A stretch of 9,854 nucleotides of DNA, taken from a virus. Lineage: Duplodnaviria > Heunggongvirae > Uroviricota > Caudoviricetes. The notes under the pieces were generated by a model. The model saw only the letters and a program-made list of their open reading frames with translations, was not told the DNA's origin and did no database searches. The stretch lies in the IMG/VR virus record IMGVR_UViG_2877973648_000003. One strand, given 5' to 3'. Made by a program: the position numbers and the translations under genes. Positions 1 through 9,854 of the stretch are shown here, piece after piece; positions within the stretch are counted from its first letter, which is position 1, and the number at the start of each line of letters is the position of its first letter.

Positions 1-477
1 TTATTCAAGCAGGCTACGCAACATCCAGGCAGTTTTCTCATGTAACTGGATACGTTGTGTAAGCAGATCTGCTGTGGCTTCATCATTCGCATTATTAACG
101 AGCGGGAACAGGGAGCGTGCAGTTTTAACCACGGTCTCCTGGCCCTGGACAAGATTTTCAATCATGTTTTTTGCTGCCGGAATATCCTTATCTTCATTAA
201 CCGCTGTTAAACGTGAAAATTCATGATATGTGCCGGGCGCGAAGCATCCGAGCGAGCGTATACGTTCAGCGATATCATCAACGGCAGTGGCCAGCTCATT
301 GTATTGATTTTCAAACATTAAATGTAAGCTGTTAAACATGGGGCCAGTTACATTCCAGTGATAGTAATGTGTTTTTATATACAGGGTATAGGTGTCAGCA
401 AGAAGCCGGGACAGGCCGTCTGCAATCTCCACCCGGGATGATTCAGCAATACCAATATCAATGATTTGTTTACTCAT
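1..477 (-). CDS. Dps-family (ferritin-like DNA-protection) protein, 158 aa, apparently host-encoded
   Basis: Complete minus-strand ORF (ATG complement at 475-477, TAA complement at 1-3). The translation has the ferritin-like Dps signature region (HW-N-V-G...F...LH...E) and Dps-like length. SD-like AAGAGG lies upstream of the start. It is not identical to E. coli Dps as I recall it. Confidence 0.8.
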
Positions 478-551
478 AACTACCTCTTACACGGTTTCAG
501 TGGAATATACGATATGCGATTATTCTTTCCGGTCTGAGCAAAACACGCCTC

Positions 552-566
552 AAATTTTTATAATAA
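552..566. other. attL core (lambda-type attachment site, host/prophage junction)
   Basis: AAATTTTTATAATAA followed by GTTGGCATTATAAAAAAGCATTGCTTATCAATTTGTTGCAACGAACAGG matches the recalled lambda attP core and P' arm (lambda core GCTTTTTTATACTAA). The left three bases differ, as expected for a host arm. One C-to-A difference lies in the overlap region (TTTATAA versus TTTATAC). Confidence 0.8.
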
Positions 567-574
567 GTTGGCAT

Positions 575-645
575 TATAAAAAAGCATTGCTTATCAATTT
601 GTTGCAACGAACAGGTCACTATCAGTCAAAATAAAATCATTATTT
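575..645. promoter_or_regulatory. attL P' arm: IHF-type site and Int arm-type binding sites (P'1-P'3)
   Basis: CAGGTCACTAT (612-622), CAGTCAAAAT (623-632) and AAAATCATTAT (about 634-645) fit the Int arm-type consensus. The upstream TTATCAATTTGTTGCAACGAACAGG resembles the lambda H' IHF site. The int stop lies 74 bp from the core, as in lambda. Confidence 0.75.
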
Positions 646-1710
646 GATTTCAATTTTGTCCCACTCCCTGCCTCTGTCATCACGATACTGTGATGCCATG
701 GTGTCCGACTTATGCCCGAGAAGATGTTGAGCAAACTTATCGCTTATCTGCTTCTCATAGAGTCTTGCAGACAAACTGCGCAACTCGTGAAAGGTAGGCG
801 GATCCCCTTCGAAGGAAAGACCTGATGCTTTTCGTGCGCGCATAAAATACCTTGATACTGTGCCGGATGAAAGCGGTTCGCGACGAGTAGATGCAATTAT
901 GGTTTCTCCGCCAAGAATCTCTTTGCATTTATCAAGTGTTTCCTTCATTGATATTCCGAGAGCATCAACATGCAATACTGTTGGGATGGCAATTTTTACG
1001 CCTGTTTTGCTTTGCTCGACATAAAGATATCCATCTACGATATCAGACCACTTCATTTCGCATAAATCACCAACTCGTTGCCCGGTAACAACAGCCAGTT
1101 CCATTGCAAGTCTGAGCCAACATGGTGATGATTCTGCTGCTTGATAAATTTTCAGGTATTCGTCAGCCGTAAGTCTTGATCTCCTTACCTCTGATTTTGC
1201 TGCGCGAGTGGCAGCGACAGGGTTTGTTGTTATATGGCCTTCAGCTATTGCCTCTCGGAATGCATCGCTCAGTGTTGATCTGATTAACTTGGCTGACGCC
1301 GCCTTGCCCTCGTCTATGTATCCATTGAGCATTGCCGCAATTTCTTTTGTGGTGATGTCTTCAAGTGGAGCATCAGGCAGACCCCTCCTTATTGCTTTAA
1401 TTTTGCTCATGTAATTTATGAGTGTCTTCTGCTTGATTCCTCTGCTGGCCAGGATTTTTTCGTAGCGATCAAGCCATGAATGTAACGTAACGGAATTATC
1501 ACTGTTGATTCTCGCTGTCAGAGGCTTGTGTTTGTGTCCTGAAAATAACTCAATGTTGGCCTGTATAGCTTCAGTGATTGCGATTCGCCTGTCTCTGCCT
1601 AATCCAAACTCTTTACCCGTCCTTGGGTCCCTGTAGCAGTAATATCCATTGTTTCTTATATAAAGGTTAGGGGGTAAATCCCGGCGCTCATGACTTCGCC
1701 TTCTTCCCAT
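640..1710 (-). CDS. int: Tyrosine integrase, lambda Int (356 aa)
   Basis: The translation is near-identical to lambda Int as I recall it (MGRRRSHERRDLPPNLYIRNNGYYCYRDPRTGKEF...REWDKIEIK) and has the catalytic R/K/H/R/H/Y residues including the LLGH and Y motif near the C-terminus. It overlaps xis as in lambda and is adjacent to the att site. Confidence 0.97.
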   Translation of the reverse strand: MGRRRSHERRDLPPNLYIRNNGYYCYRDPRTGKEFGLGRDRRIAITEAIQANIELFSGHKHKPLTARINSDNSVTLHSWLDRYEKILASRGIKQKTLINYMSKIKAIRRGLPDAPLEDITTKEIAAMLNGYIDEGKAASAKLIRSTLSDAFREAIAEGHITTNPVAATRAAKSEVRRSRLTADEYLKIYQAAESSPCWLRLAMELAVVTGQRVGDLCEMKWSDIVDGYLYVEQSKTGVKIAIPTVLHVDALGISMKETLDKCKEILGGETIIASTRREPLSSGTVSRYFMRARKASGLSFEGDPPTFHELRSLSARLYEKQISDKFAQHLLGHKSDTMASQYRDDRGREWDKIEIK

Positions 1711-1906
1711 TTCTGATCCTCTTCAAAAGGCTACCTGTTACTGGTCGATTTAAGTCAACCTTTACCGCTGATTCGTGGAACAGATACTCTCTTCCATCCT
1801 TAACCGGAGGAGGGAATATCCTGCACTCGCGTACCCATCGACGAACTGTTTCAAGGCTTCTTGGGCGTCGCTGGCGTGCGTTCCACTCCTGAAGTGTCAA
1901 GTACAT
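1688..1906 (-). CDS. xis: Excisionase Xis (72 aa)
   Basis: MYLTLQEWNARQRRPRSLETVRRWVRECRIFPPPVKDGREYLFHESAVKVDLNRPVTGSLLKRIRNGKKAKS matches lambda Xis in sequence and length. Its 3' end overlaps the int start. Confidence 0.95.
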   Translation of the reverse strand: MYLTLQEWNARQRRPRSLETVRRWVRECRIFPPPVKDGREYLFHESAVKVDLNRPVTGSLLKRIRNGKKAKS

Positions 1907-1930
1907 CGCAAAGTCTCCGCAATTACACGC

Positions 1931-1953
1931 AAGAAAAAACCGCCATCAGGCGG
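1931..1953 (-). terminator. Putative intrinsic terminator (5-bp GC stem CCGCC/GGCGG, 4-nt loop, then six Us on the minus strand)
   Basis: On the minus strand: GCCGCCUGAUGGCGG followed by UUUUUUCUU. The stop codon of the 55-codon ORF sits in the loop. The stem is short, so confidence is moderate. Confidence 0.4.
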
Positions 1954-2113
1954 CTTGGTGTTCTTTCAGTTCTTCAATTCGAATATTGGTTACGTCTGCA
2001 TGTGCTATCTGCGCCCATATCATCCAGTGGTTATAACAGTCGTTGATGTTCTCTGCTTCGATAACCCTGTTGAATGGCTCTCCATTCCATTCACCTGTGA
2101 CTCGGAAGTGCAT
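1946..2113 (-). CDS. Small hypothetical protein (55 aa), positional counterpart of the lambda small ORF next to xis
   Basis: Found by my own translation; it is below the size cutoff of the ORF track. MHFRVTGEWNGEPFNRVIEAENINDCYNHWMIWAQIAHADVTNIRIEELKEHQAA. Same size and position as the lambda 55-codon ORF right of xis. Confidence 0.6.
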   Translation of the reverse strand: MHFRVTGEWNGEPFNRVIEAENINDCYNHWMIWAQIAHADVTNIRIEELKEHQAA

Positions 2114-2124
2114 TTATCATCTCC

Positions 2125-2151
2125 ATAAAACAAAACTCGCCGTAGCGAGTT
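2125..2151 (-). terminator. Putative intrinsic terminator downstream of the 142-aa gene
   Basis: On the minus strand: AACUCGC-UACG-GCGAGUU (7-bp stem) followed by UUGUUUUAU. It lies between the stop of the 142-aa ORF (2197) and the start of the 55-codon ORF (2113). Confidence 0.5.
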
Positions 2152-2196
2152 CAGATATAATTTCCACCAAAGGCAGTAGTTGCTTGATGCTAAGAA

Positions 2197-2625
2197 TTAT
2201 TCAATATCTATTCCTGTAATCTCTTTTATCTTTTTCCTTGCAAAGCCTTTTGCTAGTGATTTTGAAACACTCATAAGTGTACTAATTCCCTCATCCTTAA
2301 AGTTTGTTTTTATAGCTTGCCAGACATCCTTTTGACGTAAGTCAGCAATAAAATCATGCCCTCTTGCTGTCAACCTCAGTGGTACTTCGATCCAACTATA
2401 TCCAACACCTTCCCCTAACGCTTTGGACAATATATGACCGAACCCAGGTTTTCCATCAACCCTGACTATTAATTCGTAGTCACATAATAATCGCATATGG
2501 AAAATAAAATCTTGGTCATATCTATTAAAGCCATTATCCTCTAGTTCACTAAGCATCGTGTCAGGGCCACGAGTTTTTTCGAATGCGATAAGTAGATCTT
2601 TTAGATATTGCTGGTCTAATTTCAT
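2197..2625 (-). CDS. Hypothetical protein, 142 aa, AT-rich accessory (moron-like) gene of unknown function
   Basis: Clean ORF with a strong SD (GGAGGCG) 5-7 nt upstream of the ATG. Base composition is visibly more AT-rich than the flanking lambda-like genes (by eye, not computed). No signal peptide or TM segment is evident. I do not recognise the family with confidence. Confidence 0.6.
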   Translation of the reverse strand: MKLDQQYLKDLLIAFEKTRGPDTMLSELEDNGFNRYDQDFIFHMRLLCDYELIVRVDGKPGFGHILSKALGEGVGYSWIEVPLRLTARGHDFIADLRQKDVWQAIKTNFKDEGISTLMSVSKSLAKGFARKKIKEITGIDIE

Positions 2626-2635
2626 TGCCGCCTCC

Positions 2636-2647
2636 GTGACATGTCAC
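2636..2647. promoter_or_regulatory. Perfect 12-bp palindrome GTGACATGTCAC in the 28-bp gap between the 112-aa and 142-aa genes
   Basis: Read directly from the sequence: the motif equals its own reverse complement. It sits just upstream of the SD of the 142-aa gene. Confidence 0.35.
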
Positions 2648-2653
2648 AGAGAT

Positions 2654-2992
2654 TTATATCATTAATTTTGTTTCGTGCCAGCCTTTGGTCACCCAGCATT
2701 GTGAGTCACCATTACACGGGCATGAATTAACAGGAACTCTCTCGCCGCACTTACCGCACCGTTTTCTGCTGATCGATTTTATACGCCAGCGCACACGTGC
2801 ATCATCCTGGCGGCTCAGTAACGCGATGTACTCACCAAACTCGCAAGGCGCACGCCTGAAGCGACGCGTGGCACAGTTACGCTCCAGCATTTCAATTTCC
2901 TGAGCATCAAGTACAAGCTCCAGCTTACGCATACCGGATGATGCTTGCTTGGCTCTCTGATCGGCTTTGTGCTCTGTTGCTGATTTAGCCAT
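2654..2992 (-). CDS. Small basic Cys-rich protein (112 aa), probable zinc-ribbon; occupies the position of lambda ea8.5
   Basis: ORF with an SD-like AGGAAAA upstream. The C-terminal part has CGKCG...CPC...C spacing typical of a zinc ribbon. Base composition resembles the lambda-like backbone. Any identity with Ea8.5 is positional inference only. Confidence 0.55.
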   Translation of the reverse strand: MAKSATEHKADQRAKQASSGMRKLELVLDAQEIEMLERNCATRRFRRAPCEFGEYIALLSRQDDARVRWRIKSISRKRCGKCGERVPVNSCPCNGDSQCWVTKGWHETKLMI

Positions 2993-3188
2993 TCTGCTTT
3001 TCCTGCATCAGGAGAAAGACAATCATGGCGGCGCGGATACTTCCGGTATCTTTATACGCGATATTCCCCTTCAATGGCACATACAAGAAGAGAGCCATCA
3101 ACAGGAGTGATTGAGGAATCGACAACCAGCAACGCTTAATTATCTATAGTGTCGTATTTGCTTCATAAAATATGGCGAATAACACAAA

Positions 3189-3220
3189 GCCCGCAGCAGC
3201 TCATTGTGCGGGCTTTTCTT
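3189..3220 (-). terminator. Putative bidirectional intrinsic terminator (GCCCGCA...TGCGGGC, 7-bp stem) downstream of the secreted-protein gene
   Basis: Stem 3189-3195 pairs with 3207-3213 around an 11-nt loop. It is followed by TTTTCTT on the plus strand and UUUGUGUU on the minus strand, about 70 nt past the stop at 3286. Confidence 0.55.
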
Positions 3221-3285
3221 ATACCTACTTCCTAGAGATAATTCTATGGAGGCATTAAATCAATACTGTCATTGGTAATATCATA

Positions 3286-3900
3286 TTATCTAAAAGTCTT
3301 TCCACTTTTAACATCTAGGTATATTCTGTTCGACAACGTCATTCCTCCGCAATATGTGAAATAGATGTTTTCACCCTTATTGCTTGATGCCATCCACCCT
3401 CCGATTTCCTTAAAATCGCTTTCCGTGCAGACCCCTTCATTTATTAACTTCCTAGCTGCCGAAGAAAACTCTTTTTTGTATATACGGTAGTCATCAGATC
3501 CTTTGATTAAAGTATCATCTCCGCTCGCATTTTCAGCAGGATCTGATGGCCTTTCACTGCTAAGATCACTAAATTTAACCCATTCTGAAAACTTGCCATT
3601 AACGATTCCATTTTTTCTTGTGCAGGATTTATTACCTTCTTTAATATATTCGCTTTCCCCTCCAACACATGAGGCTGAATATGGCTCAGTTATACGAACC
3701 CATTCACCTTTTTTTTCTAGAAAATCTACGCCTTCCCTGAAAAATAGTTTCCCAGCCACTCCACATTTACTTGAAGGGCAGGTATGTCTTTCCGTTCGAT
3801 CAACAACAACCCATAGTTTTGATTCATTTTTTGCCATTGCCGATGGTATTTGAGATGAGACAATTAACGTAAGCCCTAAAATTAGTATTGATTTTTTCAT
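3286..3900 (-). CDS. Secreted or periplasmic Cys-rich protein, 204 aa, unknown function (AT-rich moron)
   Basis: N-terminus MKKSILILGLTLIVSSQIPSAMA-KNE is a classical Sec signal peptide with an AXA cleavage motif. The mature part is hydrophilic with about 8 Cys. SD AAGGAAA lies 6-7 nt upstream of the ATG. The gene is AT-rich and has its own terminator. It does not match Bor, Lom or Cor as I recall them. Confidence 0.7.
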   Translation of the reverse strand: MKKSILILGLTLIVSSQIPSAMAKNESKLWVVVDRTERHTCPSSKCGVAGKLFFREGVDFLEKKGEWVRITEPYSASCVGGESEYIKEGNKSCTRKNGIVNGKFSEWVKFSDLSSERPSDPAENASGDDTLIKGSDDYRIYKKEFSSAARKLINEGVCTESDFKEIGGWMASSNKGENIYFTYCGGMTLSNRIYLDVKSGKTFR

Positions 3901-4198
3901 TGTAATTTCCTTTTACTTTTTACAAAGCGTTTAATCATGGCTGATTATCTCTAAGTGTAGTAACAGCCTTGTGCGAAACATGTTACCAAATCGCCATTTC
4001 AGTGTATCCGCAGTTAGGCTGCCACTTCAAGGATTCCTAATTACATGGTACGTAAGCGTAAAATCCCGTTGGTTGGCGGGTAATAACTCTGATCAAATCT
4101 CCCTTGTCTTTTGCTCTTACGTATGCAGCTCTTGTGTATTCAACCCAGGCCTCCAGTTCAGCAATACGCTTACTTCCATCCGAGATAACACCTTCTAC

Positions 4199-4450
4199 TC
4201 ACGCTGCTCGTTGAGTTTTGATTTTTGCTGTCTCCAGCTCAACACGCAGTTTCCCCACCGTTAGCGCAATATCCTCGTTCTCCTGGTCGCGGCGTTTGAT
4301 GTATTGCTGGTTTCTTTCCCGTTCATCCAGCAGTGTCAGCACAATCGATGGTGTTACCAGCTCATGGAAAAGGTCCGCGTCAAATCCCCAGTTGTCAGGC
4401 ATTGCCTGCTCTGCCGCTTCACGCAGTGCCTGAGAGTGAATTACGCTCAC
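4199..4450 (-). CDS. ea22: Ea22-like protein, N-terminal segment (83 aa) ending at an in-frame TGA; the reading frame stays open for 53 further codons (4040-4198) to a TAG at 4037-4039
   Basis: MSVIHSQALREAAEQAMPDNWGFDADLFHELVTPSIVLTLLDERERNQQYIKRRDQENEDIALTVGKLRVELETAKIKTQRAA resembles the lambda Ea22 N-terminus as I recall it. After the TGA, the same frame reads VEGVISDGSKRIAELEAWVEYTRAAYVRAKDKGDLIRVITRQPTGFYAYVPCN. Its 3' end overlaps the start of the TraR-like gene. Confidence 0.55.
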   Translation of the reverse strand: MSVIHSQALREAAEQAMPDNWGFDADLFHELVTPSIVLTLLDERERNQQYIKRRDQENEDIALTVGKLRVELETAKIKTQRAA

Positions 4451-4668
4451 TTCGAACCTCTCTGTTTACTGATAAGCTCCAGATCTTCCTGGCAACTTGC
4501 ACAAGTCCGACAACCCTGAACGGCCAGGCGTCTTAGCTCATCTATGGGATCGCCACACTCACAACAATGAGTGGCAGATACAGCCTGGTGGTTCAGGCGG
4601 CGCATTTTTATTGCTGTGTTGCGCTGTAATTCTTCAATTTCTGATGCTGAATCAATGATGTCTGCCAT
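4447..4668 (-). CDS. DksA/TraR-family C4 zinc-finger protein (73 aa), lambda Orf73/TraR-like
   Basis: 73 aa with paired Cys-x2-Cys motifs (CCEC ... CRTCASC) and the size typical of TraR-family proteins. It sits where lambdoid phages carry their TraR homologue in the early-left operon. Confidence 0.75.
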   Translation of the reverse strand: MADIIDSASEIEELQRNTAIKMRRLNHQAVSATHCCECGDPIDELRRLAVQGCRTCASCQEDLELISKQRGSK

Positions 4669-4766
4669 CTTCCATTAATCCCTGAATTGTTGGTTAATAC
4701 GCTTGGGGGTAAATGCGAGCAATAAAAAAGGAGCCTGTAGCTCCCTGATAATTTTGCTTTTCATGT

Positions 4767-5048
4767 TCATCGTTCCTTAAAGACGCCGTTTAACATGCCG
4801 ATTGCCAGGCTTAAATGAGTCGGTGTGAATCCCATCAGCGTTACCGTTTCGCGGTGCTTCTTCAGTACGCTACGGCAAATGTCATCGACGTTTTTATCCG
4901 GAAACTGCTGTCTGGCTTTTTTGATTTCAGAATTAGCCTGACGGGCAATGCTGCGAAGGGCGTTTTCTTGCTGAGGTGTCATTGAACAAGCCCCATGTCG
5001 GCAAGCATAAGCACACAGAATATGAAGCCCGCTGCCAGAAAAATGCAT
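4767..5048 (-). CDS. Small early-left-operon protein (lambda orf61-like); start ambiguous (93 aa from 5048, or 71 aa from the ATG at 4982)
   Basis: ORF in the expected position and orientation. The 5048 start lies 10 nt after the upstream gene stop and has no obvious SD. The internal ATG at 4982 overlaps the TGA of a 5-codon upstream mini-ORF (ATGA), a translational-coupling arrangement. Confidence 0.5.
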   Translation of the reverse strand: MHFSGSGLHILCAYACRHGACSMTPQQENALRSIARQANSEIKKARQQFPDKNVDDICRSVLKKHRETVTLMGFTPTHLSLAIGMLNGVFKER

Positions 5049-5058
5049 TCAGTGGTTG

Positions 5059-5250
5059 TCATACCTGGTCTCTCTCATCTGCTTCTGCTTTCGCCACCAT
5101 CATTTCCAGCTTTTGTGAAAGGGATGCGGCTAACGTATGAAATTCTTCGTCTGTTTCTACTGGTATTGGCACAAACCTGACTCCAATTTGAGCGAGGCTA
5201 TGTGCCATCTCGATACACGTTCTTAACTCAACAGGAGATGCTTTGTGCAT
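5059..5250 (-). CDS. Small early-left-operon protein, 63 aa (lambda orf63-like)
   Basis: 63-aa ORF with a G-rich SD (GGGGGG) upstream. Size and position match lambda orf63. Confidence 0.6.
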   Translation of the reverse strand: MHKASPVELRTCIEMAHSLAQIGVRFVPIPVETDEEFHTLAASLSQKLEMMVAKAEADERDQV

Positions 5251-5368
5251 ACAGCCCCCCGTTTATTATTTATCTCCTCAGCCAGCCGCTGTGCTTTCAG
5301 GGGATTTCTGATAACAGAAAGGCCGGGAAATACCCAGCCTCGCTTTGTAACGGAGTAGACGAAAGTGA

Positions 5369-5593
5369 TCGCACCTACCGGAAACAACGCGCGGCGCTCT
5401 TTACTCGTTCGTCTATAACGTGGGCGCAGGCAATTTCAGAACATCTACTCTTCTTCGCAAAATAAACCAGGGCGATATCAAGGGCGCATGTGACCAGCTA
5501 CGTCGCTGGGCATACGCTGGCGGTAAGCAATGGAAAGGCCTGATGACTCGTCGTGAGATTGAGCGTGAGGTCTGTTTGTGGGGGCAACAATGA
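5369..5593 (+). pseudogene. 3' remnant of an endolysin gene (T4-type/P21-type lysozyme R); N-terminal catalytic part absent and frameshifted upstream
   Basis: In-frame translation ...[71 protein letters not shown] matches the C-terminus of E. coli cryptic-prophage lysozymes as I recall them. There is no start codon. An in-frame TGA at 5366-5368 and a shifted frame lie upstream. The stop overlaps the Rz start (ATGA). Confidence 0.75.
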
Positions 5594-6054
5594 GCAGGGT
5601 AACCGCGATTATCTCCGCTCTGGTTATCTGCATCATCGTCTGCCTGTCATGGGCTGTTAATCATTACCGTGATAACGCCATTACCTACAAAGCCCAGCGC
5701 GACAAAAATGCCAGAGAACTGAAGCTGGCGAACGCGGCAATTACTGACATGCAGATGCGTCAGCGTGATGTTGCTGCGCTCGATGCAAAATACACGAAGG
5801 AGTTAGCTGATGCGAAAGCTGAAAATGATGCTCTGCGTGATGATGTTGCCGCTGGTCGTCGTCGGTTGCACATCAAAGCAGTCTGTCAGTCAGTGCGTGA
5901 AGCCACCACCGCCTCCGGCGTGGATAATGCAGCCTCCCCCCGACTGGCAGACACCGCTGAACGGGATTATTTCACCCTCCGGGAACGACTGGTAATGATG
6001 CAGGCCCAACTTGAAGGTGCTCAGCAATACATAACCGAGCAGTGTTTAAAGTAA
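5590..6054 (+). CDS. Rz: Spanin, inner-membrane subunit Rz (154 aa)
   Basis: [60 protein letters not shown]... matches lambda Rz as I recall it, with an N-terminal TM segment and coiled-coil region. The ATG overlaps the endolysin stop. The ORF track's longer 5578 start is an in-frame GTG upstream. Confidence 0.9.
5810..5995 (+). CDS. Rz1: Spanin, outer-membrane lipoprotein subunit Rz1 (61 aa), embedded in the +1 frame of Rz
   Basis: [24 protein letters not shown]... has a lipobox (VVGC) and a proline-rich mature part. It is fully nested inside Rz in another frame, as in lambda. Confidence 0.85.
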
Positions 6055-6191
6055 AATCTTAACTACAATATGATTCATTTTGATGATTGTTTCATAAGGA
6101 ACAGTGAAGTAAGATCTAAGAGGAGTTAAATTTTATACAGTATAATCATAATATTGCAGCAAGGTGGTTATAATTGAAAGAATATTTAGAT

Positions 6192-7649
6192 ATGAATACA
6201 TCTCATGTAAGAGTTGTTACTCATATGTGTGGGTTCCTGGTTTGGCTCTATAGTCTTTCAATGTTGCCACCAATGGTTGTAGCATTGTTTTATAAAGAAA
6301 AAAGCCTGTTCGTTTTCTTTATAACTTTCGTTATATTTTTTTGCATTGGTGGCGGAGCGTGGTATACAACTAAGAAATCTGGCATTCAATTACGTACCCG
6401 TGATGGGTTTATTATAATTGTAATGTTTTGGATTTTGTTTTCTGTTATTAGTGCATTCCCTTTATGGATTGACTCAGAACTTAATTTAACGTTCATTGAT
6501 GCTCTGTTTGAAGGGGTTTCTGGAATAACAACAACAGGAGCAACTGTAATTGATGATGTTAGTTCATTACCTCGGGCATATTTGTACTATCGGTCACAGT
6601 TAAATTTTATAGGTGGTTTAGGAGTTATTGTTCTGGCGGTTGCTGTATTGCCATTATTGGGTATTGGTGGTACAAAGCTTTATCAGTCAGAAATGCCGGG
6701 GCCATTTAAGGATGACAAACTCACTCCCCGCCTGGCCGATACGTCACGGACACTGTGGATAACTTATTCTTTATTAGGTATTGCTTGTATTGTCTGTTAT
6801 AGACTTGCAGGAATGCCTTTGTTTGATGCTATTTGTCACGGGATTTCCACAGTTTCGCTTGGTGGTTTCTCAACTCATAGCGAGAGTATCGGATATTTTA
6901 ATAACTATTTGGTTGAGCTGGTGGCTGGTTCTTTTTCCCTGCTATCGGCTTTCAACTTCACTCTTTGGTATATTGTTATTAGCAGGAAAACGATAAAACC
7001 TTTAATCAGAGATATTGAACTTCGTTTCTTTCTGTTAATAGCCTTAGGGGTGATCATTGTTACCTCTTTCCAGGTCTGGCATATAGGTATGTATGACTTG
7101 CATGGAAGTTTTATTCATTCGTTTTTTCTTGCCAGCTCCATGCTCACTGATAATGGTTTAGCTACGCAGGATTATGCAAACTGGCCCACGCACACGATAG
7201 TGTTTTTGCTGTCGTCAAGTTTCTTTGGGGGATGTATAGGTTCAACTTGTGGTGGAATTAAGTCACTTCGATTTCTTATACTTTTCAAACAAAGCAAACA
7301 CGAGATAAATCAGCTTTCTCATCCCAGAGCGTTGTTGAGTGTAAATGTAGGAGGGAAGATAGTTACAGATCGTGTAATGAGGTCTGTATGGAGTTTCTTT
7401 TTTCTTTATACTCTCTTCACGGTGTTTTTTATACTGGTGTTAAATGGTATGGGATATGATTTTCTTACATCATTTGCAACAGTGGCTGCATGTATTAATA
7501 ATATGGGATTAGGTTTTGGGGCTACTGCATCGTCATTCGGAGTGCTTAATGACATTGCAAAATATTTAATGTGCATAGCTATGATTCTTGGTCGCCTTGA
7601 AATTTATCCTGTTATTATATTGTTTTCAGGTTTTTTTTGGCGCTCCTAA
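6192..7649 (+). CDS. trkG: TrkH/TrkG-family potassium uptake protein (485 aa from the ATG at 6192; the ORF track extends to a TTG at 6174)
   Basis: Polytopic membrane protein with the repeated GxGG-type selectivity-filter segments (FEGVSGITTTGATV, STVSLGGFSTHSES, GSTCGGIKSLR, ACINNMGLGFGATASS). It is near-identical to E. coli TrkG as I recall it. The gene is AT-rich and lies immediately downstream of Rz/Rz1, the same arrangement as in the Rac prophage. Confidence 0.9.
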   Translation: MNTSHVRVVTHMCGFLVWLYSLSMLPPMVVALFYKEKSLFVFFITFVIFFCIGGGAWYTTKKSGIQLRTRDGFIIIVMFWILFSVISAFPLWIDSELNLTFIDALFEGVSGITTTGATVIDDVSSLPRAYLYYRSQLNFIGGLGVIVLAVAVLPLLGIGGTKLYQSEMPGPFKDDKLTPRLADTSRTLWITYSLLGIACIVCYRLAGMPLFDAICHGISTVSLGGFSTHSESIGYFNNYLVELVAGSFSLLSAFNFTLWYIVISRKTIKPLIRDIELRFFLLIALGVIIVTSFQVWHIGMYDLHGSFIHSFFLASSMLTDNGLATQDYANWPTHTIVFLLSSSFFGGCIGSTCGGIKSLRFLILFKQSKHEINQLSHPRALLSVNVGGKIVTDRVMRSVWSFFFLYTLFTVFFILVLNGMGYDFLTSFATVAACINNMGLGFGATASSFGVLNDIAKYLMCIAMILGRLEIYPVIILFSGFFWRS

Positions 7650-7734
7650 TATATGGCTGATTTATAATTGTGAGTTTAATATTATATTGACTCACTCATT
7701 GATCCAATACCTAACTTTACCAGCAACACCTCCG

Positions 7735-7770
7735 CCCCCAGTAGCACTGGCTGCTGGGGTGCGTTTTATT
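7735..7770 (+). terminator. Putative intrinsic terminator downstream of trkG
   Basis: CCCCAG...CTGGGG stem (7736-7741 pairing with 7754-7759) followed by TGCGTTTTATT. The loop is long at 12 nt, so confidence is modest. Confidence 0.35.
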
Positions 7771-7786
7771 CATAAAGCAAGGCTGT

Positions 7787-8218
7787 ATGAGCGAGAAATT
7801 AAAGATAGTCTATCGCCCATTACAAGAATTGTCACCGTATGCGCACAACGCCAGGACGCACAGTACTGAGCAGGTGGCACAACTGGTAGAAAGTATTAAG
7901 CAATTCGGCTGGACTAATCCGGTGCTGATTGACGAAAAGGGCGAAATTATTGCGGGTCACGGTCGTGTTATGGCGGCTGAAATGCTCAAAATGGATTCTG
8001 TTCCGGTCATTGTTCTGTCTGGCCTGACGGATGAGCAGAAAAAGGCGTACCGCCTGGCAGATAATCGCCTACCGATGAATGCTGGCTGGGATGAAGATCT
8101 GTTGCGGATGGAGCTGTCGGACCTAATCAATGCTGATTTTGATGTCTCCCTGACAGGCTTCGGCCCGACAGAAATTGATGAACTGTTGACGGATGTTTTG
8201 CCCGGTATCGGGCCTTAA
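7787..8218 (+). CDS. ParB-like nuclease-domain protein (143 aa), probably a C-terminally truncated fragment
   Basis: N-terminal ParB/Srx-type domain (YRPLQELSPYAHNARTHS...IIAGHGRVMAA...YRLADN). Its TAA stop lies 3 bp from the convergent tfa stop with no terminator between them. Prophage ParB-like proteins are usually larger. Confidence 0.65.
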   Translation: MSEKLKIVYRPLQELSPYAHNARTHSTEQVAQLVESIKQFGWTNPVLIDEKGEIIAGHGRVMAAEMLKMDSVPVIVLSGLTDEQKKAYRLADNRLPMNAGWDEDLLRMELSDLINADFDVSLTGFGPTEIDELLTDVLPGIGP

Positions 8219-8221
8219 TTT

Positions 8222-8749
8222 TTACTCTGGTTTTTGTGGCCATTCAGGATTTGCCGTATCCACACGGCTGACCAGAACACTGTAGCGTTCCCATGCTTCC
8301 AGTCGTGTGCGTTCCTCGTCTGTTGCCATATTCAGCCTGACAGCGCGTTCCAGCGGTTGGATGACTGATTCAGCTTCGGAAAGCAATGCGGCCTTTTGTG
8401 ATTCGGCCTGTTGTTGTTGCTCGTCTGCCGTATAAATCCGTTTAACCACAGCTCCGTCCCTAAACATCCACTTACTGGAATCATCAGCGCAGCGGTTGGC
8501 TGTAATATCTGGAACCTCAACGACGCTATAACCTTCAGGGTTAAGCGTGGAGGCATCTTTGGTGATGGCGACAATAATATTATTTGCATCGTAAACAATC
8601 TTTATTGTGTCTGGCTGAAAGTTTTTCACTTCCTCATACCAGTTTTTTCCGTCTTCGGACCATAACCAGATAACATCAAAATTCTTTGTTAGCTGATATT
8701 GTTCTTTTGTTTTTGGATTTCCAGACTTAATATTTTTTAAATGCTGCAT
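8222..8749 (-). CDS. tfa: Tail fibre assembly protein Tfa (175 aa)
   Basis: Tfa-family translation. It lies directly downstream of the tail-fibre cassette with a 3-nt gap, the typical stf-tfa arrangement. Confidence 0.85.
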
Positions 8750-8752
8750 AAA

Positions 8753-9715
8753 TTACACCTGTACGACGTTATACCATGTGCCATTGATGTATTTTTGTAT
8801 TGGTCTGAATACTGCCGGATCATCGCCATCAACTGCACCGATAATGCCAAGCCCCGTAATTGCATGACCTGATTTCTCATACATCACGCCTTTTTGCATA
8901 GTCTGAACAACACGTGTACCAAGTCGGACATCTCTCACATAACGTGAGTCAAAATTACCATAATTGCCGGGAATAACTTGCGCACCGCAAAGCCAGTTGC
9001 CATTGTTGTCCATGTACGCCTGACCATCGGTGCCATTGGCTGTCCTTGAGTTATTAATCATGTAGATGCCAAATTGCTTATTCCCCAGTCCACCAATCAT
9101 AAATTTGCGATCAGCGTGGTCCTGACGAAGTAATGCCTGCGCACCATCGGTGGATACCGCATTGCGTCCCAAAATAACATTCTGGTCACGCATATGAATC
9201 CACATGCCGGTACTACTGTTAATTGCAAAACGGTTTGCAAATATATCCCCTGTAACATCAAGACCATGCCCCATGCTTATCCGACCAGTTCTGAGATTAA
9301 GCGTAAAGGGGCGTAGTGGCCCTATATCACCATTTTCTCCCTCATTCTCTCGTGTAGGGATGATATGCAGGCATTCTTCAGAACGACGAAAAATAGCACC
9401 AAAAGATGAATTAAATATCCTCAGTGCATTGACTGTCGATATTTTTACTTCACTGCTGAAAAGGGCTTTAACAAGGACAGACAAAGCATCCCATTTAAGA
9501 GTCATCAGGTCTTTTGTTGTGGTGCTCTGGCGGCTTCTCCATTTGAAATATTCATTGCCGTTGTCGCCTGTTTCAAACCACATGTATGAATCAGTGTCGC
9601 TGTCGGCATTATTTTTAAAACCAATCTTTGCCCAGTCAGTATTTCTAATCCAGGCAAGGATTGAGTCGTTTTCAAAAGTAAGCCCACCGGACAAGGTATC
9701 GCCATTCTTTTGCAC
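8753..9715 (-). CDS. stf: Side tail fibre C-terminal variable cassette (320 codons), without its own N-terminal constant region
   Basis: Tail-fibre-like C-terminal sequence (NGDTLSGGLTFENDS..., Gly/Asn/Thr-rich). The open frame begins at a GTG (9713-9715) only 10 codons after an in-frame TAA that lies inside the crossover site. It is immediately adjacent to the pix-like site and tfa follows. This is the Sv'-U' arrangement of Gin/Pin/Cin invertible segments. Confidence 0.8.
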   Translation of the reverse strand: MQKNGDTLSGGLTFENDSILAWIRNTDWAKIGFKNNADSDTDSYMWFETGDNGNEYFKWRSRQSTTTKDLMTLKWDALSVLVKALFSSEVKISTVNALRIFNSSFGAIFRRSEECLHIIPTRENEGENGDIGPLRPFTLNLRTGRISMGHGLDVTGDIFANRFAINSSTGMWIHMRDQNVILGRNAVSTDGAQALLRQDHADRKFMIGGLGNKQFGIYMINNSRTANGTDGQAYMDNNGNWLCGAQVIPGNYGNFDSRYVRDVRLGTRVVQTMQKGVMYEKSGHAITGLGIIGAVDGDDPAVFRPIQKYINGTWYNVVQV

Positions 9716-9739
9716 GGCGTTCCTGGCCCTGTTTACCGT

Positions 9740-9765
9740 TTCCTGTAAACCGAGGTTTTAGATAA
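9740..9765. other. Gin/Pin/Cin/Hin-family DNA invertase crossover site (gix/pix-like)
   Basis: TTCCTGTAAACCGAGGTTTTAGATAA is a near-exact match to the recalled gix site TTCCTGTAAACCGAGGTTTTGGATAA. It consists of imperfect inverted 12-bp half-sites around a central dinucleotide and lies between the fibre cassette and the invertase start. Confidence 0.75.
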
Positions 9766-9819
9766 TGGCGGTTTCTGGCCTGCATGGCATGATTTGTGCT
9801 TTTGGACGGGAGATTCAGC

Positions 9820-9854
9820 GTGCTGATTGGCTATGTAAGGGTATCAACAAATGA
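9820..9854 (+). CDS. pin: Serine DNA invertase (Pin/Gin family), first 11 codons only; continues beyond the window
   Basis: GTG-CTG-ATT-GGC-TAT-GTA-AGG-GTA-TCA-ACA-AAT translates to (M)LIGYVRVSTN, the conserved N-terminus of Pin/Gin/Hin invertases including the catalytic Ser region. SD GGGAG lies 7 nt upstream. The TGA formed by the last three bases of the window is out of frame. The call rests on very little sequence. Confidence 0.6.
   Translation, partial: MLIGYVRVSTN

Follow-up and report, generated by a model that had tools for sequence, protein, structure and literature searches.

The stretch of DNA analyzed here (9,854 nucleotides, referred to as the window) carries, at positions 478 to 640, what is very probably (we put it at about 85%) a hybrid attachment site, made up of a plasmid arm, an overlap and a P' arm, that a lambda-type Int would have produced at a secondary site with a cryptic gal-bio prophage as the donor, followed later by truncation by IS26 and by spread. 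Both parents of this junction were identified, and its breakpoint lies inside the Int core. The single variant base of the overlap is that of the plasmid target, the right ends of the plasmid copies are formed by IS26, and copies with the same junction are distributed over several genera. From the position of the breakpoint we infer that Int catalyzed the joining, and the prophage remnant would have been excised before it was reintegrated.

Two kinds of DNA meet in the window, and their homologies share a short stretch. Homology to plasmids extends from 1 to 566, and homology to phage and chromosome starts at 555 and continues onward. Since the 12 bases from 555 to 566 (TTTTTATAATAA) are common to the plasmid site and, with one mismatch, to the lambda core, the crossover lies within that stretch, which contains the 7-bp overlap. 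The 15-bp core equivalent AAATTTTTATAATAA (552-566, plus strand), compared directly with GCTTTTTTATACTAA of lambda, matches it at 11 of 15 positions. The overlap, or strand-exchange region (557-563, plus strand), whose placement inside the core we take to be established for lambda, reads TTTATAA, whereas lambda, phage Chlobot and the chromosomal attL and attR described below all have TTTATAC; six of the seven bases are identical to the phage attP, and the sole mismatch is at 563, just as the initial annotation of this DNA had stated.

To the left of the core, the plasmid-specific (Delta) arm (478-554) is the retained part of the spacer between the Dps and PaaI genes and forms the region upstream of Dps. 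This arm is identical to the empty site (locus L001 and 168 plasmid records), and sequence comparison revealed no similarity of it to lambda or to the ybhC-side B arm of the gal-bio attB. The CTGCTTT of the primary-attB B arm that adjoins ybhC is absent from the junction, and the left arm consists instead of plasmid DNA beside Dps. The earlier claim that the host arm differs from the E. coli gal-bio attB is thus correct with respect to gal-bio, but the arm is not host chromosome; it belongs to a plasmid accessory module. On the plus strand upstream of the Dps ATG, the sequence reads ...CACGCCTCAAATTTTTATAATAA/GTTGGCATTATAAAAAAGC..., and the core begins 74 nt and ends 89 nt from that ATG (477), in agreement with the original estimate of about 75 bp.

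The right side of the junction is 100% identical to lambda attP from 567 onward. The lambda P' arm (562-643, plus strand) contains a C' core-type site, AATAAGTTG (562-570), an IHF H' site, TATCAATTTGTTG (592-604), and three arm-type sites, P'1 (613-622), P'2 (623-632) and P'3 (634-643), all on the plus strand; these are putative sites, with names and positions that are presumably those of lambda attP. Next to them lies int (640-1710, minus strand), which encodes a lambda-type tyrosine integrase identical to lambda Int at 353 of 356 residues by BLASTP (substitutions H164P, A245V and I248V). In the same alignment, R212, K235, H308, R311, H333 and Y342, which we take to be the catalytic residues in the numbering of lambda Int, are all present. 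The excisionase gene xis (1688-1906, minus strand; from the open reading frame list, annotated as WP_001303849.1) is an intact reading frame. At the DNA level, int-xis shows 98.9% identity to lambda, and the nearest free phage, Chlobot, is 99.9% identical across int-xis. The lambda likeness of the P' arm and int, first proposed by inspection and borne out by alignment to lambda attP, cannot be chance, and the recombinase is present and, from its sequence, looks intact.

The gene to the left of the junction (1-477, minus strand) encodes a Dps-family (ferritin-like) protein of 158 amino acids, as had been suggested (Pfam PF00210, E = 2e-29), and is annotated as WP_000043177.1, "Dps family protein," in every matching record. 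It is part of a plasmid accessory module that also includes genes for a methyltransferase, an FAD oxidoreductase, an ArsR/SmtB protein and a PaaI thioesterase, as well as a NifX-like gene. When window positions 1 to 640 were compared by megablast with 5426 complete E. coli genomes, two classes of full-identity match were observed: one spans 1-640, and the other ends exactly at 566, the last core base, and continues as ...TTTTTATAATAA/CCAGGTACACCTG... into the 3' end of a PaaI-family thioesterase gene (locus L001). Using a 601-bp probe across the empty site, and counting records in which it was fully covered, we found the site (...CAAATTTTTATAATAA/CCAGGTAC...) intact in 168 plasmid records from Klebsiella, Citrobacter, Escherichia, Enterobacter and Raoultella; it is also intact in a chromosomal island of ABWA45 (...CAAATTTTTATAATAA/CCAGGTACACC...). 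The 40-bp sequence of the plasmid site is GCCTCAAATTTTTATAATAACCAGGTACAC. The unoccupied site could thus be reconstructed from relatives lacking the prophage, as the initial annotation had proposed. That annotation had also held that an unchanged host-side sequence in prophage-free relatives would count against integration. The sequence is indeed unchanged in the 168 plasmids, but an unoccupied att site should look exactly like this, so these intact sites do not refute integration.

In its empty state, the Dps-PaaI spacer measures 114 bp, and the look-alike core is found in it at a distance of 89 bp from the Dps ATG and 25 bp from the stop codon of PaaI. Sequences of 12 bases that differ from the lambda core at no more than one position are expected about 0.1 times per 10 kb. 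By chance, a few look-alike cores are therefore expected on a plasmid of ~300 kb, and 100 to 300 kb should hold one; the presence of such a target on these plasmids needs no special explanation. In plasmid 0H26 (NZ_CP081783.1, 303.8 kb), a filled site (39816-49669) and an empty site (75983-76583) are found ~26 kb apart, so the Dps module is duplicated there and provides a built-in comparison of the filled and empty states.

The other parent is chromosomal. Window positions 555 to 9854 are nearly unchanged in the chromosomes of E. coli E2, I4, 027_SK3, ABW_S38 and S43. In E2, the remnant lies between ybhC and ybhB-bioA, which is the classical lambda attB locus, and is bordered by an attL (GCCTGCTTTTTTATACTAAGTTGG) and an attR (CAGCTTTTTTATACTAACTTGAGCG) that are both canonical, with TTTATAC. 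The window differs from the E2 copy at only three positions in 9300 bp (563, 3054 and 3573), and 563 is the only position at which the AH04 copy departs from E2. The unoccupied plasmid site has the same A as the window here; since the chromosomal copy, Chlobot and lambda are all canonical at this position, the A comes from the plasmid target and not from a variant phage. A variant phage core was likewise rejected on the grounds that the attP cores of Chlobot and lambda are both canonical. Two wastewater E. coli strains, 027_SK3 (NZ_CP067311.1 / NZ_CP067312.1) and ABW_S38 (NZ_CP067265.1 / NZ_CP067266.1), hold both presumed substrates, namely, the chromosomal gal-bio remnant and a ~300-kb plasmid with an empty Dps-PaaI site.

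These comparisons bear on the idea, raised as an alternative in the initial annotation, of a lambda-like phage with a different native attB. According to this idea, the Dps-PaaI site would be the native primary attB of a lambda-like lineage with TTTATAA, and the window would contain an ordinary attL. The overlap at the junction does differ from that of lambda, and the arm is not that of gal-bio. However, at gal-bio the identical remnant is bordered by an attL and an attR that each contain TTTATAC, its Int is 99% identical to lambda Int, and Chlobot, its nearest relative across int-xis, has a canonical attP. Moreover, the site is empty in 168 plasmids, all filled cases represent one junction and one remnant, and searches of the plasmid set and of the E. 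coli, GTDB and metagenome collections turned up no attR-type junction for this site. We rejected this idea and regard it as extremely improbable. Integration at a secondary site with one overlap mismatch, which had been named as the other possibility, is supported.

Secondary sites of lambda integration have been recognized since the 1970s; insertions at such attachment sites were reportedly described by Shimada, Weisberg and Gottesman in 1972 and by Rutkai et al. in 2003. The present case has the two elements of such an event, in that an empty target exists and the crossover maps to 555-566, with the overlap at 557-563 inside it. Lambda secondary sites have been mapped genome-wide (Tanouchi and Covert 2017, PMC5605937), and the more than 300 sites share a conserved T at -1, -2, -3, -5 and -6, C at -7 and -10, and A at +5 and +6. 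From -10 to +10 relative to the overlap center, the plasmid target reads TCAAATT/TTTATAA/TAACCAGG. Counted against the published text of the motif, as distinct from a matrix, six of the nine conserved positions are present (T at -1, -2, -3 and -5; A at +5 and +6), and three are missing (A at -6, A at -7 and T at -10). The right half-site (bottom strand, CCTGGTTAT) matches B' (CAAGTTAGT) at six of nine positions. The left half-site (TCAAATTTT) matches B (CTGCTTTTT) at four of nine and lacks the CTT triplet, which earlier work reports as needed at both core sites; a left half-site that is such a poor core site for Int speaks against the account that we favor.

The junction could also have arisen without Int, either by illegitimate or short-homology joining over the 12 bp, by an IS26 event or as an assembly chimera. 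The near-identity of 12 bp could in principle allow microhomology-mediated joining, and the region is full of IS26. On the other hand, out of ~11.6 kb of prophage, the breakpoint falls exactly at the Int crossover core, and neither an IS end nor a target-site duplication was found at 555-566. In addition, more than 20 complete assemblies, independent of one another and originating in several countries and genera, show exactly the same bases at the junction, as does a metagenome contig; such recurrence excludes an assembly artifact. We therefore consider an origin without Int very unlikely. A breakpoint in the strand-exchange region, combined with an intact P' arm and an int gene that is 99% that of lambda, is, judged from the sequences, the signature of Int and not that of an IS or of illegitimate joining.

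The initial annotation had suggested that a matching attR be sought further to the right. None is there: in every plasmid copy, the right end is cut by IS26 inside a pin-like gene, and in the window the IS26 begins just past position 9854. The terminal repeat of IS26 (GGCACTGTTGCAAA) directly abuts the remnant at the equivalent of E2 position 21375 or 21415. These two breakpoints are 40 bp apart, and the IS26 copies have opposite orientations (locus L003, 24930; locus L008, 21970). The breakpoint at 21375 is found in 0H26, K. michiganensis, TC24 and the metagenome contig, and that at 21415 is found in AH04 and S43. AH04 has the longer prophage arm and is also the closest in sequence to the chromosomal parent, a pattern that, taken together with the two breakpoints, suggests stepwise erosion by IS26. 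Further copies of IS26 lie to the left of the Dps module, at variable distances. The part of E2 between the pin-like gene and attR that is lost from the plasmid copies comprises a tail-fiber-assembly fragment, a diguanylate cyclase gene and the P arm. Without an attR, the fragment cannot excise. The diguanylate cyclase, a sensor protein, is encoded at 21666-22997 of the E2 locus, between the tail-fiber remnant and attR and hence in the position of the b region, and is cargo that the plasmid copies lack.

The reciprocal product of the proposed reaction was searched for as well. The predicted P-O-Delta' junction is GTTCAGCTTTTTTATA[A/C]TAACCAGGTACACC, and in the reciprocal sequence GCTTTTTTATA[A/C]TAACCAGGTACACC the preceding bases would be GTTCA if attP had been the partner and GCCT if attL had been. 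A composite query holding both possible reciprocal products (the B arm or the P arm, plus the overlap and the PaaI side) retrieved no reciprocal junction from the plasmid set or from the 5426 E. coli genomes, its matches being confined to the PaaI side of the empty site, counted twice, or to an ordinary ybhC arm. The exact pattern GCTTTTTTATAMTAACCAGGTACACC gave 0 matches in GTDB representative genomes and metagenomes. A pattern for the Dps junction that admitted C at 563 (M at 563) yielded 0 matches in genomes and one in the metagenomes, a contig that carries A; no sibling segregant with C was seen at the Dps junction in these genomes and metagenomes.

We propose the following course of events. 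The source would be a defective lambdoid prophage at the canonical attB, with intact int and xis and canonical attL and attR, and the target would be a chance look-alike of the core in the 114-bp PaaI-Dps spacer of a widespread plasmid module. The remnant would leave the chromosome as a circle through attL x attR, and the rebuilt attP would then recombine with the plasmid site. In lambda, the top strand is exchanged at the left of the overlap and the bottom strand at the right, and a heterology at +3 gives a heteroduplex in both products, after which either base may be found. The heterology at overlap position +3 would accordingly have produced a heteroduplex that was segregated or repaired to the plasmid base, A at 563, and the surviving junction with the target base would fit this model. 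IS26 would subsequently have deleted the rest of the pin-like gene, the diguanylate cyclase gene, the P arm and the right junction, leaving a locked fragment of ~9.4 kb for which excision is no longer possible. This fragment would then have traveled in IS26-rich mosaics on several plasmid backbones and in chromosomal islands. We favor excision followed by attP x site because this is the standard integrative reaction and because the two IS26 breakpoints suggest that a longer insert was truncated on independent occasions or step by step. Since no reciprocal junction was found, the route (attP x site versus attL x site) cannot be proved.

In the second of these routes, the plasmid would have been fused to the chromosome by or inside the prophage (for example, through IS26 cointegration at the pin-like gene), and Int would then have recombined attL (B-O-P') with the plasmid site in cis. 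The plasmid released in this way would carry one IS26 and the left 9.4 kb of the prophage in addition to the Dps-side junction. This scheme has the attraction that two steps explain both boundaries, Int the left one and IS26 the right one; 027_SK3 and ABW_S38 possess both of its substrates, and S43 shows that such plasmids can sit at the chromosomal gal-bio locus. Nevertheless, attL x an attB-like site is no standard, efficient lambda reaction, and a search of the 5426 E. coli genomes did not reveal B-O-Delta', the chromosomal product that this route predicts. The two IS26 breakpoints with opposite orientations fit later truncations at least equally well, and the canonical attL and duplicated prophage arms of S43 are the signature of homologous recombination. 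We judge the attL route to be unlikely, though less so than the alternatives dismissed above, and continue to prefer excision followed by integration of the rebuilt attP.

The S43 arrangement deserves description in its own right. In the record of the E. coli S43 "chromosome" (NZ_CP010237.1, 5010595-5043711; locus L005, 205000-250000), a ~237-kb IncHI-type plasmid lies between ybhC and ybhB-bioA, with the left part of the remnant present on both sides of it. One copy has the canonical attL and ends at IS26; the other has the Dps junction and continues to attR. This looks like an Hfr-type insertion by homologous recombination through the captured fragment. S43 as the original cointegrate made by Int was considered and rejected, given that the canonical attL is kept beside ybhC and the left part of the prophage is doubled. 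Both S43 copies share seven int-xis single nucleotide polymorphisms that are absent from the other carriers, for which gene conversion or a polishing or assembly artifact is possible, and the arrangement itself could reflect assembly or polishing of a 5- to 9-kb repeat. AH04 was examined as another possible chromosomal copy at gal-bio, a placement that was rejected; its copy lies in an IS26-rich, plasmid-derived island near pitB/yghS (NZ_CP081706.1, 806000-871000), which carries repA, ParD/ParE, sucrose phosphotransferase system, type I restriction-modification and glg genes.

The junction, with A at 563, is the same in every carrier. The carriers are ~20 complete E. coli records and one metagenome contig, as well as plasmids of K. 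michiganensis, K. quasipneumoniae and Enterobacter roggenkampii; plasmids of Enterobacter kobei and Citrobacter freundii carry copies whose left ends are cut short. The plasmid backbones vary (IncA plus IncFII in K. michiganensis, IncHI-type transfer genes in S43), and the surroundings of the carriers are rich in IS26, IS110 and IS5. This distribution indicates a single capture, followed by passive movement within mosaic regions.

The remainder of the window (1907-9854) is the rest of the defective lambdoid remnant and is nearly identical to the chromosomal remnant of E2. It contains small early-left genes, a truncated rrrD, Rz/Rz1, trkG, a ynaK-like ParB_N gene, a tail-fiber assembly gene, a truncated tail-fiber gene and the start of a truncated pin-like recombinase gene. 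At ~9.4 kb, the remnant is defective, lacking immunity, replication and head genes and most tail genes. At 5382-7649, a truncated lysozyme gene (rrrD fragment), Rz (5578-6054, with an embedded Rz1-like reading frame at 5810-5995) and trkG (6174-7649) follow directly after the early-left genes, and the whole immunity, replication and Q region is missing. The block from 5578 to 9854 resembles what we take to be the order rzpR-rzoR-trkG-ynaK ... stfR-tfaR-pinR of Rac. Within the early-left region, a reading frame of 204 amino acids (3286-3900, minus strand) begins with a signal-peptide-like sequence, MKKSILILGLTLIVSSQIPSAMA, and has no Pfam match; its product looks like a moron-like secreted protein. 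The A/G difference between carriers at 3573 falls inside this reading frame.

The initial annotation had further claimed that the prophage replaces most of the upstream regulatory region of the Dps gene. This did not hold up: 89 of the 114 intergenic bp stay beside Dps, consisting of 77 plasmid-specific bp and the 12 shared core bases. The insertion does separate Dps from the codirectional upstream NifX-like and PaaI genes, and int-xis is now located upstream of Dps in the same orientation. The tI/sib terminator of lambda belongs to the P arm, a part that the plasmid copies lack. Since int-xis and Dps have the same orientation and no terminator was predicted between them, read-through into Dps would be possible. 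A scan of the Dps strand for sigma-70 promoters gave nothing convincing in either the filled or the empty state, so that these scans say nothing about rewiring; judged from the arrangement of the genes, an effect of the insertion on Dps expression is possible.

With respect to function, we consider it possible, though less likely than not, that a remnant that makes Int and Xis acts as a natural shuttle, carrying ~9 kb (int-xis, trkG and tail-fiber genes) onto conjugative plasmids in Klebsiella, Enterobacter and Citrobacter, supplying portable homology for an Hfr-like insertion of an IncHI-type plasmid at gal-bio, as in S43, and perhaps placing Dps under read-through from int-xis. A "dead" prophage whose int-xis-att module is, as its sequence suggests, still working could thereby move chromosomal DNA to plasmids, and fragments captured in this way can then cross genera and supply homology for fusion of plasmid and chromosome. 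A prophage-derived K+ transporter gene, trkG, is now plasmid borne in Klebsiella and Enterobacter. With both parents available and the variant base traceable to the target, the window appears to document cleanly how lambda Int has acted on a secondary site in nature, and it supports the textbook view that mismatched overlaps are tolerated at a low frequency and that the difference is resolved from the heteroduplex. For annotation, it means that a lambda int-xis beside Dps on a Klebsiella or Citrobacter plasmid indicates neither a lambda-like phage of that host nor a new attB. Defective prophages and IS26 mosaics are commonplace, and no new mechanism is revealed here. What is specific is the combination of a natural event, a plasmid target, a cryptic prophage as the donor, both parental sites being identifiable, and spread across genera. 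We found no prior description of the plasmid-borne fragment in the literature searched, coverage of which was incomplete.

Compared with known systems, the junction most resembles the secondary sites of lambda, with which it shares a lambda-type Int, an intact P' arm, a crossover in the 7-bp overlap, a T-rich overlap with A at +5 and +6, and degenerate core-binding sites. As at those sites, there is one overlap mismatch with attP and the recombinant carries the target base, which is what segregation of a heteroduplex predicts (a saf-type outcome). It differs in that the event was natural and not experimental, that the target was a plasmid module and not the E. coli chromosome, that the donor was a cryptic prophage and not an infecting phage, and that only one junction is left, IS26 having taken the other, with the product now residing in other genera. 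Relative to the canonical lambda attL at gal-bio, the P' arm, the C' site and the position and orientation of int-xis are identical, whereas unrelated plasmid DNA takes the place of the B arm, the overlap reads TTTATAA and there is no partner attR. The late region of Rac in K-12 presumably has a succession of Rz/Rz1, trkG, ParB_N, tail-fiber and pin-like genes similar to that of 5578-9854; in contrast to Rac, the block in the window is fused to a lambda-type int-xis-att module, and this fusion is found at the lambda attB and not at the Rac site. Finally, grounded prophages and IS26-bounded mosaics of resistance plasmids likewise have IS26 on one side and move passively with plasmid and IS26 traffic, but the other boundary here is a precise site-specific junction and not the end of an IS.

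What the first reader, a model, noticed from the sequence alone, without database searches (positions are those of the whole stretch)
552..9854. Remnant retains mainly accessory cargo, integration genes and DNA-rearrangement functions while the core phage modules are lost
Across about 9.3 kb the surviving intact genes are int/xis, small early-left accessory genes (including the TraR-like protein), two AT-rich unknown genes, the spanins, trkG and tfa. Repressor, replication, packaging and virion genes are absent and several genes are fragments. The AT-rich cargo genes alternate with backbone of host-like composition. This pattern fits a domesticated cryptic prophage kept for its cargo. The apparently intact int/xis/attL also makes the element potentially excisable if attR survives.
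Basis: inference. Interest (0 to 1): 0.45.

Follow-up and report, generated by a model that had tools for sequence, protein, structure and literature searches.

The report
Plasmid-borne, IS26-cut lambda prophage remnant
This is the left 9.3 kb of a decayed lambda-type prophage that phage integrase inserted at a look-alike attachment site on a large plasmid; an IS26 insertion later removed its right end, so it can no longer excise and now travels passively between gut bacteria. It is an ordinary kind of element with an instructive history.

Summary
From 552 to the window end there is a prophage remnant with intact int, xis and attL, small early-left genes, Rz/Rz1, trkG and tfa. It has no repressor, replication, packaging or virion-body genes, and several genes are fragments. 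The context changes the interpretation.

- **Location.** The window is 100% identical to ~300 kb E. coli plasmids and to chromosomal inserts of that plasmid segment.
- **Left junction.** It is an exact Int-type insertion into a secondary att site (AAATTTTTATAATAA, 552-566) between plasmid dps and paaI genes. Unoccupied copies of the site exist.
- **Right end.** IS26 starts 75 bp past the window end inside a pin invertase gene. No attR was found anywhere, so this copy cannot excise.
- **Origin.** The same remnant, 3 SNPs different and with identical deletion junctions, sits at classical attB-lambda in E. coli chromosomes with both att sites (11.6 kb). It therefore probably decayed there and then moved to a plasmid.
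- **Cargo.** The left-arm "cargo" is 99.9% identical and collinear with the deposited complete phage Chlobot. Sister remnants keep different gene subsets. This exact remnant occurs in 21 of 5426 E. coli genomes. "Kept for its cargo" is not supported.

The parts
1..477 (-). Dps/ferritin-family gene of the plasmid accessory region. This is flank, not phage DNA.
   Evidence: Pfam Ferritin, E 2e-29. The same gene and flank occur on 187 plasmids, most of which lack the remnant.
552..566 (+). Secondary lambda attachment-site core AAATTTTTATAATAA. It matches the lambda core GCTTTTTTATACTAA at 11 of 15 positions. The overlap is TTTATAA versus TTTATAC. This is the hybrid core of attL.
   Evidence: Unoccupied plasmid sites read ...AAATTTTTATAATAA|CCAGGTAC. 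The window reads ...AAATTTTTATAATAA|GTTGGCATT. Position 563 carries the plasmid-type base.
567..639 (+). P' arm of attL, the region that carries the P'1-P'3 arm-type sites and H' in lambda (site names from the lambda literature, recalled from memory).
   Evidence: All 85 bases after the core that were compared with lambda are identical.
640..1710 (-). Lambda-type integrase, apparently intact.
   Evidence: Pfam Arm-DNA-bind_1 plus Phage_integrase. There are 3 substitutions versus lambda Int (H164P, A245V, I248V). R212, K235, H308, R311, H333 and Y342 are kept.
1688..1906 (-). Excisionase Xis, apparently intact.
   Evidence: Pfam Exc, E 4e-41. One substitution versus lambda Xis, G59S.
1946..2113 (-). 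Small conserved early-left ORF, equivalent to the lambda 55-aa ORF next to xis.
   Evidence: phrog_676, full length. It lies within the 98.9% match to lambda 27727-29333.
2162..4151 (-). Accessory block that replaces lambda ea8.5 and part of ea22. It holds DUF2513 (2197-2625, 36.6% GC), a 112-aa ORF (2654-2992, phrog_536 'transcriptional regulator'), a umuD-like fragment (3055-3132) and a 204-aa ORF (3286-3900, 37.9% GC).
   Evidence: No match to lambda. 99.8% identical to phage Chlobot. Pfam and PHROG hits. No PADLOC hit. Present at >=80% coverage in 130/5426 E. coli genomes.
4151..4450 (-). Ead/Ea22-like fragment. The same sequence occurs in phage Chlobot.
   Evidence: Pfam Ead_Ea22. RefSeq annotates it as frameshifted and partial. 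It is collinear with Chlobot.
4447..4668 (-). TraR/DksA-type zinc-finger protein.
   Evidence: Pfam zf-dskA_traR.
4767..5250 (-). Two small early-left ORFs: phrog_303 (4767-4982) and DUF1382 (5059-5250).
   Evidence: They lie within the 96% match to lambda 30094-31325.
5223..5387 (-). DUF1317 gene (lambda orf60a type), N-terminally truncated at deletion junction 1.
   Evidence: The Pfam match covers profile positions 10-60 of 60. Homology to lambda and Chlobot ends at 5379.
5376..5379 (.). Deletion junction 1, with 4-bp microhomology TACC. It joins the region just before exo to the middle of the endolysin gene. The lambda-map equivalents of exo through S and the first half of R are gone.
   Evidence: Three-way comparison of Chlobot, the window and FORC_031. 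Lambda map.
5375..5593 (+). C-terminal fragment of an RrrD-type endolysin.
   Evidence: Pfam Phage_lysozyme profile positions 65-125 of 125 only.
5590..6054 (+). Spanin pair Rz, with Rz1 embedded at 5810-5995. Both are full length.
   Evidence: Pfam Phage_lysis 1-125/126 and Rz1 1-40/41.
6192..7649 (+). trkG potassium-transporter gene, 38% GC.
   Evidence: Pfam TrkH, E 9e-144. Window 5610-8040 is 99.3% identical to the K-12 Rac rz-trkG-ynaK segment.
7787..8218 (+). ParB-N-domain ORF (ynaK-like), C-terminally truncated at junction 2.
   Evidence: It covers phrog_620 positions 3-141 of 217 and PADLOC MTase_II positions 12-145 of 436.
8200..8207 (.). Deletion junction 2, with imperfect 8-bp microhomology. 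It joins the ParB-like gene to the hairpin between two convergent tfa genes of an invertible tail-fibre segment. All packaging, head and tail genes are gone.
   Evidence: Three-way comparison of FORC_031, the window and EC20-4B-2. Gene maps.
8222..8749 (-). Tail-fibre assembly gene. It is the U' copy of the invertible segment.
   Evidence: Pfam Caudo_TAP 2-131/131. Position in EC20-4B-2.
8753..9754 (-). Variable C-terminal tail-fibre cassette (Sv'). It has no start of its own.
   Evidence: Pfam Gp34_trimer. RefSeq annotates it as 'missing N-terminus'. It ends at the crossover site.
9740..9765 (+). Single Gin/Pin-type inversion crossover site, TTCCTGTAAACCGAGGTTTTAGATAA.
   Evidence: One mismatch to the gix consensus, which was supplied from memory. 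Zero expected by chance. The relative EC20-4B-2 has two such sites in inverted orientation.
9820..9854 (+). 5' end of a pin-type serine invertase gene. It is cut by IS26 75 bp beyond the window.
   Evidence: Pfam Resolvase on the longer chromosomal version. The IS26 terminal repeat lies at window-equivalent 9929.

Best explanation
Positions 552-9854 are the left 9.3 kb of an 11.6 kb lambda-family prophage remnant, now carried on plasmid DNA.

**History, with shown and inferred steps.**
1. Shown: the progenitor had a Chlobot-like lambda left arm (attP, int, xis and early-left accessory genes). Its late region was of the DLP12/Rac type and carried trkG and an invertible tail-fibre segment.
2. 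Shown for the junctions, inferred for the place: two internal deletions at short microhomologies removed everything from exo to the middle of the endolysin gene, and everything from a ParB-like gene to the centre of the invertible segment. This most likely happened in an E. coli chromosome at attB-lambda.
3. Inferred from exact junction anatomy: the already-decayed element, which still had int, xis, attL and attR, excised as a circle. Int then inserted it into a secondary attachment site between dps and paaI on a large plasmid.
4. Shown: IS26 then removed the right end (most of pin, the diguanylate cyclase gene and attR).

**Present state.** This copy has Int, Xis and attL but no partner site, so it cannot excise. 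It spreads passively with IS26-bounded plasmid segments among Escherichia, Klebsiella, Enterobacter and Citrobacter. trkG is the only gene here with an obvious host function. Nothing shows that the element is retained for it.
For: **Context.**
- The window is 100% identical to 303-kb plasmids and to chromosomal inserts of the same segment.
- 14 plasmids from 4 genera carry >=80% of it, on different backbones.

**Secondary-site insertion.**
- Unoccupied sites read ...AAATTTTTATAATAA|CCAGGTAC. The occupied site reads ...AAATTTTTATAATAA|GTTGGCATT, followed by a P' arm 100% identical to lambda.
- 187 plasmids carry the flank, so most are unoccupied.

**Same element at attB-lambda.**
- In strain E2 there are perfect cores 11.64 kb apart.
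- It differs from the window at only 3 positions, and both internal junctions are the same.
- At 2 of those 3 positions the chromosomal copy agrees with phage Chlobot, so the plasmid copy is the derived one.

**Decay in the chromosome.** Sister remnants at the same attB share the right end but have different deletions.

**Donor and target in one cell.** Strains 027_SK3 and ABW_S38 have the remnant in their chromosomes (matching the window from 555, as in E2) and a ~300 kb plasmid with the unoccupied site.

**Recombination proteins.** Int and Xis are nearly identical to lambda's, with the catalytic residues kept.

**Loss of the right end.**
- The IS26 inverted repeat lies at 9929, or at 9970 in AH04.
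- Every plasmid copy listed (those that reach the window end) stops matching the chromosomal right end within 126-152 bp.
- The predicted attR junction has 0 hits in genome and metagenome collections.
Against: - No copy with both secondary-site junctions was found, so the insertion event is reconstructed from attL alone.
- Excision of the decayed element has not been observed. It lacks pL, N and cII, so how int and xis would be expressed is unknown. Int and Xis could instead have come from a co-resident lambda-type phage.
- The attR P arm of the chromosomal copy keeps exact P1 and P2 sites. It is ~11% diverged from lambda near the core, where I recall the Xis and IHF sites lie.
- An Int-catalysed attL x secondary-site exchange that fused plasmid and chromosome, followed by IS26 resolution, would give the same left junction.
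- The direction of movement (chromosome to plasmid) rests on parsimony and 2 SNPs.
Confidence: 0.75

Rival explanations
1. One reading: a chromosomal cryptic prophage that the host has domesticated and keeps because its cargo (trkG, the AT-rich genes, the TraR-like gene) is useful, and that is still excisable.
For: - trkG, Rz/Rz1, tfa, int and xis have intact reading frames.
- The AT-rich genes differ in composition from their neighbours.
- Two of the three chromosomal attB-lambda remnants examined keep trkG.
Against: - This copy is on plasmid DNA and lacks attR.
- The exact remnant is in only 21/5426 E. coli genomes at 99.9-100% identity.
- The left-arm cargo and its 'pseudogenes' are unchanged from the deposited complete phage Chlobot.
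- Sister remnants keep different subsets. One lacks trkG and one lacks 2640-5375.
- The commonest cargo of the lineage, the dgcX-like gene in 767 genomes, was lost here.
- Retention of the element's ends is expected from internal deletions alone.
Confidence: 0.1
2. An intact phage integrated independently into the plasmid site and into chromosomal attB, and the two copies decayed in parallel.
For: Lambda-type phages can use secondary sites. This is established knowledge of lambda Int, recalled from memory.
Against: - Both internal deletion junctions are identical to the base in plasmid and chromosomal copies.
- The copies differ at 3 of 9300 positions.
- Identical independent microhomology deletions are very unlikely.
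Confidence: 0.03
3. The remnant never excised. Int exchanged the chromosomal attL with the plasmid secondary site and fused plasmid and chromosome. IS26 events then released a plasmid carrying only the left part of the remnant.
For: - This would give exactly the observed dps-core-P' junction and a right end defined by IS26.
- Plasmid segments do integrate into chromosomes in this set.
- Int-only recombination by attL with non-canonical partners has been described in vitro (from memory, not checked here).
Against: - No cointegrate at attB-lambda was found. The AH04 chromosomal copy lies in a tRNA-Phe island, not at attB.
- This reaction is much less efficient than attP x attB.
Confidence: 0.12

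Closest known systems
Phage lambda site-specific recombination module (Int, Xis, attP/attL) and lambda insertion at secondary attachment sites
   Same: - Int is 353/356 identical and Xis 71/72 identical to lambda's.
- The P' arm is 100% identical.
- The junction lies at the edge of the core, and the target's own overlap base is retained, as expected for secondary-site insertion.
   Different: - The inserted DNA is a decayed 11.6 kb remnant, not a phage genome.
- The target is on a natural conjugative plasmid.
- The partner site attR has been deleted by IS26.
Escherichia phage Chlobot (PP925838.1), deposited as a complete 46.5 kb lambda-type genome
   Same: Window 555-5379 is collinear with it and 99.88% identical (6 SNPs), including the AT-rich accessory genes and the Ea22 and umuD fragments.
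   Different: - Chlobot has the full recombination, immunity, replication, lysis and virion modules.
- It has no trkG, and its late region is not the one in the window. Only Rz matches, at 82%.
Rac cryptic prophage of E. coli K-12
   Same: The rz-trkG-ynaK segment (window 5610-8040) is 99.3% identical. Both are defective lambdoid prophages with int/xis, spanin remains, trkG, tail-fibre genes and a pin invertase.
   Different: - Rac has a different integrase and sits in ttcA.
- Rac keeps recET, racR and replication-gene remains.
- Nothing else in the window matches Rac at the blastn threshold used.
dgcX-associated lambdoid prophage remnants at attB-lambda (Richter et al. 2014, PMC4287979)
   Same: The chromosomal parent of this remnant lies at attB-lambda and ends with a diguanylate cyclase gene next to attR, the arrangement that paper describes.
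   Different: - The window's copy is on a plasmid and has lost the cyclase gene.
- I did not compare the cyclase sequence with a DgcX reference.
Gin/Pin/Hin invertible tail-fibre segments (Mu G, P1 C, e14 P)
   Same: It has an Sv'-U' cassette on the opposite strand, a gix-like crossover site and an adjacent serine invertase gene.
   Different: Only one crossover site and half of the segment remain, and the invertase is truncated. No inversion is possible.

Membership tests
Lambda-type Int/Xis/att recombination module | Heterobivalent tyrosine integrase with an arm-binding domain and the catalytic residues R-K-H-R-H-Y | tested here: met
   Pfam Arm-DNA-bind_1 plus Phage_integrase. All six residues are kept, with 3 substitutions versus lambda Int.
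Lambda-type Int/Xis/att recombination module | Excisionase gene overlapping the 5' end of int | tested here: met
   Pfam Exc, E 4e-41. xis 1688-1906 overlaps int 640-1710.
Lambda-type Int/Xis/att recombination module | attL made of a core plus a P' arm with arm-type sites | tested here: met
   The P' arm is 100% identical to lambda. The core matches at 11/15 and is the target's own sequence.
Lambda-type Int/Xis/att recombination module | Partner attR (P arm plus core) in the same replicon, needed for excision | tested here: not met
   - No core within +/-20 kb.
- Every plasmid copy listed stops matching the chromosomal right end within 126-152 bp.
- The predicted attR junction is absent from genome and metagenome collections.
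- IS26 lies at 9929.
Defective (cryptic) lambdoid prophage | Phage-derived genes in phage order, collinear with a known phage | tested here: met
   555-5379 matches Chlobot at 99.88%. 5590-6044 matches lambda Rz at 94%. 5610-8040 matches Rac at 99.3%.
Defective (cryptic) lambdoid prophage | Loss of modules needed for lytic growth (immunity, replication, packaging, virion) | tested here: met
   None is present in the ORF list, Pfam results or RefSeq annotation. The deletion junctions are mapped. No further phage genes lie beyond the window.
Domesticated prophage (retained by selection for host benefit) | Long-term vertical conservation at one locus across a host lineage | tested here: not met
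   The exact remnant occurs in 21/5426 genomes, in at least three kinds of location (plasmids, plasmid-derived chromosomal inserts, attB-lambda), at 99.9-100% identity.
Domesticated prophage (retained by selection for host benefit) | Cargo genes retained preferentially over other genes in independent remnants | tested here: not met
   FORC_031 lacks 2640-5375. EC20-4B-2 lacks trkG. This copy lacks the dgcX-like gene. Only three sister remnants were examined.
Domesticated prophage (retained by selection for host benefit) | Purifying selection on the retained genes (dN/dS below 1) | not testable with these tools
   There are only 3-6 substitutions between the copies and the phage relative.
Gin/Pin-type invertible segment | Two inverted crossover sites flanking the segment | tested here: not met
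   The window has one site, at 9740-9765. The relative EC20-4B-2 has two.
Gin/Pin-type invertible segment | Intact serine invertase | tested here: not met
   111 nt remain before IS26 in the plasmid copy. The chromosomal parent has only 64 codons, covering Resolvase profile positions 2-73 of 145.
Rac prophage | IntR-type integrase and insertion in ttcA | tested here: not met
   No similarity to the Rac int/xis region. Only 5610-8040 matches Rac.

The most novel reading that the evidence does not exclude
An 11.6 kb lambda remnant with no regulatory, replication or virion genes still behaved as a self-contained integrative element. On this reading it excised from attB-lambda and inserted, through its own or a borrowed Int, into a look-alike site on a conjugative plasmid. 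That gave chromosomal prophage cargo such as trkG a route into Klebsiella, Enterobacter and Citrobacter. Cryptic prophages would then be a source of plasmid cargo through site-specific recombination, not only through IS activity.
Probability: 0.6. Interest if true: 0.45.

Novelty: new member of a known kind. Interest (0 to 1): 0.3.

Why it matters
It is a clear natural example of three well-known processes acting in sequence: prophage decay by microhomology deletion, Int-mediated insertion at a secondary attachment site, and IS26 truncation. Together they moved E. coli prophage genes onto conjugative plasmids found in four genera, including an mcr-10 plasmid. It is also a caution for the 'domesticated prophage' reading. 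Intact accessory genes and AT-rich islands in a remnant can be unchanged phage content only a few mutations old, and an intact int/xis/attL says nothing about mobility unless the partner site is checked.

Tried and rejected
1. A search for the lambda core with up to 3 mismatches found only a chance match at 571-585(-) inside the P' arm (0.47 expected by chance). The real core has 4 mismatches. It was identified by aligning occupied and unoccupied sites.
2. I thought the paaI side of the site, 25 kb away and inverted in plasmid NZ_CP081783.1, might carry the missing attR after an IS26 inversion. It is a second, unoccupied dps-paaI copy.
3. I thought the AH04 chromosomal copy at ~849 kb might be a plasmid-chromosome cointegrate at attB-lambda. 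It lies in a tRNA-Phe island next to yqgA/speC, and the coordinate similarity was coincidental.
4. Exact-pattern scans for the predicted attR junction found nothing in genome or metagenome contigs. The attL junction is absent from species-representative genomes. It is present in one metagenome contig, which ends in IS26 like the plasmids.
5. PADLOC found no defence-system match for the unknown ORFs, trkG or the diguanylate cyclase. The ParB-like ORF matches only the N-terminal part of a methyltransferase model.
6. No tRNA is present.
7. Literature searches found no description of this plasmid-borne remnant. They did find the dgcX/attB-lambda paper.

Full report
**1. What is in the window.**
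ORF listing, Pfam, PHROGs and the RefSeq annotation of identical records agree on the content.
- 1-477(-): a Dps/ferritin gene.
- 640-1710(-) and 1688-1906(-): a lambda-type integrase and excisionase.
- 1946-5387(-): a run of small leftward ORFs. These are orf55, DUF2513, a 112-aa ORF, a 204-aa ORF, an Ea22 fragment, a TraR/DksA zinc-finger protein, a phrog_303 ORF, DUF1382 and DUF1317.
- 5375-5593(+): the C-terminal 72 codons of an RrrD-type lysozyme.
- 5590-6054(+): Rz, with Rz1 at 5810-5995.
- 6192-7649(+): trkG.
- 7787-8218(+): a ParB-N-domain ORF.
- 8222-8749(-): tfa.
- 8753-9754(-): a tail-fibre C-terminal cassette.
- 9820-9854(+): the first 35 nt of a serine recombinase gene.

No tRNA is present. 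There is no repressor, replication, terminase, capsid or tail-shaft gene. DUF2513, orf204 and trkG are 36.6-38.0% GC, against 44-53% for the rest.

**2. Where the window comes from.**
- It is 100% identical over its full length to 303-kb E. coli plasmids (for example NZ_CP081783.1), to a 454-kb plasmid, and to chromosomal inserts of the same plasmid segment.
- In PLSDB, 14 plasmids carry at least 80% of it. Their hosts are Escherichia, Klebsiella michiganensis and K. quasipneumoniae, Enterobacter kobei and E. roggenkampii, and Citrobacter freundii.
- The backbones differ: IncA/IncFII, and IncFIB/IncFII (pMCR10_SCLZS19).
- To the right of the window the plasmid continues for 75 bp of recombinase gene. 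Then come the IS26 inverted repeat (window-equivalent 9929), a Tn3 fragment and repA.
- In strain AH04 the IS26 boundary is at 9970 in the other orientation. In E. kobei the match to the chromosomal right end stops at about 9955, and a second IS26 cuts int at 840.

The missing phage modules therefore do not lie just outside the window.

**3. The left junction is a secondary lambda attachment site.**
- From 567 onward the window is 100% identical to the lambda P' arm.
- The 15 bases before it (552-566, AAATTTTTATAATAA) match the lambda core GCTTTTTTATACTAA at 11 positions.
- The flank up to 566 occurs on 187 plasmids, far more than carry the remnant.
- In two of them the sequence continues ...AAATTTTTATAATAA|CCAGGTAC into a PaaI-thioesterase gene.
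- The phage DNA therefore starts exactly at the right edge of the core. The one overlap base that differs from lambda (563, A rather than C) is the target's own.

This is the anatomy expected for Int-mediated insertion at a secondary site. That expectation rests on established knowledge of lambda Int, recalled from memory. An IS-mediated capture would leave an IS at the junction, and none is there.

**4. The same remnant at classical attB-lambda.**
- Five E. coli chromosomes match the window from 555 onward at 99.9-100%.
- In strain E2 the element lies between ybhC and ybhB/bioA. It has perfect cores at both ends, 11,640 bp apart.
- Beyond the window's end, the E2 copy has a 64-codon pin remnant, a tfa fragment, a diguanylate cyclase gene and attR.
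- The attR P arm keeps exact P1 and P2 arm-type sites but is about 11% diverged from lambda nearer the core.
- The window differs from E2 at three positions: 563, 3054 and 3573. At the latter two, E2 agrees with phage Chlobot, so the plasmid copy is the derived one.
- Strains 027_SK3 and ABW_S38 have the remnant in their chromosomes (matching the window from 555, as in E2) and also a ~300-kb plasmid whose dps-paaI site is unoccupied. That is the configuration needed for the jump.

**5. How the remnant formed.**
- Window 555-5379 is collinear with the deposited complete phage Chlobot and 99.88% identical, up to just before exo.
- 555-2161 and 4152-5379 also match lambda at 96-99%. 2162-4151 replaces lambda ea8.5 and part of ea22.
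- 5610-8040 is 99.3% identical to the Rac rz-trkG-ynaK segment.
- Junction 1 (TACC, 5376-5379) joins the 5' end of the DUF1317 gene to the middle of the lysozyme gene.
- Junction 2 (8200-8207) joins the ParB-like gene to the hairpin between the two convergent tfa genes of an invertible tail-fibre segment.
- Sister remnants at the same attB share the right end but have other deletions.
  - FORC_031 keeps the holin, a whole lysozyme gene, trkG and a J fragment, but lacks 2640-5375.
  - EC20-4B-2 keeps Q, the holin, the lysozyme, terminase remains and the complete invertible segment with two gix-like sites, but lacks trkG.
- This variety at one chromosomal locus indicates that decay took place there.
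- Junction 1 occurs in 21 of 5426 E. coli genomes, the same number that carry at least 80% of the window.

**6. Consequences for the interpretation.**

Mobility:
- Int has 3 substitutions with its catalytic residues kept, and Xis has 1.
- There is no second core within 20 kb.
- The plasmid copies that reach the window's right end stop matching the chromosomal right end within 126-152 bp.
- The predicted attR junction is absent from genome and metagenome collections.
- The one metagenome contig with the attL junction ends in IS26.
- The paaI flank found elsewhere on the same plasmid belongs to a second, unoccupied copy of the site.
- This copy is therefore immobilised.

Domestication:
- The left-arm 'cargo' and its fragments are unchanged from a complete phage genome.
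- The left cargo block is in 130 genomes and the exact remnant in 21. The cyclase gene that this copy has lost is in 767.
- That cyclase matches the published arrangement of dgcX at attB-lambda next to lambdoid prophage remains (PMC4287979). I did not compare the sequences.
- Retention of int/xis at one end, and of the tail-fibre, pin and cyclase genes at the other, is what internal deletions give without any selection.
- With 3-6 substitutions available, dN/dS cannot be estimated.

**7. Mechanism and alternatives.**
The best-supported account is decay at attB-lambda, then excision of the decayed element, Int-mediated insertion into the plasmid site, IS26 truncation, and passive spread.
- Shown: the site anatomy, the identity of the junctions, the IS26 boundary and the host range.
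- Inferred: the excision-reinsertion step, its direction, and the source of Int and Xis. The element lacks pL, N and cII.
- A direct attL x secondary-site exchange followed by IS26 resolution would give the same left junction and cannot be excluded. No cointegrate was found. The AH04 copy lies in a tRNA-Phe island, not at attB.
- Parallel decay of two independent insertions is excluded by the identical junctions.

**8. Novelty.**
Each component is known: defective lambdoid prophages, lambda secondary sites, Rac trkG, Pin-type segments and IS26 deletions. I found no paper that describes this plasmid-borne remnant, but the library is incomplete. I rate it a new member of a known kind, of modest interest.

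Noticed in passing
L006 10022-10963 (NZ_CP081783.1 76021-76962); compare window 1-566: The plasmid that matches the window carries a second, unoccupied copy of the dps-paaI secondary att site about 26 kb away in inverted orientation. The dps region is therefore duplicated, and an empty target sits beside the occupied one.
   Followed up: partly
L003 24666-25997 (E2 chromosome, right end of the parent element, outside the window): A sensor-domain diguanylate cyclase gene lies between the tail-fibre/pin remains and attR. It is full length in 767/5426 E. coli genomes. Its position matches that published for dgcX at attB-lambda (PMC4287979). No sequence comparison with a DgcX reference was made.
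   Followed up: partly
L006 18472-24001 (NZ_CP081783.1 84471-91207): The same plasmid carries genes annotated as heat-resistance island genes (hdeD-GI, yfdX1, yfdX2, sHSP20-GI, ftsH) about 35 kb from the window.
   Followed up: no
window 571-585 (-): GCTTTTTTATAATGC inside the P' arm resembles the att core, with 3 mismatches. Lambda has the same bases there, since the P' arm is identical. By the shuffle control it is a chance-level match, and it is not the crossover site.
   Followed up: yes
window 3054 and 3573: These are the only two substitutions that separate the plasmid copy from the E2 chromosomal copy, apart from the att overlap base. 3573 lies in the 204-aa ORF and coincides with different RefSeq protein accessions (WP_000748281 in the window-type copies, WP_000748282 in E2). 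3054 lies next to the umuD-like fragment. The AH04 and E. kobei copies carry the E2 accession.
   Followed up: partly
L015 3247-4871 (E. kobei pMCR10_SCLZS19): In this mcr-10 plasmid the remnant has IS26 on its left side (cutting int at window position 840) and ISEc68 followed by IS26 on its right. The remnant is being eroded and moved as part of an IS26-bounded segment.
   Followed up: partly
L004 1-9150 (Citrobacter plasmid around the empty site); window 1-477: The secondary site lies in a cluster of redox and sulfur-type genes found on many plasmids: Dps, an ArsR/SmtB regulator, an FAD-dependent (CoA-disulfide-type) oxidoreductase, thioredoxin, rhodanese, DUF2703, PaaI thioesterase, NifX-like and DUF134 genes. 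Its function was not examined.
   Followed up: no
window 2654-2992 (-): The 112-aa cysteine-rich ORF (50% GC) sits between the two AT-rich genes. It belongs to phrog_536 ('transcriptional regulator'). A 330-bp part of it recurs at ~91% identity in over a thousand E. coli prophages and in phiV10/TL-2011b-type phages, next to NinX or ASCH genes.
   Followed up: no

Follow-up and report, generated by a model that had tools for sequence, protein, structure and literature searches.

The exo-xis region of phage lambda is transcribed from pL, and its genes (ea8.5, orf60a, orf61, orf63 and ea22) influence lysogenisation and induction (PMC4195576; PMC3824215). They are small and non-essential, and the same is true of the gene described here, which codes for a protein with a DUF2513 domain. 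Lambdoid phages also carry morons, autonomous extra genes such as bor in lambda and gp15 in HK97. Yet another point of comparison is the lactococcal AbiT system, which consists of the two proteins AbiTi and AbiTii (PMC13064643). The DUF2513 gene resembles all of these in some respects and differs from each of them in others.

In the window, by which we mean the whole stretch of 9,854 nucleotides that was analysed, positions 601–2161 correspond to lambda 27773–29333 at 98.9% identity, and the lambda homology resumes at position 4152 (lambda 30094). Because the match stops at 2161 and restarts at 4152, the segment 2162–4151 takes the place of ea8.5 and the 5′ part of ea22, to judge from the alignment. 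The DUF2513 gene occupies the exact ea8.5 position, contrary to the earlier note on this DNA, which had assumed that lambda has only a short gap at this site and had put the preceding gene in the ea8.5 position. That gene, coding for a protein of 112 amino acids, is unrelated to Ea8.5, with which it gives no BLASTP alignment at all, and two further foreign genes accompany the pair in the replaced segment. Like the exo-xis genes of lambda, the DUF2513 gene lies immediately promoter-proximal to the orf55 junction box, in the same orientation and in the pL operon, on the same strand as the preceding gene of the early-left operon and 28 nt behind it. [quoted passage not shown]

Sequence comparison places the module that carries the gene between two mosaic joints, at about 2162–2660 on the minus strand, and not at 2125–2653 as delimited before. 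The lambda homology ends at 2161 on the left, and on the right the homology of the 112-aa gene to epsilon15-like phages (phiV10/TL-2011b) starts at 2661. A terminator scan of 1600–4200 gave seven terminator-like sites against 1.7 expected from shuffled sequences, and one of these, a hairpin followed by a T-run at 2133–2152 on the minus strand, is the structure that had been described as the gene's own terminator. The hairpin is there, but it lies outside the inserted module, within the segment that is 98.9% identical to lambda. It is contained in a 47-bp box (2111–2157) that recurs at 93–95% identity in Stx2 phages and in the Salmonella phages c341 and ST104, where according to the phage records it stands upstream of differing genes. 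Since it belongs to the lambda-identical backbone and to a box common to other phages, the hairpin is a conserved lambdoid junction box and not the DUF2513 gene's own terminator; downstream of the gene the window holds no other hairpin with a T-run. The diversity of genes in this slot is taken from the phage records; an exact look-up of the orf55 protein is allele-specific and gave the same arrangement only. The locus is a clean example of lambdoid mosaicism at short conserved junction boxes.

The ORF of 142 amino acids is present as previously noted, at 2197–2625 on the minus strand (ORF list; Pfam PF10711; PHROG 585), and is intact over its 429 bp. Direct reading of the sequence also confirms the strong Shine-Dalgarno sequence, GGAGG at 2631–2635 on the minus strand, 5 nt 5′ of the ATG, of which GGAG is kept at homologous loci in the cross-genus comparison. 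With a GC content of 36.6% (GC3 29%), the gene is clearly poorer in GC than int, xis, orf55 and the 112-aa gene (45–50%), as had been claimed, and thus differs in base composition from the surrounding phage genes. A search at E ≤ 1e-3 recovered 95 homologues conserved over their full length, an exhaustive search yielded 1410 DUF2513 clusters, and dN between genera is 0.15–0.20, with dS at saturation. Given this conservation, the 142-codon ORF is a genuine, intact gene, and a chance ORF is excluded. Within E. coli, dN/dS is approximately 0.7, a value that comes from 12 differences only and is uninterpretable alone.

The signals for transcription are less clear. A promoter scan of the minus strand across 1600–4200 found no promoter-like site, and a relaxed scan, in which T was required at the last −10 position, reached only 8/12 matches at best. 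By hand we read a weak and doubtful candidate at 2653–2681 on the minus strand, reported by neither scan, with a −35 element CTGGCA (2681–2676), a 17-nt spacer and an extended −10 element TGaTATAAA (2658–2653). This candidate and the stop codon of the upstream gene overlap. E. mori, Cronobacter and Pantoea show a comparable arrangement, while TL-2011b is without the TATAAA. The description of the module as a self-contained unit is thus true only in part: neither scan gave a promoter, the gap to the upstream gene is only 28 nt and the terminator is shared. We also considered a predicted RNA hairpin of 9 bp at 2631–2652 on the minus strand (dG −10.8 kcal/mol, z −3.0), the 3′ arm of which pairs with the Shine-Dalgarno sequence. 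Only the E. coli allele forms it strongly; in Serratia, E. mori and Yersinia it is weak or missing, and it was therefore rejected as a conserved regulator. A search of the whole window against Rfam gave no match. The window itself is a decayed prophage remnant, in which the gene may not be expressed.

The protein matches Pfam family PF10711 (E 8.5e-11; 42.5 bits against a gathering cut-off of 29.6), with residues 2–115 aligned to profile positions 1–100 of 100, and PHROG 585 (E 2.8e-34), with residues 1–134 on profile positions 1–126 of 128. It already bears the RefSeq name “DUF2513 domain-containing protein.” Members of this family are phage-associated, have a length of about 135–145 amino acids and display the motifs MKIDxxYLKxLL (N-terminal), FxFHxxLLxD and PLRLTxxGH, all of which applies here as well. 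The protein, which is small and soluble, is an ordinary member of a named but uncharacterised family, and no structural feature sets it apart. Hence, the former opinion that it could not be assigned to a characterised family was true in substance, although it overlooked that the family has a name and the protein an annotation. The profile, sequence and structure searches matched no characterised housekeeping or structural family. No PadR or MarR match was obtained in Pfam at E ≤ 0.1, and PDB searches that used the protein sequence or a profile of 74 sequences gave nothing meaningful, MarR appearing only at E 0.25 in the profile search. Likewise, there was no match for the protein in NCBIfam, nor for the protein or its three neighbours in PADLOC-DB v2 at E ≤ 0.1. 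A literature search for DUF2513, PF10711, the WP accession and YjcQ retrieved nothing relevant and no paper that mentions DUF2513 or PF10711, and the family is not mentioned in two papers on integron defence.

The AlphaFold2 model (pLDDT 93.4; pTM 0.84) predicts a winged helix (residues 1–97) followed by three C-terminal helices, in agreement with the winged helix-turn-helix fold (HTH clan) of the family. The winged-helix part is acidic (pI 5.2) and the C-terminal tail is basic, the recognition helix has a variable N-terminal cap rich in D/E/S, and the wing holds an unusually long insertion of four strands. Variability is highest in helix 2, together with its loops, and in the long wing (residues 63–80), and the differences between E. 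coli alleles are concentrated in these segments, the wing among them. The top structural matches of the model are regulators of the PadR, MarR, TubR and HxlR types, and the structure comparison gave no characterised relative beyond generic MarR/PadR folds. The layout of a winged helix with C-terminal helices is shared with PadR, but there is no profile-level sequence match to PadR or MarR. Furthermore, the DUF2513 protein differs from these regulators in its acidic domain, its acidic recognition-helix cap and its long four-strand wing insertion, and in that some members of the family are fused N-terminally to TIR or AbiTi-like effectors. The acidic winged helix, the variable D/E/S-rich cap and the variable wing suggest binding rather than the reading of DNA.

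The gene upstream, at 2654–2992 on the minus strand, matches PHROG 536, “transcriptional regulator” (E 7e-48), and its protein has a weak match to an NCBIfam LexA-regulated protein (E 0.0068, below the cut-off) and possibly a ribbon-helix-helix N-terminus with a Cys-rich C-terminus. It is a conserved upstream companion of the DUF2513 gene in the Enterobacterales, with homologues of 47–63% identity directly upstream and at the same distance of 28 nt in Yersinia, Cronobacter and Pantoea. The two genes are nevertheless independent: epsilon15-like phages (TL-2011b, ZX5) have the 112-aa gene by itself, right before terS, and in E. coli it is often a pseudogene next to an intact DUF2513 gene. We considered a toxin-antitoxin pair and rejected it on these grounds, as each gene is also found without the other.

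Downstream of the 112-aa stop codon and ahead of the Shine-Dalgarno sequence lies the perfect 12-bp palindrome GTGACATGTCAC (2636–2647), which occurs once in the window where 0.01 occurrences would be expected. It is invariant in E. coli, E. mori, Cronobacter and Pantoea and has one mismatch in Serratia and Yersinia. The same palindrome also follows the homologue of the 112-aa gene in phage TL-2011b, which lacks the DUF2513 gene, and for this reason it is part of the 112-aa gene's 3′ end, where it may act as an operator or an RNA hairpin. The idea that the palindrome is the DUF2513 gene's own operator, with the tail of the 112-aa gene as the carrier of its promoter, was withdrawn because of TL-2011b. 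In the close enterobacterial relatives, the DUF2513 gene evidently entered the 112-aa gene's 3′ UTR, and since then it has moved together with that gene or with its last few codons, which indicates how a gene can ride between phage types in the 3′ UTR of another.

Homologues of the DUF2513 gene were found in a broad range of settings. Among 5426 complete E. coli genomes, 185 contain the gene, as a rule within a prophage that occupies the lambda attachment site (ybhC), as in ATCC 8739, and the isolated phage Chlobot has it too. Homologues are located near int in Serratia and Pantoea, in the Nin region of a prophage, and in the prophage slot between the lysis genes and terS. In several unrelated types of prophage they immediately precede the small terminase gene terS: in Cronobacter, Klebsiella phage ST846-OXA48phi9.2, Citrobacter, Kluyvera, Entomohabitans and Edwardsiella. 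A homologue in Janthinobacterium is near a P2-type portal/terminase, and one in Yersinia phage vB_YpM_39 precedes two unannotated genes, whose size and position, and these only, suggest terS and terL. Outside these phage settings, homologues form single-gene cassettes in Vibrio integrons, flanked by repeats of about 120 nt and by GTTAT cores, and occur downstream of the type I restriction-modification genes hsdM-hsdS-hsdR and beside a second hsdR. No partner conserved across the whole family was found in the neighbourhoods sampled, which comprise about 60 loci, compared with 1410 clusters. From its AT-rich composition, its mosaic joints and the varied settings of its homologues, we conclude that the DUF2513 gene is mobile single-gene cargo that moves between accessory slots of prophages and integrons. 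This bears out the view that the gene is accessory cargo in a variable int-proximal slot, and homologues do occur in the accessory loci of prophages, so that the refuting outcome named in the note did not arise. That lambdoid phages carry exclusion or defence cargo in this region was also noted, and such a function is a fair hypothesis, supported by the domain fusions.

In these fusions, the DUF2513 domain is the N-terminal module of larger proteins. It precedes an AbiTi-like C-terminus in at least 19 clusters, with four more representing longer versions of that architecture, a TIR domain (PF10137; PADLOC PycTIR, PDC-S35) in four clusters, and a PDC-S60-like domain in a single cluster; another single cluster combines AbiEi_4, DUF2513 and an AbiTi-like domain. 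Only the fused relatives match PADLOC models, namely those for TIR, PDC-S35, PDC-S60 and AbiTi, and the TIR and AbiTi-like fusions keep the 135-aa unit complete with its C-terminal helices. Because the AbiTi-like module is also joined to AbiTii and to another winged-helix N-terminus, the N-terminal modules in front of it appear to be interchangeable, as is usual for sensor domains. DUF2513 thus takes the architectural place of AbiTii before an AbiTi-like module. The resemblance to AbiT is at the level of architecture only: DUF2513 and AbiTii are not homologous (hhalign probability 0.3%, DUF2513 alignment against an AbiTii-domain protein). A stand-alone N-terminal module nevertheless has a precedent, since AbiT is split over two proteins. 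Fusions account for about 5% of the top 150 representatives, a minority, and are derived mostly from short metagenomic contigs of other, mostly environmental, taxa.

We tentatively favor the hypothesis that the DUF2513 protein is a non-catalytic binding or sensor protein that acts in phage conflict. The 112-aa gene, the DUF2513 gene and two further foreign genes have taken the place of ea8.5 and the beginning of ea22 in the exo-xis part of a lambda-type early-left operon, so that the DUF2513 gene would most simply be transcribed from pL during infection or induction, with an internal promoter being possible. Its product, which is without a catalytic domain, would work by binding, and in the larger proteins the same domain would be the interchangeable N-terminal sensor or adaptor of abortive-infection-style proteins that end in TIR, AbiTi-like or PDC-S60-like effectors. 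As the module is the N-terminal, swappable part of these fusions, we infer that the stand-alone protein recognises a macromolecule derived from phage or host. Such binding could serve in conflicts between phages or between phage and host, in exclusion or a process related to abortive infection, and the protein could act on its own or need a partner from another locus. We consider it possible, though rather doubtful, that DUF2513 is the recognition module of an undescribed set of abortive-infection proteins (-TIR, -AbiTi-like and -PDC-S60-like), the stand-alone form being a minimal single-gene anti-phage or anti-defence factor that binds a phage component via its hypervariable wing. If a role in conflict is true, a family of more than 1400 sequence clusters gains a function, and a compact winged-helix sensor module joins the building blocks of defence; if it is wrong, the gene simply adds to the small accessory regulators of the exo-xis region, which is poorly understood.

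Several observations speak against a role in conflict. PADLOC identified no effector or AbiTi-like protein among the neighbours of the gene in the window, the position in a lytic early operon with no promoter detected fits poorly with the protection of a lysogen, the fusions are few, and the protein itself has no match in PADLOC or NCBIfam. Integron cassettes and prophage slots hold many kinds of genes, so the setting says little. The PadR-like layout and the conserved palindrome just upstream also agree with a PadR- or MarR-like dimeric DNA-binding regulator, which would bind a palindromic operator (GTGACATGTCAC or elsewhere) and tune phage development like the exo-xis genes. We think this unlikely. 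In its favor, the best structural matches are regulators, the gene sits in the ea8.5 slot of a pL-transcribed region whose genes affect lysogenisation and induction, the palindrome is kept across genera, and the family motif PLRLTxxGH fits LTxxG, the usual wing-strand pattern of PadR/MarR-type regulators. The winged-helix domain is however acidic, its recognition helix begins with Asp/Glu, and the palindrome goes with the 112-aa gene. Moreover, its half-sites are 6 bp apart, and a typical winged-helix dimer needs them to be farther apart. Promoterless integron cassettes, restriction-modification neighbours and fusions to TIR and AbiTi-like domains would also be unexpected for a dedicated phage regulator.

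The position in a pL-driven early lytic operon, with no promoter of its own detected, also agrees with the protein being an anti-defence decoy, that is, an early-expressed stand-alone copy of the sensor that titrates the trigger of host DUF2513-effector proteins or poisons their oligomers. The retention of the whole 135-aa unit in the TIR and AbiTi-like fusions and the concentration of allele differences in the wing agree with such an activity. We nevertheless judge a decoy to be quite improbable, because the stand-alone forms greatly outnumber the fusions, E. coli and its relatives yielded no DUF2513-effector fusion, and stand-alone copies in chromosomal integron cassettes and beside restriction-modification operons make little sense for a decoy. 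Still more improbable is a role as an accessory factor in DNA packaging or late functions. It is brought to mind by the copies directly upstream of terS named above, the copy that precedes the presumed terS and terL of vB_YpM_39, the one near the Janthinobacterium portal/terminase, and the companion 112-aa gene immediately upstream of terS in epsilon15-like phages. Yet accessory genes are classically inserted at the junction of the lysis genes with terS, and this accounts for the position. The copies in E. coli, Serratia and Pantoea lie in the early-left arm, far from terS, those in integrons and at restriction-modification loci have no terminase nearby, and related phages package their DNA without the gene.

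Considered against the described classes of phage genes, the DUF2513 gene is an accessory gene of a known family and not a new kind of element. The suggestion that it is a candidate moron is supported by its foreign base composition, but the copy in the window replaces ea8.5 rather than being added to the genome, no promoter was detected for it and its terminator is part of the shared backbone. The classic geometry of a moron is instead seen in Cronobacter prophages, where the DUF2513 gene stands as an additional gene between two genes, the 112-aa gene and terS, that are direct neighbours in TL-2011b and ZX5. The subclade found between the lysis genes and terS has its own hairpin and T-run downstream and a conserved extended −10-like element upstream.

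The 142-aa ORF at 2197-2625 (-), here called the DUF2513 gene, encodes a typical member of a protein family that has a name already but is still uncharacterised. Its product matched Pfam DUF2513 (PF10711) with 42.5 bits against a gathering threshold of 29.6 and PHROG 585, annotated as function unknown, with an E-value of 2.8e-34, and its RefSeq name is already “DUF2513 domain-containing protein.” The earlier note had placed it in no characterised family. This holds insofar as the PADLOC and NCBIfam profiles gave zero matches and a PDB sequence search, a 74-sequence profile included, recovered no relative, but it does not hold for membership in DUF2513 and PHROG 585. A literature search found no paper naming DUF2513 or PF10711. 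Homologs conserved over the full length were numerous (95 at E<=1e-3 in an indexed search and 1410 clusters in an exhaustive search), and in comparisons between genera dN was 0.15-0.20 with dS saturated; the ORF is not a chance ORF.

An AlphaFold2 model (pLDDT 93.4, pTM 0.84; 42-sequence alignment) predicts an N-terminal part consisting of helix 5-16, a short strand and helices 25-30 and 38-49, followed by a long wing of four strands (53-85), which closes with the family motif PLRLTxxGH, and by C-terminal helices at 87-97, 99-108 and 114-137. The winged-helix part (residues 1-97) is acidic, with a net charge of -4 and a pI of 5.2; the tail is basic. The best conserved elements are helices 1, 3, 4 and 5 and the PLRLT strand. 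Helix 2 and its loops and residues 63-80 of the wing are the least conserved, and the few differences among the E. coli alleles cluster there as well.

Although the gene itself is real, several of the anatomical claims made for it in the earlier note fail. The ORF, its strong SD (GGAGG at 2631-2635, 5 nt from the ATG) and its lower GC content (36.6%, GC3 29%, versus 45-50% in int, xis, orf55 and the 112-aa gene directly upstream) were all borne out. The position was however said to be a short gap in lambda, whereas window 2162-4151 replaces ea8.5 and the beginning of ea22: lambda 27773-29333 corresponds to window 601-2161 at 98.9% identity, and the homology picks up again only from 4152 (lambda 30094, within ea22). 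The slot of ea8.5 is occupied exactly by the 142-aa gene, and neither its product nor the 112-aa protein, whose gene had been placed at the ea8.5 position, is related to Ea8.5. The foreign module extends from 2162 to about 2660, from where there is 90% homology to the epsilon15-like phages phiV10 and TL-2011b.

Likewise, the hairpin with a T-run at 2133-2152 (-) exists, but it sits within the lambda-identical segment and is not the gene's own. It is contained in a 47-bp box (2111-2157) with 93-95% identity in Stx2 phages and the Salmonella phages c341 and ST104, where the box precedes differing genes, and it is a shared junction rather than the terminator of the DUF2513 gene. A second hairpin box (1930-1997) falls where P22 has its annotated aI terminator, and in Sf6 it adjoins the annotated boundary sequence bsq2. 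The two boxes, each with a hairpin and a T-run, are 93-98% identical in otherwise unrelated lambdoid and P22-like phages, and the mosaic joints coincide with their edges, which illustrates recombination at such boxes.

In the close enterobacterial clade, the 112-aa gene (2654-2992, -) is a recurrent upstream neighbor of DUF2513. Homologs with 47-63% identity stand at the same 28-nt distance ahead of DUF2513 in Yersinia, Cronobacter and Pantoea, and only about the last ten codons are left before DUF2513 in Serratia and Enterobacter mori. Between the two genes, at 2636-2647, lies a perfect 12-bp palindrome, GTGACATGTCAC (one match in the window versus 0.01 expected), which is invariant or almost so in the genera with this arrangement. 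In TL-2011b, which lacks DUF2513, the 112-aa gene is directly upstream of the small terminase gene (terS), with the palindrome at its stop codon followed by a terminator, repeats and terS; in Cronobacter, DUF2513 is placed precisely between this palindrome and this terminator. The simplest history would have two steps: DUF2513 entered the 3' UTR behind the 112-aa coding sequence, becoming an additional gene between two that are neighbors in related phages, and recombination later moved the pair, or DUF2513 with a 112-aa stub, to other slots, among them the ea8.5 position in this window. The pairing is not obligatory: in E. coli the 112-aa gene has frequently decayed to a pseudogene beside an intact DUF2513, and each gene also occurs alone.

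We also considered the palindrome as an operator or leader of DUF2513 itself, a reading that we dropped since TL-2011b has it without DUF2513. The 112-aa protein, also encoded at 3494-3832 in retrieved locus L088 and at 2994-3332 in L089, matches PHROG 536 (“transcriptional regulator”); its N-terminus may form a ribbon-helix-helix, and its C-terminus is Cys-rich. Its gene lies immediately upstream of terS in the epsilon15-like phage ZX5 as in TL-2011b, with GTGACATGTCAC, the terminator and direct repeats (tattaccac...) in between, and the protein may regulate late genes or the packaging site.

The DUF2513 gene was found in 185 of 5426 complete E. coli genomes, invariably in the order int-xis-orf55-DUF2513-112 aa. 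Elsewhere, it was identified in the early-left arm beside int (Serratia, Pantoea), in the Nin region (Serratia nematodiphila) and directly upstream of the small terminase gene (Cronobacter, Klebsiella phage ST846-OXA48phi9.2, Citrobacter, Kluyvera, Entomohabitans, Edwardsiella and probably Yersinia phage vB_YpM_39, whose downstream genes carry no annotation), as expected for the accessory loci proposed earlier. Further copies are integron cassettes of one gene each in Vibrio cholerae and other vibrios, with GTTAT cores and ~120-nt repeats on their flanks, belong to a same-strand array of small ORFs in Teredinibacter, or lie next to a P2-type portal and terminase in Janthinobacterium; in two gammaproteobacterial genomes the gene directly follows hsdM-hsdS-hsdR or has another hsdR and an FRG-domain gene nearby. 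A comparison of these neighborhoods gave no partner gene conserved across the whole family.

Nearly all copies are stand-alone proteins of 117-149 aa, and the sole functional lead is the domain architecture of the exceptions. A search seeded with a fused relative recovered at least 19 clusters of ~250 aa in which DUF2513 precedes a C-terminal module matching PADLOC AbiTi and PDC-M14B, and four more with longer versions of this architecture. Furthermore, four clusters have a TIR domain (PF10137; PADLOC PycTIR and PDC-S35 matched) after DUF2513, one has a PDC-S60-like domain in this place, and one has the order AbiEi_4, DUF2513 and AbiTi-like module. AbiT is a lactococcal abortive-infection system of two proteins (PMC13064643). 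The AbiTi-like module also follows an AbiTii domain (PF18864), which is not homologous to DUF2513 (hhalign probability 0.3%), and another winged-helix N-terminus; thus, the N-terminal modules are interchangeable before a constant effector-like module, the arrangement one would expect if they were sensor or adaptor domains of abortive-infection proteins. An N-terminal module of ~230 aa, the third kind and unnamed, with a winged-helix-like end and no match in Pfam, is fused to the AbiTi-like domain (clusters P0320, P0363 and ~30 more), and these fusions may represent another uncharacterised abortive-infection-type family.

[quoted passage not shown] A promoter scan gave zero promoter-like sites on its strand, the best in a relaxed scan having only 8/12 matches. 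A candidate read by hand (-35 CTGGCA at 2681-2676, 17-nt spacer, TGaTATAAA at 2658-2653) recurs in a similar layout in E. mori, Cronobacter and Pantoea; it overlaps coding sequence, its TATAAA is missing from TL-2011b, and we consider it doubtful. A predicted 9-bp hairpin (-10.8 kcal/mol, z -3.0) pairs the SD in the E. coli allele but is not conserved beyond it. The scan also marked a promoter-like CTGACT-18-AATAAT on the antisense strand (2462-2491, +), with a weak hairpin and T-run ~65 nt on (2556-2580), which could give an ~80-nt antisense RNA across codons 15-43; as the region shows no excess of promoter-like sites, this one may be due to chance in AT-rich DNA.

A more distant subclade, located between lysis genes and terS, matches the description of a moron more closely: there the DUF2513 gene has its own hairpin-T-run terminator and, in 6/8 loci, a conserved upstream element with TGtGATAAT. 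This non-coding element, GGCATTCACTGAGTGCCTGTGATAATGCTAAATTA (6940-6990 in L007, with equivalent sites in L024, L028, L029, L031 and L032), has an inverted repeat, CAGGCA-N9-TGCCTG, overlapping the extended -10-like TGtGATAAT. It was not flagged by the promoter scan and could be a regulated promoter.

We tentatively favor the hypothesis, at somewhat short of an even chance, that the DUF2513 protein is a non-catalytic binding protein in phage conflict, because of the domain architecture, the autonomous mobility, the integron and restriction-modification contexts and the acidic, variable putative binding surfaces. The evidence against it is substantial: the fusions are a minority found in other taxa, no defence model recognises the 142-aa protein itself, no effector is encoded near the gene here, and an early lytic operon is an odd home for a gene that protects the lysogen. 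A PadR-like regulator of phage development, the main rival, agrees with the fold and the exo-xis location, and we consider it possible if rather unlikely.

An anti-defence decoy, clearly unlikely in our view, would be compatible with early expression but not with the integron and restriction-modification contexts. The repeated position upstream of terS, also a classic insertion site for accessory genes, is the sole hint of a role in packaging, which we regard as highly improbable. Of the earlier moron proposal, a real gene remains, with accessory or conflict cargo a fair candidate, and the supposed terminator becomes a shared lambda-type junction. The family is large, unstudied and easily tested, and its fusions now connect it with TIR and AbiTi-like effectors.

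Taken as a whole, the window represents the decayed arm of a lambda-type prophage. Its minus strand carries, in this order, a gene of the Dps family (1-477), int (640-1710) and xis (1688-1906) of the lambda type, a small homologue of lambda orf55 (1946-2113), the DUF2513 and 112-aa genes, an AT-rich 204-aa ORF (3286-3900) and genes or fragments for Ea22, a DksA/TraR zinc-finger protein, DUF1382 and DUF1317; beyond a deletion joint lie lysis genes, trkG, a ynaK fragment and tail-fibre genes. The 204-aa ORF (GC 37.9%) has a Sec-type signal peptide, MKKSILILGLTLIVSSQIPSAMA, a weak SH3_3 match and a match to PHROG 8310 (annotated unknown function), and a hairpin with a T-run just downstream (~3190-3225) resembles a terminator of its own; the picture of a moron or lysogenic conversion gene suits it better than the DUF2513 gene.

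At the deletion joint (5223-5593), the DUF1317 gene (5223-5387, -) abuts a 5'-truncated rrrD lysozyme fragment (~5375-5593, +), so that the prophage lacks its entire immunity, replication and Nin region; its early-left arm runs straight into Rac/DLP12-like lysis genes, trkG, the ynaK fragment and tail-fibre genes. An intact version of this arm is carried by the isolated phage Chlobot and by prophages that occupy the lambda attachment site beside ybhC, for example in E. coli ATCC 8739. Window-identical DNA is present in E. coli chromosomes and large plasmids, one copy lying between IS26 and ISAs1. Beyond int (window 1-640; L001 1-7600 and 16900-17900), the Dps-family gene is followed by ArsR, an FAD-oxidoreductase and IS elements rather than by ybhC, the customary lambda attB neighbor, and the identical block is also carried by plasmids of 145-454 kb, from which we infer that the prophage remnant was relocated inside a larger IS-bounded segment.

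Follow-up and report, generated by a model that had tools for sequence, protein, structure and literature searches.

A moron-like prophage gene for a predicted periplasmic protein with an SH3b-type domain and an undescribed C-terminal domain, captured repeatedly by mobile elements

Several described systems come close to the phage-borne envelope protein analysed here. Phage T4 encodes Spackle, a disulfide-bonded protein of the periplasm that inhibits the gp5 tail lysozyme and acts in superinfection exclusion (PMC7677548). MapZ extracellular subdomain 2 (extra2) of Streptococcus pneumoniae binds sacculi (PMC4931243), and morons are accessory genes that form independent transcription units (PMC3594210). 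The lysozyme inhibitors Ivy, PliC/MliC, PliI and PliG, the accessory envelope proteins of the Bor, Lom and Cor type on lambdoid phages, and the SH3b cell-wall-binding domains of lysostaphin, endolysins and NlpC/P60 enzymes complete the set to which the gene can be compared.

The gene lies in a 9,854-nt stretch of viral DNA (the window), which is a composite defective prophage of Escherichia coli. Like Spackle, its product would be a small, phage-encoded, disulfide-bonded periplasmic protein that acts by itself (PMC7677548), these properties being predicted for the prophage protein; Spackle differs in being a 75-residue all-helical bundle from a virulent phage, and the two share no similarity in sequence or fold. 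We also found no relation in fold or sequence to Llp, Cor or Sie proteins. Ivy, PliC/MliC, PliI and PliG resemble the protein in being small periplasmic proteins encoded by orphan genes, and sequence and fold searches found no similarity between it and any of them. The PliC/MliC family has both soluble and lipoprotein versions, and a comparable division within the family described below may be seen as an analogy. Like the Bor, Lom and Cor-type proteins, the product would be an accessory envelope protein on lambdoid phages, but it appears to be neither a lipoprotein nor an outer-membrane beta-barrel, and its gene is found in the early-left ea region rather than the late or tail region. Absence from related genomes, deviant GC content and a downstream hairpin give the gene a moron-type appearance (PMC3594210). 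Compared with the SH3b cell-wall-binding domains, the protein stands without any hydrolase domain, carries a Cys-stapled insertion of about 30 residues (~74–105) that divergent relatives, P0079 among them, lack, and belongs to a Gram-negative host in which it is predicted to be periplasmic. The similarity of its C-terminal domain (hereafter the C-domain) to MapZ extracellular subdomain 2 (PDB 2NDA) is weak and distant; this likeness is the sole functional lead.

Database searches gave a consistent picture. A first-pass annotation had seen no resemblance to Bor, Lom or Cor, and Pfam and PHROG indeed contained no match of the protein to these families, with Pfam returning only sub-threshold matches to SH3_3 and LPAM_1. 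The same annotation would have given way to homology with a characterised phage structural protein; we looked for such a match and found none, PHROG giving only phrog_8310. PADLOC-DB 2.0 yielded 0 families at E ≤ 1, and searches of NCBIfam and of the PDB with the single sequence produced no matches. The role proposed in that annotation, exclusion or lysogenic conversion, is plausible, with no support specific to exclusion: there is no PADLOC, Spackle or inhibitor match, and the label of exclusion, serum resistance or lysozyme inhibition is unsupported either way.

By blastn, positions 555–2161 of the window are 98.9% identical to lambda int–xis, and positions 4152–5379 are 96.0% identical to lambda ea22(5′)–orf61–orf63–orf60a. 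Comparison of the window with lambda gave no match between 2161 and 4152, where the gene is situated:

Positions 2162–4151, no strand assigned: substitution block of 1990 bp in place of lambda 29334–30093 (ea8.5 and the 3′ part of ea22), delimited by blastn.

Besides the gene of interest, the block carries a DUF2513 gene, an ORF of 112 aa and the remnant of a UmuD-like gene. The location had originally been read as the short gap between ea8.5 and ea22, a description that has to be corrected, as the block substitutes ea8.5 itself together with the 3′ part of ea22; the broader view, that a lambdoid prophage carries AT-rich cargo in its non-essential early-left region, holds. Positions 555–5379 are 99.9% identical throughout to the isolated phage Chlobot, in which the gene is found between xis and exo, in the orientation of the pL operon (exo-bet-gam ... 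xis-int). The part of the window that lies right of 5379 contains a lysis fragment, Rz/Rz1, trkG, a ParB-like gene and tail-fibre genes. The same block also occurs on chromosomes and on large plasmids beside IS26, and the gene is present in about 2.5% of complete E. coli genomes (132–134 of 5426).

Within the interval 3189–4036, the list of ORFs holds a single long ORF, 204 codons on the minus strand, whose extent at 3286..3900 agrees with the RefSeq call WP_000748281.1, named 'hypothetical protein'. The gene and its candidate signals are as follows:

Positions 3286–3900, minus strand: protein-coding gene, 204 codons plus a TAA stop; WP_000748281.1; phrog_8310.
Positions 3908–3912, minus strand: Shine–Dalgarno sequence AAGGA, read directly, 7 nt 5′ of the ATG; identical in three alleles.
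Positions 3180–3221, no strand assigned: terminator-like hairpin with arms GCCCGCA (3189–3195) and TGCGGGC (3207–3213), ~70 nt downstream of the ORF.
Positions 4001–4030, minus strand: weak sigma-70-like promoter candidate, TTGAAG-18 nt-TACACT, found by eye; 8 of 12 positions matched, below the scan threshold.

The protein matches phrog_8310, a family of unknown function, over its full length (E 5e-136), and 81 homologues were collected. The ORF was rightly described as AT-rich, with a GC content of 0.379 (0.298 at third codon positions, GC3) against 0.437 for the window overall; on either side of it, in 2551–3150 and 4051–4650, GC is 0.48–0.52. Antisense ORFs overlap the gene (for example, 3503..3853 on the plus strand) and were rejected in favour of the minus-strand frame because homologues and dN/dS support the latter. 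The sequence that precedes the start codon, AAAAGGAAATTACA-ATG, contains the AAGGA at 3908–3912, in accord with the Shine–Dalgarno sequence noted at first reading. Rfam and tRNA scans of the whole window gave no matches.

The bidirectional terminator of the first reading has a basis in the sequence. The hairpin at 3189–3213 is present and is flanked by T-rich sequence on both strands (TTTTCTTAT on the plus strand and TTTGTGTTA on the minus strand), and the 71-nt stretch around it folds with −22 kcal/mol, a z-score of about −2.2 (−2.17) against shuffled sequences; a simple terminator scan reported the hairpin only partially and on the plus strand alone. It is kept in three alleles, although the stem base in strain 90-1 has two changes that are not compensated, and the hairpin with its T-tract is a plausible terminator of the gene. 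A 4-bp hairpin upstream of the gene, at 4065–4080, was considered as a further terminator and dismissed, as it is no better than its shuffles (z −0.88). The hexamers of the promoter candidate, TTGAAG and TACACT, are conserved in three alleles; a promoter scan of 2900–4400 found no minus-strand sigma-70-like promoter above threshold.

The N-terminus of the protein carries the features of an exported precursor, listed here with the extent of the predicted signal:

Positions 3832–3900, minus strand: signal peptide, residues 1–23, MKK / SILILGLTLIVSS / QIPSAMA, with the cut predicted before K24; from direct reading and hydropathy.

In the sequence MKKSILILGLTLIVSSQIPSAMA|KNES, two lysines precede a hydrophobic core of 12–13 residues (peak Kyte–Doolittle hydropathy 2.34), and alanines occupy positions −3 and −1. 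Read in this way, the N-terminus has the charged n-region, the h-region of 10–15 residues and the AXA motif expected for Sec export and signal peptidase I, which agrees with the AMA-K signal peptide recognised at first reading. The protein has no lipobox (L-[AS]-[GA]-C) and its first cysteine is residue 41; since there is no cysteine before that position, it should not be a lipoprotein, and the Pfam model LPAM_1 stayed below threshold (14.1 against 20 bits). Homologues have AXA-type signals, transmembrane (TM) anchors or, in some distant cases, lipoboxes at the same position despite drift in sequence. Judged from these features, the product is predicted to be exported by Sec and, once the signal is removed, to be a soluble protein of ~20 kDa in the periplasm.

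Six cysteines (41, 46, 78, 93, 158 and 184) are present, where about eight had been counted before. The picture of a Cys-rich, disulfide-bonded protein survives in that the six are conserved and their pattern is one of pairs, while the pairing itself is deduced from this pattern, which suggests disulfides 41–46, 78–93 and 158–184. Cys158 and Cys184 co-occur in nearly all members that have the C-domain. The four cysteines of the SH3b-type domain, 41, 46, 78 and 93, are present together in 103 sequences and are missing in divergent SH3b versions, such as P0079, which has neither the 41/46 pair nor the loop that bears 78 and 93.

Structure prediction, one of the checks proposed in the first-pass annotation, gave a confident AlphaFold2 model, built on an alignment of 42 sequences, with a mean pLDDT of 90 and values above 90 over residues 31–204. 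The model divides the mature protein into two tightly connected domains, SH3b-type and undescribed, with a connector between them:

Positions 3565–3822, minus strand: SH3b-type beta-barrel domain, residues ~27–112, with an inserted loop at ~74–105 and conserved Cys 41, 46, 78 and 93.
Positions 3535–3552, minus strand: inter-domain connector R117-P-x-D-P-A122, nearly invariant in the alignment; the modelled block 111–120 has pLDDT 96.
Positions 3289–3528, minus strand: undescribed C-terminal alpha/beta domain, residues ~125–204, with the motifs SDD[YF], GGW..S and YFTYCGG and with Cys158/Cys184.

In the model, the N-terminal domain has the SH3-like beta-barrel fold. Pfam SH3_3 (PF08239) scores only 15.9 bits in the protein itself, below the gathering cut-off of 27, but is matched at E ≤ 0.01 by 33 of the 42 aligned homologues and exceeds the cut-off in P0079 (32.8 bits), P0103 (30.8 bits) and P0080 (28.6 bits). 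A search of viral structures in BFVD returned only SH3b proteins and endolysins, none at E ≤ 1e-3. The protein is predicted to be SH3b by fold, with sequence support that holds only at the level of the family. Two observations bear on what such a domain would do, both counting against a wall-tethering role: the sub-threshold SH3_3 score in this protein (15.9 against 27 bits), and the fact that peptidoglycan binding is not universal among SH3b domains.

The C-domain is modelled as a short helix, a long helix and a third helix followed by three main strands, and it retains a pLDDT of 88.7 when modelled by itself. Pfam gave no match to it in the protein or in ten divergent relatives. Profile searches of the PDB hit de novo designed TIM barrels with E-values down to 8e-9; these matches were rejected as an artefact because each adds up four repeats that cover a short helical stretch and have, one by one, i-Evalues above 4. 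With no Pfam model and no informative solved structure, the C-domain family is undescribed. Gly, Cys, aromatics, Ser and Asp make up its invariant residues; no His/Glu/Lys catalytic set, nor any other obvious one, is among them, which suggests that the C-domain serves for binding rather than catalysis.

When the profile of the C-domain was used in an exhaustive HMM search, 530 clusters (50% identity level) were recovered at E ≤ 1e-3, in which the C-domain is always C-terminal and appears in six architectures:

Architecture 1: signal peptide or lipobox and the C-domain alone, ~100 aa.
Architecture 2: signal peptide, SH3b and C-domain, ~200 aa.
Architecture 3: TM anchor, SH3b and C-domain.
Architecture 4: zinc-ribbon, TM, SH3b and C-domain.
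Architecture 5: signal peptide, ankyrin repeats, SH3b and C-domain.
Architecture 6: tandem duplication of the C-domain.

A crude classification of the N-termini of 227 family sequences found 82 that are signal-peptide-like, 36 with a lipobox and 35 with an internal TM segment, the rest being mostly fragments. Because the C-domain occurs alone behind a signal peptide, in tandem and behind other anchors, and always at the C-terminus, it forms the conserved core of a large family, whose members are envelope proteins of diderm bacteria, with SH3b and the anchors serving as targeting devices. Homologues of 204 aa at 60–69% identity come from Pseudomonas and Aeromonas, and those at 30–55% identity are spread across Proteobacteria and other diderm phyla. 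Members are mostly chromosomal and from marine and soil Proteobacteria; since the wider family is mostly chromosomal, its core function is not specific to phages. Every member is named 'hypothetical' or 'exported hypothetical' in its source, we found no experiment or annotation linking any member to a function, and a literature search for the protein, WP_000748281.1, phrog_8310 or the C-domain motif found nothing.

Several lines of evidence show how the gene is maintained and moved. Alleles from attLambda prophages of other strains differ from it by 1.8–2.6% in nucleotide sequence, and the E. coli alleles are separated by 8–10 synonymous and 3–7 non-synonymous changes, giving dN/dS of 0.10–0.18. 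In these other strains the ORF is intact, while a stop codon interrupts the 112-aa ORF and only remnants are left of ea22 and the UmuD-like gene. Because of this low dN/dS, and because the ORF is intact beside decayed neighbours, the gene is real and is kept by purifying selection while its neighbours decay.

Homologues outside E. coli are also found on mobile elements. In Pseudomonas, the homologue comes directly after a tyrosine integrase, in islands that measure ~5 kb and share a conserved set of genes, and in Aeromonas it is inside a prophage. Among the viral contigs of IMG/VR, 51 have the gene. In one of these (L133), the homologue is placed among late genes, just upstream of the large terminase gene and with a phrog_546 gene on its other side; in another (L139), it has been inserted on the opposite strand amid head and tail genes. 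In every case examined, the GC content of the homologue is lower than that of the locus around it. The gene has been acquired repeatedly, by lambdoid phages, other prophages and small integrase islands. A scan for promoters and terminators around the Pseudomonas and Aeromonas homologues found no consistent cassette signals.

We surveyed gene neighbourhoods in 80 genome loci, identified by a genome scan with a 10-sequence C-domain alignment, and found that no partner gene is conserved; the commonest cluster among the flanking genes (12 of 80 loci) is confined to related loci and was read as synteny. The 128 immediate neighbours, scanned with Pfam and PADLOC, are heterogeneous. PADLOC-type neighbours are scattered, namely TIR (two), PDC-S35 (two) and type IV restriction enzyme (two), and an association with defence islands was set aside on the basis of these scattered matches.

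Measured against the properties of a moron, presence and absence are clear, as the lambda flanks are 96–99% identical yet 2162–4151 is replaced and the homologues occupy other positions in other (pro)phages, and so is base composition (ORF GC 0.379 against 0.48–0.52 in the flanks). As to signals of its own, the gene has the hairpin (z −2.17), and the best promoter candidate matches at 8 of 12 positions, below the scan threshold. The gene behaves like moron-like accessory cargo, although the case for its own promoter is not convincing. Because the scan found no promoter, expression in the lysogen is at most putative; in the intact phage, the gene lies within the pL operon and could be a lytic-cycle gene instead.

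How might such a protein work? In the account that we tentatively prefer, the SH3b domain would tether it to peptidoglycan and the C-domain would bind a second periplasmic target. This second target may be the glycan or wall itself, as for MapZ extra2, and the protein would then be a bivalent binder or shield of the wall. The target may instead be a protein that attacks the wall (a phage tail lysin, a lysozyme or an effector aimed at peptidoglycan, for example), and an inhibitor localised to the wall would result. In either case, it would act alone, stoichiometrically and non-enzymatically, and the wall of the carrier cell would be shielded. Action alone is suggested because the 80 genome loci have no conserved neighbour. 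Export is argued from the signal-peptide features, the family-wide signal, lipobox or TM N-termini and the six paired conserved cysteines, and a protective reading is favoured because the gene is selected, conserved across genera, exported and mobile cargo. A protective, peptidoglycan-tethered periplasmic binder or blocker, carried by phages as cargo that guards the carrier cell, is a possible account of these data, if by no means a probable one. The family as a whole is found largely in ordinary chromosomal contexts, which weighs against this account in that it fits a housekeeping role in the envelope just as well as a protective one.

Such a role would make the protein an adaptor in periplasmic peptidoglycan remodelling or regulation, for example one that binds or positions a host wall enzyme, with the phage copy a passenger or a mild fitness factor that takes no part in conflicts between phages or with host weapons. 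Most of the 80 loci are chromosomal (Rhodobacteraceae, Rhizobiales, Vibrio and others) and adjoin ordinary genes (pheST/metW, nap genes) with synteny at the level of the taxon, many members are membrane-anchored or lipoproteins, like wall-associated regulators of the Lpo or MapZ type, and the resemblance of the C-domain to MapZ extra2 would also fit. We nevertheless consider this adaptor somewhat unlikely, given the repeated capture by phages and integrase islands at 60–69% identity across genera, the purifying selection inside decaying prophages, which suggests a benefit that travels with the mobile element, and a survey of 80 loci that found no conserved enzyme partner gene. The protein could also be a true superinfection-exclusion factor that inhibits a tail peptidoglycan hydrolase or obstructs the tail tip or DNA channel, a Spackle-like function on an unrelated fold. 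Spackle itself, as a periplasmic disulfide-bonded inhibitor of tail lysozyme (PMC7677548), is a precedent, and the predicted periplasmic location, the small size and the presence of a putative disulfide would suit this function, as would the position of a temperate-phage gene near int/xis in E. coli and beside int in Pseudomonas, a frequent site of conversion genes; a few copies also adjoin TIR effectors, a type IV restriction enzyme, PDC-S35 or DruA. Against these points are set the lack of any PADLOC match, the lack of relation in fold or sequence to Spackle, Llp, Cor and Sie proteins, the failure of the promoter scan to detect a promoter for the lysogenic state, the predominance of family members outside mobile elements and a neighbour survey with no consistent defence-island association, and dedicated exclusion is in our judgement unlikely.

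The same lack of a convincing promoter of its own, together with the shared orientation with the pL operon in intact Chlobot and the L133 homologue just upstream of the large terminase gene, among late genes, would agree with a lytic-cycle accessory that is expressed from pL with N antitermination after induction and acts on the wall of the producing cell rather than in the lysogen, for example by modulating lysis timing or the wall ahead of release. That the gene is distant from the lysis cassette in lambdoid phages, survives intact where, as in this window, a defective prophage no longer has pL, N and the lysis-control genes, has many homologues outside phages, and is followed by its own hairpin, which suggests a separate transcription unit, makes this explanation improbable. 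Finally, the ankyrin repeats of family member P0102 raise the idea of a secreted virulence, adhesion or toxin factor directed against eukaryotic hosts or competitors; with no secretion signal beyond Sec, the protein should stop in the periplasm, Pfam searches found no toxin domain, and the family is chiefly found in free-living marine and soil bacteria, so that we hold this to be highly improbable.

To return to protection by a wall-tethered binder, a bolder version of it would see in the C-domain, with its one putative disulfide, a novel kind of effector module in the periplasm of diderm bacteria, fastened to the wall through SH3b and acting as a standalone gatekeeper that blocks phage genome entry or neutralises wall-degrading weapons through a fold unrelated to Spackle or the lysozyme inhibitors, and for this reason traded across genera by phages, prophages and integrase islands; this extended version is speculative and quite doubtful. 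Should peptidoglycan binding be all that the protein does, with no phenotype, the gene would be an ordinary accessory gene.

What is new here is the undescribed C-domain family and its repeated capture by mobile elements. Single-gene periplasmic factors of prophages are an under-explored layer of phage–host and bacterial competition biology, and this gene is a clean candidate for study because it appears to act alone, is conserved at 60–69% identity between E. coli phages and Pseudomonas or Aeromonas elements, and is intact in decaying prophages. Beyond phages, describing the C-domain, which is found in at least 530 clusters and often as a secreted protein of ~100 residues, would annotate thousands of 'hypothetical' envelope proteins.

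A composite defective prophage makes up the window, with positions 555–5379 joined to 5380–9854. The lambda-like int/xis/ea segment stops at about 5379, within a homologue of orf60a (DUF1317), the point at which it has been fused to an rrrD fragment, Rz/Rz1, trkG, a ParB-like gene, tfa and a truncated tail-fibre gene (Rac-like). This same block occurs both on chromosomes and on plasmids of 145–454 kb beside IS26. Within the second segment, trkG (6174–7649) is a further AT-rich cargo gene, with a GC content of 0.33–0.42 against about 0.50 in its flanks.

Near the start of lambda identity at 555, the minus strand carries GCTTTTTTATAATGC (571–585), which is similar to the lambda att core GCTTTTTTATACTAA, the three mismatches falling at its end; chance alone would give a match of this quality in about 40% of shuffles. 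Positions 571–585 may be a hybrid att site, adjoining a Dps-family gene rather than lying at ybhC.

The gene for the exported SH3b protein shares its 2-kb substitution block with a DUF2513 gene and a 112-aa open reading frame (ORF), and a gene remnant sits immediately downstream of its terminator-like hairpin.

Neighbours of the exported-protein gene (window coordinates)
2197–2625, minus strand: DUF2513 gene, in the same substitution block
2654–2992, minus strand: 112-aa ORF, in the same substitution block
3056–3133, minus strand: 26-codon remnant of a ‘DNA repair’ (UmuD-like) gene, as annotated by RefSeq

The 112-aa product has a Cys-rich C terminus (CGKCG...CPCNGDSQC); in other E. coli strains its ORF is interrupted by an internal stop and the exported-protein gene is intact. 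The record of the isolated phage Chlobot gives a longer ‘UmuD-like’ ORF than the RefSeq remnant on near-identical DNA (99.9% over 555–5379), so the two UmuD-like annotations conflict.

The C-terminal domain of the exported protein also occurs in unusual contexts among members of its family.

Unusual contexts of the C-terminal domain
P0082: in tandem duplication
P0102: behind secreted ankyrin repeats and SH3b
P0086 and P0088: behind a cytoplasmic zinc ribbon, a transmembrane segment and SH3b
P0095: alone, as a secreted protein of about 100 aa

The Aeromonas homologue of the exported-protein gene (locus L014, position 6001) and those at position 7001 of Pseudomonas loci L003 and L006 start with TTG rather than ATG. 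GC content is 0.49–0.50 in the Pseudomonas homologues, compared with 0.55–0.58 for the surrounding locus, and just marginally under that of its locus in Aeromonas (0.488 versus 0.497). In Pseudomonas (L003, 5402–11411, and L006–L009), the homologue directly follows a tyrosine integrase within small islands, about 5 kb in length, that have in common a set of unannotated genes encoding proteins of 208/236, 105/108, 130/131 and 336/337 aa, of which the 130/131-aa proteins weakly match DUF6971; the L003 island additionally encodes a 174-aa KilA-N protein. The Pseudomonas islands may represent a small, as yet undescribed integrative element or satellite.

Follow-up and report, generated by a model that had tools for sequence, protein, structure and literature searches.

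The ea22-like locus on the minus strand of the window (the whole stretch of 9,854 nucleotides that was analysed) is very probably a decaying gene of an E. coli prophage remnant, which would have been broken by a +1 and then by a -4 indel. The locus itself is already known: it is a frameshifted pseudogene in RefSeq, and published work covers both the family and its mosaic C-termini. A preliminary description had presented the gene as split by a single in-frame TGA, and had read this stop as a recent nonsense mutation leading to pseudogenisation, as a sequencing or strain polymorphism, or as a stop that is partially read through. Pseudogenisation stands, and PGAP flags the locus accordingly: in two genomes it is annotated as a pseudo 'ead/Ea22-like family protein', with the qualifiers frameshifted, incomplete and missing C-terminus.

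The minus-strand frame opens with a GTG at 4450..4448 and runs for 83 sense codons to a TGA at 4201..4199, as can be read from the sequence and its translation. In the same frame, 53 further sense codons (VEGVISDGSKRIAELEAWVEYTRAAYVRAKDKGDLIRVITRQPTGFYAYVPCN) separate this TGA from a TAG at 4039..4037, and the TGA is the only stop that interrupts the resulting frame of 137 codons. This is the arrangement that had first been reported, and its estimate of roughly 0.08 for 53 codons remaining open by chance was also fair: (61/64)^53 is 0.079, an estimate based on composition gives 0.053, and in the six-frame translation of the window 7.0% of the runs between stops reach at least 53 codons. Frame openness is thus weak evidence and the argument must rest on homology, as had already been said; it is indeed the homology to Ea22 relatives that settled the matter. 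One correction is needed, which is that the single TGA lies in 27 nt (4222..4196) that have lost the register of the ancestral gene and are flanked by a +1 insertion and a -4 deletion.

The assignment of the gene to the Ea22 family is well founded. The 83-aa ORF matches the Pfam family Ead_Ea22 (PF13935) with 74.8 bits, for a gathering cut-off of 27 bits, over profile positions 2-110 of 139, and it matches phrog_250 with an E-value of 1e-36. Once the frame is repaired, the match to PF13935 rises to 100.2 bits and covers profile positions 2-139, the domain ending at residue 101 (..KRIAELE). At the DNA level, megablast against phage records gives 94.6% identity to lambda over 549 nt, and 94.6-95.8% across lambda and its relatives. 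The genes of the pL strand follow each other on the minus strand in the order DUF1317, DUF1382, a 71-aa hypothetical ORF, TraR/DksA-like, ea22-like, xis and int, so that the ea22-like gene lies in the exo-xis region downstream of the orf73/TraR-like gene, in the same order as in lambda and PhiR11_1. The TGA of the upstream TraR/DksA-type gene overlaps the GTG of the ea22-like ORF (..AAGTGAGC..), an overlap that makes continued translation of the 83-aa ORF probable. This ORF retains the N-terminal segment together with roughly two thirds of the coiled coil; its last 7 codons (IKTQRAA) derive from the frameshift. The last 29 profile positions and the C-terminal tail are left untranslated, and no promoter-like or terminator-like site was found on the minus strand in 4037..4200. 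Since the frame is not uninterrupted, the gene of the window is a pseudogene or a truncated member of the Ead/Ea22 family rather than an intact one.

In Ea22 proteins, a short N-terminal part precedes a conserved coiled coil, and the C-terminal part varies from phage to phage (PMC7093339, PMC10834534). Their pro-lysogenic effect on the phage developmental decision is documented for lambda and Stx phages only (PMC10834534, PMC7093339). The window shares with lambda ea22, a pro-lysogenic exo-xis gene whose product has 182 aa and belongs to PF13935, its position between exo and xis, the overlap with the orf73/TraR-like gene, the GTG start, the N-terminal segment and the coiled coil up to ..KRIAxLE. 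It differs from it in the frame, which is broken by the +1 and -4 indels and yields a product of 83 aa, and in the C-terminus, which is an alpha/beta domain in lambda and an unrelated ancestral tail of 37 aa in the window. The K/R-G-E tripeptide that is reported to be common to the C-termini of the lambda and Stx-phage Ea22 proteins (PMC7093339) is absent from the tails of the window and of its two intact relatives, P0008 and L106, all of which end in ..YAYVPCN.

When the DNA of the window is aligned to the ea22 genes of lambda and PhiR11_1, exactly two indels are found, +A and -TTAC, which are 26 nt apart and have the TGA between them (Table 1). The extra A makes GCAAAAATC in the window out of what is GCAAAATC in both lambda and PhiR11_1, and the loss of TTAC leaves GAGTAGAAGG where they have GAGTATTACGAAGG. 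The 4-bp deletion site comes after the premature stop, and as +1 and -4 sum to -3, the start-codon frame is resumed in the DNA 3' of 4195. From 4222 to 4196 the window reads ATC AAA ACT CAA CGA GCA GCG TGA GTA, and the ancestral reading of the same stretch is TCA AAA CTC AAC GAG CAG CGT GAG TAT TAC (SKLNEQREYY). The TGA is thus the out-of-frame T-G-A of CAG CGT GAG. These events fully explain the impression of one in-frame stop with 53 open codons behind it: the +1 shift exposes the TGA and the -4 deletion restores the register. The two indels also account for a difference in length in the lambda-type megablast matches, which span bases 1-549 of the query for 552 bases of the record, as seen in the alignment with lambda and PhiR11_1.

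Table 1. Features of the ea22-like locus and its upstream neighbour, in coordinates of the window.
Feature	Position	Strand	Evidence
TraR/DksA-type zinc-finger gene upstream, homologue of lambda orf73, 73 aa	4447..4668	-	ORF list, sequence, PGAP product name, lambda-type arrangement
Truncated ea22-like ORF, 83 codons + TGA	4199..4450	-	Pfam PF13935, phrog_250, PGAP pseudo
A5 run with the +1 A insertion	4222..4226	-	DNA alignments; A4 in lambda, allele B and the intact L147 and L106
Stretch outside the ancestral register, 27 nt, with the exposed TGA (4201..4199)	4196..4222	-	DNA and protein alignments
Site of the 4-bp deletion, TTAC of ..GAGTATTACGAAGG..	4195..4196	-	DNA alignments; L111 has A5 yet retains TTAC
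Untranslated end of the Ead_Ea22 coiled-coil domain, EGVISDGSKRIAELE (codons 86-100)	4151..4195	-	Match to lambda Ea22, Pfam extension
Untranslated C-terminal tail module AWVEYTRAAYVRAKDKGDLIRVITRQPTGFYAYVPCN + original TAG	4037..4150	-	100% DNA identity to the 3' end of the L147/P0008 gene; L106 variant

Decay of the gene would have started with slippage in the A4 run, adding one A, so that the +1 shift would expose the TGA eight codons further on and cut the product to 83 aa. The TTAC deletion would have come later, just 3' of the stop and in DNA that was no longer translated. The dead 3' part would then have returned to the start-codon frame by coincidence, through the sum of +1 and -4, and would mimic a gene with a single in-frame stop. 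The two indels, the intact alleles and the +1-only allele are directly seen in the sequences; the order of the indels and the coincidental nature of the restored register are what we infer. Two sequences carry the insertion without the deletion (A5 + TTAC): L111 is the sequence of the window except for the TTAC, which it retains, and L112 is visibly mosaic. L111 corresponds to the expected intermediate, with the frameshift first and the deletion later, though both L111 and L112 could be recombinants.

The alignments identify the downstream open codons as a remnant of the same ancestral gene. That they continue the Ea22 sequence, as had been proposed, holds for 15 residues when lambda is taken as the reference; there is a mosaic boundary with respect to lambda ea22 at about 4151, and the last 37 codons form a different C-terminal module, without relation to the C-terminal domain of lambda Ea22. 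Their membership in the ancestral gene comes from elsewhere. An exhaustive HMMER search with the 53-aa stretch against 1.84 billion representative proteins gave 15 matches, one of which (P0008) is an intact Ead_Ea22 protein of 148 aa that ends in ..LELAKSKLNEQREYYEGVISDGSKRIAELEAWVEYTRAAYVRAKDKGDLIRVITRQPTGFYAYVPCN and is encoded on the metagenome contig L147. The DNA of codons 101-137 of the window (4150..4040) is the same as that of the 3' end of this gene. From the A run to past the TAG, L147 differs from the window by having A4 instead of A5, by the presence of TTAC and by one substitution, and is otherwise identical; the genes that follow it downstream are also those of the window (204 aa, 112 aa, DUF2513 and 55 aa). 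A scan of metagenomes with a 29-mer of the tail, followed by a classification script, yielded a second intact variant, L106, with an ORF of 182 aa. These two genes have the coiled-coil end and the tail of the window in an uninterrupted frame, but their N-terminal modules differ from it, as expected of a mosaic. They establish that the ancestral gene did run through the tail, and that intact relatives have no stop where the 83-aa ORF ends, contrary to the proviso that homologues might naturally end there. The protein encoded by the ancestral gene had ~138-182 aa, in which a variable N-terminus preceded the Ead_Ea22 coiled coil and a short tail ending in ..YAYVPCN. A single-sequence AlphaFold model of P0008 (mean pLDDT 68) predicts one long helix up to about residue 127, the last 20 residues being of low confidence.

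A word-indexed protein search with the 53-aa tail returned six short fusion proteins only and missed P0008. The exact 29-mer of the tail had 0 matches in species-representative genomes, in which the sole match to the protein pattern of the tail, from Undibacterium, was spurious, being a GrpE coiled coil. Three queries representing intact alleles (the repaired window sequence, L147 and L106) were compared with 5,426 complete E. coli genomes, and there was no intact copy among the best matches from the 128 complete genomes that bear the tail. Their best full-length matches were either the type found in the window, which we call allele A (98.0% or 97.4%, gapped), or a second type, allele B (97.0% or 96.5%).

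The script classified the window and all fetched loci, L147 being found later. Allele A (A5 + delTTAC) is present in 50 sequences, the window and 49 loci, which come from IMG/VR, metagenome and Logan assemblies, RefSeq genomes and one phage record, and which fall into 16 haplotypes. Allele B (A4 + TTAC with two TAG codons) is found in 8 sequences, the +1-only allele in the 2 already mentioned, and the stop-free intact allele (A4 + TTAC) in 1, L106, to which L147 was then added. In more than 60 listed complete E. coli genomes, allele A gives the best full-length match; these genomes come from many hosts, and the allele lies on chromosomes as well as plasmids. It is also carried at 100% identity by an isolated phage, Chlobot, which means that it is no sequencing artefact and that a viable phage can do without the gene. 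Within IMG/VR, the A5 allele is confined to 32 contigs, all of which bear this tail, and none was found with other C-terminal modules; this limits it to one lineage-specific lesion and argues against a recurrent 'short isoform' of Ea22 genes. In Chlobot, an antisense ORF of 97 aa (window 3971-4264, plus strand; locus L002 5437-5721) is annotated as a hypothetical CDS; nothing in PHROG matches this ORF, which is probably a shadow of the coding strand.

Allele B has neither of the indels and keeps the lambda-like frame, but two in-frame TAGs, which derive from GAG and TGG, stand at the start of its tail (CTG TAG GCC TAG). Its product is a protein of 105 aa with a complete Ead_Ea22 domain, and PGAP qualifies it as 'incomplete; missing C-terminus'. 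It is found in IMG/VR and metagenome loci (L037-L043 and L107) and in E. coli strain 1409 (L148, NZ_CP063369). It shares with the window the gene, the position and the DNA of the tail, which is likewise untranslated, and it differs in having the two TAGs in place of the +1/-4 indels. Allele B is an independent loss of the same C-terminal tail. Both alleles coexist in E. coli strain AREA_C483, at separate chromosomal sites.

Such a repeated loss raises the possibility that the tail-less, coiled-coil-only form of Ea22 (83 aa in the window, 105 aa in allele B) has been selected as a functional protein, the downstream DNA being a leftover. We consider this unlikely, although the two independent routes to tail loss speak for it, together with the rarity of the intact alleles (two metagenome contigs, and none among the best matches of the 128 complete E. 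coli genomes), the start that is still coupled to the upstream gene, and a pN/pS between the window and L106 of ~0.15 in the coiled-coil core and ~0.85 in the tail, ratios that are based on very small counts. Against it, the 50 allele-A sequences are nearly identical and go back to one event, so that their number does not amount to independent counts, and decay goes on, as three of the haplotypes carry further lesions in the N-terminal ORF itself (a T-run of L020 has gained one T, and L023 and L029 have deletions upstream). The 83-codon ORF shows no clear constraint within allele A, with 5 distinct non-synonymous and 3 distinct synonymous changes when the recombinant L108 is excluded, the product of the window loses positions 111-139 of the Pfam domain, and PGAP treats both alleles as pseudogenes. 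The tail of allele A has itself accumulated the changes R>S, A>T, A>V and P>S for one synonymous change; neither this polymorphism within the allele nor pN/pS contains enough changes to decide.

Some observations do sit less comfortably with decay. The double mutant is found in 50 sequences and the single one in 2, an excess for which hitch-hiking may not be the whole reason. The 83-codon ORF has stayed open in most allele-A haplotypes and the second lineage keeps a tail-less ORF too, and on this comparison the truncated protein may be functional. The double loss of the tail and the rarity of intact copies might hint at selection for the tail-less form, though these are essentially two independent events. 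Taken broadly, a non-neutral loss of the tail, with selection favouring a coiled-coil-only Ea22 or acting against the tail, or a -4 deletion that compensates for UGA read-through, is in our view quite improbable. If the tail were selected against, it could for example be toxic, or be sensed by a host defence.

Read-through deserves its own consideration. Of the stop codons of E. coli, UGA is the leakiest, and leaky or programmed read-through of the TGA could give some full-length protein, in which case the -4 deletion would be a selected compensation; the exact restoration of the frame and the excess of the double mutant over the +1-only allele (50 to 2 sequences) would then make sense. We nevertheless find this very unlikely. 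The stop is not conserved: it is absent from that position in intact relatives, and allele B stops elsewhere and shows the tail to be dispensable. In the +1-only L111 and L112, the tail is out of frame. Nor is there a stable, stimulatory RNA structure around or after the stop, as the fold of 4235..4110 has -23.6 kcal/mol and a z of +0.77, 158 of 200 shuffled sequences folding at least as well, and Rfam gives no match at E <= 1 in 3800..4800. A read-through product would moreover bear a scrambled coiled-coil segment that is one residue shorter, and the changes in the tail of allele A are mostly non-synonymous.

The simplest of the early readings, in which a point nonsense mutation recently split a collinear ea22-like gene, draws on the fact that one stop only is found in the 137-codon frame, and is highly improbable. 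Indeed, no base was substituted: lambda, PhiR11_1, allele B and the intact alleles all have the same T-G-A, spread over the codons CGT GAG, and it is the extra A in 4226..4222 that exposes it. In addition, nine codon positions at the stop (IKTQRAA, TGA, V) do not match the ancestral SKLNEQREYY. A sequencing or assembly error in this one record, such as a miscall in the A4/A5 homopolymer run, which is a typical error site, is barely conceivable, given that A5 and delTTAC occur together, identically, in the window and 49 loci of several assembly sources, in the more than 60 complete genomes with their many hosts and platforms, and in Chlobot, and that a 4-bp deletion is not a homopolymer error; the same distribution does not support the polymorphism that had been proposed.

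The motif of the tail, WVE(C/Y)TRAAYVRAKDKG(E/D)L.RV.T, is shared with proteins of the type of CYRAN_97 from phage Cyrano, with 69-77% identity over ~26-28 aa, and the profiles phrog_20174 and phrog_21749 match it with E-values of ~1e-8. The rest of these proteins, which have 208-285 aa and are encoded by phages of ~108 kb, is unrelated and has no Ead_Ea22 match, and the motif is internal in them, not C-terminal. The motif is found in the window at 4040-4150 (minus strand), in CYRAN_97 itself (L005 1051-1713), in L045-L071 and in L095, a contig in which a Cyrano-type NTWVEC start is fused to a window-type end, ..RQPTGFYAYVPCN. From these comparisons, the tail motif looks like a small mobile module.

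A number of deletion derivatives (P0001-P0006, P0009, P0010, L086-L090 and L099) join the tail in frame to the N-termini of other genes of the pL operon, including Gam, RecT/Bet, DUF1382/orf63 and the TraR-like gene, among others. The junctions of these fusions cluster within ~60 nt upstream of the tail. We considered a recombination hot spot there and set it aside, as ascertainment is simpler: in allele A, only the in-frame junctions between the TGA and the tail yield proteins that bear the tail. The clustering is therefore probably a matter of ascertainment, although the ..KRIAELE.. boundary may be prone to recombination.

The surroundings of the locus are those of a reduced prophage. The window is E. 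coli DNA, with 100% identity over all its 9,854 bases to several RefSeq records (e.g., NZ_CP123310). Its lambdoid prophage remnant adjoins a Dps-family gene and carries int, xis and the exo-xis accessory genes on the minus strand. Directly past the latter come a truncated lysozyme gene, Rz/Rz1, trkG, a ParB-like gene and tail-fibre fragments; the remnant lacks exo, bet, gam, the immunity and replication regions and most late genes. At 5223-5600, DUF1317 (orf60a-like, minus strand) abuts the 5'-truncated lysozyme gene (plus strand), which PGAP annotates as an rrrD fragment at ~5375-5593. The prophage is either a large-deletion remnant or a hybrid of a lambda-like left arm with a lysis-trkG segment of the Rac/DLP12 type. 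The spanin genes are intact in their usual arrangement, with an Rz1-like lipoprotein ORF (5810-5995) out of frame inside an Rz-like gene (5578-6054), both on the plus strand. Directly downstream of the tail, at 3286-3900 on the minus strand, lies the gene for a 204-aa protein with a signal-peptide-like N-terminus and a full-length match to phrog_8310. It always occupies this place in related loci (L086-L090, L147), and it may be a moron that travels with the tail module.

At the other end, the tail-fibre gene is truncated (8753-9854 and beyond; L004 12820-15854), and behind the remnant NZ_CP123310 carries a recombinase fragment, IS26, a Tn3 transposase fragment and a plasmid repA gene. Records of ~304 kb and ~454 kb also match the window at 100% identity, which places the region within or beside integrated plasmid or mobile DNA.

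The 53 downstream codons should not be annotated as a gene, and the same holds for the antisense ORF of Chlobot. On the side of method, the locus teaches that an apparent single in-frame stop followed by a long open frame can stem from two successive indels (+1 and -4), and that only the alignment to intact and +1-only alleles reveals such a double origin. The exo-xis region is dispensable for phage replication (PMC10834534). The biological weight of the finding is small: this is a textbook case of accessory-gene decay in a prophage, in a family and a region that have already been described.

Follow-up and report, generated by a model that had tools for sequence, protein, structure and literature searches.

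A short-homology deletion scar in a lambda-like prophage remnant of Escherichia coli, with a left endpoint that recurs in about 30 deletion junctions of lambdoid prophages

The decay of prophages is commonly seen as a matter of random deletions on which selection then acts. In the formation of lambda bio/gal transducing phages and in spontaneous short-repeat deletions, the ends are joined at a direct repeat of a few base pairs without added DNA; hot spots of such events are known, and the classic cases usually use 4–13 bp. Nested deletions that start from a fixed point are also known, both next to insertion sequences and at arrested replication forks (Ter sites), and IS-adjacent deletions are classically recognised by a nested series that runs in one direction from a fixed end. 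The nearest analogues of the junction described here are the deletion scars in the DLP12 and Rac prophages of E. coli K-12. Taken alone, our junction is an ordinary short-homology deletion scar in a cryptic lambdoid prophage and thus of a well-known kind. Its left end, on the other hand, is not random but lies at a base-precise recombination hot spot.

The window, by which we mean the whole analysed stretch of 9,854 nucleotides from a virus record of IMG/VR (IMGVR_UViG_2877973648_000003), contains a degraded lambdoid prophage of the lambda-Int type. On its minus strand lie a Dps-family gene (1–477), the gene of a lambda-type integrase of 356 aa (640–1710), an excisionase (Xis) gene (1688–1906), and a run of ‘exo-xis region’ genes (the early-left block), the last three of which are a TraR/DksA-type gene (4447–4668), a 93-aa ORF (4767–5048) and an intact DUF1382 gene. 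This final complete gene (5059–5250, minus strand), which is lambda orf63-like, matches Pfam PF07131 over its full length (E=7.9e-32). The plus strand carries, after the remnant of an endolysin gene, an intact Rz (i-spanin) gene (5590–6054; PF03245, E=3.5e-53), with the o-spanin lipoprotein gene Rz1 embedded in it in the +1 frame (5810–5995; PF06085, E=2e-19), the potassium-transporter moron trkG (6192–7649; Pfam TrkH, E=9e-144), located downstream of the lysis cassette as in Rac, and finally a truncated ParB-like (ynaK-type) gene. No replication, regulatory or structural genes are left in the window.

Both arms of the window were found together, with unchanged order and orientation, in a single prophage, that of E. 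coli WP8-S18-CRE-02 (NZ_AP022245), which occupies the lambda attB site between ybhC and ybhB/bioA. Window positions 555–5382 were 99.9% identical to this WP8 prophage, and positions 5376–8207 matched it at 100% on the same strand without gaps. In the coordinates of the WP8 locus (L005), window 4705–5382 corresponds to 1–679 and window 5376–8207 to 13994–16825. The gene order in WP8 starts with int, xis, ... DUF1382, DUF1317, exo, bet, gam, kil, cIII, ... sieB and a cI-like repressor, continues with cro, cII, O, P, ren, ninB, dam, ninE, ninX, rusA, ylcG, Q, lipocalin and ybgA, and ends with IS1, essD, rrrD, Rz, trkG, the ParB-like gene, terminase, portal, capsid and tail. The DUF1382 (WP_000548514.1), Rz (WP_000092276.1) and TrkG proteins of the window are identical to those of the intact parental prophage. 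Thus, what look like ‘opposite’ arms are the early-left and late operons of a single prophage in their normal divergent layout, which have become neighbours through the loss of everything between them.

A second relative, phage Chlobot (PP925838), was 99.87% identical to window 900–5382 and then runs on into exo, bet and gam; when window 4900–5800 was analyzed by BLAST, all phage matches to the left arm ended at 5382. The right arm was present at 100% identity, together with an intact rrrD, in many other strains. Chlobot and the WP8 prophage are the nearest intact relatives of the window arms, and both keep the 13 kb that are absent from the window. The WP8 prophage is nevertheless a relative and not a proven ancestor; it carries an IS1 within the deleted interval, and its tail region is itself truncated. 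The WP8 prophage also sits at the canonical lambda attB, whereas the window copy adjoins the Dps-family gene and has a variant core, the true att core of the window element being at 551–566.

Three-way alignment of the window with both parental sequences placed the crossover at a 4-bp direct repeat, TACC (5376–5379), which is present in both parents and of which one copy was kept. The left parent reads ...GATCGCACCTACC|CGGATATT and the right parent ...AAGTCGATATACC|GGAAACAA, while the window reads ...GATCGCACCTACCGGAAACAA; in a longer alignment the left parent is ...GAAAGTGATCGCACCTACC|CGGATATTATCG, the right parent ...CAAAGTCGATATACC|GGAAACAACGCG and the window ...GAAAGTGATCGCACCTACCGGAAACAACGCG. 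Codon 10 of the orf60a-like gene is thereby joined to nucleotide 281 of rrrD, the first 280 nt of which are lost. The HSPs of the two arms overlap at 5376–5382, and 7 of 8 bases are common to the parents if a 1-nt slip is allowed (TACC[C]GGA). By our own calculation, the probability of a microhomology of at least 4 bp at a random blunt join is about 0.016, which is only modestly beyond chance. There was no IS, att-like core, gix sequence or filler DNA at the 5376–5379 join.

On the left side of the join, the remnant of the orf60a-like DUF1317 gene (5223–5379, minus strand) matches profile positions 10–60 of the 60 positions of Pfam PF07026 (E=2.7e-32). It keeps codons 10/11–60 and the stop codon, i.e. 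the 3' five-sixths of the gene, which in its intact parental form is 183 nt long (519–701 in the WP8 locus L005 and 4324–4506 in the Chlobot locus L004). The native start and the first 10 codons (MKHPHDNIRV), which overlap the exo stop, are absent from the window. The annotated 54-aa ORF (5223–5387) has instead a new TTG start and three new residues that are derived from antisense lysozyme DNA, so that L/M-F-P replaces the native residues at its N-terminus (translation LFPV|...). A terminator scan showed a terminator-like hairpin with a T-rich tail inside the remnant (5319–5341, minus strand; DNA fold z = -2.4), which, judged by its position on the lambda map, is probably lambda tL3.

On the right side, the 3' remnant of an rrrD/P21 R-type SAR endolysin gene (5380–5593, plus strand, or from 5376 if the repeat is included) matches positions 67–125 of the 125 positions of Pfam PF00959 (E=4.7e-23). 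It consists of codons 95–165 and the stop codon, in frame, with codons 1–94 of 165 deleted, and is therefore without a start codon, the SAR domain and the N-terminal half. The remnant is 100% identical to L005 13994–14211, which is part of an intact gene of 498 nt, and bases 5378–5593 form a single open frame ending with ...CLWGQQ and the stop codon, which overlaps the Rz start (ATGA). The intact parental RrrD protein matches PDB 4ZPU (Lysozyme RrrD) and 3HDE (E about 1e-109). Judged by its sequence, the remnant is a member of the RrrD/P21 family (GH24, PF00959) that lacks everything needed for function; the catalytic residues of this family are located in the N-terminal third.

These results refine an earlier reading of the window that had been made from its sequence only. 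The sequence-only reading had correctly identified a minus-strand orf63-like gene starting at 5250, which is the DUF1382 gene, and the start-less 3' part of a P21/Rac-type lysozyme gene that runs into Rz. Its description of the latter as frameshifted is not tenable, since the remnant is gapless and 100% identical to intact rrrD and has one open frame. The breakpoint, which it had placed between 5251 and 5370, is in fact at 5376–5379, a few bases beyond that range, still within the segment 5251–5593 that it had singled out, and inside the orf60a-like gene rather than in a spacer; the supposedly empty junction zone at 5251–5375 is occupied by the DUF1317 remnant, which had been missed.

Measured against the WP8 prophage, the deleted interval is 13,319 bp (~13.3 kb), IS1 included. 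Because the WP8 measure contains this extra IS1, the true size of the deletion is probably about 12.5 kb. The genes lost at the main junction are exo, bet, gam, kil, cIII, sieB and the repressor/cro/cII region, as well as O, P, ren, the nin genes, rusA, Q and the holin gene. The join at 5376–5379 does not account for the loss of the terminase, head and tail genes; these went through a separate and independent junction at 8207/8208, which comparison with the parents located to 8200–8207. Here, the ParB-like gene is joined to the middle (the U/U' intergenic region) of a Mu/P1-type invertible tail-fibre segment. The left parent reads GCCCGGTA|CAGG (L005 16825), the right parent, phage PhiR68_1, reads GCCCGATA|TCGGGCC, and the window reads GCCCGGTA|TCGGGCC; the homology at this second junction amounts to 7 of 8 bases.

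To describe the distribution of the main junction, we used a collection of 50,697 phage records and 5,426 complete E. coli genomes. None of the 397 phage records that matched in BLAST covered at least 80% of window 4900–5800. The exact junction was found in 21 E. coli records only, and all of these carry the same remnant with 99.8–100% identity. The carriers are 12 chromosomes and 9 plasmids, many of them from wastewater, and the conserved remnant rides on a larger IS26-associated mobile segment. As the 21 records share the same junction, they represent one inherited event.

The left end of this one event was also found in many others. The TA at 5376–5377 is the left endpoint common to about 30 different deletion junctions in lambdoid prophages. 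The hot spot, which reads CACC-TA-CCCGG, lies in codon 10 of the orf60a-like gene; in lambda, which has also conserved it, its position is about 31,325 (31.33 kb). The prophages concerned are located at three attachment sites (ybhC; argU/fimZ; proA) and encode two unrelated integrases, one of them of 387 aa. Two examples, PI24 and EC21Z-048, were found as complete genomes with partial two-piece matches. Both have the same left end as the window; the junction of PI24 reads ...GATCGCGCCTA|AGCAATGG, with the right end at about nt 429 of rrrD, and that of EC21Z-048 reads ...GATCGTGCCTA|TCTGCATC, with the right end at about nt 36 of Rz.

The intact 60-aa DUF1317 protein was searched against a collection of 5.8 billion proteins, which gave 117 cluster representatives. 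Among these, there were 25 different replacements of the DUF1317 N-terminus, and all of them diverge just before G11. At residue 10, the replaced proteins have L, I or V in proportions that agree with a random base followed by TA; the exception is P0015, which has S. Junctions elsewhere in DUF1317 were of only ~9 types, scattered over about 180 nt, as compared with ~30 types at the one TA, a number obtained in part from gene calls and from protein clusters at 90% identity; counted per position, TA is in excess by two to three orders of magnitude. Metagenome contigs were also scanned for the pattern, independently of gene calls, which gave 5 loci with 2 new types, one with its end in ydaT and the other in an ANT-domain gene, and on the DNA level the junctions of PI24, EC21Z-048 and the two metagenome types were all at the same TA. 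A second hot spot before F26 of DUF1317 (P0092, P0103) was considered and discarded, as both cases are at the very start of draft contigs and unreliable.

The context could be resolved for 20 junctions, and every one of the 20 is a direct-orientation deletion within one lambdoid prophage; no inversions were seen. The deletions range in length from 1 to >30 kb. Their right ends are in bet, gam, sieB, ydaT, P, P/ren, ninB, dam (twice), the ANT gene, the ninE region, Q, rrrD (twice), Rz (twice), a baseplate/tail region and a tail-fibre gene, as well as upstream of rusA and inside rusA. The undeleted sequence of the partner could be recovered in 16 cases, and in 15 of them it has TA at the crossover. 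Most of the joins share nothing beyond this TA; longer homologies are TACC (the window and P0019) and TCCGG[G/T]TA (the bet junction). TA-to-TA joining does not hold as a general rule of prophage deletion, as the ynaK/ydaY junction of Rac uses AA and the terminase deletion of EC21Z-048 uses GCCCTT.

The xisD|exoD junction of DLP12 in K-12 proved to be the mirror product of these deletions, with the crossover at the same TA and the exo side kept. The DLP12 product reads ...GTGAGGTA|CCCGGATATTATCG and the parent on the xis side ...GTGAGGTA|AGGAG. In viable phages there was no boundary at the hot-spot TA; a natural mosaic boundary lies 25 nt away, at the exo stop codon.

Several candidate causes of the hot spot were examined and rejected. 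The action of Int at secondary att sites is not compatible with the absence of a TTTATAC-overlap core at the crossovers and with the occurrence of the hot spot in prophages with the unrelated 387-aa integrase. A quasi-site of a Pin/Gin/Cin serine invertase does not apply either, because the hot spot and its partners share only TA and no inversions were seen; the window's own gix-like site, TTCCTGTAAACC-GA-GGTTTTAGATAA (9739–9764), has a GA core with AAACC/GGTTT arms and no likeness to the hot spot. IS-mediated adjacent deletion was not supported, as no IS end was present at 5376–5379 or at the other junctions examined, the IS1 of WP8 being internal and at neither endpoint. The GGTGCG-containing sites in the XerC arm of dif, in IR2 of R388 and in the oriT nic regions of RSF1010 and F resemble the hot spot, but each of them is cleaved at a position other than TA, and none is adopted here. 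Folding of the DNA at TA for a hairpin or cruciform was no better than that of shuffled sequence, only the tL3-like hairpin 35–57 nt away being significant, and within 3900–5420 there was no terminal inverted repeat matching the hot-spot end.

With regard to the window itself, the junction at 5376–5379 is in all likelihood the scar of one internal deletion within the same prophage, which arose by short-homology illegitimate recombination with the hot-spot TA as its left end. It might instead have come from recombination between two resident prophages, with int to orf60a contributed by a lambda-like element and R-Rz-trkG by an element of the Rac/DLP12 type; the right arm at 5610–8040 is 99.3% identical to K-12 Rac, and the integrase is lambda-type and not IntR. 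However, the WP8 prophage already joins both arms at 99.9–100% identity in the right order and orientation, so that a single deletion suffices, an event between prophages would also have deleted or inverted chromosomal DNA, and many other strains have a 100% identical rrrD-Rz. We thus find such a fusion very unlikely. Virtually no weight can be given to the possibility that the order of genes is native to a functional satellite, a minimal phage or a similar small element. The 100% conservation in 21 records, plasmids among them, would be in line with such an element, but it reflects a single event on the IS26-associated mobile segment; furthermore, both joined genes are cut (DUF1317 is without codons 1–9/10 and rrrD without codons 1–94), genes for replication, regulation and structure are missing, and no phage record has this order. 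The core of the sequence-only reading, i.e. a deletion junction and not a native arrangement, was therefore borne out. A continuous phage with exactly this order, which it had named as the finding that would speak against a deletion, is absent from the matching phage records, so the deletion is supported. The microhomology that it suggested looking for exists as the TACC of both parents, and the longer relative exists as the WP8 prophage, with both arms and the intervening genes. Its list of genes missing between the two points was right for the early and replication genes, Q and the holin gene but not for the head and tail genes, which went at 8207/8208. It was also right in calling the lysis module non-lambda, but a fusion of two elements is not needed to account for the mosaic, since the non-lambda lysis cassette and trkG are already together in WP8, a natural mosaic.

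With regard to the recurrent left end, the fixed TA, the TA of the partner, the restriction to deletions, the retention of either side and the independence of the integrase fit a position-specific nick or 2-nt-staggered break and not ordinary slipped mispairing. It is a serious possibility, although we would put it somewhat short of an even chance, that orf60a suffers a site-specific nick or a staggered cut in its 5' region, at N|TA|N, and that the end is ligated to a distant TA via 2-nt pairing. The candidate cutters are a nuclease, a topoisomerase, an HUH nickase or a homing-type endonuclease, and the joining could occur by alternative end joining or by fork run-off at the nick. Such a lesion is suggested by an endpoint that is base-precise in about 30 independent events, by the TA of the partner in 15 of 16 cases, by the retention of the other side of TA in DLP12, by the fact that every event is a deletion, and by the lack of a boundary at TA in viable phages. 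None of the candidate enzymes considered fits, however; the in vivo motif of E. coli Topo I has C four nt upstream of the cut within TA (PMC9352719), and this motif is absent on both strands, as C-A-C-C-T|A on the plus strand has A at -4 and C-G-G-G-T|A on the minus strand has G at -4. A transposase acting on an IS5-like pseudo-end would also produce adjacent deletions from a fixed end, and the retained ...GATCGCACCTACC resembles the right end of IS5, ...ATTCGCACCTTCC, with 11 of 16 terminal bases matching the IS5 end in locus L013. The targets of IS5-family elements centre on TA, and the hot spot shows a fixed end, nested one-directional deletions and TA. This explanation appears quite unlikely, as most products are joined 2 nt inside the predicted pseudo-terminus, the likeness to IS5 is weaker in many parental alleles (CGCGCCTA, CGTGCCTA), the DLP12 mirror product keeps the other side, and the partner sites follow the YTAR target no better than chance in our own count. 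In addition, intramolecular transposition should yield both deletions and inversions, but there were no inversions in the 20 resolved events. Finally, the hot spot might reflect selection or ascertainment instead of mutational bias, in that only deletions ending there survive or get annotated: the 25 types were detected only through an ORF called across the junction, and every deletion takes out genes that are harmful once the prophage is induced. Selection cannot, however, tell apart endpoints a few bases from each other in a small non-essential gene, junctions elsewhere in the gene are detectable and yet few and scattered, and DNA searches independent of gene calls gave the same endpoint, making this a quite unlikely explanation.

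The homology at the window join is too short for RecA. The deletion probably arose by RecA-independent illegitimate recombination at short homology, in which a DNA break is followed by end joining or by strand annealing. The event would most likely have begun with the recurrent position-specific nick or break at TA, the broken end then being joined to a distant TA. The product may have survived as one that can no longer kill the cell or be induced; the persistence of the remnant would be explained by the loss of N, the replication genes, Q, the holin gene and the N-terminal half of the endolysin, because of which it is neither inducible nor lytic. More generally, we put forward, as a tentative proposal that may well prove wrong, that a putative site-specific nicking or cutting activity of host, plasmid or phage origin acts on the codon-10 TA of the orf60a-like gene, that the breaks are healed by TA-to-TA joining, and that prophages have repeatedly been disarmed by this route.

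The window junction alone documents the reduction of one lambda-like prophage to a harmless remnant, which retains int/xis, the exo-xis genes, the spanins and trkG and is now carried by plasmids and chromosomal islands in E. coli that come for the most part from wastewater settings. If a specific break is the cause of the recurrent endpoint, it would represent a mutational mechanism of prophage domestication and would explain scars long known in K-12. If the proposed TA-cutting activity is real, E. coli would have a dedicated and frequent route for disarming lambdoid prophages, which would have yielded both the DLP12 scar and the window element. The recurrent base-precise endpoint had not been described in the literature that we searched on orf60a, DUF1317 and TA-dinucleotide prophage deletion, and it is directly testable in lambda lysogens.

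The hot-spot joins differ from the classic short-homology events in that most of them have only TA in common and that, in many lineages, one of the two ends falls on exactly the same base. Deletions next to an IS or at Ter sites likewise have one fixed endpoint, a variable partner and direct orientation, but the hot-spot junctions contain no IS, and TA showed no recognisable Ter-like or protein-binding site. The Rac prophage shares the Rz-Rz1-trkG-ParB-like block (rzpR-rzoR-trkG-ynaK) with the window, at 99.3% identity over 5610–8040, and its lysis cassette has also been cut from the left by a deletion, which left the ydaW|rzpR junction. In Rac the cut is 20 nt inside Rz, at the equivalent of the TA at window 5610–5611, and the partner is ydaW, whereas in the window the partner is orf60a and 218 nt more are kept, comprising the 3' end of rrrD and the start of Rz. 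Rac has IntR and is located at ttcA, while the integrase of the window is lambda-type; the window element is not itself a Rac prophage, as it has no IntR, ttcA site or recET and contains lambda-type Int/Xis and lambda-like exo-xis genes. DLP12 is likewise a lambdoid prophage with a deletion scar at the same TA in the 5' part of orf60a, and its partner parent also has TA. DLP12 differs from the window in having another integrase and another attachment site (argU), and the two scars are complementary in what was retained, the exo side remaining in DLP12, where the orf60a/orf63 side is gone, and the orf60a side remaining in the window.

About 30 different prophage deletions were found to end at one TA dinucleotide, which lies in codon 10 of the orf60a-like (DUF1317) gene at window positions 5376-5377. 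Besides the window, the loci in which this endpoint was observed were L008, L009, L010-L023, L024 and L028-L032. The deletions were in direct orientation in all cases, their length ranged from 1 to more than 30 kb, and a TA was also present at the partner site in 15 of the 16 resolved cases. Two draft contigs (L025 1-45 and L026 1-50) begin approximately 40 nt ahead of a hot-spot junction and showed an altered join: the next 45 nt of DUF1317 were absent, and the partner was joined instead at GGGTA:TTTCCC (colons mark joins). A secondary deletion may have occurred repeatedly between the two GGGTA/TA sites; alternatively, the altered join may be an artefact of assembly at the ends of the contigs.

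Also within the orf60a-like gene, at 5319-5341 on the minus strand, is a strong hairpin that resembles a terminator and is followed by a T-rich tail; judging by its position, it is probably lambda tL3. The annotation of identical records shows further decay marks in the left arm (4199-4450 and approximately 3025-3132): an Ea22-like gene that is both frameshifted and truncated, and a UmuD-like 'DNA repair protein' of which a fragment is left. Both were found in the otherwise intact prophage of E. coli WP8-S18-CRE-02, which still has the approximately 13 kb lost from the window, and this decay is thus older than the 13-kb deletion.

A second deletion junction is located at 8200-8207, with microhomology at 7 of 8 bases (GCCCGGTA / GCCCGATA). 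Here, a ParB-like gene is fused to the U/U' intergenic region at the centre of an invertible tail-fibre segment of the Mu/P1 type, and it was through this event that the terminase, head and tail genes were lost. Only half of the invertible segment is left, comprising U' (8222-8749) and S'v (8753-9715), followed by a gix/pix-like invertase crossover site at 9739-9764 (TTCCTGTAAACC-GA-GGTTTTAGATAA) and the start of a pin-type recombinase gene (9820-9854).

At the prophage-host junction beside int (551-566), the attachment core reads CAAATTTTTATAATAA, as compared with CTGCTTTTTTATACTAA in canonical lambda, with one mismatch within the 7-bp overlap, and the DNA beyond it is unrelated and carries a Dps-family gene. 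This looks as though Int had inserted the prophage into a secondary att site, one carried by a mobile island or a plasmid, rather than at gal-bio. Plasmids of 145-454 kb as well as chromosomes carry the entire remnant (the whole window; L001, L002), together with its Dps/ArsR/FAD-oxidoreductase flank, at 100% identity. IS26, IS110 and IS5 cut into it or border it, indicating that the remnant is cargo of a larger mobile segment. The E. coli bearing it came largely from wastewater and food plants.

Comparable joins are present in the cryptic prophages of K-12. The xisD/exoD join of DLP12 (L024 2573-2574; approximately 566,073 in MG1655) uses the hot-spot TA as well and is its mirror-image product, and the adjoining exoD/peaD join is likewise TA-only, GGGAGGTA:CGAG being derived from GGGAGGTA:AACG and GGTTTA:CGAG. 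In Rac, the ydaW/rzpR deletion ends at the TA of CGCGAT-TA-TCTCCG, 20 nt inside Rz (equivalent to window 5610-5611; 13200/13201 of locus L003). One hot-spot junction type, P0076 (MMQITRAEI:GAITF), has this TA as its partner site; that Rac and P0076 share it may be a coincidence or may mark a second recurrent site.

Follow-up and report, generated by a model that had tools for sequence, protein, structure and literature searches.

A reduced prophage with an intact spanin pair

The window (by which we mean the whole stretch of 9,854 nucleotides that we analyzed) is a strongly reduced lambdoid prophage. As is usual for a defective prophage, it keeps an int/att end, and the immunity, replication, lysis, and morphogenesis genes are gone. 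Its features are:

552-566, strand not given: prophage end, a 15-mer similar to the att core (AAATTTTTATAATAA) and then the lambda P' arm, beside a Dps-family gene
640-1710, minus strand: lambda-type integrase, in the left arm
4447-4668, minus strand: DksA-like gene, a small early-left gene
5059-5250, minus strand: DUF1382, another small early-left gene
5223-5387, minus strand: DUF1317 open reading frame, the last remaining gene of the leftward early operon (RefSeq annotation in locus L001)
5375-5593, plus strand: endolysin remnant rrrD', the C-terminal residues 94-165 of a 165-residue RrrD-type lysozyme (72 codons)
5376-5382, strand not given: deletion junction, where homology to the left arm of a related prophage (L106) stops (5382) and homology to its right arm (L003) starts (5376)
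5590-6054, plus strand: Rz, the i-spanin (inner-membrane subunit), full length at 154 amino acids, with its ATG at 5590 and its stop at 6054
5810-5995, plus strand: Rz1, the o-spanin lipoprotein, 61 amino acids, embedded in Rz, with the lipobox cysteine at residue 20
6055-6191, plus strand: AT-rich spacer of 137 bp, about 33% GC, with TATAAT at 6141-6146 and at 6169-6174
6192-7649, plus strand: trkG, a K+ transporter of the TrkH family, 485 amino acids (PF02386, E = 8.9e-144), a low-GC prophage cargo gene ("moron")
7787-8218, plus strand: ParB/YnaK-like gene (ParB_N, PF02195), cut by a second deletion (a ynaK pseudogene in RefSeq, L001)

The genes at the center of this analysis are already annotated in RefSeq, as rzpD (lysis protein WP_000092276.1), an rrrD pseudogene, and trkG. 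At the prophage end, AAATTTTTATAATAA matches the lambda core GCTTTTTTATACTAA at 11 of 15 bases and is a hybrid att core. This core, int, and the excisionase gene xis all lie within 552-1906, and homology to a related prophage that is integrated at att-lambda begins at 555. Positions 552-566 mark integration at a secondary site adjoining the Dps-family gene. At the other end, 3' of the truncated ParB-like gene, there are a tail-fiber assembly gene and a tail-fiber fragment, both on the minus strand. The trkG gene has a GC content of 0.33-0.42, versus about 0.50 in its flanks, and it lies directly 3' of Rz/Rz1 and 5' of the ParB-like gene, as in Rac-like modules.

We then examined the spanin pair. 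The start codon of Rz overlaps the stop codon of rrrD' (ATGA). Rz matches the Phage_lysis family of Pfam (PF03245) across model positions 1-125 of 126 (E = 3.5e-53; 179.6 bits, with a cutoff of 25.4) and it matches PHROG 13 (Rz-like spanin) across positions 1-154 of 154 (E = 1.3e-78). Residues 1-134 are those of lambda Rz without a change, including the N-terminus, and both C99 and C152 are kept. Rz has the N-terminal transmembrane segment and the periplasmic coiled-coil domain (PF03245) that define an i-spanin. Rz1 lies wholly within Rz, in the +1 frame relative to it ((5810-5590) mod 3 = 1), which is the arrangement of an embedded o-spanin gene. Rz1 matches PF06085 (E = 2e-19; 69.5 bits, with a cutoff of 27.9) and PHROG 3198 (E = 2.3e-29), and its only differences from lambda Rz1 are residue 2 and the C-terminal end, starting with residue 58. 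Like lambda Rz1, it carries a lipobox (VVG/C, with Cys20), C29, a penta-proline at 32-36, W46, L50, and I54; in other words, it is a small lipoprotein with a lipobox, a cysteine for lipoylation, and a proline-rich region (PF06085), as expected for an o-spanin. (The functional residues of Rz and Rz1 in lambda have been listed; PMC5295617.)

Going by these sequence features, each of which is present, Rz and Rz1 are assigned to the lambda-type, embedded, two-component spanin family. They are real genes, not chance reading frames. A reading of the sequence alone, made before this analysis, had described an intact nested pair at 5590-6054 with a lipobox and a proline-rich Rz1, and the Pfam, PHROG, and lambda comparisons agree with it at the exact coordinates. 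Spanin genes usually lie in a lysis cassette, 3' of the holin and endolysin genes and behind a late promoter. This is the case in L003 but not in the window, which bears on the context of the genes and not on the identity of the proteins.

The pair in the window shares its +1 embedded position, the transmembrane domain, and the residues named above with lambda, but there are differences. The last 20 residues of Rz, like the tip of Rz1, belong to another allele (154 and 61 amino acids, versus 153 and 60 in lambda). The endolysin is an RrrD-like lysozyme, whereas lambda has the R transglycosylase. And the pair in the window is without a holin, an active endolysin, Q, or a late promoter.

The rest of the lysis cassette is nearly gone. 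When compared to the full-length RrrD of L003 (tblastn), rrrD' aligns to residues 94-165 (E = 1e-46), and the N-terminal 93 residues are missing. Pfam's PF00959 matches rrrD' at model positions 78-125 of 125 only, and RefSeq marks it as a pseudogene that lacks the N-terminus (L001). Searching the whole window with lambda S and EssD (tblastn) did not identify a holin (the best E values were about 0.8-1.5). The earlier statements that the endolysin is a fragment and that there is no holin were therefore correct. Q was lost with a 13.3-kb deletion and, judging from the map of lambda, the late-promoter region probably went with it. Lysis proceeds by holin, endolysin, and spanin in sequence, with the spanins last, and Rz is cleaved proteolytically when Rz1 is absent (PMC5295617).

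Rz and Rz1 had also been described as two frames that stay open in a region that is otherwise decaying. This holds in part. Large deletions and IS elements did reshape the DNA around Rz/Rz1, and genes are broken only at the deletion or IS boundaries. But there is no decay by point mutation: the adjacent small reading frames and trkG are intact, and the sole frameshifted gene (ea22-like) already carries its frameshift in the undeleted parent prophage.

The parent prophage and the 13.3-kb deletion

Window positions 5376-8207 are identical to a prophage of E. coli WP8-S18-CRE-02 (L003) over 2,832 bp (100.000% identity by blastn, with 0 mismatches and 0 gaps). The identical stretch spans the endolysin fragment, Rz/Rz1, the spacer, trkG, and the ParB fragment. 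In L003, the gene order is essD (holin), full-length rrrD, rzpD, trkG, ParB, terminase, and head genes. L003 and the window encode the same Rz (WP_000092276.1) and the same TrkG (WP_001393986.1). On the other side of the junction, positions 555-5382 are 99.896% identical to the left arm, from int to DUF1317, of the same prophage (L106), whose left arm sits at the canonical lambda site beside ybhC. We call this prophage the parent, by which we mean a sampled relative and not the literal ancestor. (It has an IS1 just 5' of its essD and may not be inducible.)

Within the window, 7 bp belong to both arms, and TACC is common to both parental sequences (or up to 7 bp with one indel). In the parent prophage, the arms are 13,315 bp apart. 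The 13.3-kb deletion took exo, bet, gam, kil, cIII, the immunity region, the replication genes, the nin genes, Q, and the holin gene, together with codons 1-93 of the endolysin gene. The junction also made the DUF1317 reading frame chimeric: its first 12 nucleotides, including its TTG start, are derived from rrrD, and it encodes 54 amino acids instead of 60 as in the parent. At a second deletion, the identity to the parent (blastn to L003) stops at 8207. Overall, one 13.3-kb deletion at a microhomology of 4-7 bp explains the structure.

This remnant is rare but invariant. Using a 160-bp probe across the junction, we found the junction in 21 of 5,426 complete E. coli genomes, and each copy was 100% identical. 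The copies occupy various sites in chromosomes as well as replicons of 145-454 kb; in TC24 and pECO-cbb3, the remnant is set among repA, ParDE, VapBC, Tn3, and several copies of IS26. Across its full length, the window has just 2 differences in 9,854 bases from E. coli AH04. A recent deletion had been one of the explanations proposed for the open frames, and it is strongly supported by the rarity and invariance of the junction and by the perfect match, over 2,832 bp, to a prophage whose lysis cassette is complete.

Short-term clock rates in E. coli are roughly 10^-7 to 10^-6 per site per year. With not one change in 2.8 kb, the remnant and the intact form probably separated at most a few thousand years ago. 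Given the hybrid att core and the plasmid-type surroundings, it appears that a lambda-like phage entered a secondary site, later lost most of its genes, and is now carried along with that DNA.

The arrangement itself has known relatives. In the cryptic prophage Rac of E. coli K-12, the order is ydaW, rzpR (a pseudogene) with rzoR, trkG, and ynaK. Rac has the same module of Rz/Rz1, spacer, trkG, and truncated ParB gene (99.3% identity over window positions 5610-8040), and both are remnants without a holin or an endolysin. However, Rac's deletion stops 20 nucleotides inside Rz, so that the start codon is lost and rzoR is open, whereas the deletion in the window stops in the endolysin gene and leaves Rz complete. 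Rac also has a left arm of its own (recE, racC, kilR, racR, and ydaS-ydaW), while the window has a lambda-type int, a secondary site, and plasmid-type DNA. The prophage of WP8-S18-CRE-02 (at att-lambda), GenBank entry ON470595 (vB_EcoS-683R6), and their relatives share the order R, Rz/Rz1, trkG, ParB, and terminase. The first of these is 100% identical to the window over 2.8 kb, and ON470595 carries R, Rz/Rz1, and trkG at 98.7% over 2.3 kb. They differ from the window in keeping the holin, a full endolysin, and both the early and the late region; missing from the window are the 13.3 kb and the region past the ParB fragment (in the parent, the rest of ParB, the terminase, and the head genes). 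The locus is a new deletion allele of a known, trkG-carrying, Rac-like lambdoid module, and is nothing new in kind.

Intact reading frames and selection on the spanins

The sequence-only reading had suggested that selection on the spanins might explain why both frames are open. We have several pieces of evidence that bear on this.

First, the 465-bp Rz allele of the window is common to 7 loci with 0 differences, and 3 of these loci have complete cassettes (L003, L028, and L030). Because there are zero substitutions relative to intact copies, dN/dS for Rz and Rz1 of this remnant is undefined. Comparisons with other alleles of Rz mainly reflect mosaic recombination in the 5' 219 nucleotides.

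Second, open frames are what neutrality predicts. Of the 1,395 possible point substitutions in Rz, 108 (7.5% when weighted) break either frame, where we counted a break if, in either frame, the start codon was lost or a stop codon was created or removed. Because just 7.5% of point changes break either frame, intact frames are expected: the probability that both are still open is 0.97 at 0.08% divergence (the level seen in the left arm), 0.87 at the level of divergence from K-12, and 0.70 at 1% divergence. The open state of the two frames is no more than chance would give.

The mosaic alleles raise another explanation, which is that recombination with co-resident lambdoid copies of Rz/Rz1 overwrites mutations by gene conversion. 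K-12 and the window differ at 7 sites, all of them in 5635-5748, and at none in the next ~300 bp to 6060; loci of the 708/710 class recombine exactly at the start of Rz; and genomes with any match to a 1.1-kb query that runs from the endolysin fragment through Rz to trkG have a median of 3 matches. But gene conversion is not needed to explain the data, and the unchanged 2.8 kb includes trkG and the ParB fragment, both of them single-copy and so without a donor. We give this explanation almost no weight.

Third, we examined other remnants with trkG. Our survey comprised loci with trkG from IMG/VR (80 loci), from representative genomes in GTDB, and from a spread sample of complete genomes (60 rows), and is a convenience sample and not a census. 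(Of the 60 evenly spaced rows, about 16 carry trkG; by extrapolation, complete genomes would include roughly 1,500 such records.) Many of the rows with trkG have a full cassette of S, R, and Rz, or have a different endolysin gene joined exactly at the start of Rz. We located the left boundary of each remnant on a reference that runs from S through R and Rz to trkG and is taken from L003 (Rz at 710-1174, Rz1 at 930-1115, and the ATG of trkG at 1312):

496: the type in the window, within the endolysin gene; Rz complete
514: L038 and L040, at an IS1/recE junction
730: the K-12 Rac type (3 of 60 rows, or roughly 300 genomes by extrapolation), Rz without its first 20 nucleotides including the start codon; rzpR a pseudogene, rzoR open
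743: L058, within Rz
847: L080, within Rz
850: ECCNB20-2, recE fused to the truncated Rz
879: L092, within Rz
1046: L029, an IS3 in place of the DNA from nucleotide 59 of essD to the middle of Rz1
1132: Escherichia albertii (L007), with the last 43 nucleotides of Rz left

Rz is destroyed in 7 of these 9 independent truncation types, including the rzpR of K-12's Rac, and Rz1 is destroyed in 2 of the 9. With the boundaries at 847 and 850 merged into one, 2 of 8 endpoints lie beyond the start of Rz1, versus about 2.0 expected if endpoints are uniform (binomial test). The survival of Rz1 in 7 of 9 types fits its closeness to trkG, in a sample that is too small to argue against weak selection. Besides these remnants, an otherwise complete cassette (L037) has a 1-nucleotide insertion that frameshifts both Rz and Rz1. 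In the sequence-only reading, broken copies of Rz and Rz1 in homologous remnants would imply that the intact copy is just the product of a recent deletion; this is in substance what we found, although the breaks come through deletions more than through stop codons.

Several other loci were considered and are not in the count. L016, from Shigella flexneri, resembles a decayed copy, with Rz, Rz1, and trkG all interrupted by stops, but it may be an assembly artifact: relative to the 1.5-kb reference, it has 7 gap openings in 1,515 alignment columns, and its trkG is missing 13 bases. L033 (boundary 363) adjoins an IS3-family element near the end of a contig and may be a simple insertion instead of a deletion. 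H63 (boundary 390) was also left out. The homologs of trkG in Buttiauxella (68% amino acid identity) and Morganella (62%), from GTDB, do not have Rz/Rz1 nearby and are uninformative about remnants.

Could the spanins instead serve the host (in envelope remodeling or vesicle release), or supply resident lambdoid prophages with spanin? Rz and Rz1 keep every residue known to be needed in lambda (PMC5295617). Also, chromosomes that carry the remnant have 1-2 further matches to the 1.1-kb query from the endolysin fragment through Rz to trkG (2-3 places per record), which may be other lambdoid lysis cassettes and thus possible sources of holin and endolysin. However, there have been no substitutions since the deletion, so this conservation is uninformative. 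If there are other resident cassettes, they are expected to carry Rz/Rz1 of their own, and this copy would be redundant. Furthermore, a promoter for the pair is not evident, Rz was lost in most of the remnant types, and K-12 keeps Rz1 alone, which has no known activity by itself; our literature search gave no reported function for either rzoR or rzpR. We consider a role for the proteins in the host or in trans to be highly improbable. More broadly, a domesticated gene should be conserved in old remnants that are inherited vertically, and should have a dN/dS below 1 and fewer disruptions than its neighbors. We did not find this pattern for Rz/Rz1, but it holds for trkG. Given the lack of differences from which to compute dN/dS, the neutral expectation of open frames, and the loss of Rz in 7 of 9 remnants and of both genes in 2 of 9, selection on the spanins is unsupported.

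The promoter of trkG and the retention of the segment

An intact 485-codon reading frame is present in 87 of 88 full-length copies of trkG. Pooling the alleles, which are not independent, gives a rough ratio of non-synonymous to synonymous differences (pN/pS) of ~0.25.

In an intact phage, a late transcript would run from S through R and Rz into trkG, and selection on such read-through had been proposed as another reason for the open frames. We searched for signals around Rz and trkG. No promoter-like site was found on the plus strand of 3948-6045 with a crude consensus scan, and no terminator-like site was found on the plus strand between Rz and trkG. At the stop codon of Rz, where the AT-rich spacer begins, GC drops from 0.54 to 0.33. 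The consensus scan returned weak matches at the level expected by chance, and neither TATAAT box of the spacer is paired with a good -35 element. The single promoter-like match, at 6045-6074, starts in the last 10 nucleotides of Rz and is mostly in the spacer.

Data from K-12 indicate that trkG has its own promoter. Genomic SELEX identified a constitutive sigma-70 promoter at K-12 trkG (PMC5811629), and a lux fusion to K-12 trkG shows promoter activity, with partial repression of trkG by H-NS (PMC9898762). The primers for the lux fusion delimit a fragment that corresponds to about 5680-6191 in the window, which covers the spacer and the greater part of Rz/Rz1. We set the reporter aside as a way to decide between a promoter in Rz and one in the spacer, as its fragment spans both. 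Because this fragment suffices, nothing 5' of Rz is needed for trkG's promoter activity. In addition, trkG is intact with only 266 bp of upstream DNA in L029 and with only 180 bp in E. albertii (L007). The drop in GC content, the TATAAT boxes, and the survival of trkG with 180-266 bp upstream favor a promoter in the spacer. The spacer probably contains both the gene's own promoter, with its predicted transcription start, and a site for H-NS binding. Selection on read-through into trkG is thus unsupported, given the lack of promoter-like sites on the plus strand for ~2 kb upstream, the gene's own promoter in K-12, and its survival with so little upstream DNA.

Alternatively, the DNA of Rz/Rz1 might be retained for its effect in cis, as the trkG promoter, an H-NS nucleation site, or another element, with the open frames as a by-product. 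The active promoter fragment from K-12 does run from about codon 31 of Rz to the ATG of trkG, there is no terminator in the interval, and K-12 and the window are the same across 5750-6060 (0 differences). Among trkG-linked alleles, the 3' 300 nucleotides of Rz are far less variable than the 5' 219 nucleotides (at most 8 differences in 187 sites, versus up to 34 in 219). However, low variability in the 3' part is also predicted from its dual coding, for Rz and the embedded Rz1, in functional phages. The GC drop and the TATAAT boxes are in the spacer and not in Rz, as is most of the sole scan match, and the intact trkG genes of L029 and L007 do without most of Rz. Also, retention in cis would account for conserved DNA but not for open reading frames. 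We consider this explanation quite unlikely, although a promoter or regulatory site for trkG may lie inside the Rz coding DNA of this allele. A broader proposal is that the DNA or the products of Rz/Rz1 are tied to trkG, either as a real promoter or H-NS control region or as a low-level, plasmid-borne spanin that alters the envelope, and are kept because they benefit the host or the plasmid. This seems very unlikely to us.

Instead, Rz/Rz1 is very probably an inert, unmutated passenger of a very recent deletion. The history is most likely as follows. A lambda-like prophage with EssD, RrrD, and nested Rz/Rz1 directly 5' of its cargo gene trkG inserted at a secondary att site in plasmid-type DNA. 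A single illegitimate recombination at the 4-7 bp of microhomology then fused codon 94 of the endolysin gene to the beginning of the DUF1317 gene, and the 13.3 kb lost included immunity, replication, Q and (by analogy with lambda) the late-promoter region, the holin gene, and the catalytic half of the endolysin gene. A second deletion removed a region past the ParB fragment (in the parent, the rest of ParB, the terminase, and the head genes). Without a recognizable promoter, holin, or endolysin, Rz/Rz1 would be silent, neither useful nor harmful, and would be intact solely because there was no time for mutations. The segment itself would most plausibly be kept by trkG, with its own promoter in the AT-rich spacer, and by hitch-hiking on a mobile plasmid or IS26 region.

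Since the partners of Rz/Rz1 and their promoter are gone, there should be no pressure to keep or to lose the pair, and we infer that it is neutral. The crude consensus scan suggests that Rz/Rz1 is not expressed; a caveat is that spurious transcription, or transcription from the antisense region, is possible. The retained unit appears to be trkG with its proximal AT-rich upstream region, rather than the spanins, and trkG is probably the unit under selection.

The arrangement of Rz/Rz1 and trkG is the textbook Rac module and is of little importance in itself. More generally, the open state of a frame in a prophage remnant speaks for selection only after a time long enough for mutations to build up; here, as the match to the undeleted prophage indicates, no such time has passed. 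A modest further point is that, in at least 9 independent truncations, endpoints fall freely within the endolysin gene, Rz, and Rz1, yet trkG is always kept, along with about 180 bp of the DNA 5' of it. This pattern fits with trkG being domesticated cargo and the lysis genes being disposable. And the presence of the remnant in plasmid-type DNA implies that trkG is spreading on plasmids.

Disruption and variation of Rz/Rz1 at trkG loci

We examined the lysis genes at other trkG loci. At one of them (L037; IMG/VR 2778261577_000002), a 1-nt insertion shifts the frame of both Rz and the embedded Rz1, and the holin-endolysin-Rz cassette is otherwise complete. At another (L029; IMG/VR 2547132421_000005, 2421-3735), an IS3-family element has taken the place of the whole stretch that begins at nucleotide 59 of the holin gene and ends midway through Rz1. 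Past the junction and on into trkG, the DNA that L029 kept matches the window at 100% identity (466 bp in the alignment with the S-R-Rz-trkG reference from the undeleted parent, L003), and its TrkG protein is also 100% identical. Judging from these alignments, L029 is a separate and very recent gutting of the same lysis cassette. In Shigella flexneri SFBU0723 (L016, 2672-5423), small indels and stops are found throughout S-R-Rz-trkG: when aligned with the reference, the region shows 7 gap openings in 1,515 columns, and trkG contains 26 stops. This damage is either genuine Shigella-style pseudogenisation or the product of a low-accuracy assembly.

We also compared the trkG-linked Rz alleles from L026-L105 (equivalent to 5590-6054 in the window). 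They differ by up to 15% in the 5' 219 nt of Rz, ahead of Rz1, and by at most about 4% in the region that overlaps Rz1. Across the last 59 nt of Rz, they differ by at most two bases. This pattern fits mosaic exchange in the 5' part together with dual-coding constraint in the overlap.

Reading frames near the deletions and the start of trkG

Genes at or near the deletion junctions include:

5223-5387, minus strand: chimeric DUF1317 ORF
8222-8749, minus strand: tail-fibre assembly gene
8753-9715, minus strand: N-terminally truncated tail-fibre gene

The first 12 nt of the DUF1317 ORF, including its TTG start, derive from the antisense strand of the endolysin fragment. The encoded protein has 54 amino acids, versus 60 in the parent; RefSeq labels it as a normal 54-aa protein. 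The second deletion (region 8207-9715) cut a ParB/YnaK-like gene at 8207 and joined it to the tail-fibre assembly gene, which lies next to the truncated tail-fibre gene. In the nearly identical locus from E. coli AH04 (L001), a recombinase fragment and an IS26 lie just past the window's end.

The translation start of trkG was considered as well (region 6161-6194):

6174: TTG in frame with trkG, 6 nt past a strong Shine-Dalgarno-like AAGGTGG

Upstream of the annotated ATG (6192) there is only a weak purine run. The motifs suggest that the real start of TrkG may be 6 codons upstream of the annotated one.

Possible source, and carriage, of trkG

The closest relatives of TrkG outside Escherichia (among L008-L015) are from Buttiauxella (68% identity) and Morganella (62%), and we did not find Rz/Rz1 within 4 kb of them. 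These relatives may offer a clue to the lineage from which this low-GC cargo gene came. The 3' end of E. coli trkG recurs at 100% identity in a 241-bp contig labelled Bacillus sanguinis (L025; NZ_BOQB01000723.1); this contig is almost certainly contamination of that assembly.

At the prophage end is:

552-640: region that includes the hybrid att core AAATTTTTATAATAA, adjoining a Dps-family gene

This core equals lambda's at 11 of 15 positions. The closest undeleted relative is integrated at canonical att-lambda, beside ybhC. The remnant is surrounded by plasmid-type DNA, with repA, ParDE, VapBC, Tn3, and several copies of IS26 (as in TC24, L109, and pECO-cbb3, L004). Its copies occur on replicons of 145-454 kb as well as at differing chromosomal sites; therefore, plasmids are carrying trkG from place to place.

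Follow-up and report, generated by a model that had tools for sequence, protein, structure and literature searches.

Genes and signals of the trkG cassette

The window, the whole stretch of 9,854 nucleotides analysed here, carries an intact trkG gene for a K+-translocating Trk subunit on the plus strand (6192-7649, 485 aa from the annotated ATG at 6192). The overall reading frame spans 6174-7649 (+), and residues 46-489 of its 491-aa product cover positions 3-500 of the 502-position Pfam TrkH model PF02386, a full-length match (E = 8.9e-144; score 480 bits, cut-off 27). A TTG start at 6174 with a strong Shine-Dalgarno sequence was rejected in favour of the annotated ATG, because the six codons it would add are little conserved in Escherichia albertii, where 4 of 15 nucleotides differ, mostly non-synonymously. 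An identical protein is already named trkG in RefSeq (WP_001393986.1). A sequence-only reading of this DNA had claimed a complete TrkG-type gene, and comparison with TrkG of E. coli K-12 (b1363, P23849), from the cryptic prophage Rac, bears this out, with 481 of 485 residues identical (99.2%; 4 aa and 7 nt differ), 41% identity to TrkH in an alignment, and intact P-loop glycines. The gene is the well-studied E. coli TrkG, an ordinary gene of which the location alone is mildly unusual.

TrkH proteins (E. coli b3849 and Vibrio parahaemolyticus 3PJZ and 4J9U) belong to the same PF02386 fold family, of the SKT superfamily, and have the same four M1-P-M2 repeats, and the two V. parahaemolyticus TrkH (VpTrkH) structures match TrkG residues 7-485 (E = 3.8e-121). 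The P-loop motifs TTTG116A, LGG225FS, DNG322L, and NMG439LG align with those of VpTrkH and E. coli TrkH, and the selectivity-filter glycines G116, G225, G322, and G439 are all kept, so that alignment of the filter reveals no inactivating change that would refute the assignment. The D3M2 intramembrane gating loop FFGGCIGSTCGGIK (343-356) aligns with VpTrkH FIGGCAGSTGGGMK, and the D4M2 arginine, in GR468LE, with GRLE of VpTrkH. Also kept are D121, E231, and D327, acidic residues close to the filter that have been implicated in Na+ dependence (PMC9898762). Besides its low identity, TrkH differs from TrkG in being encoded by a core gene of native GC (0.53).

Three replacements in the window allele, A161T, S330N, and L341S, are lineage-specific and all derived, as judged by comparison with K-12, KH_005, the 683R6 prophage, and E. 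albertii; Y458 is the E. albertii state, K-12 having C458. These replacements could have impaired or altered the protein, making the allele a cryptic pseudogene without a stop codon, as S330N is located 3 residues from D327 and L341S adjoins the conserved intramembrane loop. Such a change is, however, very improbable: each of the three positions holds more than one residue across TrkH and TrkG proteins (A/M at 161, S/R/D at 330, and L/C/F at 341), no filter glycine or acidic residue is altered, nor is R468 or the loop, and the reading frame runs its full length through AT-rich DNA, in which a stop codon is easily gained.

The gene is found in a low-GC island that coincides with 6055-7770 (GC 0.372), against 0.451 in the rest of the window outside the island and 0.52 and 0.50 in its neighbours, Rz and the ParB-like gene. 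The earlier claim of a composition unlike that of the host agrees with the values for trkG, GC 0.380 (38%, as in K-12) and GC3 0.325, compared with 0.529 +/- 0.032 and 0.563 +/- 0.053 in 17 E. coli chromosomal flank genes used as host reference, which places trkG about 4.5 standard deviations lower in GC. An origin of the AT bias in the amino-acid content of membrane proteins is ruled out by E. coli trkH (GC 0.531, GC3 0.626), the bias of trkG being at synonymous sites.

Upstream of trkG there is an AT-rich spacer of 137 bp (6055-6191, +; GC 0.255), which presumably holds its own promoter, although a promoter scan of the spacer gave consensus-level matches not above those in shuffled sequence. 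The spacer is identical to that of K-12, where trkG also has the same neighbours; the region 5749-6310, spacer included, has no nucleotide difference from K-12, and about 85% of the spacer is conserved in E. albertii despite different flanks. The gap between trkG and the ParB-like gene contains an intrinsic terminator-like hairpin followed by a T-run (7736-7769, +; hairpin at 7736-7759), with a 10-bp stem of which 7 pairs are G-C, then TGCGTTTTAT; the hairpin is also kept in K-12. For structured RNAs, no Rfam family reached the gathering score across the whole window.

Rac-type, lambda-type and plasmid modules

The gene is directly preceded by a full-length Rz (i-spanin; 5590-6054, +; PF03245, E = 3.7e-53), which shares 96-97% aa identity with Rac-type Rz, and by Rz1 (o-spanin lipoprotein; 5810-5995, +; PF06085, E = 2e-19), which lies inside Rz in another frame and is 100% identical in aa sequence to rzoR-type copies. 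Before them remains the 3' third of an R-type endolysin, a pseudogene (5375-5593, +) that covers only profile positions 78-125 of Pfam Phage_lysozyme and is annotated in RefSeq as rrrD, incomplete. The gene that follows trkG is a truncated ParB/Srx-like gene of the ynaK type (7787-8218, +; PF02195 ParB_N), encoding 143 aa here and 263 aa in a full-length prophage. The arrangement known from Rac, which had been recognised from the sequence, is therefore present, with Rz/Rz1 ending at 6054 immediately upstream, the ParB-like gene downstream, and 99.3% identity over 2431 bp between window 5610-8040 and the rzpR/rzoR-trkG-ynaK region of K-12 Rac.

The homology to K-12 Rac is limited to these positions. 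The Rac early region (recET, racC, kilR, sieB, racR, and ydaS-W) is lacking in the window, as is intR, and the prophage is not at ttcA; instead of a Rac-type IntR integrase at ttcA/ttcC, it has lambda Int. Rz is truncated in K-12 Rac and full length in the window, the ParB-like remainder has 87 aa in K-12 and 143 aa in the window, and trkG is carried by the Rac prophage in K-12 and by a plasmid here. A match is also found in a full-length Rac-type prophage at ttcA, which shares 98.7% identity with window 5376-8207 and in which trkG sits between S-R-Rz and ParB-terminase. The left deletion joint, at 5379/5380, marks the loss of everything from exo to S together with the 5' portion of R, and 21 of the 5426 complete E. 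coli genomes have it; the right joint is located at about 8207, where identity to ON470595.1 stops. Q, pR', and the immunity region are missing from the remnant.

To the right of this joint, the window continues with an unrelated tail-fibre module, formed by a tail-fibre assembly gene (8222-8749, -; PF02413, E = 4.8e-37) and the C-terminal fragment of a tail-fibre gene, a pseudogene (8753-9754, -; PF21446; in RefSeq a phage tail protein with the N-terminus missing). Tail-fibre regions of other phage-like plasmids match positions 8200-9765 at about 92-93% identity. The last feature is the start of a Pin-type invertase fragment (9820-9854, +; RefSeq recombinase family protein, incomplete), which is interrupted by IS26 about 75 bp past the window end.

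The left part of the prophage is of lambda type, and window 555-5382 shares 99.9% identity with phage Chlobot (PP925838.1) and 97.6% with lambda, the Chlobot identity stopping at 5379/5380. It comprises the attP P' arm (567-639), identical to lambda from the first post-core base to the int stop codon, an intact integrase (640-1710, -; 356 aa) and an intact excisionase Xis (1688-1906, -; 72 aa, 1 difference from lambda Xis). The integrase differs from lambda Int by H164P, A245V, and I248V and keeps the catalytic set R212, K235, H308, R311, H333, and Y342. Lambda/Chlobot-type early-left accessory genes follow at 1946-5379 (-), which by RefSeq annotation and Chlobot identity are DUF2513, an ea22-like pseudogene, TraR/DksA, DUF1382, and a truncated DUF1317 (orf60a). 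Neither Chlobot nor lambda carries trkG.

Unlike Int, Xis, and the P' arm, which are in essence those of lambda, the att core of the window is a hybrid between lambda and a plasmid secondary site. The core AAATTTTTATAATAA (552-566), which forms the junction between this site and the lambda P' arm, shares 11 of 15 positions with the canonical 15-bp lambda core GCTTTTTTATACTAA, so that of the lambda-type int/attL described earlier, the integrase stands with its three aa differences and the attL is not the canonical lambda one. Outside the prophage, positions 1-477 (-) hold a plasmid-backbone gene of the Dps family (ferritin-like; PF00210, E = 2.1e-29; also Dps family in RefSeq), and the ArsR-Dps flank is common to 191 PLSDB plasmids. 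Plasmids without the remnant match the window flank up to 566 and then diverge; their empty core-like site on the Dps side, AAATTTTTATAATAAC, agrees with attB at 12 of 16 positions, in register. A Tn3-family inverted repeat is located 1 bp past the core-like site in these "empty" plasmids, which complicates reconstruction of the original target.

Conjugative plasmids of the IncF/IncHI types in E. coli, Klebsiella, Enterobacter, and Citrobacter carry identical copies of the remnant. In a few E. coli chromosomes, among them those of strains E2, S43, and ABW_S38, the same remnant occupies attB-lambda, flanked by ybhC on one side and ybhB/bioA on the other; there it keeps the canonical core GCTTTTTTATACTAA, has canonical attL and attR cores 11.6 kb apart, and is 99.9-100% identical to the plasmid copies. 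The chromosomal right end (pin'-tfa'-diguanylate cyclase-attR) is found in no PLSDB plasmid, and all plasmid copies end at IS26 within about 126-152 bp; the attR side being lost in every plasmid examined, the left junction is the one that bears on Int-mediated integration. The window is plasmid-type DNA and not the chromosomal attB-lambda locus; both this locus and Rac itself are ruled out by the plasmid context and the hybrid att core. The plasmid location and the hybrid secondary-site core were both absent from the sequence-only reading.

The association of the same cargo with a different integration module is borne out by lambda Int and Xis in the window and by the attB-lambda copies in chromosomes. 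The modular exchange proposed with it is supported by a less deleted attB-lambda prophage in strain KH_005, deleted independently of the window lineage, in which a single attL-attR pair encloses lambda int as well as Q, lysis genes, trkG, ParB, and part of a Rac-type terminase.

Distribution and selection of trkG

The trkG gene is dispensable, because 71% of the complete E. coli genomes lack it, 1551 genomes being trkG-positive, and some copies are disrupted (one IS1 insertion, one truncation, and one degenerate Shigella copy). Ten phage-database records have a TrkG of 99% identity or more; all are partial prophage regions, none being a free phage, and the two examined include host genes. TrkG homologues in Enterobacterales grade from 79%, 77%, and 76% down to 61%. 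Among them are paralogues of the TrkG clade in E. fergusonii (79%), a Pectobacterium-like species (76%), Enterobacter (70%), Buttiauxella (68%), and Morganella (62%), which share TrkG length and domain and are clearly closer to TrkG than TrkH is. Unlike trkG, those examined are chromosomal and none is beside phage genes; their GC ranges from 0.42 to 0.57, none being as AT-rich as trkG. A scan of species-representative genomes and a search of 5.8 billion proteins identified no donor of the AT-rich gene.

In K-12, TrkG is functional and expressed though Rac is uninduced and has no functional late operon, and TrkA-dependent K+ uptake activity is experimental for the K-12 allele only (PMC9898762). 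K-12 TrkH is Na+-independent and TrkG is Na+-dependent, and growth is supported better by TrkH (PMC9898762). The low GC of trkG, its prophage location, its partial repression by H-NS, and its Na+-dependent K+ uptake are already published (PMC9898762), and this K-12 work covers all the trkG biology that the sequence-only reading had put forward for checking.

The comparison of trkG with the E. albertii allele gives dN/dS = 0.05 at dS = 0.92, a near-saturated synonymous distance. The reading frame is intact in four independently decayed contexts, K-12 Rac, the window lineage, KH_005, and an E. albertii island, and in these four decay histories the deletion end-points lie within about 0.4-0.8 kb either side of trkG and none inside. 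Long-term purifying selection and survival of four decay events make domestication, as suggested before, plausible; it has indirect support from the dN/dS value, the four intact remnants, and the published function, and may extend to the window allele. Relaxed constraint is possible for this allele, because in its lineage only 1-3 synonymous changes are found beside the three replacements.

The gene could instead be a neutral hitch-hiker, intact only as the remnant is young and deletions are yet to extend into it, with its presence on plasmids due to selection on other plasmid genes and not on K+ uptake. This less probable explanation draws on the 99.9-100% identity of plasmid and chromosomal copies, which implies recent spread, on the rarity of the remnant (21 of 5426 genomes), on the absence of trkG from many E. 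coli genomes and its occasional disruption, on silent changes (1-3) that do not exceed replacements (3-4) in the window lineage, and on the better growth of K-12 with TrkH than with TrkG. It fits poorly with a dN/dS of 0.05 across such a distance, with four sets of deletions that stop short of the gene, and with a TrkG that works and is expressed in K-12.

It is unlikely that trkG is chiefly a phage-fitness gene, for instance one that offsets K+ loss or changes membrane potential during infection or lysis timing, its retention in remnants being a leftover and not host domestication. The position of trkG directly after the lysis cassette, in Rac-type prophages with complete packaging and morphogenesis genes, favours such a role. 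So does its tight linkage to the phage backbone: a chimeric query made of the Rz 3' end and the ParB 5' end found the same two alleles adjacent without trkG in 0 of 5426 E. coli genomes, at megablast sensitivity. Yet trkG has its own AT-rich spacer and terminator and is expressed in uninduced K-12, where the Rac late operon is non-functional; it is retained after the loss of holin, endolysin, Q, and every structural gene; and the homologues nearest to it (62-79%) are ordinary genes of chromosomes, not of phages.

As no empty Rz-ParB junction is found, a sister phage does not define the insertion boundaries of the cassette. In this trkG is unlike phage morons, the autonomous cargo cassettes of which lambda bor and lom are examples, as is sitABCD at the right-hand end of prophages of the Rac type, and its own promoter is here only presumed. 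Like them, it has a composition unlike its flanks, sits between conserved late-region genes with a terminator-like hairpin of its own, and, as known in K-12, is expressed from a repressed or defective prophage.

Proposed origin and significance of the locus

Considered with the observed identity and integrity of the gene, its composition, the module boundaries, and the hybrid att junction, the locus is best read (probability about 0.8) as a trkG cargo cassette in a mosaic lambdoid remnant that was excised and then integrated by Int into a conjugative plasmid. The cassette would be a self-contained cargo of AT-rich spacer, reading frame, and terminator, and its slot in Rac-type lambdoid phages would lie between Rz/Rz1 and the ParB-like gene that precedes terminase. 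The remnant most likely descends from a mosaic lambdoid prophage that resided at attB-lambda, in which the deletions at 5379/5380 and about 8207 would have fused the Rac-type R'-Rz-trkG-ParB' block to the lambda/Chlobot-type attL-int-xis arm and to the unrelated tail-fibre fragment, leaving about 9.4 kb in the window. This decayed element, bounded by attL and attR and with intact Int and Xis, was most likely excised, and Int would have recombined it into the core-like secondary site beside the Dps-family gene of a large conjugative plasmid, from which IS26 would afterwards have removed the right end of the insertion. Expression of Int in the remnant is puzzling, because pL and cII are deleted, and a helper phage may have been needed.

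By analogy with K-12, trkG would depend on a promoter of its own and not on phage late transcription, and would be partly repressed by H-NS/StpA. The protein is expected to form a dimer in the inner membrane, each protomer having four M1-P-M2 repeats around a glycine-lined pore, probably gated by the host TrkA ring. Its K+ uptake would be Na+-dependent, and it may serve as back-up or extra capacity for TrkH.

A bolder reading, to which we give little credence, is that the remnant of about 11.6 kb is still mobile and that, having left attB-lambda and entered a secondary att site of a conjugative IncF/IncHI plasmid through Int, it has carried TrkG, an E. coli-specific Na+-dependent transporter, to Klebsiella, Enterobacter, and Citrobacter as selected cargo. 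The settings would then be wastewater and clinical.

At the level of the gene the importance is small, since trkG biology is published and the exact sequence is already trkG in RefSeq. The locus is an example of cargo cassettes that outlive their phages, four independent decay histories having spared trkG, and of lambdoid re-assortment, the partner of Rz-trkG-ParB being IntR at ttcA and lambda Int at attB-lambda. The modest new twist is that a transporter-bearing fragment of a defective prophage has reached conjugative plasmids, apparently via a secondary att site, and that the plasmids carrying it now circulate among several enterobacterial genera. If trkG aids fitness on these plasmids, this would be a hand-over of a physiological gene from phage to plasmid.

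The trkG gene and its product

A single long ORF lies at 6174-7649 (+ strand) of the window, and translation from its annotated ATG at 6192 gives a protein of 485 aa, a full-length match to the Pfam TrkH profile (E = 8.9e-144). In all records containing the window, the RefSeq annotation of this sequence is trkG (WP_001393986.1). The gene differs from E. coli K-12 trkG by 7 nucleotides and its product by four residues (A161T, S330N, L341S and C458Y), while identity with K-12 TrkH is 41%. The alignment with the Vibrio parahaemolyticus TrkH structures (3PJZ/4J9U) spans TrkG residues 7-485 (E = 3.8e-121). All four pore-loop glycines (G116, G225, G322 and G439) are kept in the alignment, so the damage to the selectivity filter that was looked for is not found. 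Also kept are the intramembrane loop FFGGCIGSTCGGIK, the conserved R468 and three acidic residues (D121, E231 and D327) that were tied to the Na+ dependence of TrkG in a 2022 study (PMC9898762). With its full length and intact pore features, the gene is a complete member of the TrkH/TrkG family, as the sequence-only reading had proposed.

The derived changes of the remnant lineage are A161T, S330N and L341S (window 6672, 7180-7181 and 7213). S330N lies three residues away from D327, one of the positions linked to Na+ dependence, and L341S adjoins the intramembrane gating loop. A strong Shine-Dalgarno motif, AAGGTGG, is found 6 nt 5' of an in-frame TTG (window 6161-6191), which is 18 nt upstream of the annotated ATG, and 491 aa is the length called for many homologues. 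The ATG is favoured because the six codons between the two starts are poorly conserved in E. albertii.

The AT-biased composition also holds. GC content is 0.372 in the interval 6055-7770, 0.380 in the trkG ORF (GC3 0.325) and 0.255 in the 137-bp spacer upstream of it, and 0.52 and 0.50 in Rz and the ParB-like gene, respectively. For comparison, seventeen genes of the E. coli chromosome on the flanks of a related locus have GC 0.529 +/- 0.032 and GC3 0.563 +/- 0.053, and trkH has 0.531 and 0.626. The trkG bias is about 4.5 SD from these flanking genes and is located at synonymous sites; published figures are 38% versus 53% (PMC9898762).

Rac-type neighbours and the lambda-type arm

Rz (5590-6054), with Rz1 embedded in it (5810-5995), ends one base short of the AT-rich island, and upstream of Rz an R-type endolysin gene is reduced to its final third (5375-5593). 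Between trkG and a truncated ParB/Srx-like gene (7787-8218) there is a strong terminator-like hairpin (7736-7759) followed by a T-run. The K-12 Rac segment rzpR/rzoR-trkG-ynaK is 99.3% identical to window 5610-8040, which agrees with the Rac arrangement claimed for trkG directly after Rz/Rz1. No nucleotide differs over 5749-6310, therefore the entire trkG upstream spacer is K-12 sequence.

Window 5376-8207 is matched at 98.7% by ON470595.1, a record submitted as "phage" that contains a full-length Rac-type prophage at ttcA. In it the undamaged order is Q, tRNAs, S, R, Rz/Rz1, trkG, ParB (263 aa), terminase, portal and coat, which places trkG after the lysis cassette and before the packaging genes, the classic position for cargo. 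ON470595.1 and ON032529.1, a second trkG-carrying "phage genome" record, represent prophage regions plus chromosomal DNA on their flanks rather than virion genomes, and the phage collection gave no clean evidence of packaged phages carrying trkG. Positions 1-14278 of the former include the host genes abgABT through ttcA, and positions 28143-35262 of the latter include sitABCD, uspF, ompN and ydbK.

Outside the trkG block the element is of non-Rac type. Over window 555-5382, identity is 99.9% with the lambda-like phage Chlobot, whose genome lacks trkG, and 97.6% with lambda. Int differs from lambda Int by three residues and retains the catalytic R-K-H-R-H-Y set, Xis differs by one residue and the P' arm is identical to that of lambda; a lambda-type integration module is indeed combined with Rac-type cargo. 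Two minus-strand ORFs of this arm are also AT-rich, one for a DUF2513 protein (2197-2625, GC 0.366) and one for a protein of 204 aa (3286-3900, GC 0.379) whose N-terminus resembles a signal peptide and for which RefSeq reports no Pfam hit. Both occur in Chlobot, replacing lambda ea8.5/ea22, and are likely additional cargo genes.

Identity with Chlobot ends at 5379/5380, within orf60a, where the endolysin fragment starts, and identity with the Rac-type ParB gene ends at about 8207. Judged from these two breaks, the element is a remnant shaped by two internal deletions. Absent from the window are Q and all immunity, replication, holin and structural genes. The inverted tail-fibre assembly gene, tail-fibre C-terminal fragment and Pin-type invertase stub beyond the second joint (8222-9854) are the remains of an invertible tail-fibre host-range switch, which IS26 truncates about 75 bp past the window end.

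Chromosomal and plasmid copies of the remnant

The remnant occurs with identical joints in several E. coli chromosomes, between ybhC and ybhB/bioA, the lambda attachment site. These copies keep the canonical core GCTTTTTTATACTAA at attL and again at attR, 11.6 kb further on (11998 and 23638 in copy L003). Since int and xis are intact too, excision of the remnant may still be possible. Between the tail-fibre remnant and attR, these copies also carry a sensor diguanylate cyclase gene (L003 21666-22997), a second physiological cargo gene that the plasmid copies have lost. Strain KH_005 carries a less severely deleted relative at attB-lambda, in the order lambda int-xis, orf60a', IS3 fragment, ylcG, quuD, porin gene, essD, rrrD, Rz, trkG, ynaK', Rac-type terminase fragment and IS1. 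Its left deletion end-point is about 20 bp short of that of the window, therefore the decays are independent. Comparison of these copies indicates as parent a mosaic lambdoid prophage at attB-lambda, in which lambda Int and the Rac-type trkG/packaging region were already joined, in line with the proposed modular exchange.

The window copy itself is plasmid DNA, which the sequence-only reading overlooked. It is matched at 100% identity by IncFIB/IncHI1B conjugative plasmids some 300 kb in size and by plasmids from K. michiganensis, K. quasipneumoniae, E. kobei, E. roggenkampii and C. freundii. The full-length matches labelled chromosomal sit in integrated plasmid segments with repA, parDE and IS26. 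The left 554 bases of the window comprise a Dps-family gene and its flank, and are part of an ArsR-Dps module present in 191 PLSDB plasmids (Klebsiella, Escherichia, Citrobacter, Enterobacter and Raoultella). Besides the Dps-family gene, this module (window 1-477; 8816-12477 in record L002) includes genes for a divergent ArsR/SmtB regulator, an FAD-dependent oxidoreductase and a methyltransferase, and about 190 enterobacterial plasmids have it at 99% or higher.

In plasmids without the remnant, the flank is identical up to window 566 and is followed by C and a Tn3-family inverted repeat (7253-7300 in plasmid L031). The window att core AAATTTTTATAATAA (552-567 region) matches the lambda core at 11 of 15 positions, and the plasmid site matches attB in register at 12 of 16, for which we estimate a chance of roughly 1e-4 at an arbitrary junction. 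The crossover is confined to 563-567, at the right-hand margin of the 7-bp overlap. The claimed lambda-type int/attL thus stands for int and the P' arm, but the core is a hybrid, part lambda and part plasmid secondary site. In the most economical reading, the already-decayed element would have excised from attB-lambda, with Int/Xis of its own or from a helper phage, and integrated at the plasmid secondary site, and its right end would later have been lost to IS26. No plasmid examined retains the attR side, therefore the secondary-site route rests on one junction.

Origin, frequency and proposed domestication of trkG

The TrkG clade consists of second Trk transporters widespread in Enterobacterales, with identities of 79% (E. 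fergusonii), 77% (Citrobacter), 76% (Pectobacterium-like), 73% (Pantoea), 70% (Enterobacter), 68% (Buttiauxella), 62-66% (Serratia), 62% (Morganella) and 61-64% (Xenorhabdus). The contexts examined are chromosomal and non-phage, and GC ranges from 0.42 (E. fergusonii and a Pectobacterium-like contig, both AT-rich islands) to 0.57 (Enterobacter, native). No homologue examined in the clade is equally AT-rich, and no donor was found. E. albertii NBRC 107761 provides a third context for trkG (92% protein identity to E. coli, GC 0.384; L012 7800-11600), a small island flanked by copCD and rsmF, where its neighbours are an NleF-like effector gene and a fragment of a phage-type phosphatase and where Rz and ParB are absent. 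About 140 bp upstream are conserved with E. coli trkG, and homology stops at the stop codon.

Of 5426 complete E. coli genomes, 1551 have trkG at 99% identity or more, with few exceptions in one copy; 15 copies are plasmid-borne, and the orf60a'/R' joint of the remnant is confined to 21 of the 5426 genomes. K-12 TrkG is expressed, with only partial repression by H-NS/StpA, works with host TrkA and can substitute for TrkH (PMC9898762). The suggested domestication is favoured by this function, by the E. coli and E. albertii alleles (dS = 0.92, dN = 0.045, dN/dS = 0.05) and by four independent decay histories, whose deletion end-points come within about 0.4-0.8 kb of trkG and in no case enter it. 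Against it, trkG is an accessory gene and some copies are disrupted. In the window lineage, three derived replacements stand against 1-3 silent changes, counts too small to test selection. Domestication of the window allele is plausible on these comparisons.

The original observation is real and its interpretation essentially correct, and trkG is here a well-characterised, already annotated gene in a predictable kind of mosaic. The one modestly new point is that conjugative plasmids appear to have captured a defective lambda-type remnant, trkG included, at a secondary site; these plasmids have taken it into other genera.

Follow-up and report, generated by a model that had tools for sequence, protein, structure and literature searches.

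In invertible tail-fibre systems the constant 5' part of a fibre gene reads across a gix site, and its 3' part is supplied by one of two alternative cassettes. Every cassette is accompanied by a chaperone gene of its own, and the two sets face each other. Inversion of the segment joins the constant fibre part to the other cassette, whereby the host range is swapped. This type of module is textbook knowledge, and the described systems closest to the locus reported here are the G segment of Mu, SfMu and D108 (Gin/gix, S-U / S'-U'), the C segment of P1 and P7 (Cin/cix), and the P segment of e14 in K-12 (PinE/pix; stfP-tfaP / tfaE-stfE). The recombination is performed by Gin, which in dependence on Fis and an enhancer brings two inverted gix sites into synapsis and rotates a subunit pair, so that the segment flips (PMC3575834, PMC3798978). 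Catalysis by Gin requires Ser9 (PMC3575834). Wild-type invertases need a Fis-bound enhancer near a site, which in the Hin system lies at about 100 bp (PMC3798978).

The DNA analysed here is a stretch of 9854 bp, in the following called the window, and the region it covers is a decayed lambda-like prophage (lambdoid, cryptic). An earlier note had described its right-hand end as half of an invertible tail-fibre switch, either locked or vestigial, and all elements of that description were recovered at the positions given there. The homologies, the single crossover site, the truncation of the invertase gene and the deletion junction were observed directly, and with these at hand the region 8200-9854 is very probably an inert fossil, namely the invertase-proximal half of a Mu-type (Gin/gix) invertible tail-fibre segment formerly carried by a lambdoid prophage. 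Four of the six features that define such a switch were looked for and found to be absent, i.e. a second site, a complete invertase, a constant fibre region and a second cassette set.

The prophage remnant and its half of a tail-fibre segment

The general layout of the window, from the lambda-type integrase gene to the first codons of the invertase gene, is given in Table 1. The gene trkG and the 5' part of the ynaK-type gene are 99.5% identical to their counterparts in the Rac prophage of K-12. Fifteen complete E. coli records contain all 9854 bases at 100% identity, and large plasmids from two Klebsiella species, K. michiganensis and K. quasipneumoniae, carry the whole window as well. Plasmids of Enterobacter and Citrobacter carry it at 100% identity except for one end. 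A chromosomal copy at att-lambda was found in E. coli E2 (L006), where positions 555-9854 of the window are 100% identical. As a side observation, the window is an E. coli att-lambda prophage remnant that was captured at a secondary att site, and the captured remnant now travels on large plasmids among several Enterobacterales. The att-lambda element measures 11.6 kb, has an intact int and xis and is bounded by attL and attR, and the secondary site lies next to a Dps-family gene of the plasmid.

Table 1. Features of the 9854-bp window, with positions, strands and the evidence for each.
Feature	Position	Strand	Evidence or remarks
int, lambda-type	640-1710	minus	
xis and a few early-region genes			within the decayed prophage window
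Rz/Rz1	5578-6054		
trkG	6174-7649		
ParB-like (ynaK-type) gene, 5' part	7787-8218	+	Pfam ParB_N, E=3.4e-07
Deletion junction	8200-8207	no strand	homology breakpoints and junction sequences read directly
GC-rich hairpin followed by T-run	8200-8213	+	terminator-like match GCCCGGTATCGGGC + CTTAATTTTT
tfa (tail-fibre assembly chaperone, Mu U homologue)	8222-8749	minus	intact, 175 aa, own ATG
Start-less Sv-type variable C-terminal fibre cassette	8753-9757	minus	334 codons and stop (8753-8755)
Single gix-type crossover site, 26 bp	9740-9765	+	TTCCTGTAAACCGAGGTTTTAGATAA
Gin-like serine invertase, first 11 codons	9820-9854	+	GTG start, VLIGYVRVSTN; Ser9 codon 9844-9846

Positions 8222-9854 align collinearly with the U-Sv half of the invertible segments found in PhiR68_1, D108, SfMu, Mu, P1 and P7, and also with one half of that of D6, the nucleotide identity being 80-91%. 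The fibre genes of phage P88 are collinear at this level too, and the H-G genes of P2-like phages match as well. The match to SfMu is continuous through tfa, the cassette and the site, and extends into gin.

The 26-bp site consists of an inner half-site (9740-9751), the central dinucleotide GA (9752-9753) and an outer, invertase-side half-site (9754-9765). It is identical to the gin-proximal gix of SfMu in 26 of 26 positions and to both gix sites of Mu in 25 of 26, and the Mu sites coincide with the annotated boundaries of the G segment. A crossover site of the kind used by this family (26 bp with a 2-bp core) is thus present, and in the window it is unique at up to three mismatches, with a chance expectation of 0 matches. 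Of the earlier description of the site as gix/pix-like, the gix part holds. The pix identity was rejected, with mismatches at 8-9 of 26 positions to both e14 pix sites, as compared to 0-1 for the gix sites of Mu and SfMu.

The fibre cassette has no start codon and its frame is open, as the earlier note had claimed, but it opens inside the crossover site and not merely within 10 codons of it. The mechanical open reading frame begins at a GTG at 9715 and encodes 320 aa, whereas the open frame itself extends to the length given in Table 1. The first sense codon is AAC (9755-9757), and the encoded peptide starts NLGLQETVNRARNAVQKNGDTLSGG (NLGLQETVN…), i.e. with the residues that follow the crossover junction in Mu S (…FIQNLGLQETVNRARNAV…). 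The expressed Stf of E. coli strain SEC470, which harbours a lambdoid prophage, shares this start in part (…YLGLQETVN…). Over its whole length the cassette is homologous to the C-terminal part of Mu S, the receptor-binding region, with amino acid identities of 70% to Mu S residues 167-504 (340 aligned positions) and 84% to SfMu_52. In line with this, it matches the structure of Mu tail fibre protein S (PDB 5yvq; E=3.3e-149, chain residues 169-502) and the Pfam family Gp34_trimer.

Upstream, the frame is closed by a TAA at 9758-9760, in the outer half-site. The A at 9760 is the sole base by which the site differs from those of Mu, and it creates TAA where the S frame of Mu has CAA. Since an inversion would leave the outer half-site next to the invertase gene, this stop codon is no defect of the cassette. 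A consensus scan of the minus strand upstream of the cassette yielded no promoter above chance, the number of promoter-like sites being lower than expected by chance, which makes the scan uninformative.

The cassette is followed by tfa, as previously noted, and the gene is intact. Over 175 aa its product shares 93% identity with Mu U, with 87% for SfMu_51 but only 56% for Mu U', and it matches Pfam Caudo_TAP (PF02413) with E=4.8e-37 over profile positions 2-131 of 131. The set had previously been designated the silent Sv'-U' half of a segment. It is indeed silent and invertase-proximal, but by homology (70% for the cassette and 93% for the chaperone, against 56% for U') it is the Sv-U set. This is the only set of cassette and chaperone gene in the window, and a second one in the opposite orientation is absent.

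The invertase stub, the deletion junction and the search for a partner site

The invertase gene begins beside the site, as originally described, and its Ser9 codon is present (Table 1). However, the window stops 35 nt into the gene, and the reading was continued in genomes in which the window occurs. There the gene is incomplete, being either cut by IS26 or ended by a stop codon and a deletion. IS26 interrupts it in six of six whole-window contexts inspected, at about nt 110 in L004, L005 and L013-L015 and at about nt 153 in L001. In a seventh whole-window record, the K. michiganensis plasmid L016, IS26 is found on that side and the gene table contains no invertase fragment.

In the chromosomal att-lambda form (L006) codon 65 is TGA and the product has 64 aa, with about 95% identity to the N-terminus of Mu Gin. 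Homology to Mu gin stops near nt 190, while a pinE-like homology goes on to about nt 236. There a deletion has fused the invertase gene to the last ~80 nt of a tfaR-type gene, and this 3' end is an 89% match to the 3' end of K-12 Rac tfaR. Only the Resolvase N-terminal domain was detected by Pfam in the stub, which lacks the remainder of the catalytic domain as well as the oligomerisation helix and the DNA-binding domain. By analogy with Hin, the enhancer would be expected about 100 bp from the site, that is at or beyond the end of the window, and IS26 may have taken part or all of the stretch matching it. The alternative in the earlier note between locked and vestigial is settled by the stub, which strengthens the vestigial reading and rules out a switch that is locked but otherwise intact.

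On the left side the ParB-like fragment ends in a short out-of-context tail, …LPGIGP followed by a stop codon, which is explained by deletion of everything up to the tail-fibre module. The fragment is collinear with K-12 Rac ynaK up to position 8040, and with a longer ParB-like ORF of strain PK8568 (L002) up to 8207. ParB-side homology stops at 8207 and tail-fibre-side homology (to Mu, SfMu and L002) starts at 8200, and the overlap is an 8-bp imperfect microhomology, GCCCGGTA / GCCCGCTA. Compared to L002, the window has undergone a further deletion of 823 bp across this microhomology. The lost 823 bp, which L002 has kept, comprise the remaining part of the ParB-like gene and a 3' fragment of a second chaperone gene, U'. 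This U' leftover is 370 bp long in L002 and is absent from the window.

The junction is also the position of the hairpin, the counterpart of which in Mu (GGCCCGCTATCGGGCCTTAATTTTT) is located between U' and U. The hairpin is a leftover of the intergenic one that separates U and U' where these genes converge in Mu-type segments, with its left arm now rebuilt out of ParB-side sequence. The constant 5' part of the fibre gene, with its promoter and start codon, is absent. Left of tfa lie the ParB-like fragment and trkG, which agrees with the previous statement that these two occupy the place of the other half.

A partner site was looked for both in the window and beyond. In a fuzzy search of both strands of the 9854-bp window no second site was found at up to seven substitutions, and no inverted repeat involving the site occurs in 7700-9854, which bears out the earlier note on this point. 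The site with 40-50 nt of flanking sequence on each side was then compared with all complete E. coli genomes by sensitive BLAST, and the places were counted per replicon. On 11 of the 12 whole-window replicons listed no second place for site and flanks was found. These are the chromosomes of AH04, AH02, CT01 and TC24, six plasmids of ~304 kb and pABWA45_1; the remaining one, the plasmid of ATCC 98082, has two places. The BLAST search misses sites that combine at least two mismatches with the lack of a conserved flank, and the negative result is therefore good but not absolute. Among E. coli genomes with a match, the median was 2 places per genome and the maximum 8.

Decay of the segment and other readings of the locus

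Related loci show the segment at different stages of completeness. The lambdoid prophage of SEC470 (L012) has J, lom, a full-length stf of 3.1 kb and tfa, followed by an inverted tfa and cassette, gix and a gin stub, and its two inverted gix sites are 2.9 kb apart. It already has the TGA at codon 65 and the gin-tfaR' fusion of the att-lambda form. Since this prophage still has both gix sites and contains the same dead gin, the invertase was probably dead before the deletions seen in the window. In PK8568 the order is ParB-like gene, U' 3' fragment, U, Sv, gix and gin stub. A different deletion is found in ETEC-type strains (L003), where a J fragment abuts a truncated tfa, and in a Citrobacter plasmid (L017) Tn5403 is located within the cassette. 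An intact system with a 199-aa invertase is present in a P2-like prophage of an O145 strain (L011). In all loci inspected, tfa, cassette, site and invertase stub were arranged in the same way.

A comparison was made of eleven loci, located on chromosomes or on plasmids of E. coli, Klebsiella and Citrobacter. The cassette exhibited no substitution over the parts present, and ten of the eleven loci hold it whole and 100% identical; tfa exhibited two substitutions, both in L002. With so few substitutions, dN/dS was uninformative as to selection on the open cassette frame. That the frame is still open, a point raised earlier as if at odds with a dead switch, is correct but no puzzle, since the copies are too young for decay, and the open frame says nothing about selection.

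Taken together, the intact parent segment worked as the Mu G segment does. Its invertase was probably inactivated first and one half deleted thereafter, an order that is suggested by the comparison with SEC470. Lost by deletion are the constant fibre region, the partner gix, the second cassette and the entire block of structural genes. Only the silent set has survived, with its U-type chaperone gene and start-less Sv-type cassette, together with the gin-proximal gix and the opening codons of gin. With the invertase broken and the partner lost nothing can invert, and without a start codon the cassette is not translated as a fibre, so that no switch function remains. Both tfa and the cassette are presumably without useful expression.

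It is improbable, though, that the remnant is kept for some use other than switching, either because Tfa/U serves the fibres of other resident prophages or because the cassette and its chaperone gene act as a recombination donor. Such a donor would change the host range of incoming Mu-, P1-, P2- or lambda-like phages. The intact tfa with its start codon and a cassette free of internal stops are what one would expect of a remnant in use, and the 80-91% nucleotide identity to many phages offers ample substrate for homologous exchange. Mosaicism is seen in SEC470, where the silent cassette has been replaced in the middle. On the other hand, the examined copies are identical and so give no indication of selection in either direction, in other lineages tfa is partly lost (L003) or the cassette is interrupted by a transposon (L017), and upstream of the cassette the minus strand has no promoter-like site above chance.

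A related reading starts from the location of the fossil on broad-host-range IncA/IncFII-type plasmids, beside IS26. It would make the locus a travelling host-range cassette, or a site through which resident invertases rearrange their replicons, and is in our view very unlikely. If it were true, Mu-, P1-, P2- and lambda-like phages would acquire gix, cassette and chaperone gene by homologous or invertase-mediated recombination.

We regard it as extremely unlikely that the orphan gix is still active over long range, recombining with a distant gix or pix on the same replicon by means of a resident invertase of the Gin/Pin family supplied in trans. Large inversions would be the consequence, or a cassette re-joined to a fibre gene elsewhere. 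All 26 bp of the site are intact and agree with those of a phage site that is presumed functional, several related sites are common in E. coli genomes (see the median and maximum above), and Gin, Cin, Pin and Hin are interchangeable, all of which speaks for such activity. However, the single place on 11 of the 12 whole-window replicons listed leaves most of these replicons without a similar second site, the invertase encoded in cis is a stub, and the local arrangement did not vary between the loci inspected. Moreover, the enhancer, which in the Hin system is required close to the site (PMC3798978), would by analogy have lost part or all of its stretch to IS26.

Finally, the reading that the locus was never invertible, and is a truncated fibre/chaperone pair of the P2 H-G type that came to lie beside a recombinase fragment by chance, has next to no probability and was refuted by gix identity, frame position and SfMu collinearity: the cassette and tfa do have matches of 77-92% nucleotide identity in P2 and P2-like phages, and no invertase lies under the match in the P2-type records listed, but the frame is interrupted beside the middle of a perfect gix and not at a random point, the stub shares about 95% identity with the N-terminus of Mu Gin and has the spacing seen in SfMu, and the homology to SfMu is unbroken from tfa into gin.

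The preferred reading, an inert fossil of a Gin/gix segment, has its main consequence for annotation. RefSeq already flags the pieces as pseudogenes and lists them apart, the cassette as a 'phage tail protein' pseudogene without N-terminus and the invertase piece as an incomplete pseudogene of a 'recombinase family protein'; both stem from a single former Gin/gix switch. The decay of invertible tail-fibre modules in cryptic prophages is clearly illustrated by the locus, which points to neither a new mechanism nor a new question and is of small importance.

Comparison with described invertible segments

The Rac prophage of K-12 was rejected as a direct counterpart of the locus, with no gix-like site (the best candidate has 9 mismatches) and with a pinR that is different and in the opposite orientation. 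The likeness of Rac (trkG-ynaK … stfR-tfaR-pinR) to the window is confined to the flank, i.e. trkG and ynaK, and to the tfaR 3' fragment. Its pinR, on the other strand, encodes a more distant recombinase.

The P segment of e14 resembles the window in belonging to a defective prophage and in having a start-less silent cassette, the stfE pseudogene, that adjoins the invertase gene, and the invertase stub of the window resembles the N-terminus of PinE. In contrast to the window, e14 has kept both sites and a full-length pinE, and its pix sites differ at 8-9 of 26 positions. The fibre and chaperone proteins of e14 gave no BLASTP match to the cassette or tfa of the window at E<=1e-3. With the C segment of P1 and P7 the window has 82-88% nucleotide identity over tfa and the cassette, which correspond to the annotated U/U' genes and the C-terminal ends of S. 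The P1 and P7 matches stop at query position 1482-1526, just before the site, and, compared to the C segment, the window holds half a switch with a dead invertase.

SEC470 has an identical gin-proximal gix, and the 5' end of its cassette is 95% identical to that of the window at the nucleotide level. Its silent cassette matches that of the window only at the ends, with a different middle part, and unlike the window it still has two gix sites and two cassette sets, in addition to J, lom and a full-length stf.

The window differs from the G segment of Mu, SfMu and D108 in having one gix, one cassette set, no constant S region and a gin stub, and in its host element, which is the remnant of a lambdoid cryptic prophage, whereas the G segment belongs to Mu-like phages. 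The two agree in the site, which matches in 25-26 of 26 positions, in the order U - Sv - gix - gin and in the entry into the frame at the crossover. At the protein level the identity is 93% for the chaperone, 70-84% for the cassette and about 95% for the stub against the N-terminus of Mu Gin. The locus is accordingly to be filed as the remnant of a Gin/gix switch, and not as a switch.

Attachment sites and probable relocation of the remnant

In the chromosome of E. coli E2 (L006) the same remnant resides at the canonical att-lambda site, where it measures about 11.65 kb in total, a diguanylate cyclase gene included, and retains intact int and xis ORFs. Both attachment cores are perfect there, the attL core reading GCTTTTTTATACTAA. 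The P' arm of the window is identical to that of E2, but the core of the window differs (AAATTTTTATAATAA), and the left prophage junction is flanked by a Dps-family gene. Judged from this altered core and new flank, as compared with the canonical site in E2, the remnant seems to have been transferred to a secondary att site with its deletions already in place. The transfer was presumably carried out by Int.

Lysis genes, the ParB-like ORF and an internal deletion

The fragment of the rrrD-type endolysin gene directly abuts early-region genes of the other strand, and this junction is the mark of another large internal deletion, comprising the immunity, replication and Q regions. The ParB-like ORF exceeds YnaK of K-12 (87 aa), and its counterpart in strain PK8568 is longer than the ORF of the window, with about 275 codons to the first stop. 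RefSeq annotates the ParB-like DNA variably, either as a 432-bp CDS or as a 258-bp pseudogene.

Coordinates of features in the window
Feature	Position (nt)	Remark
Left prophage junction	540-640	compared with E. coli E2 (L006) 4998-5012 and 16638-16652
Endolysin gene, rrrD type	~5375-5593	upstream of Rz; 3' fragment only, per RefSeq
Rz	5578-6054	158 aa; intact
Rz1-like ORF	5810-5995	embedded in Rz
ParB-like ORF	7787-8218	143 aa

Plasmid carriage and insertions

Large plasmids from E. coli, Klebsiella michiganensis and K. quasipneumoniae carry all 9854 bp of the window with 100% identity, and partial copies, likewise 100% identical, lie on plasmids of Enterobacter and Citrobacter freundii (observed in L004, L013, L014, L016 and L017). 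Replicon types were seen for two of the plasmids (IncA plus IncFII, and IncA). Since identical copies are thus present on plasmids of several genera, the trkG-bearing chromosomal prophage remnant of E. coli is now plasmid cargo.

In every copy that was read, namely those in six E. coli contexts and that of the K. michiganensis plasmid, the invertase side is flanked by IS26. The element adjoins the invertase stub at two different points, both just past the right end of the window, namely at about nt 153 of the gene in one whole-window context (L001, ~11270) and at about nt 110 in others (L004 and L005, ~14930), and its orientation is opposite at the two junctions. One arrangement occurs in the AH04 chromosome and the other in plasmid-type contexts, a pattern which suggests that IS26 mediated adjacent deletions or rearrangements in succession. 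On the C. freundii plasmid pA18-1 (L017, ~9249-13143) the tail-fibre cassette is interrupted by a Tn5403-family transposon, and a BLAST overlap at the insertion point reveals a 7-nt duplication of window sequence (reference positions 742-748 of the cassette plus tfa, coding strand, counted from window 9757).

Invertible segments in related prophages

A G-like segment that is complete in structure, with a pair of gix sites in inverted orientation and neither cassette set missing, lies at 4328-7280 of L012 in the lambdoid prophage of E. coli SEC470. Similar lambdoid prophages also have such segments, and the invertase adjoining these complete segments is the same dead stub.
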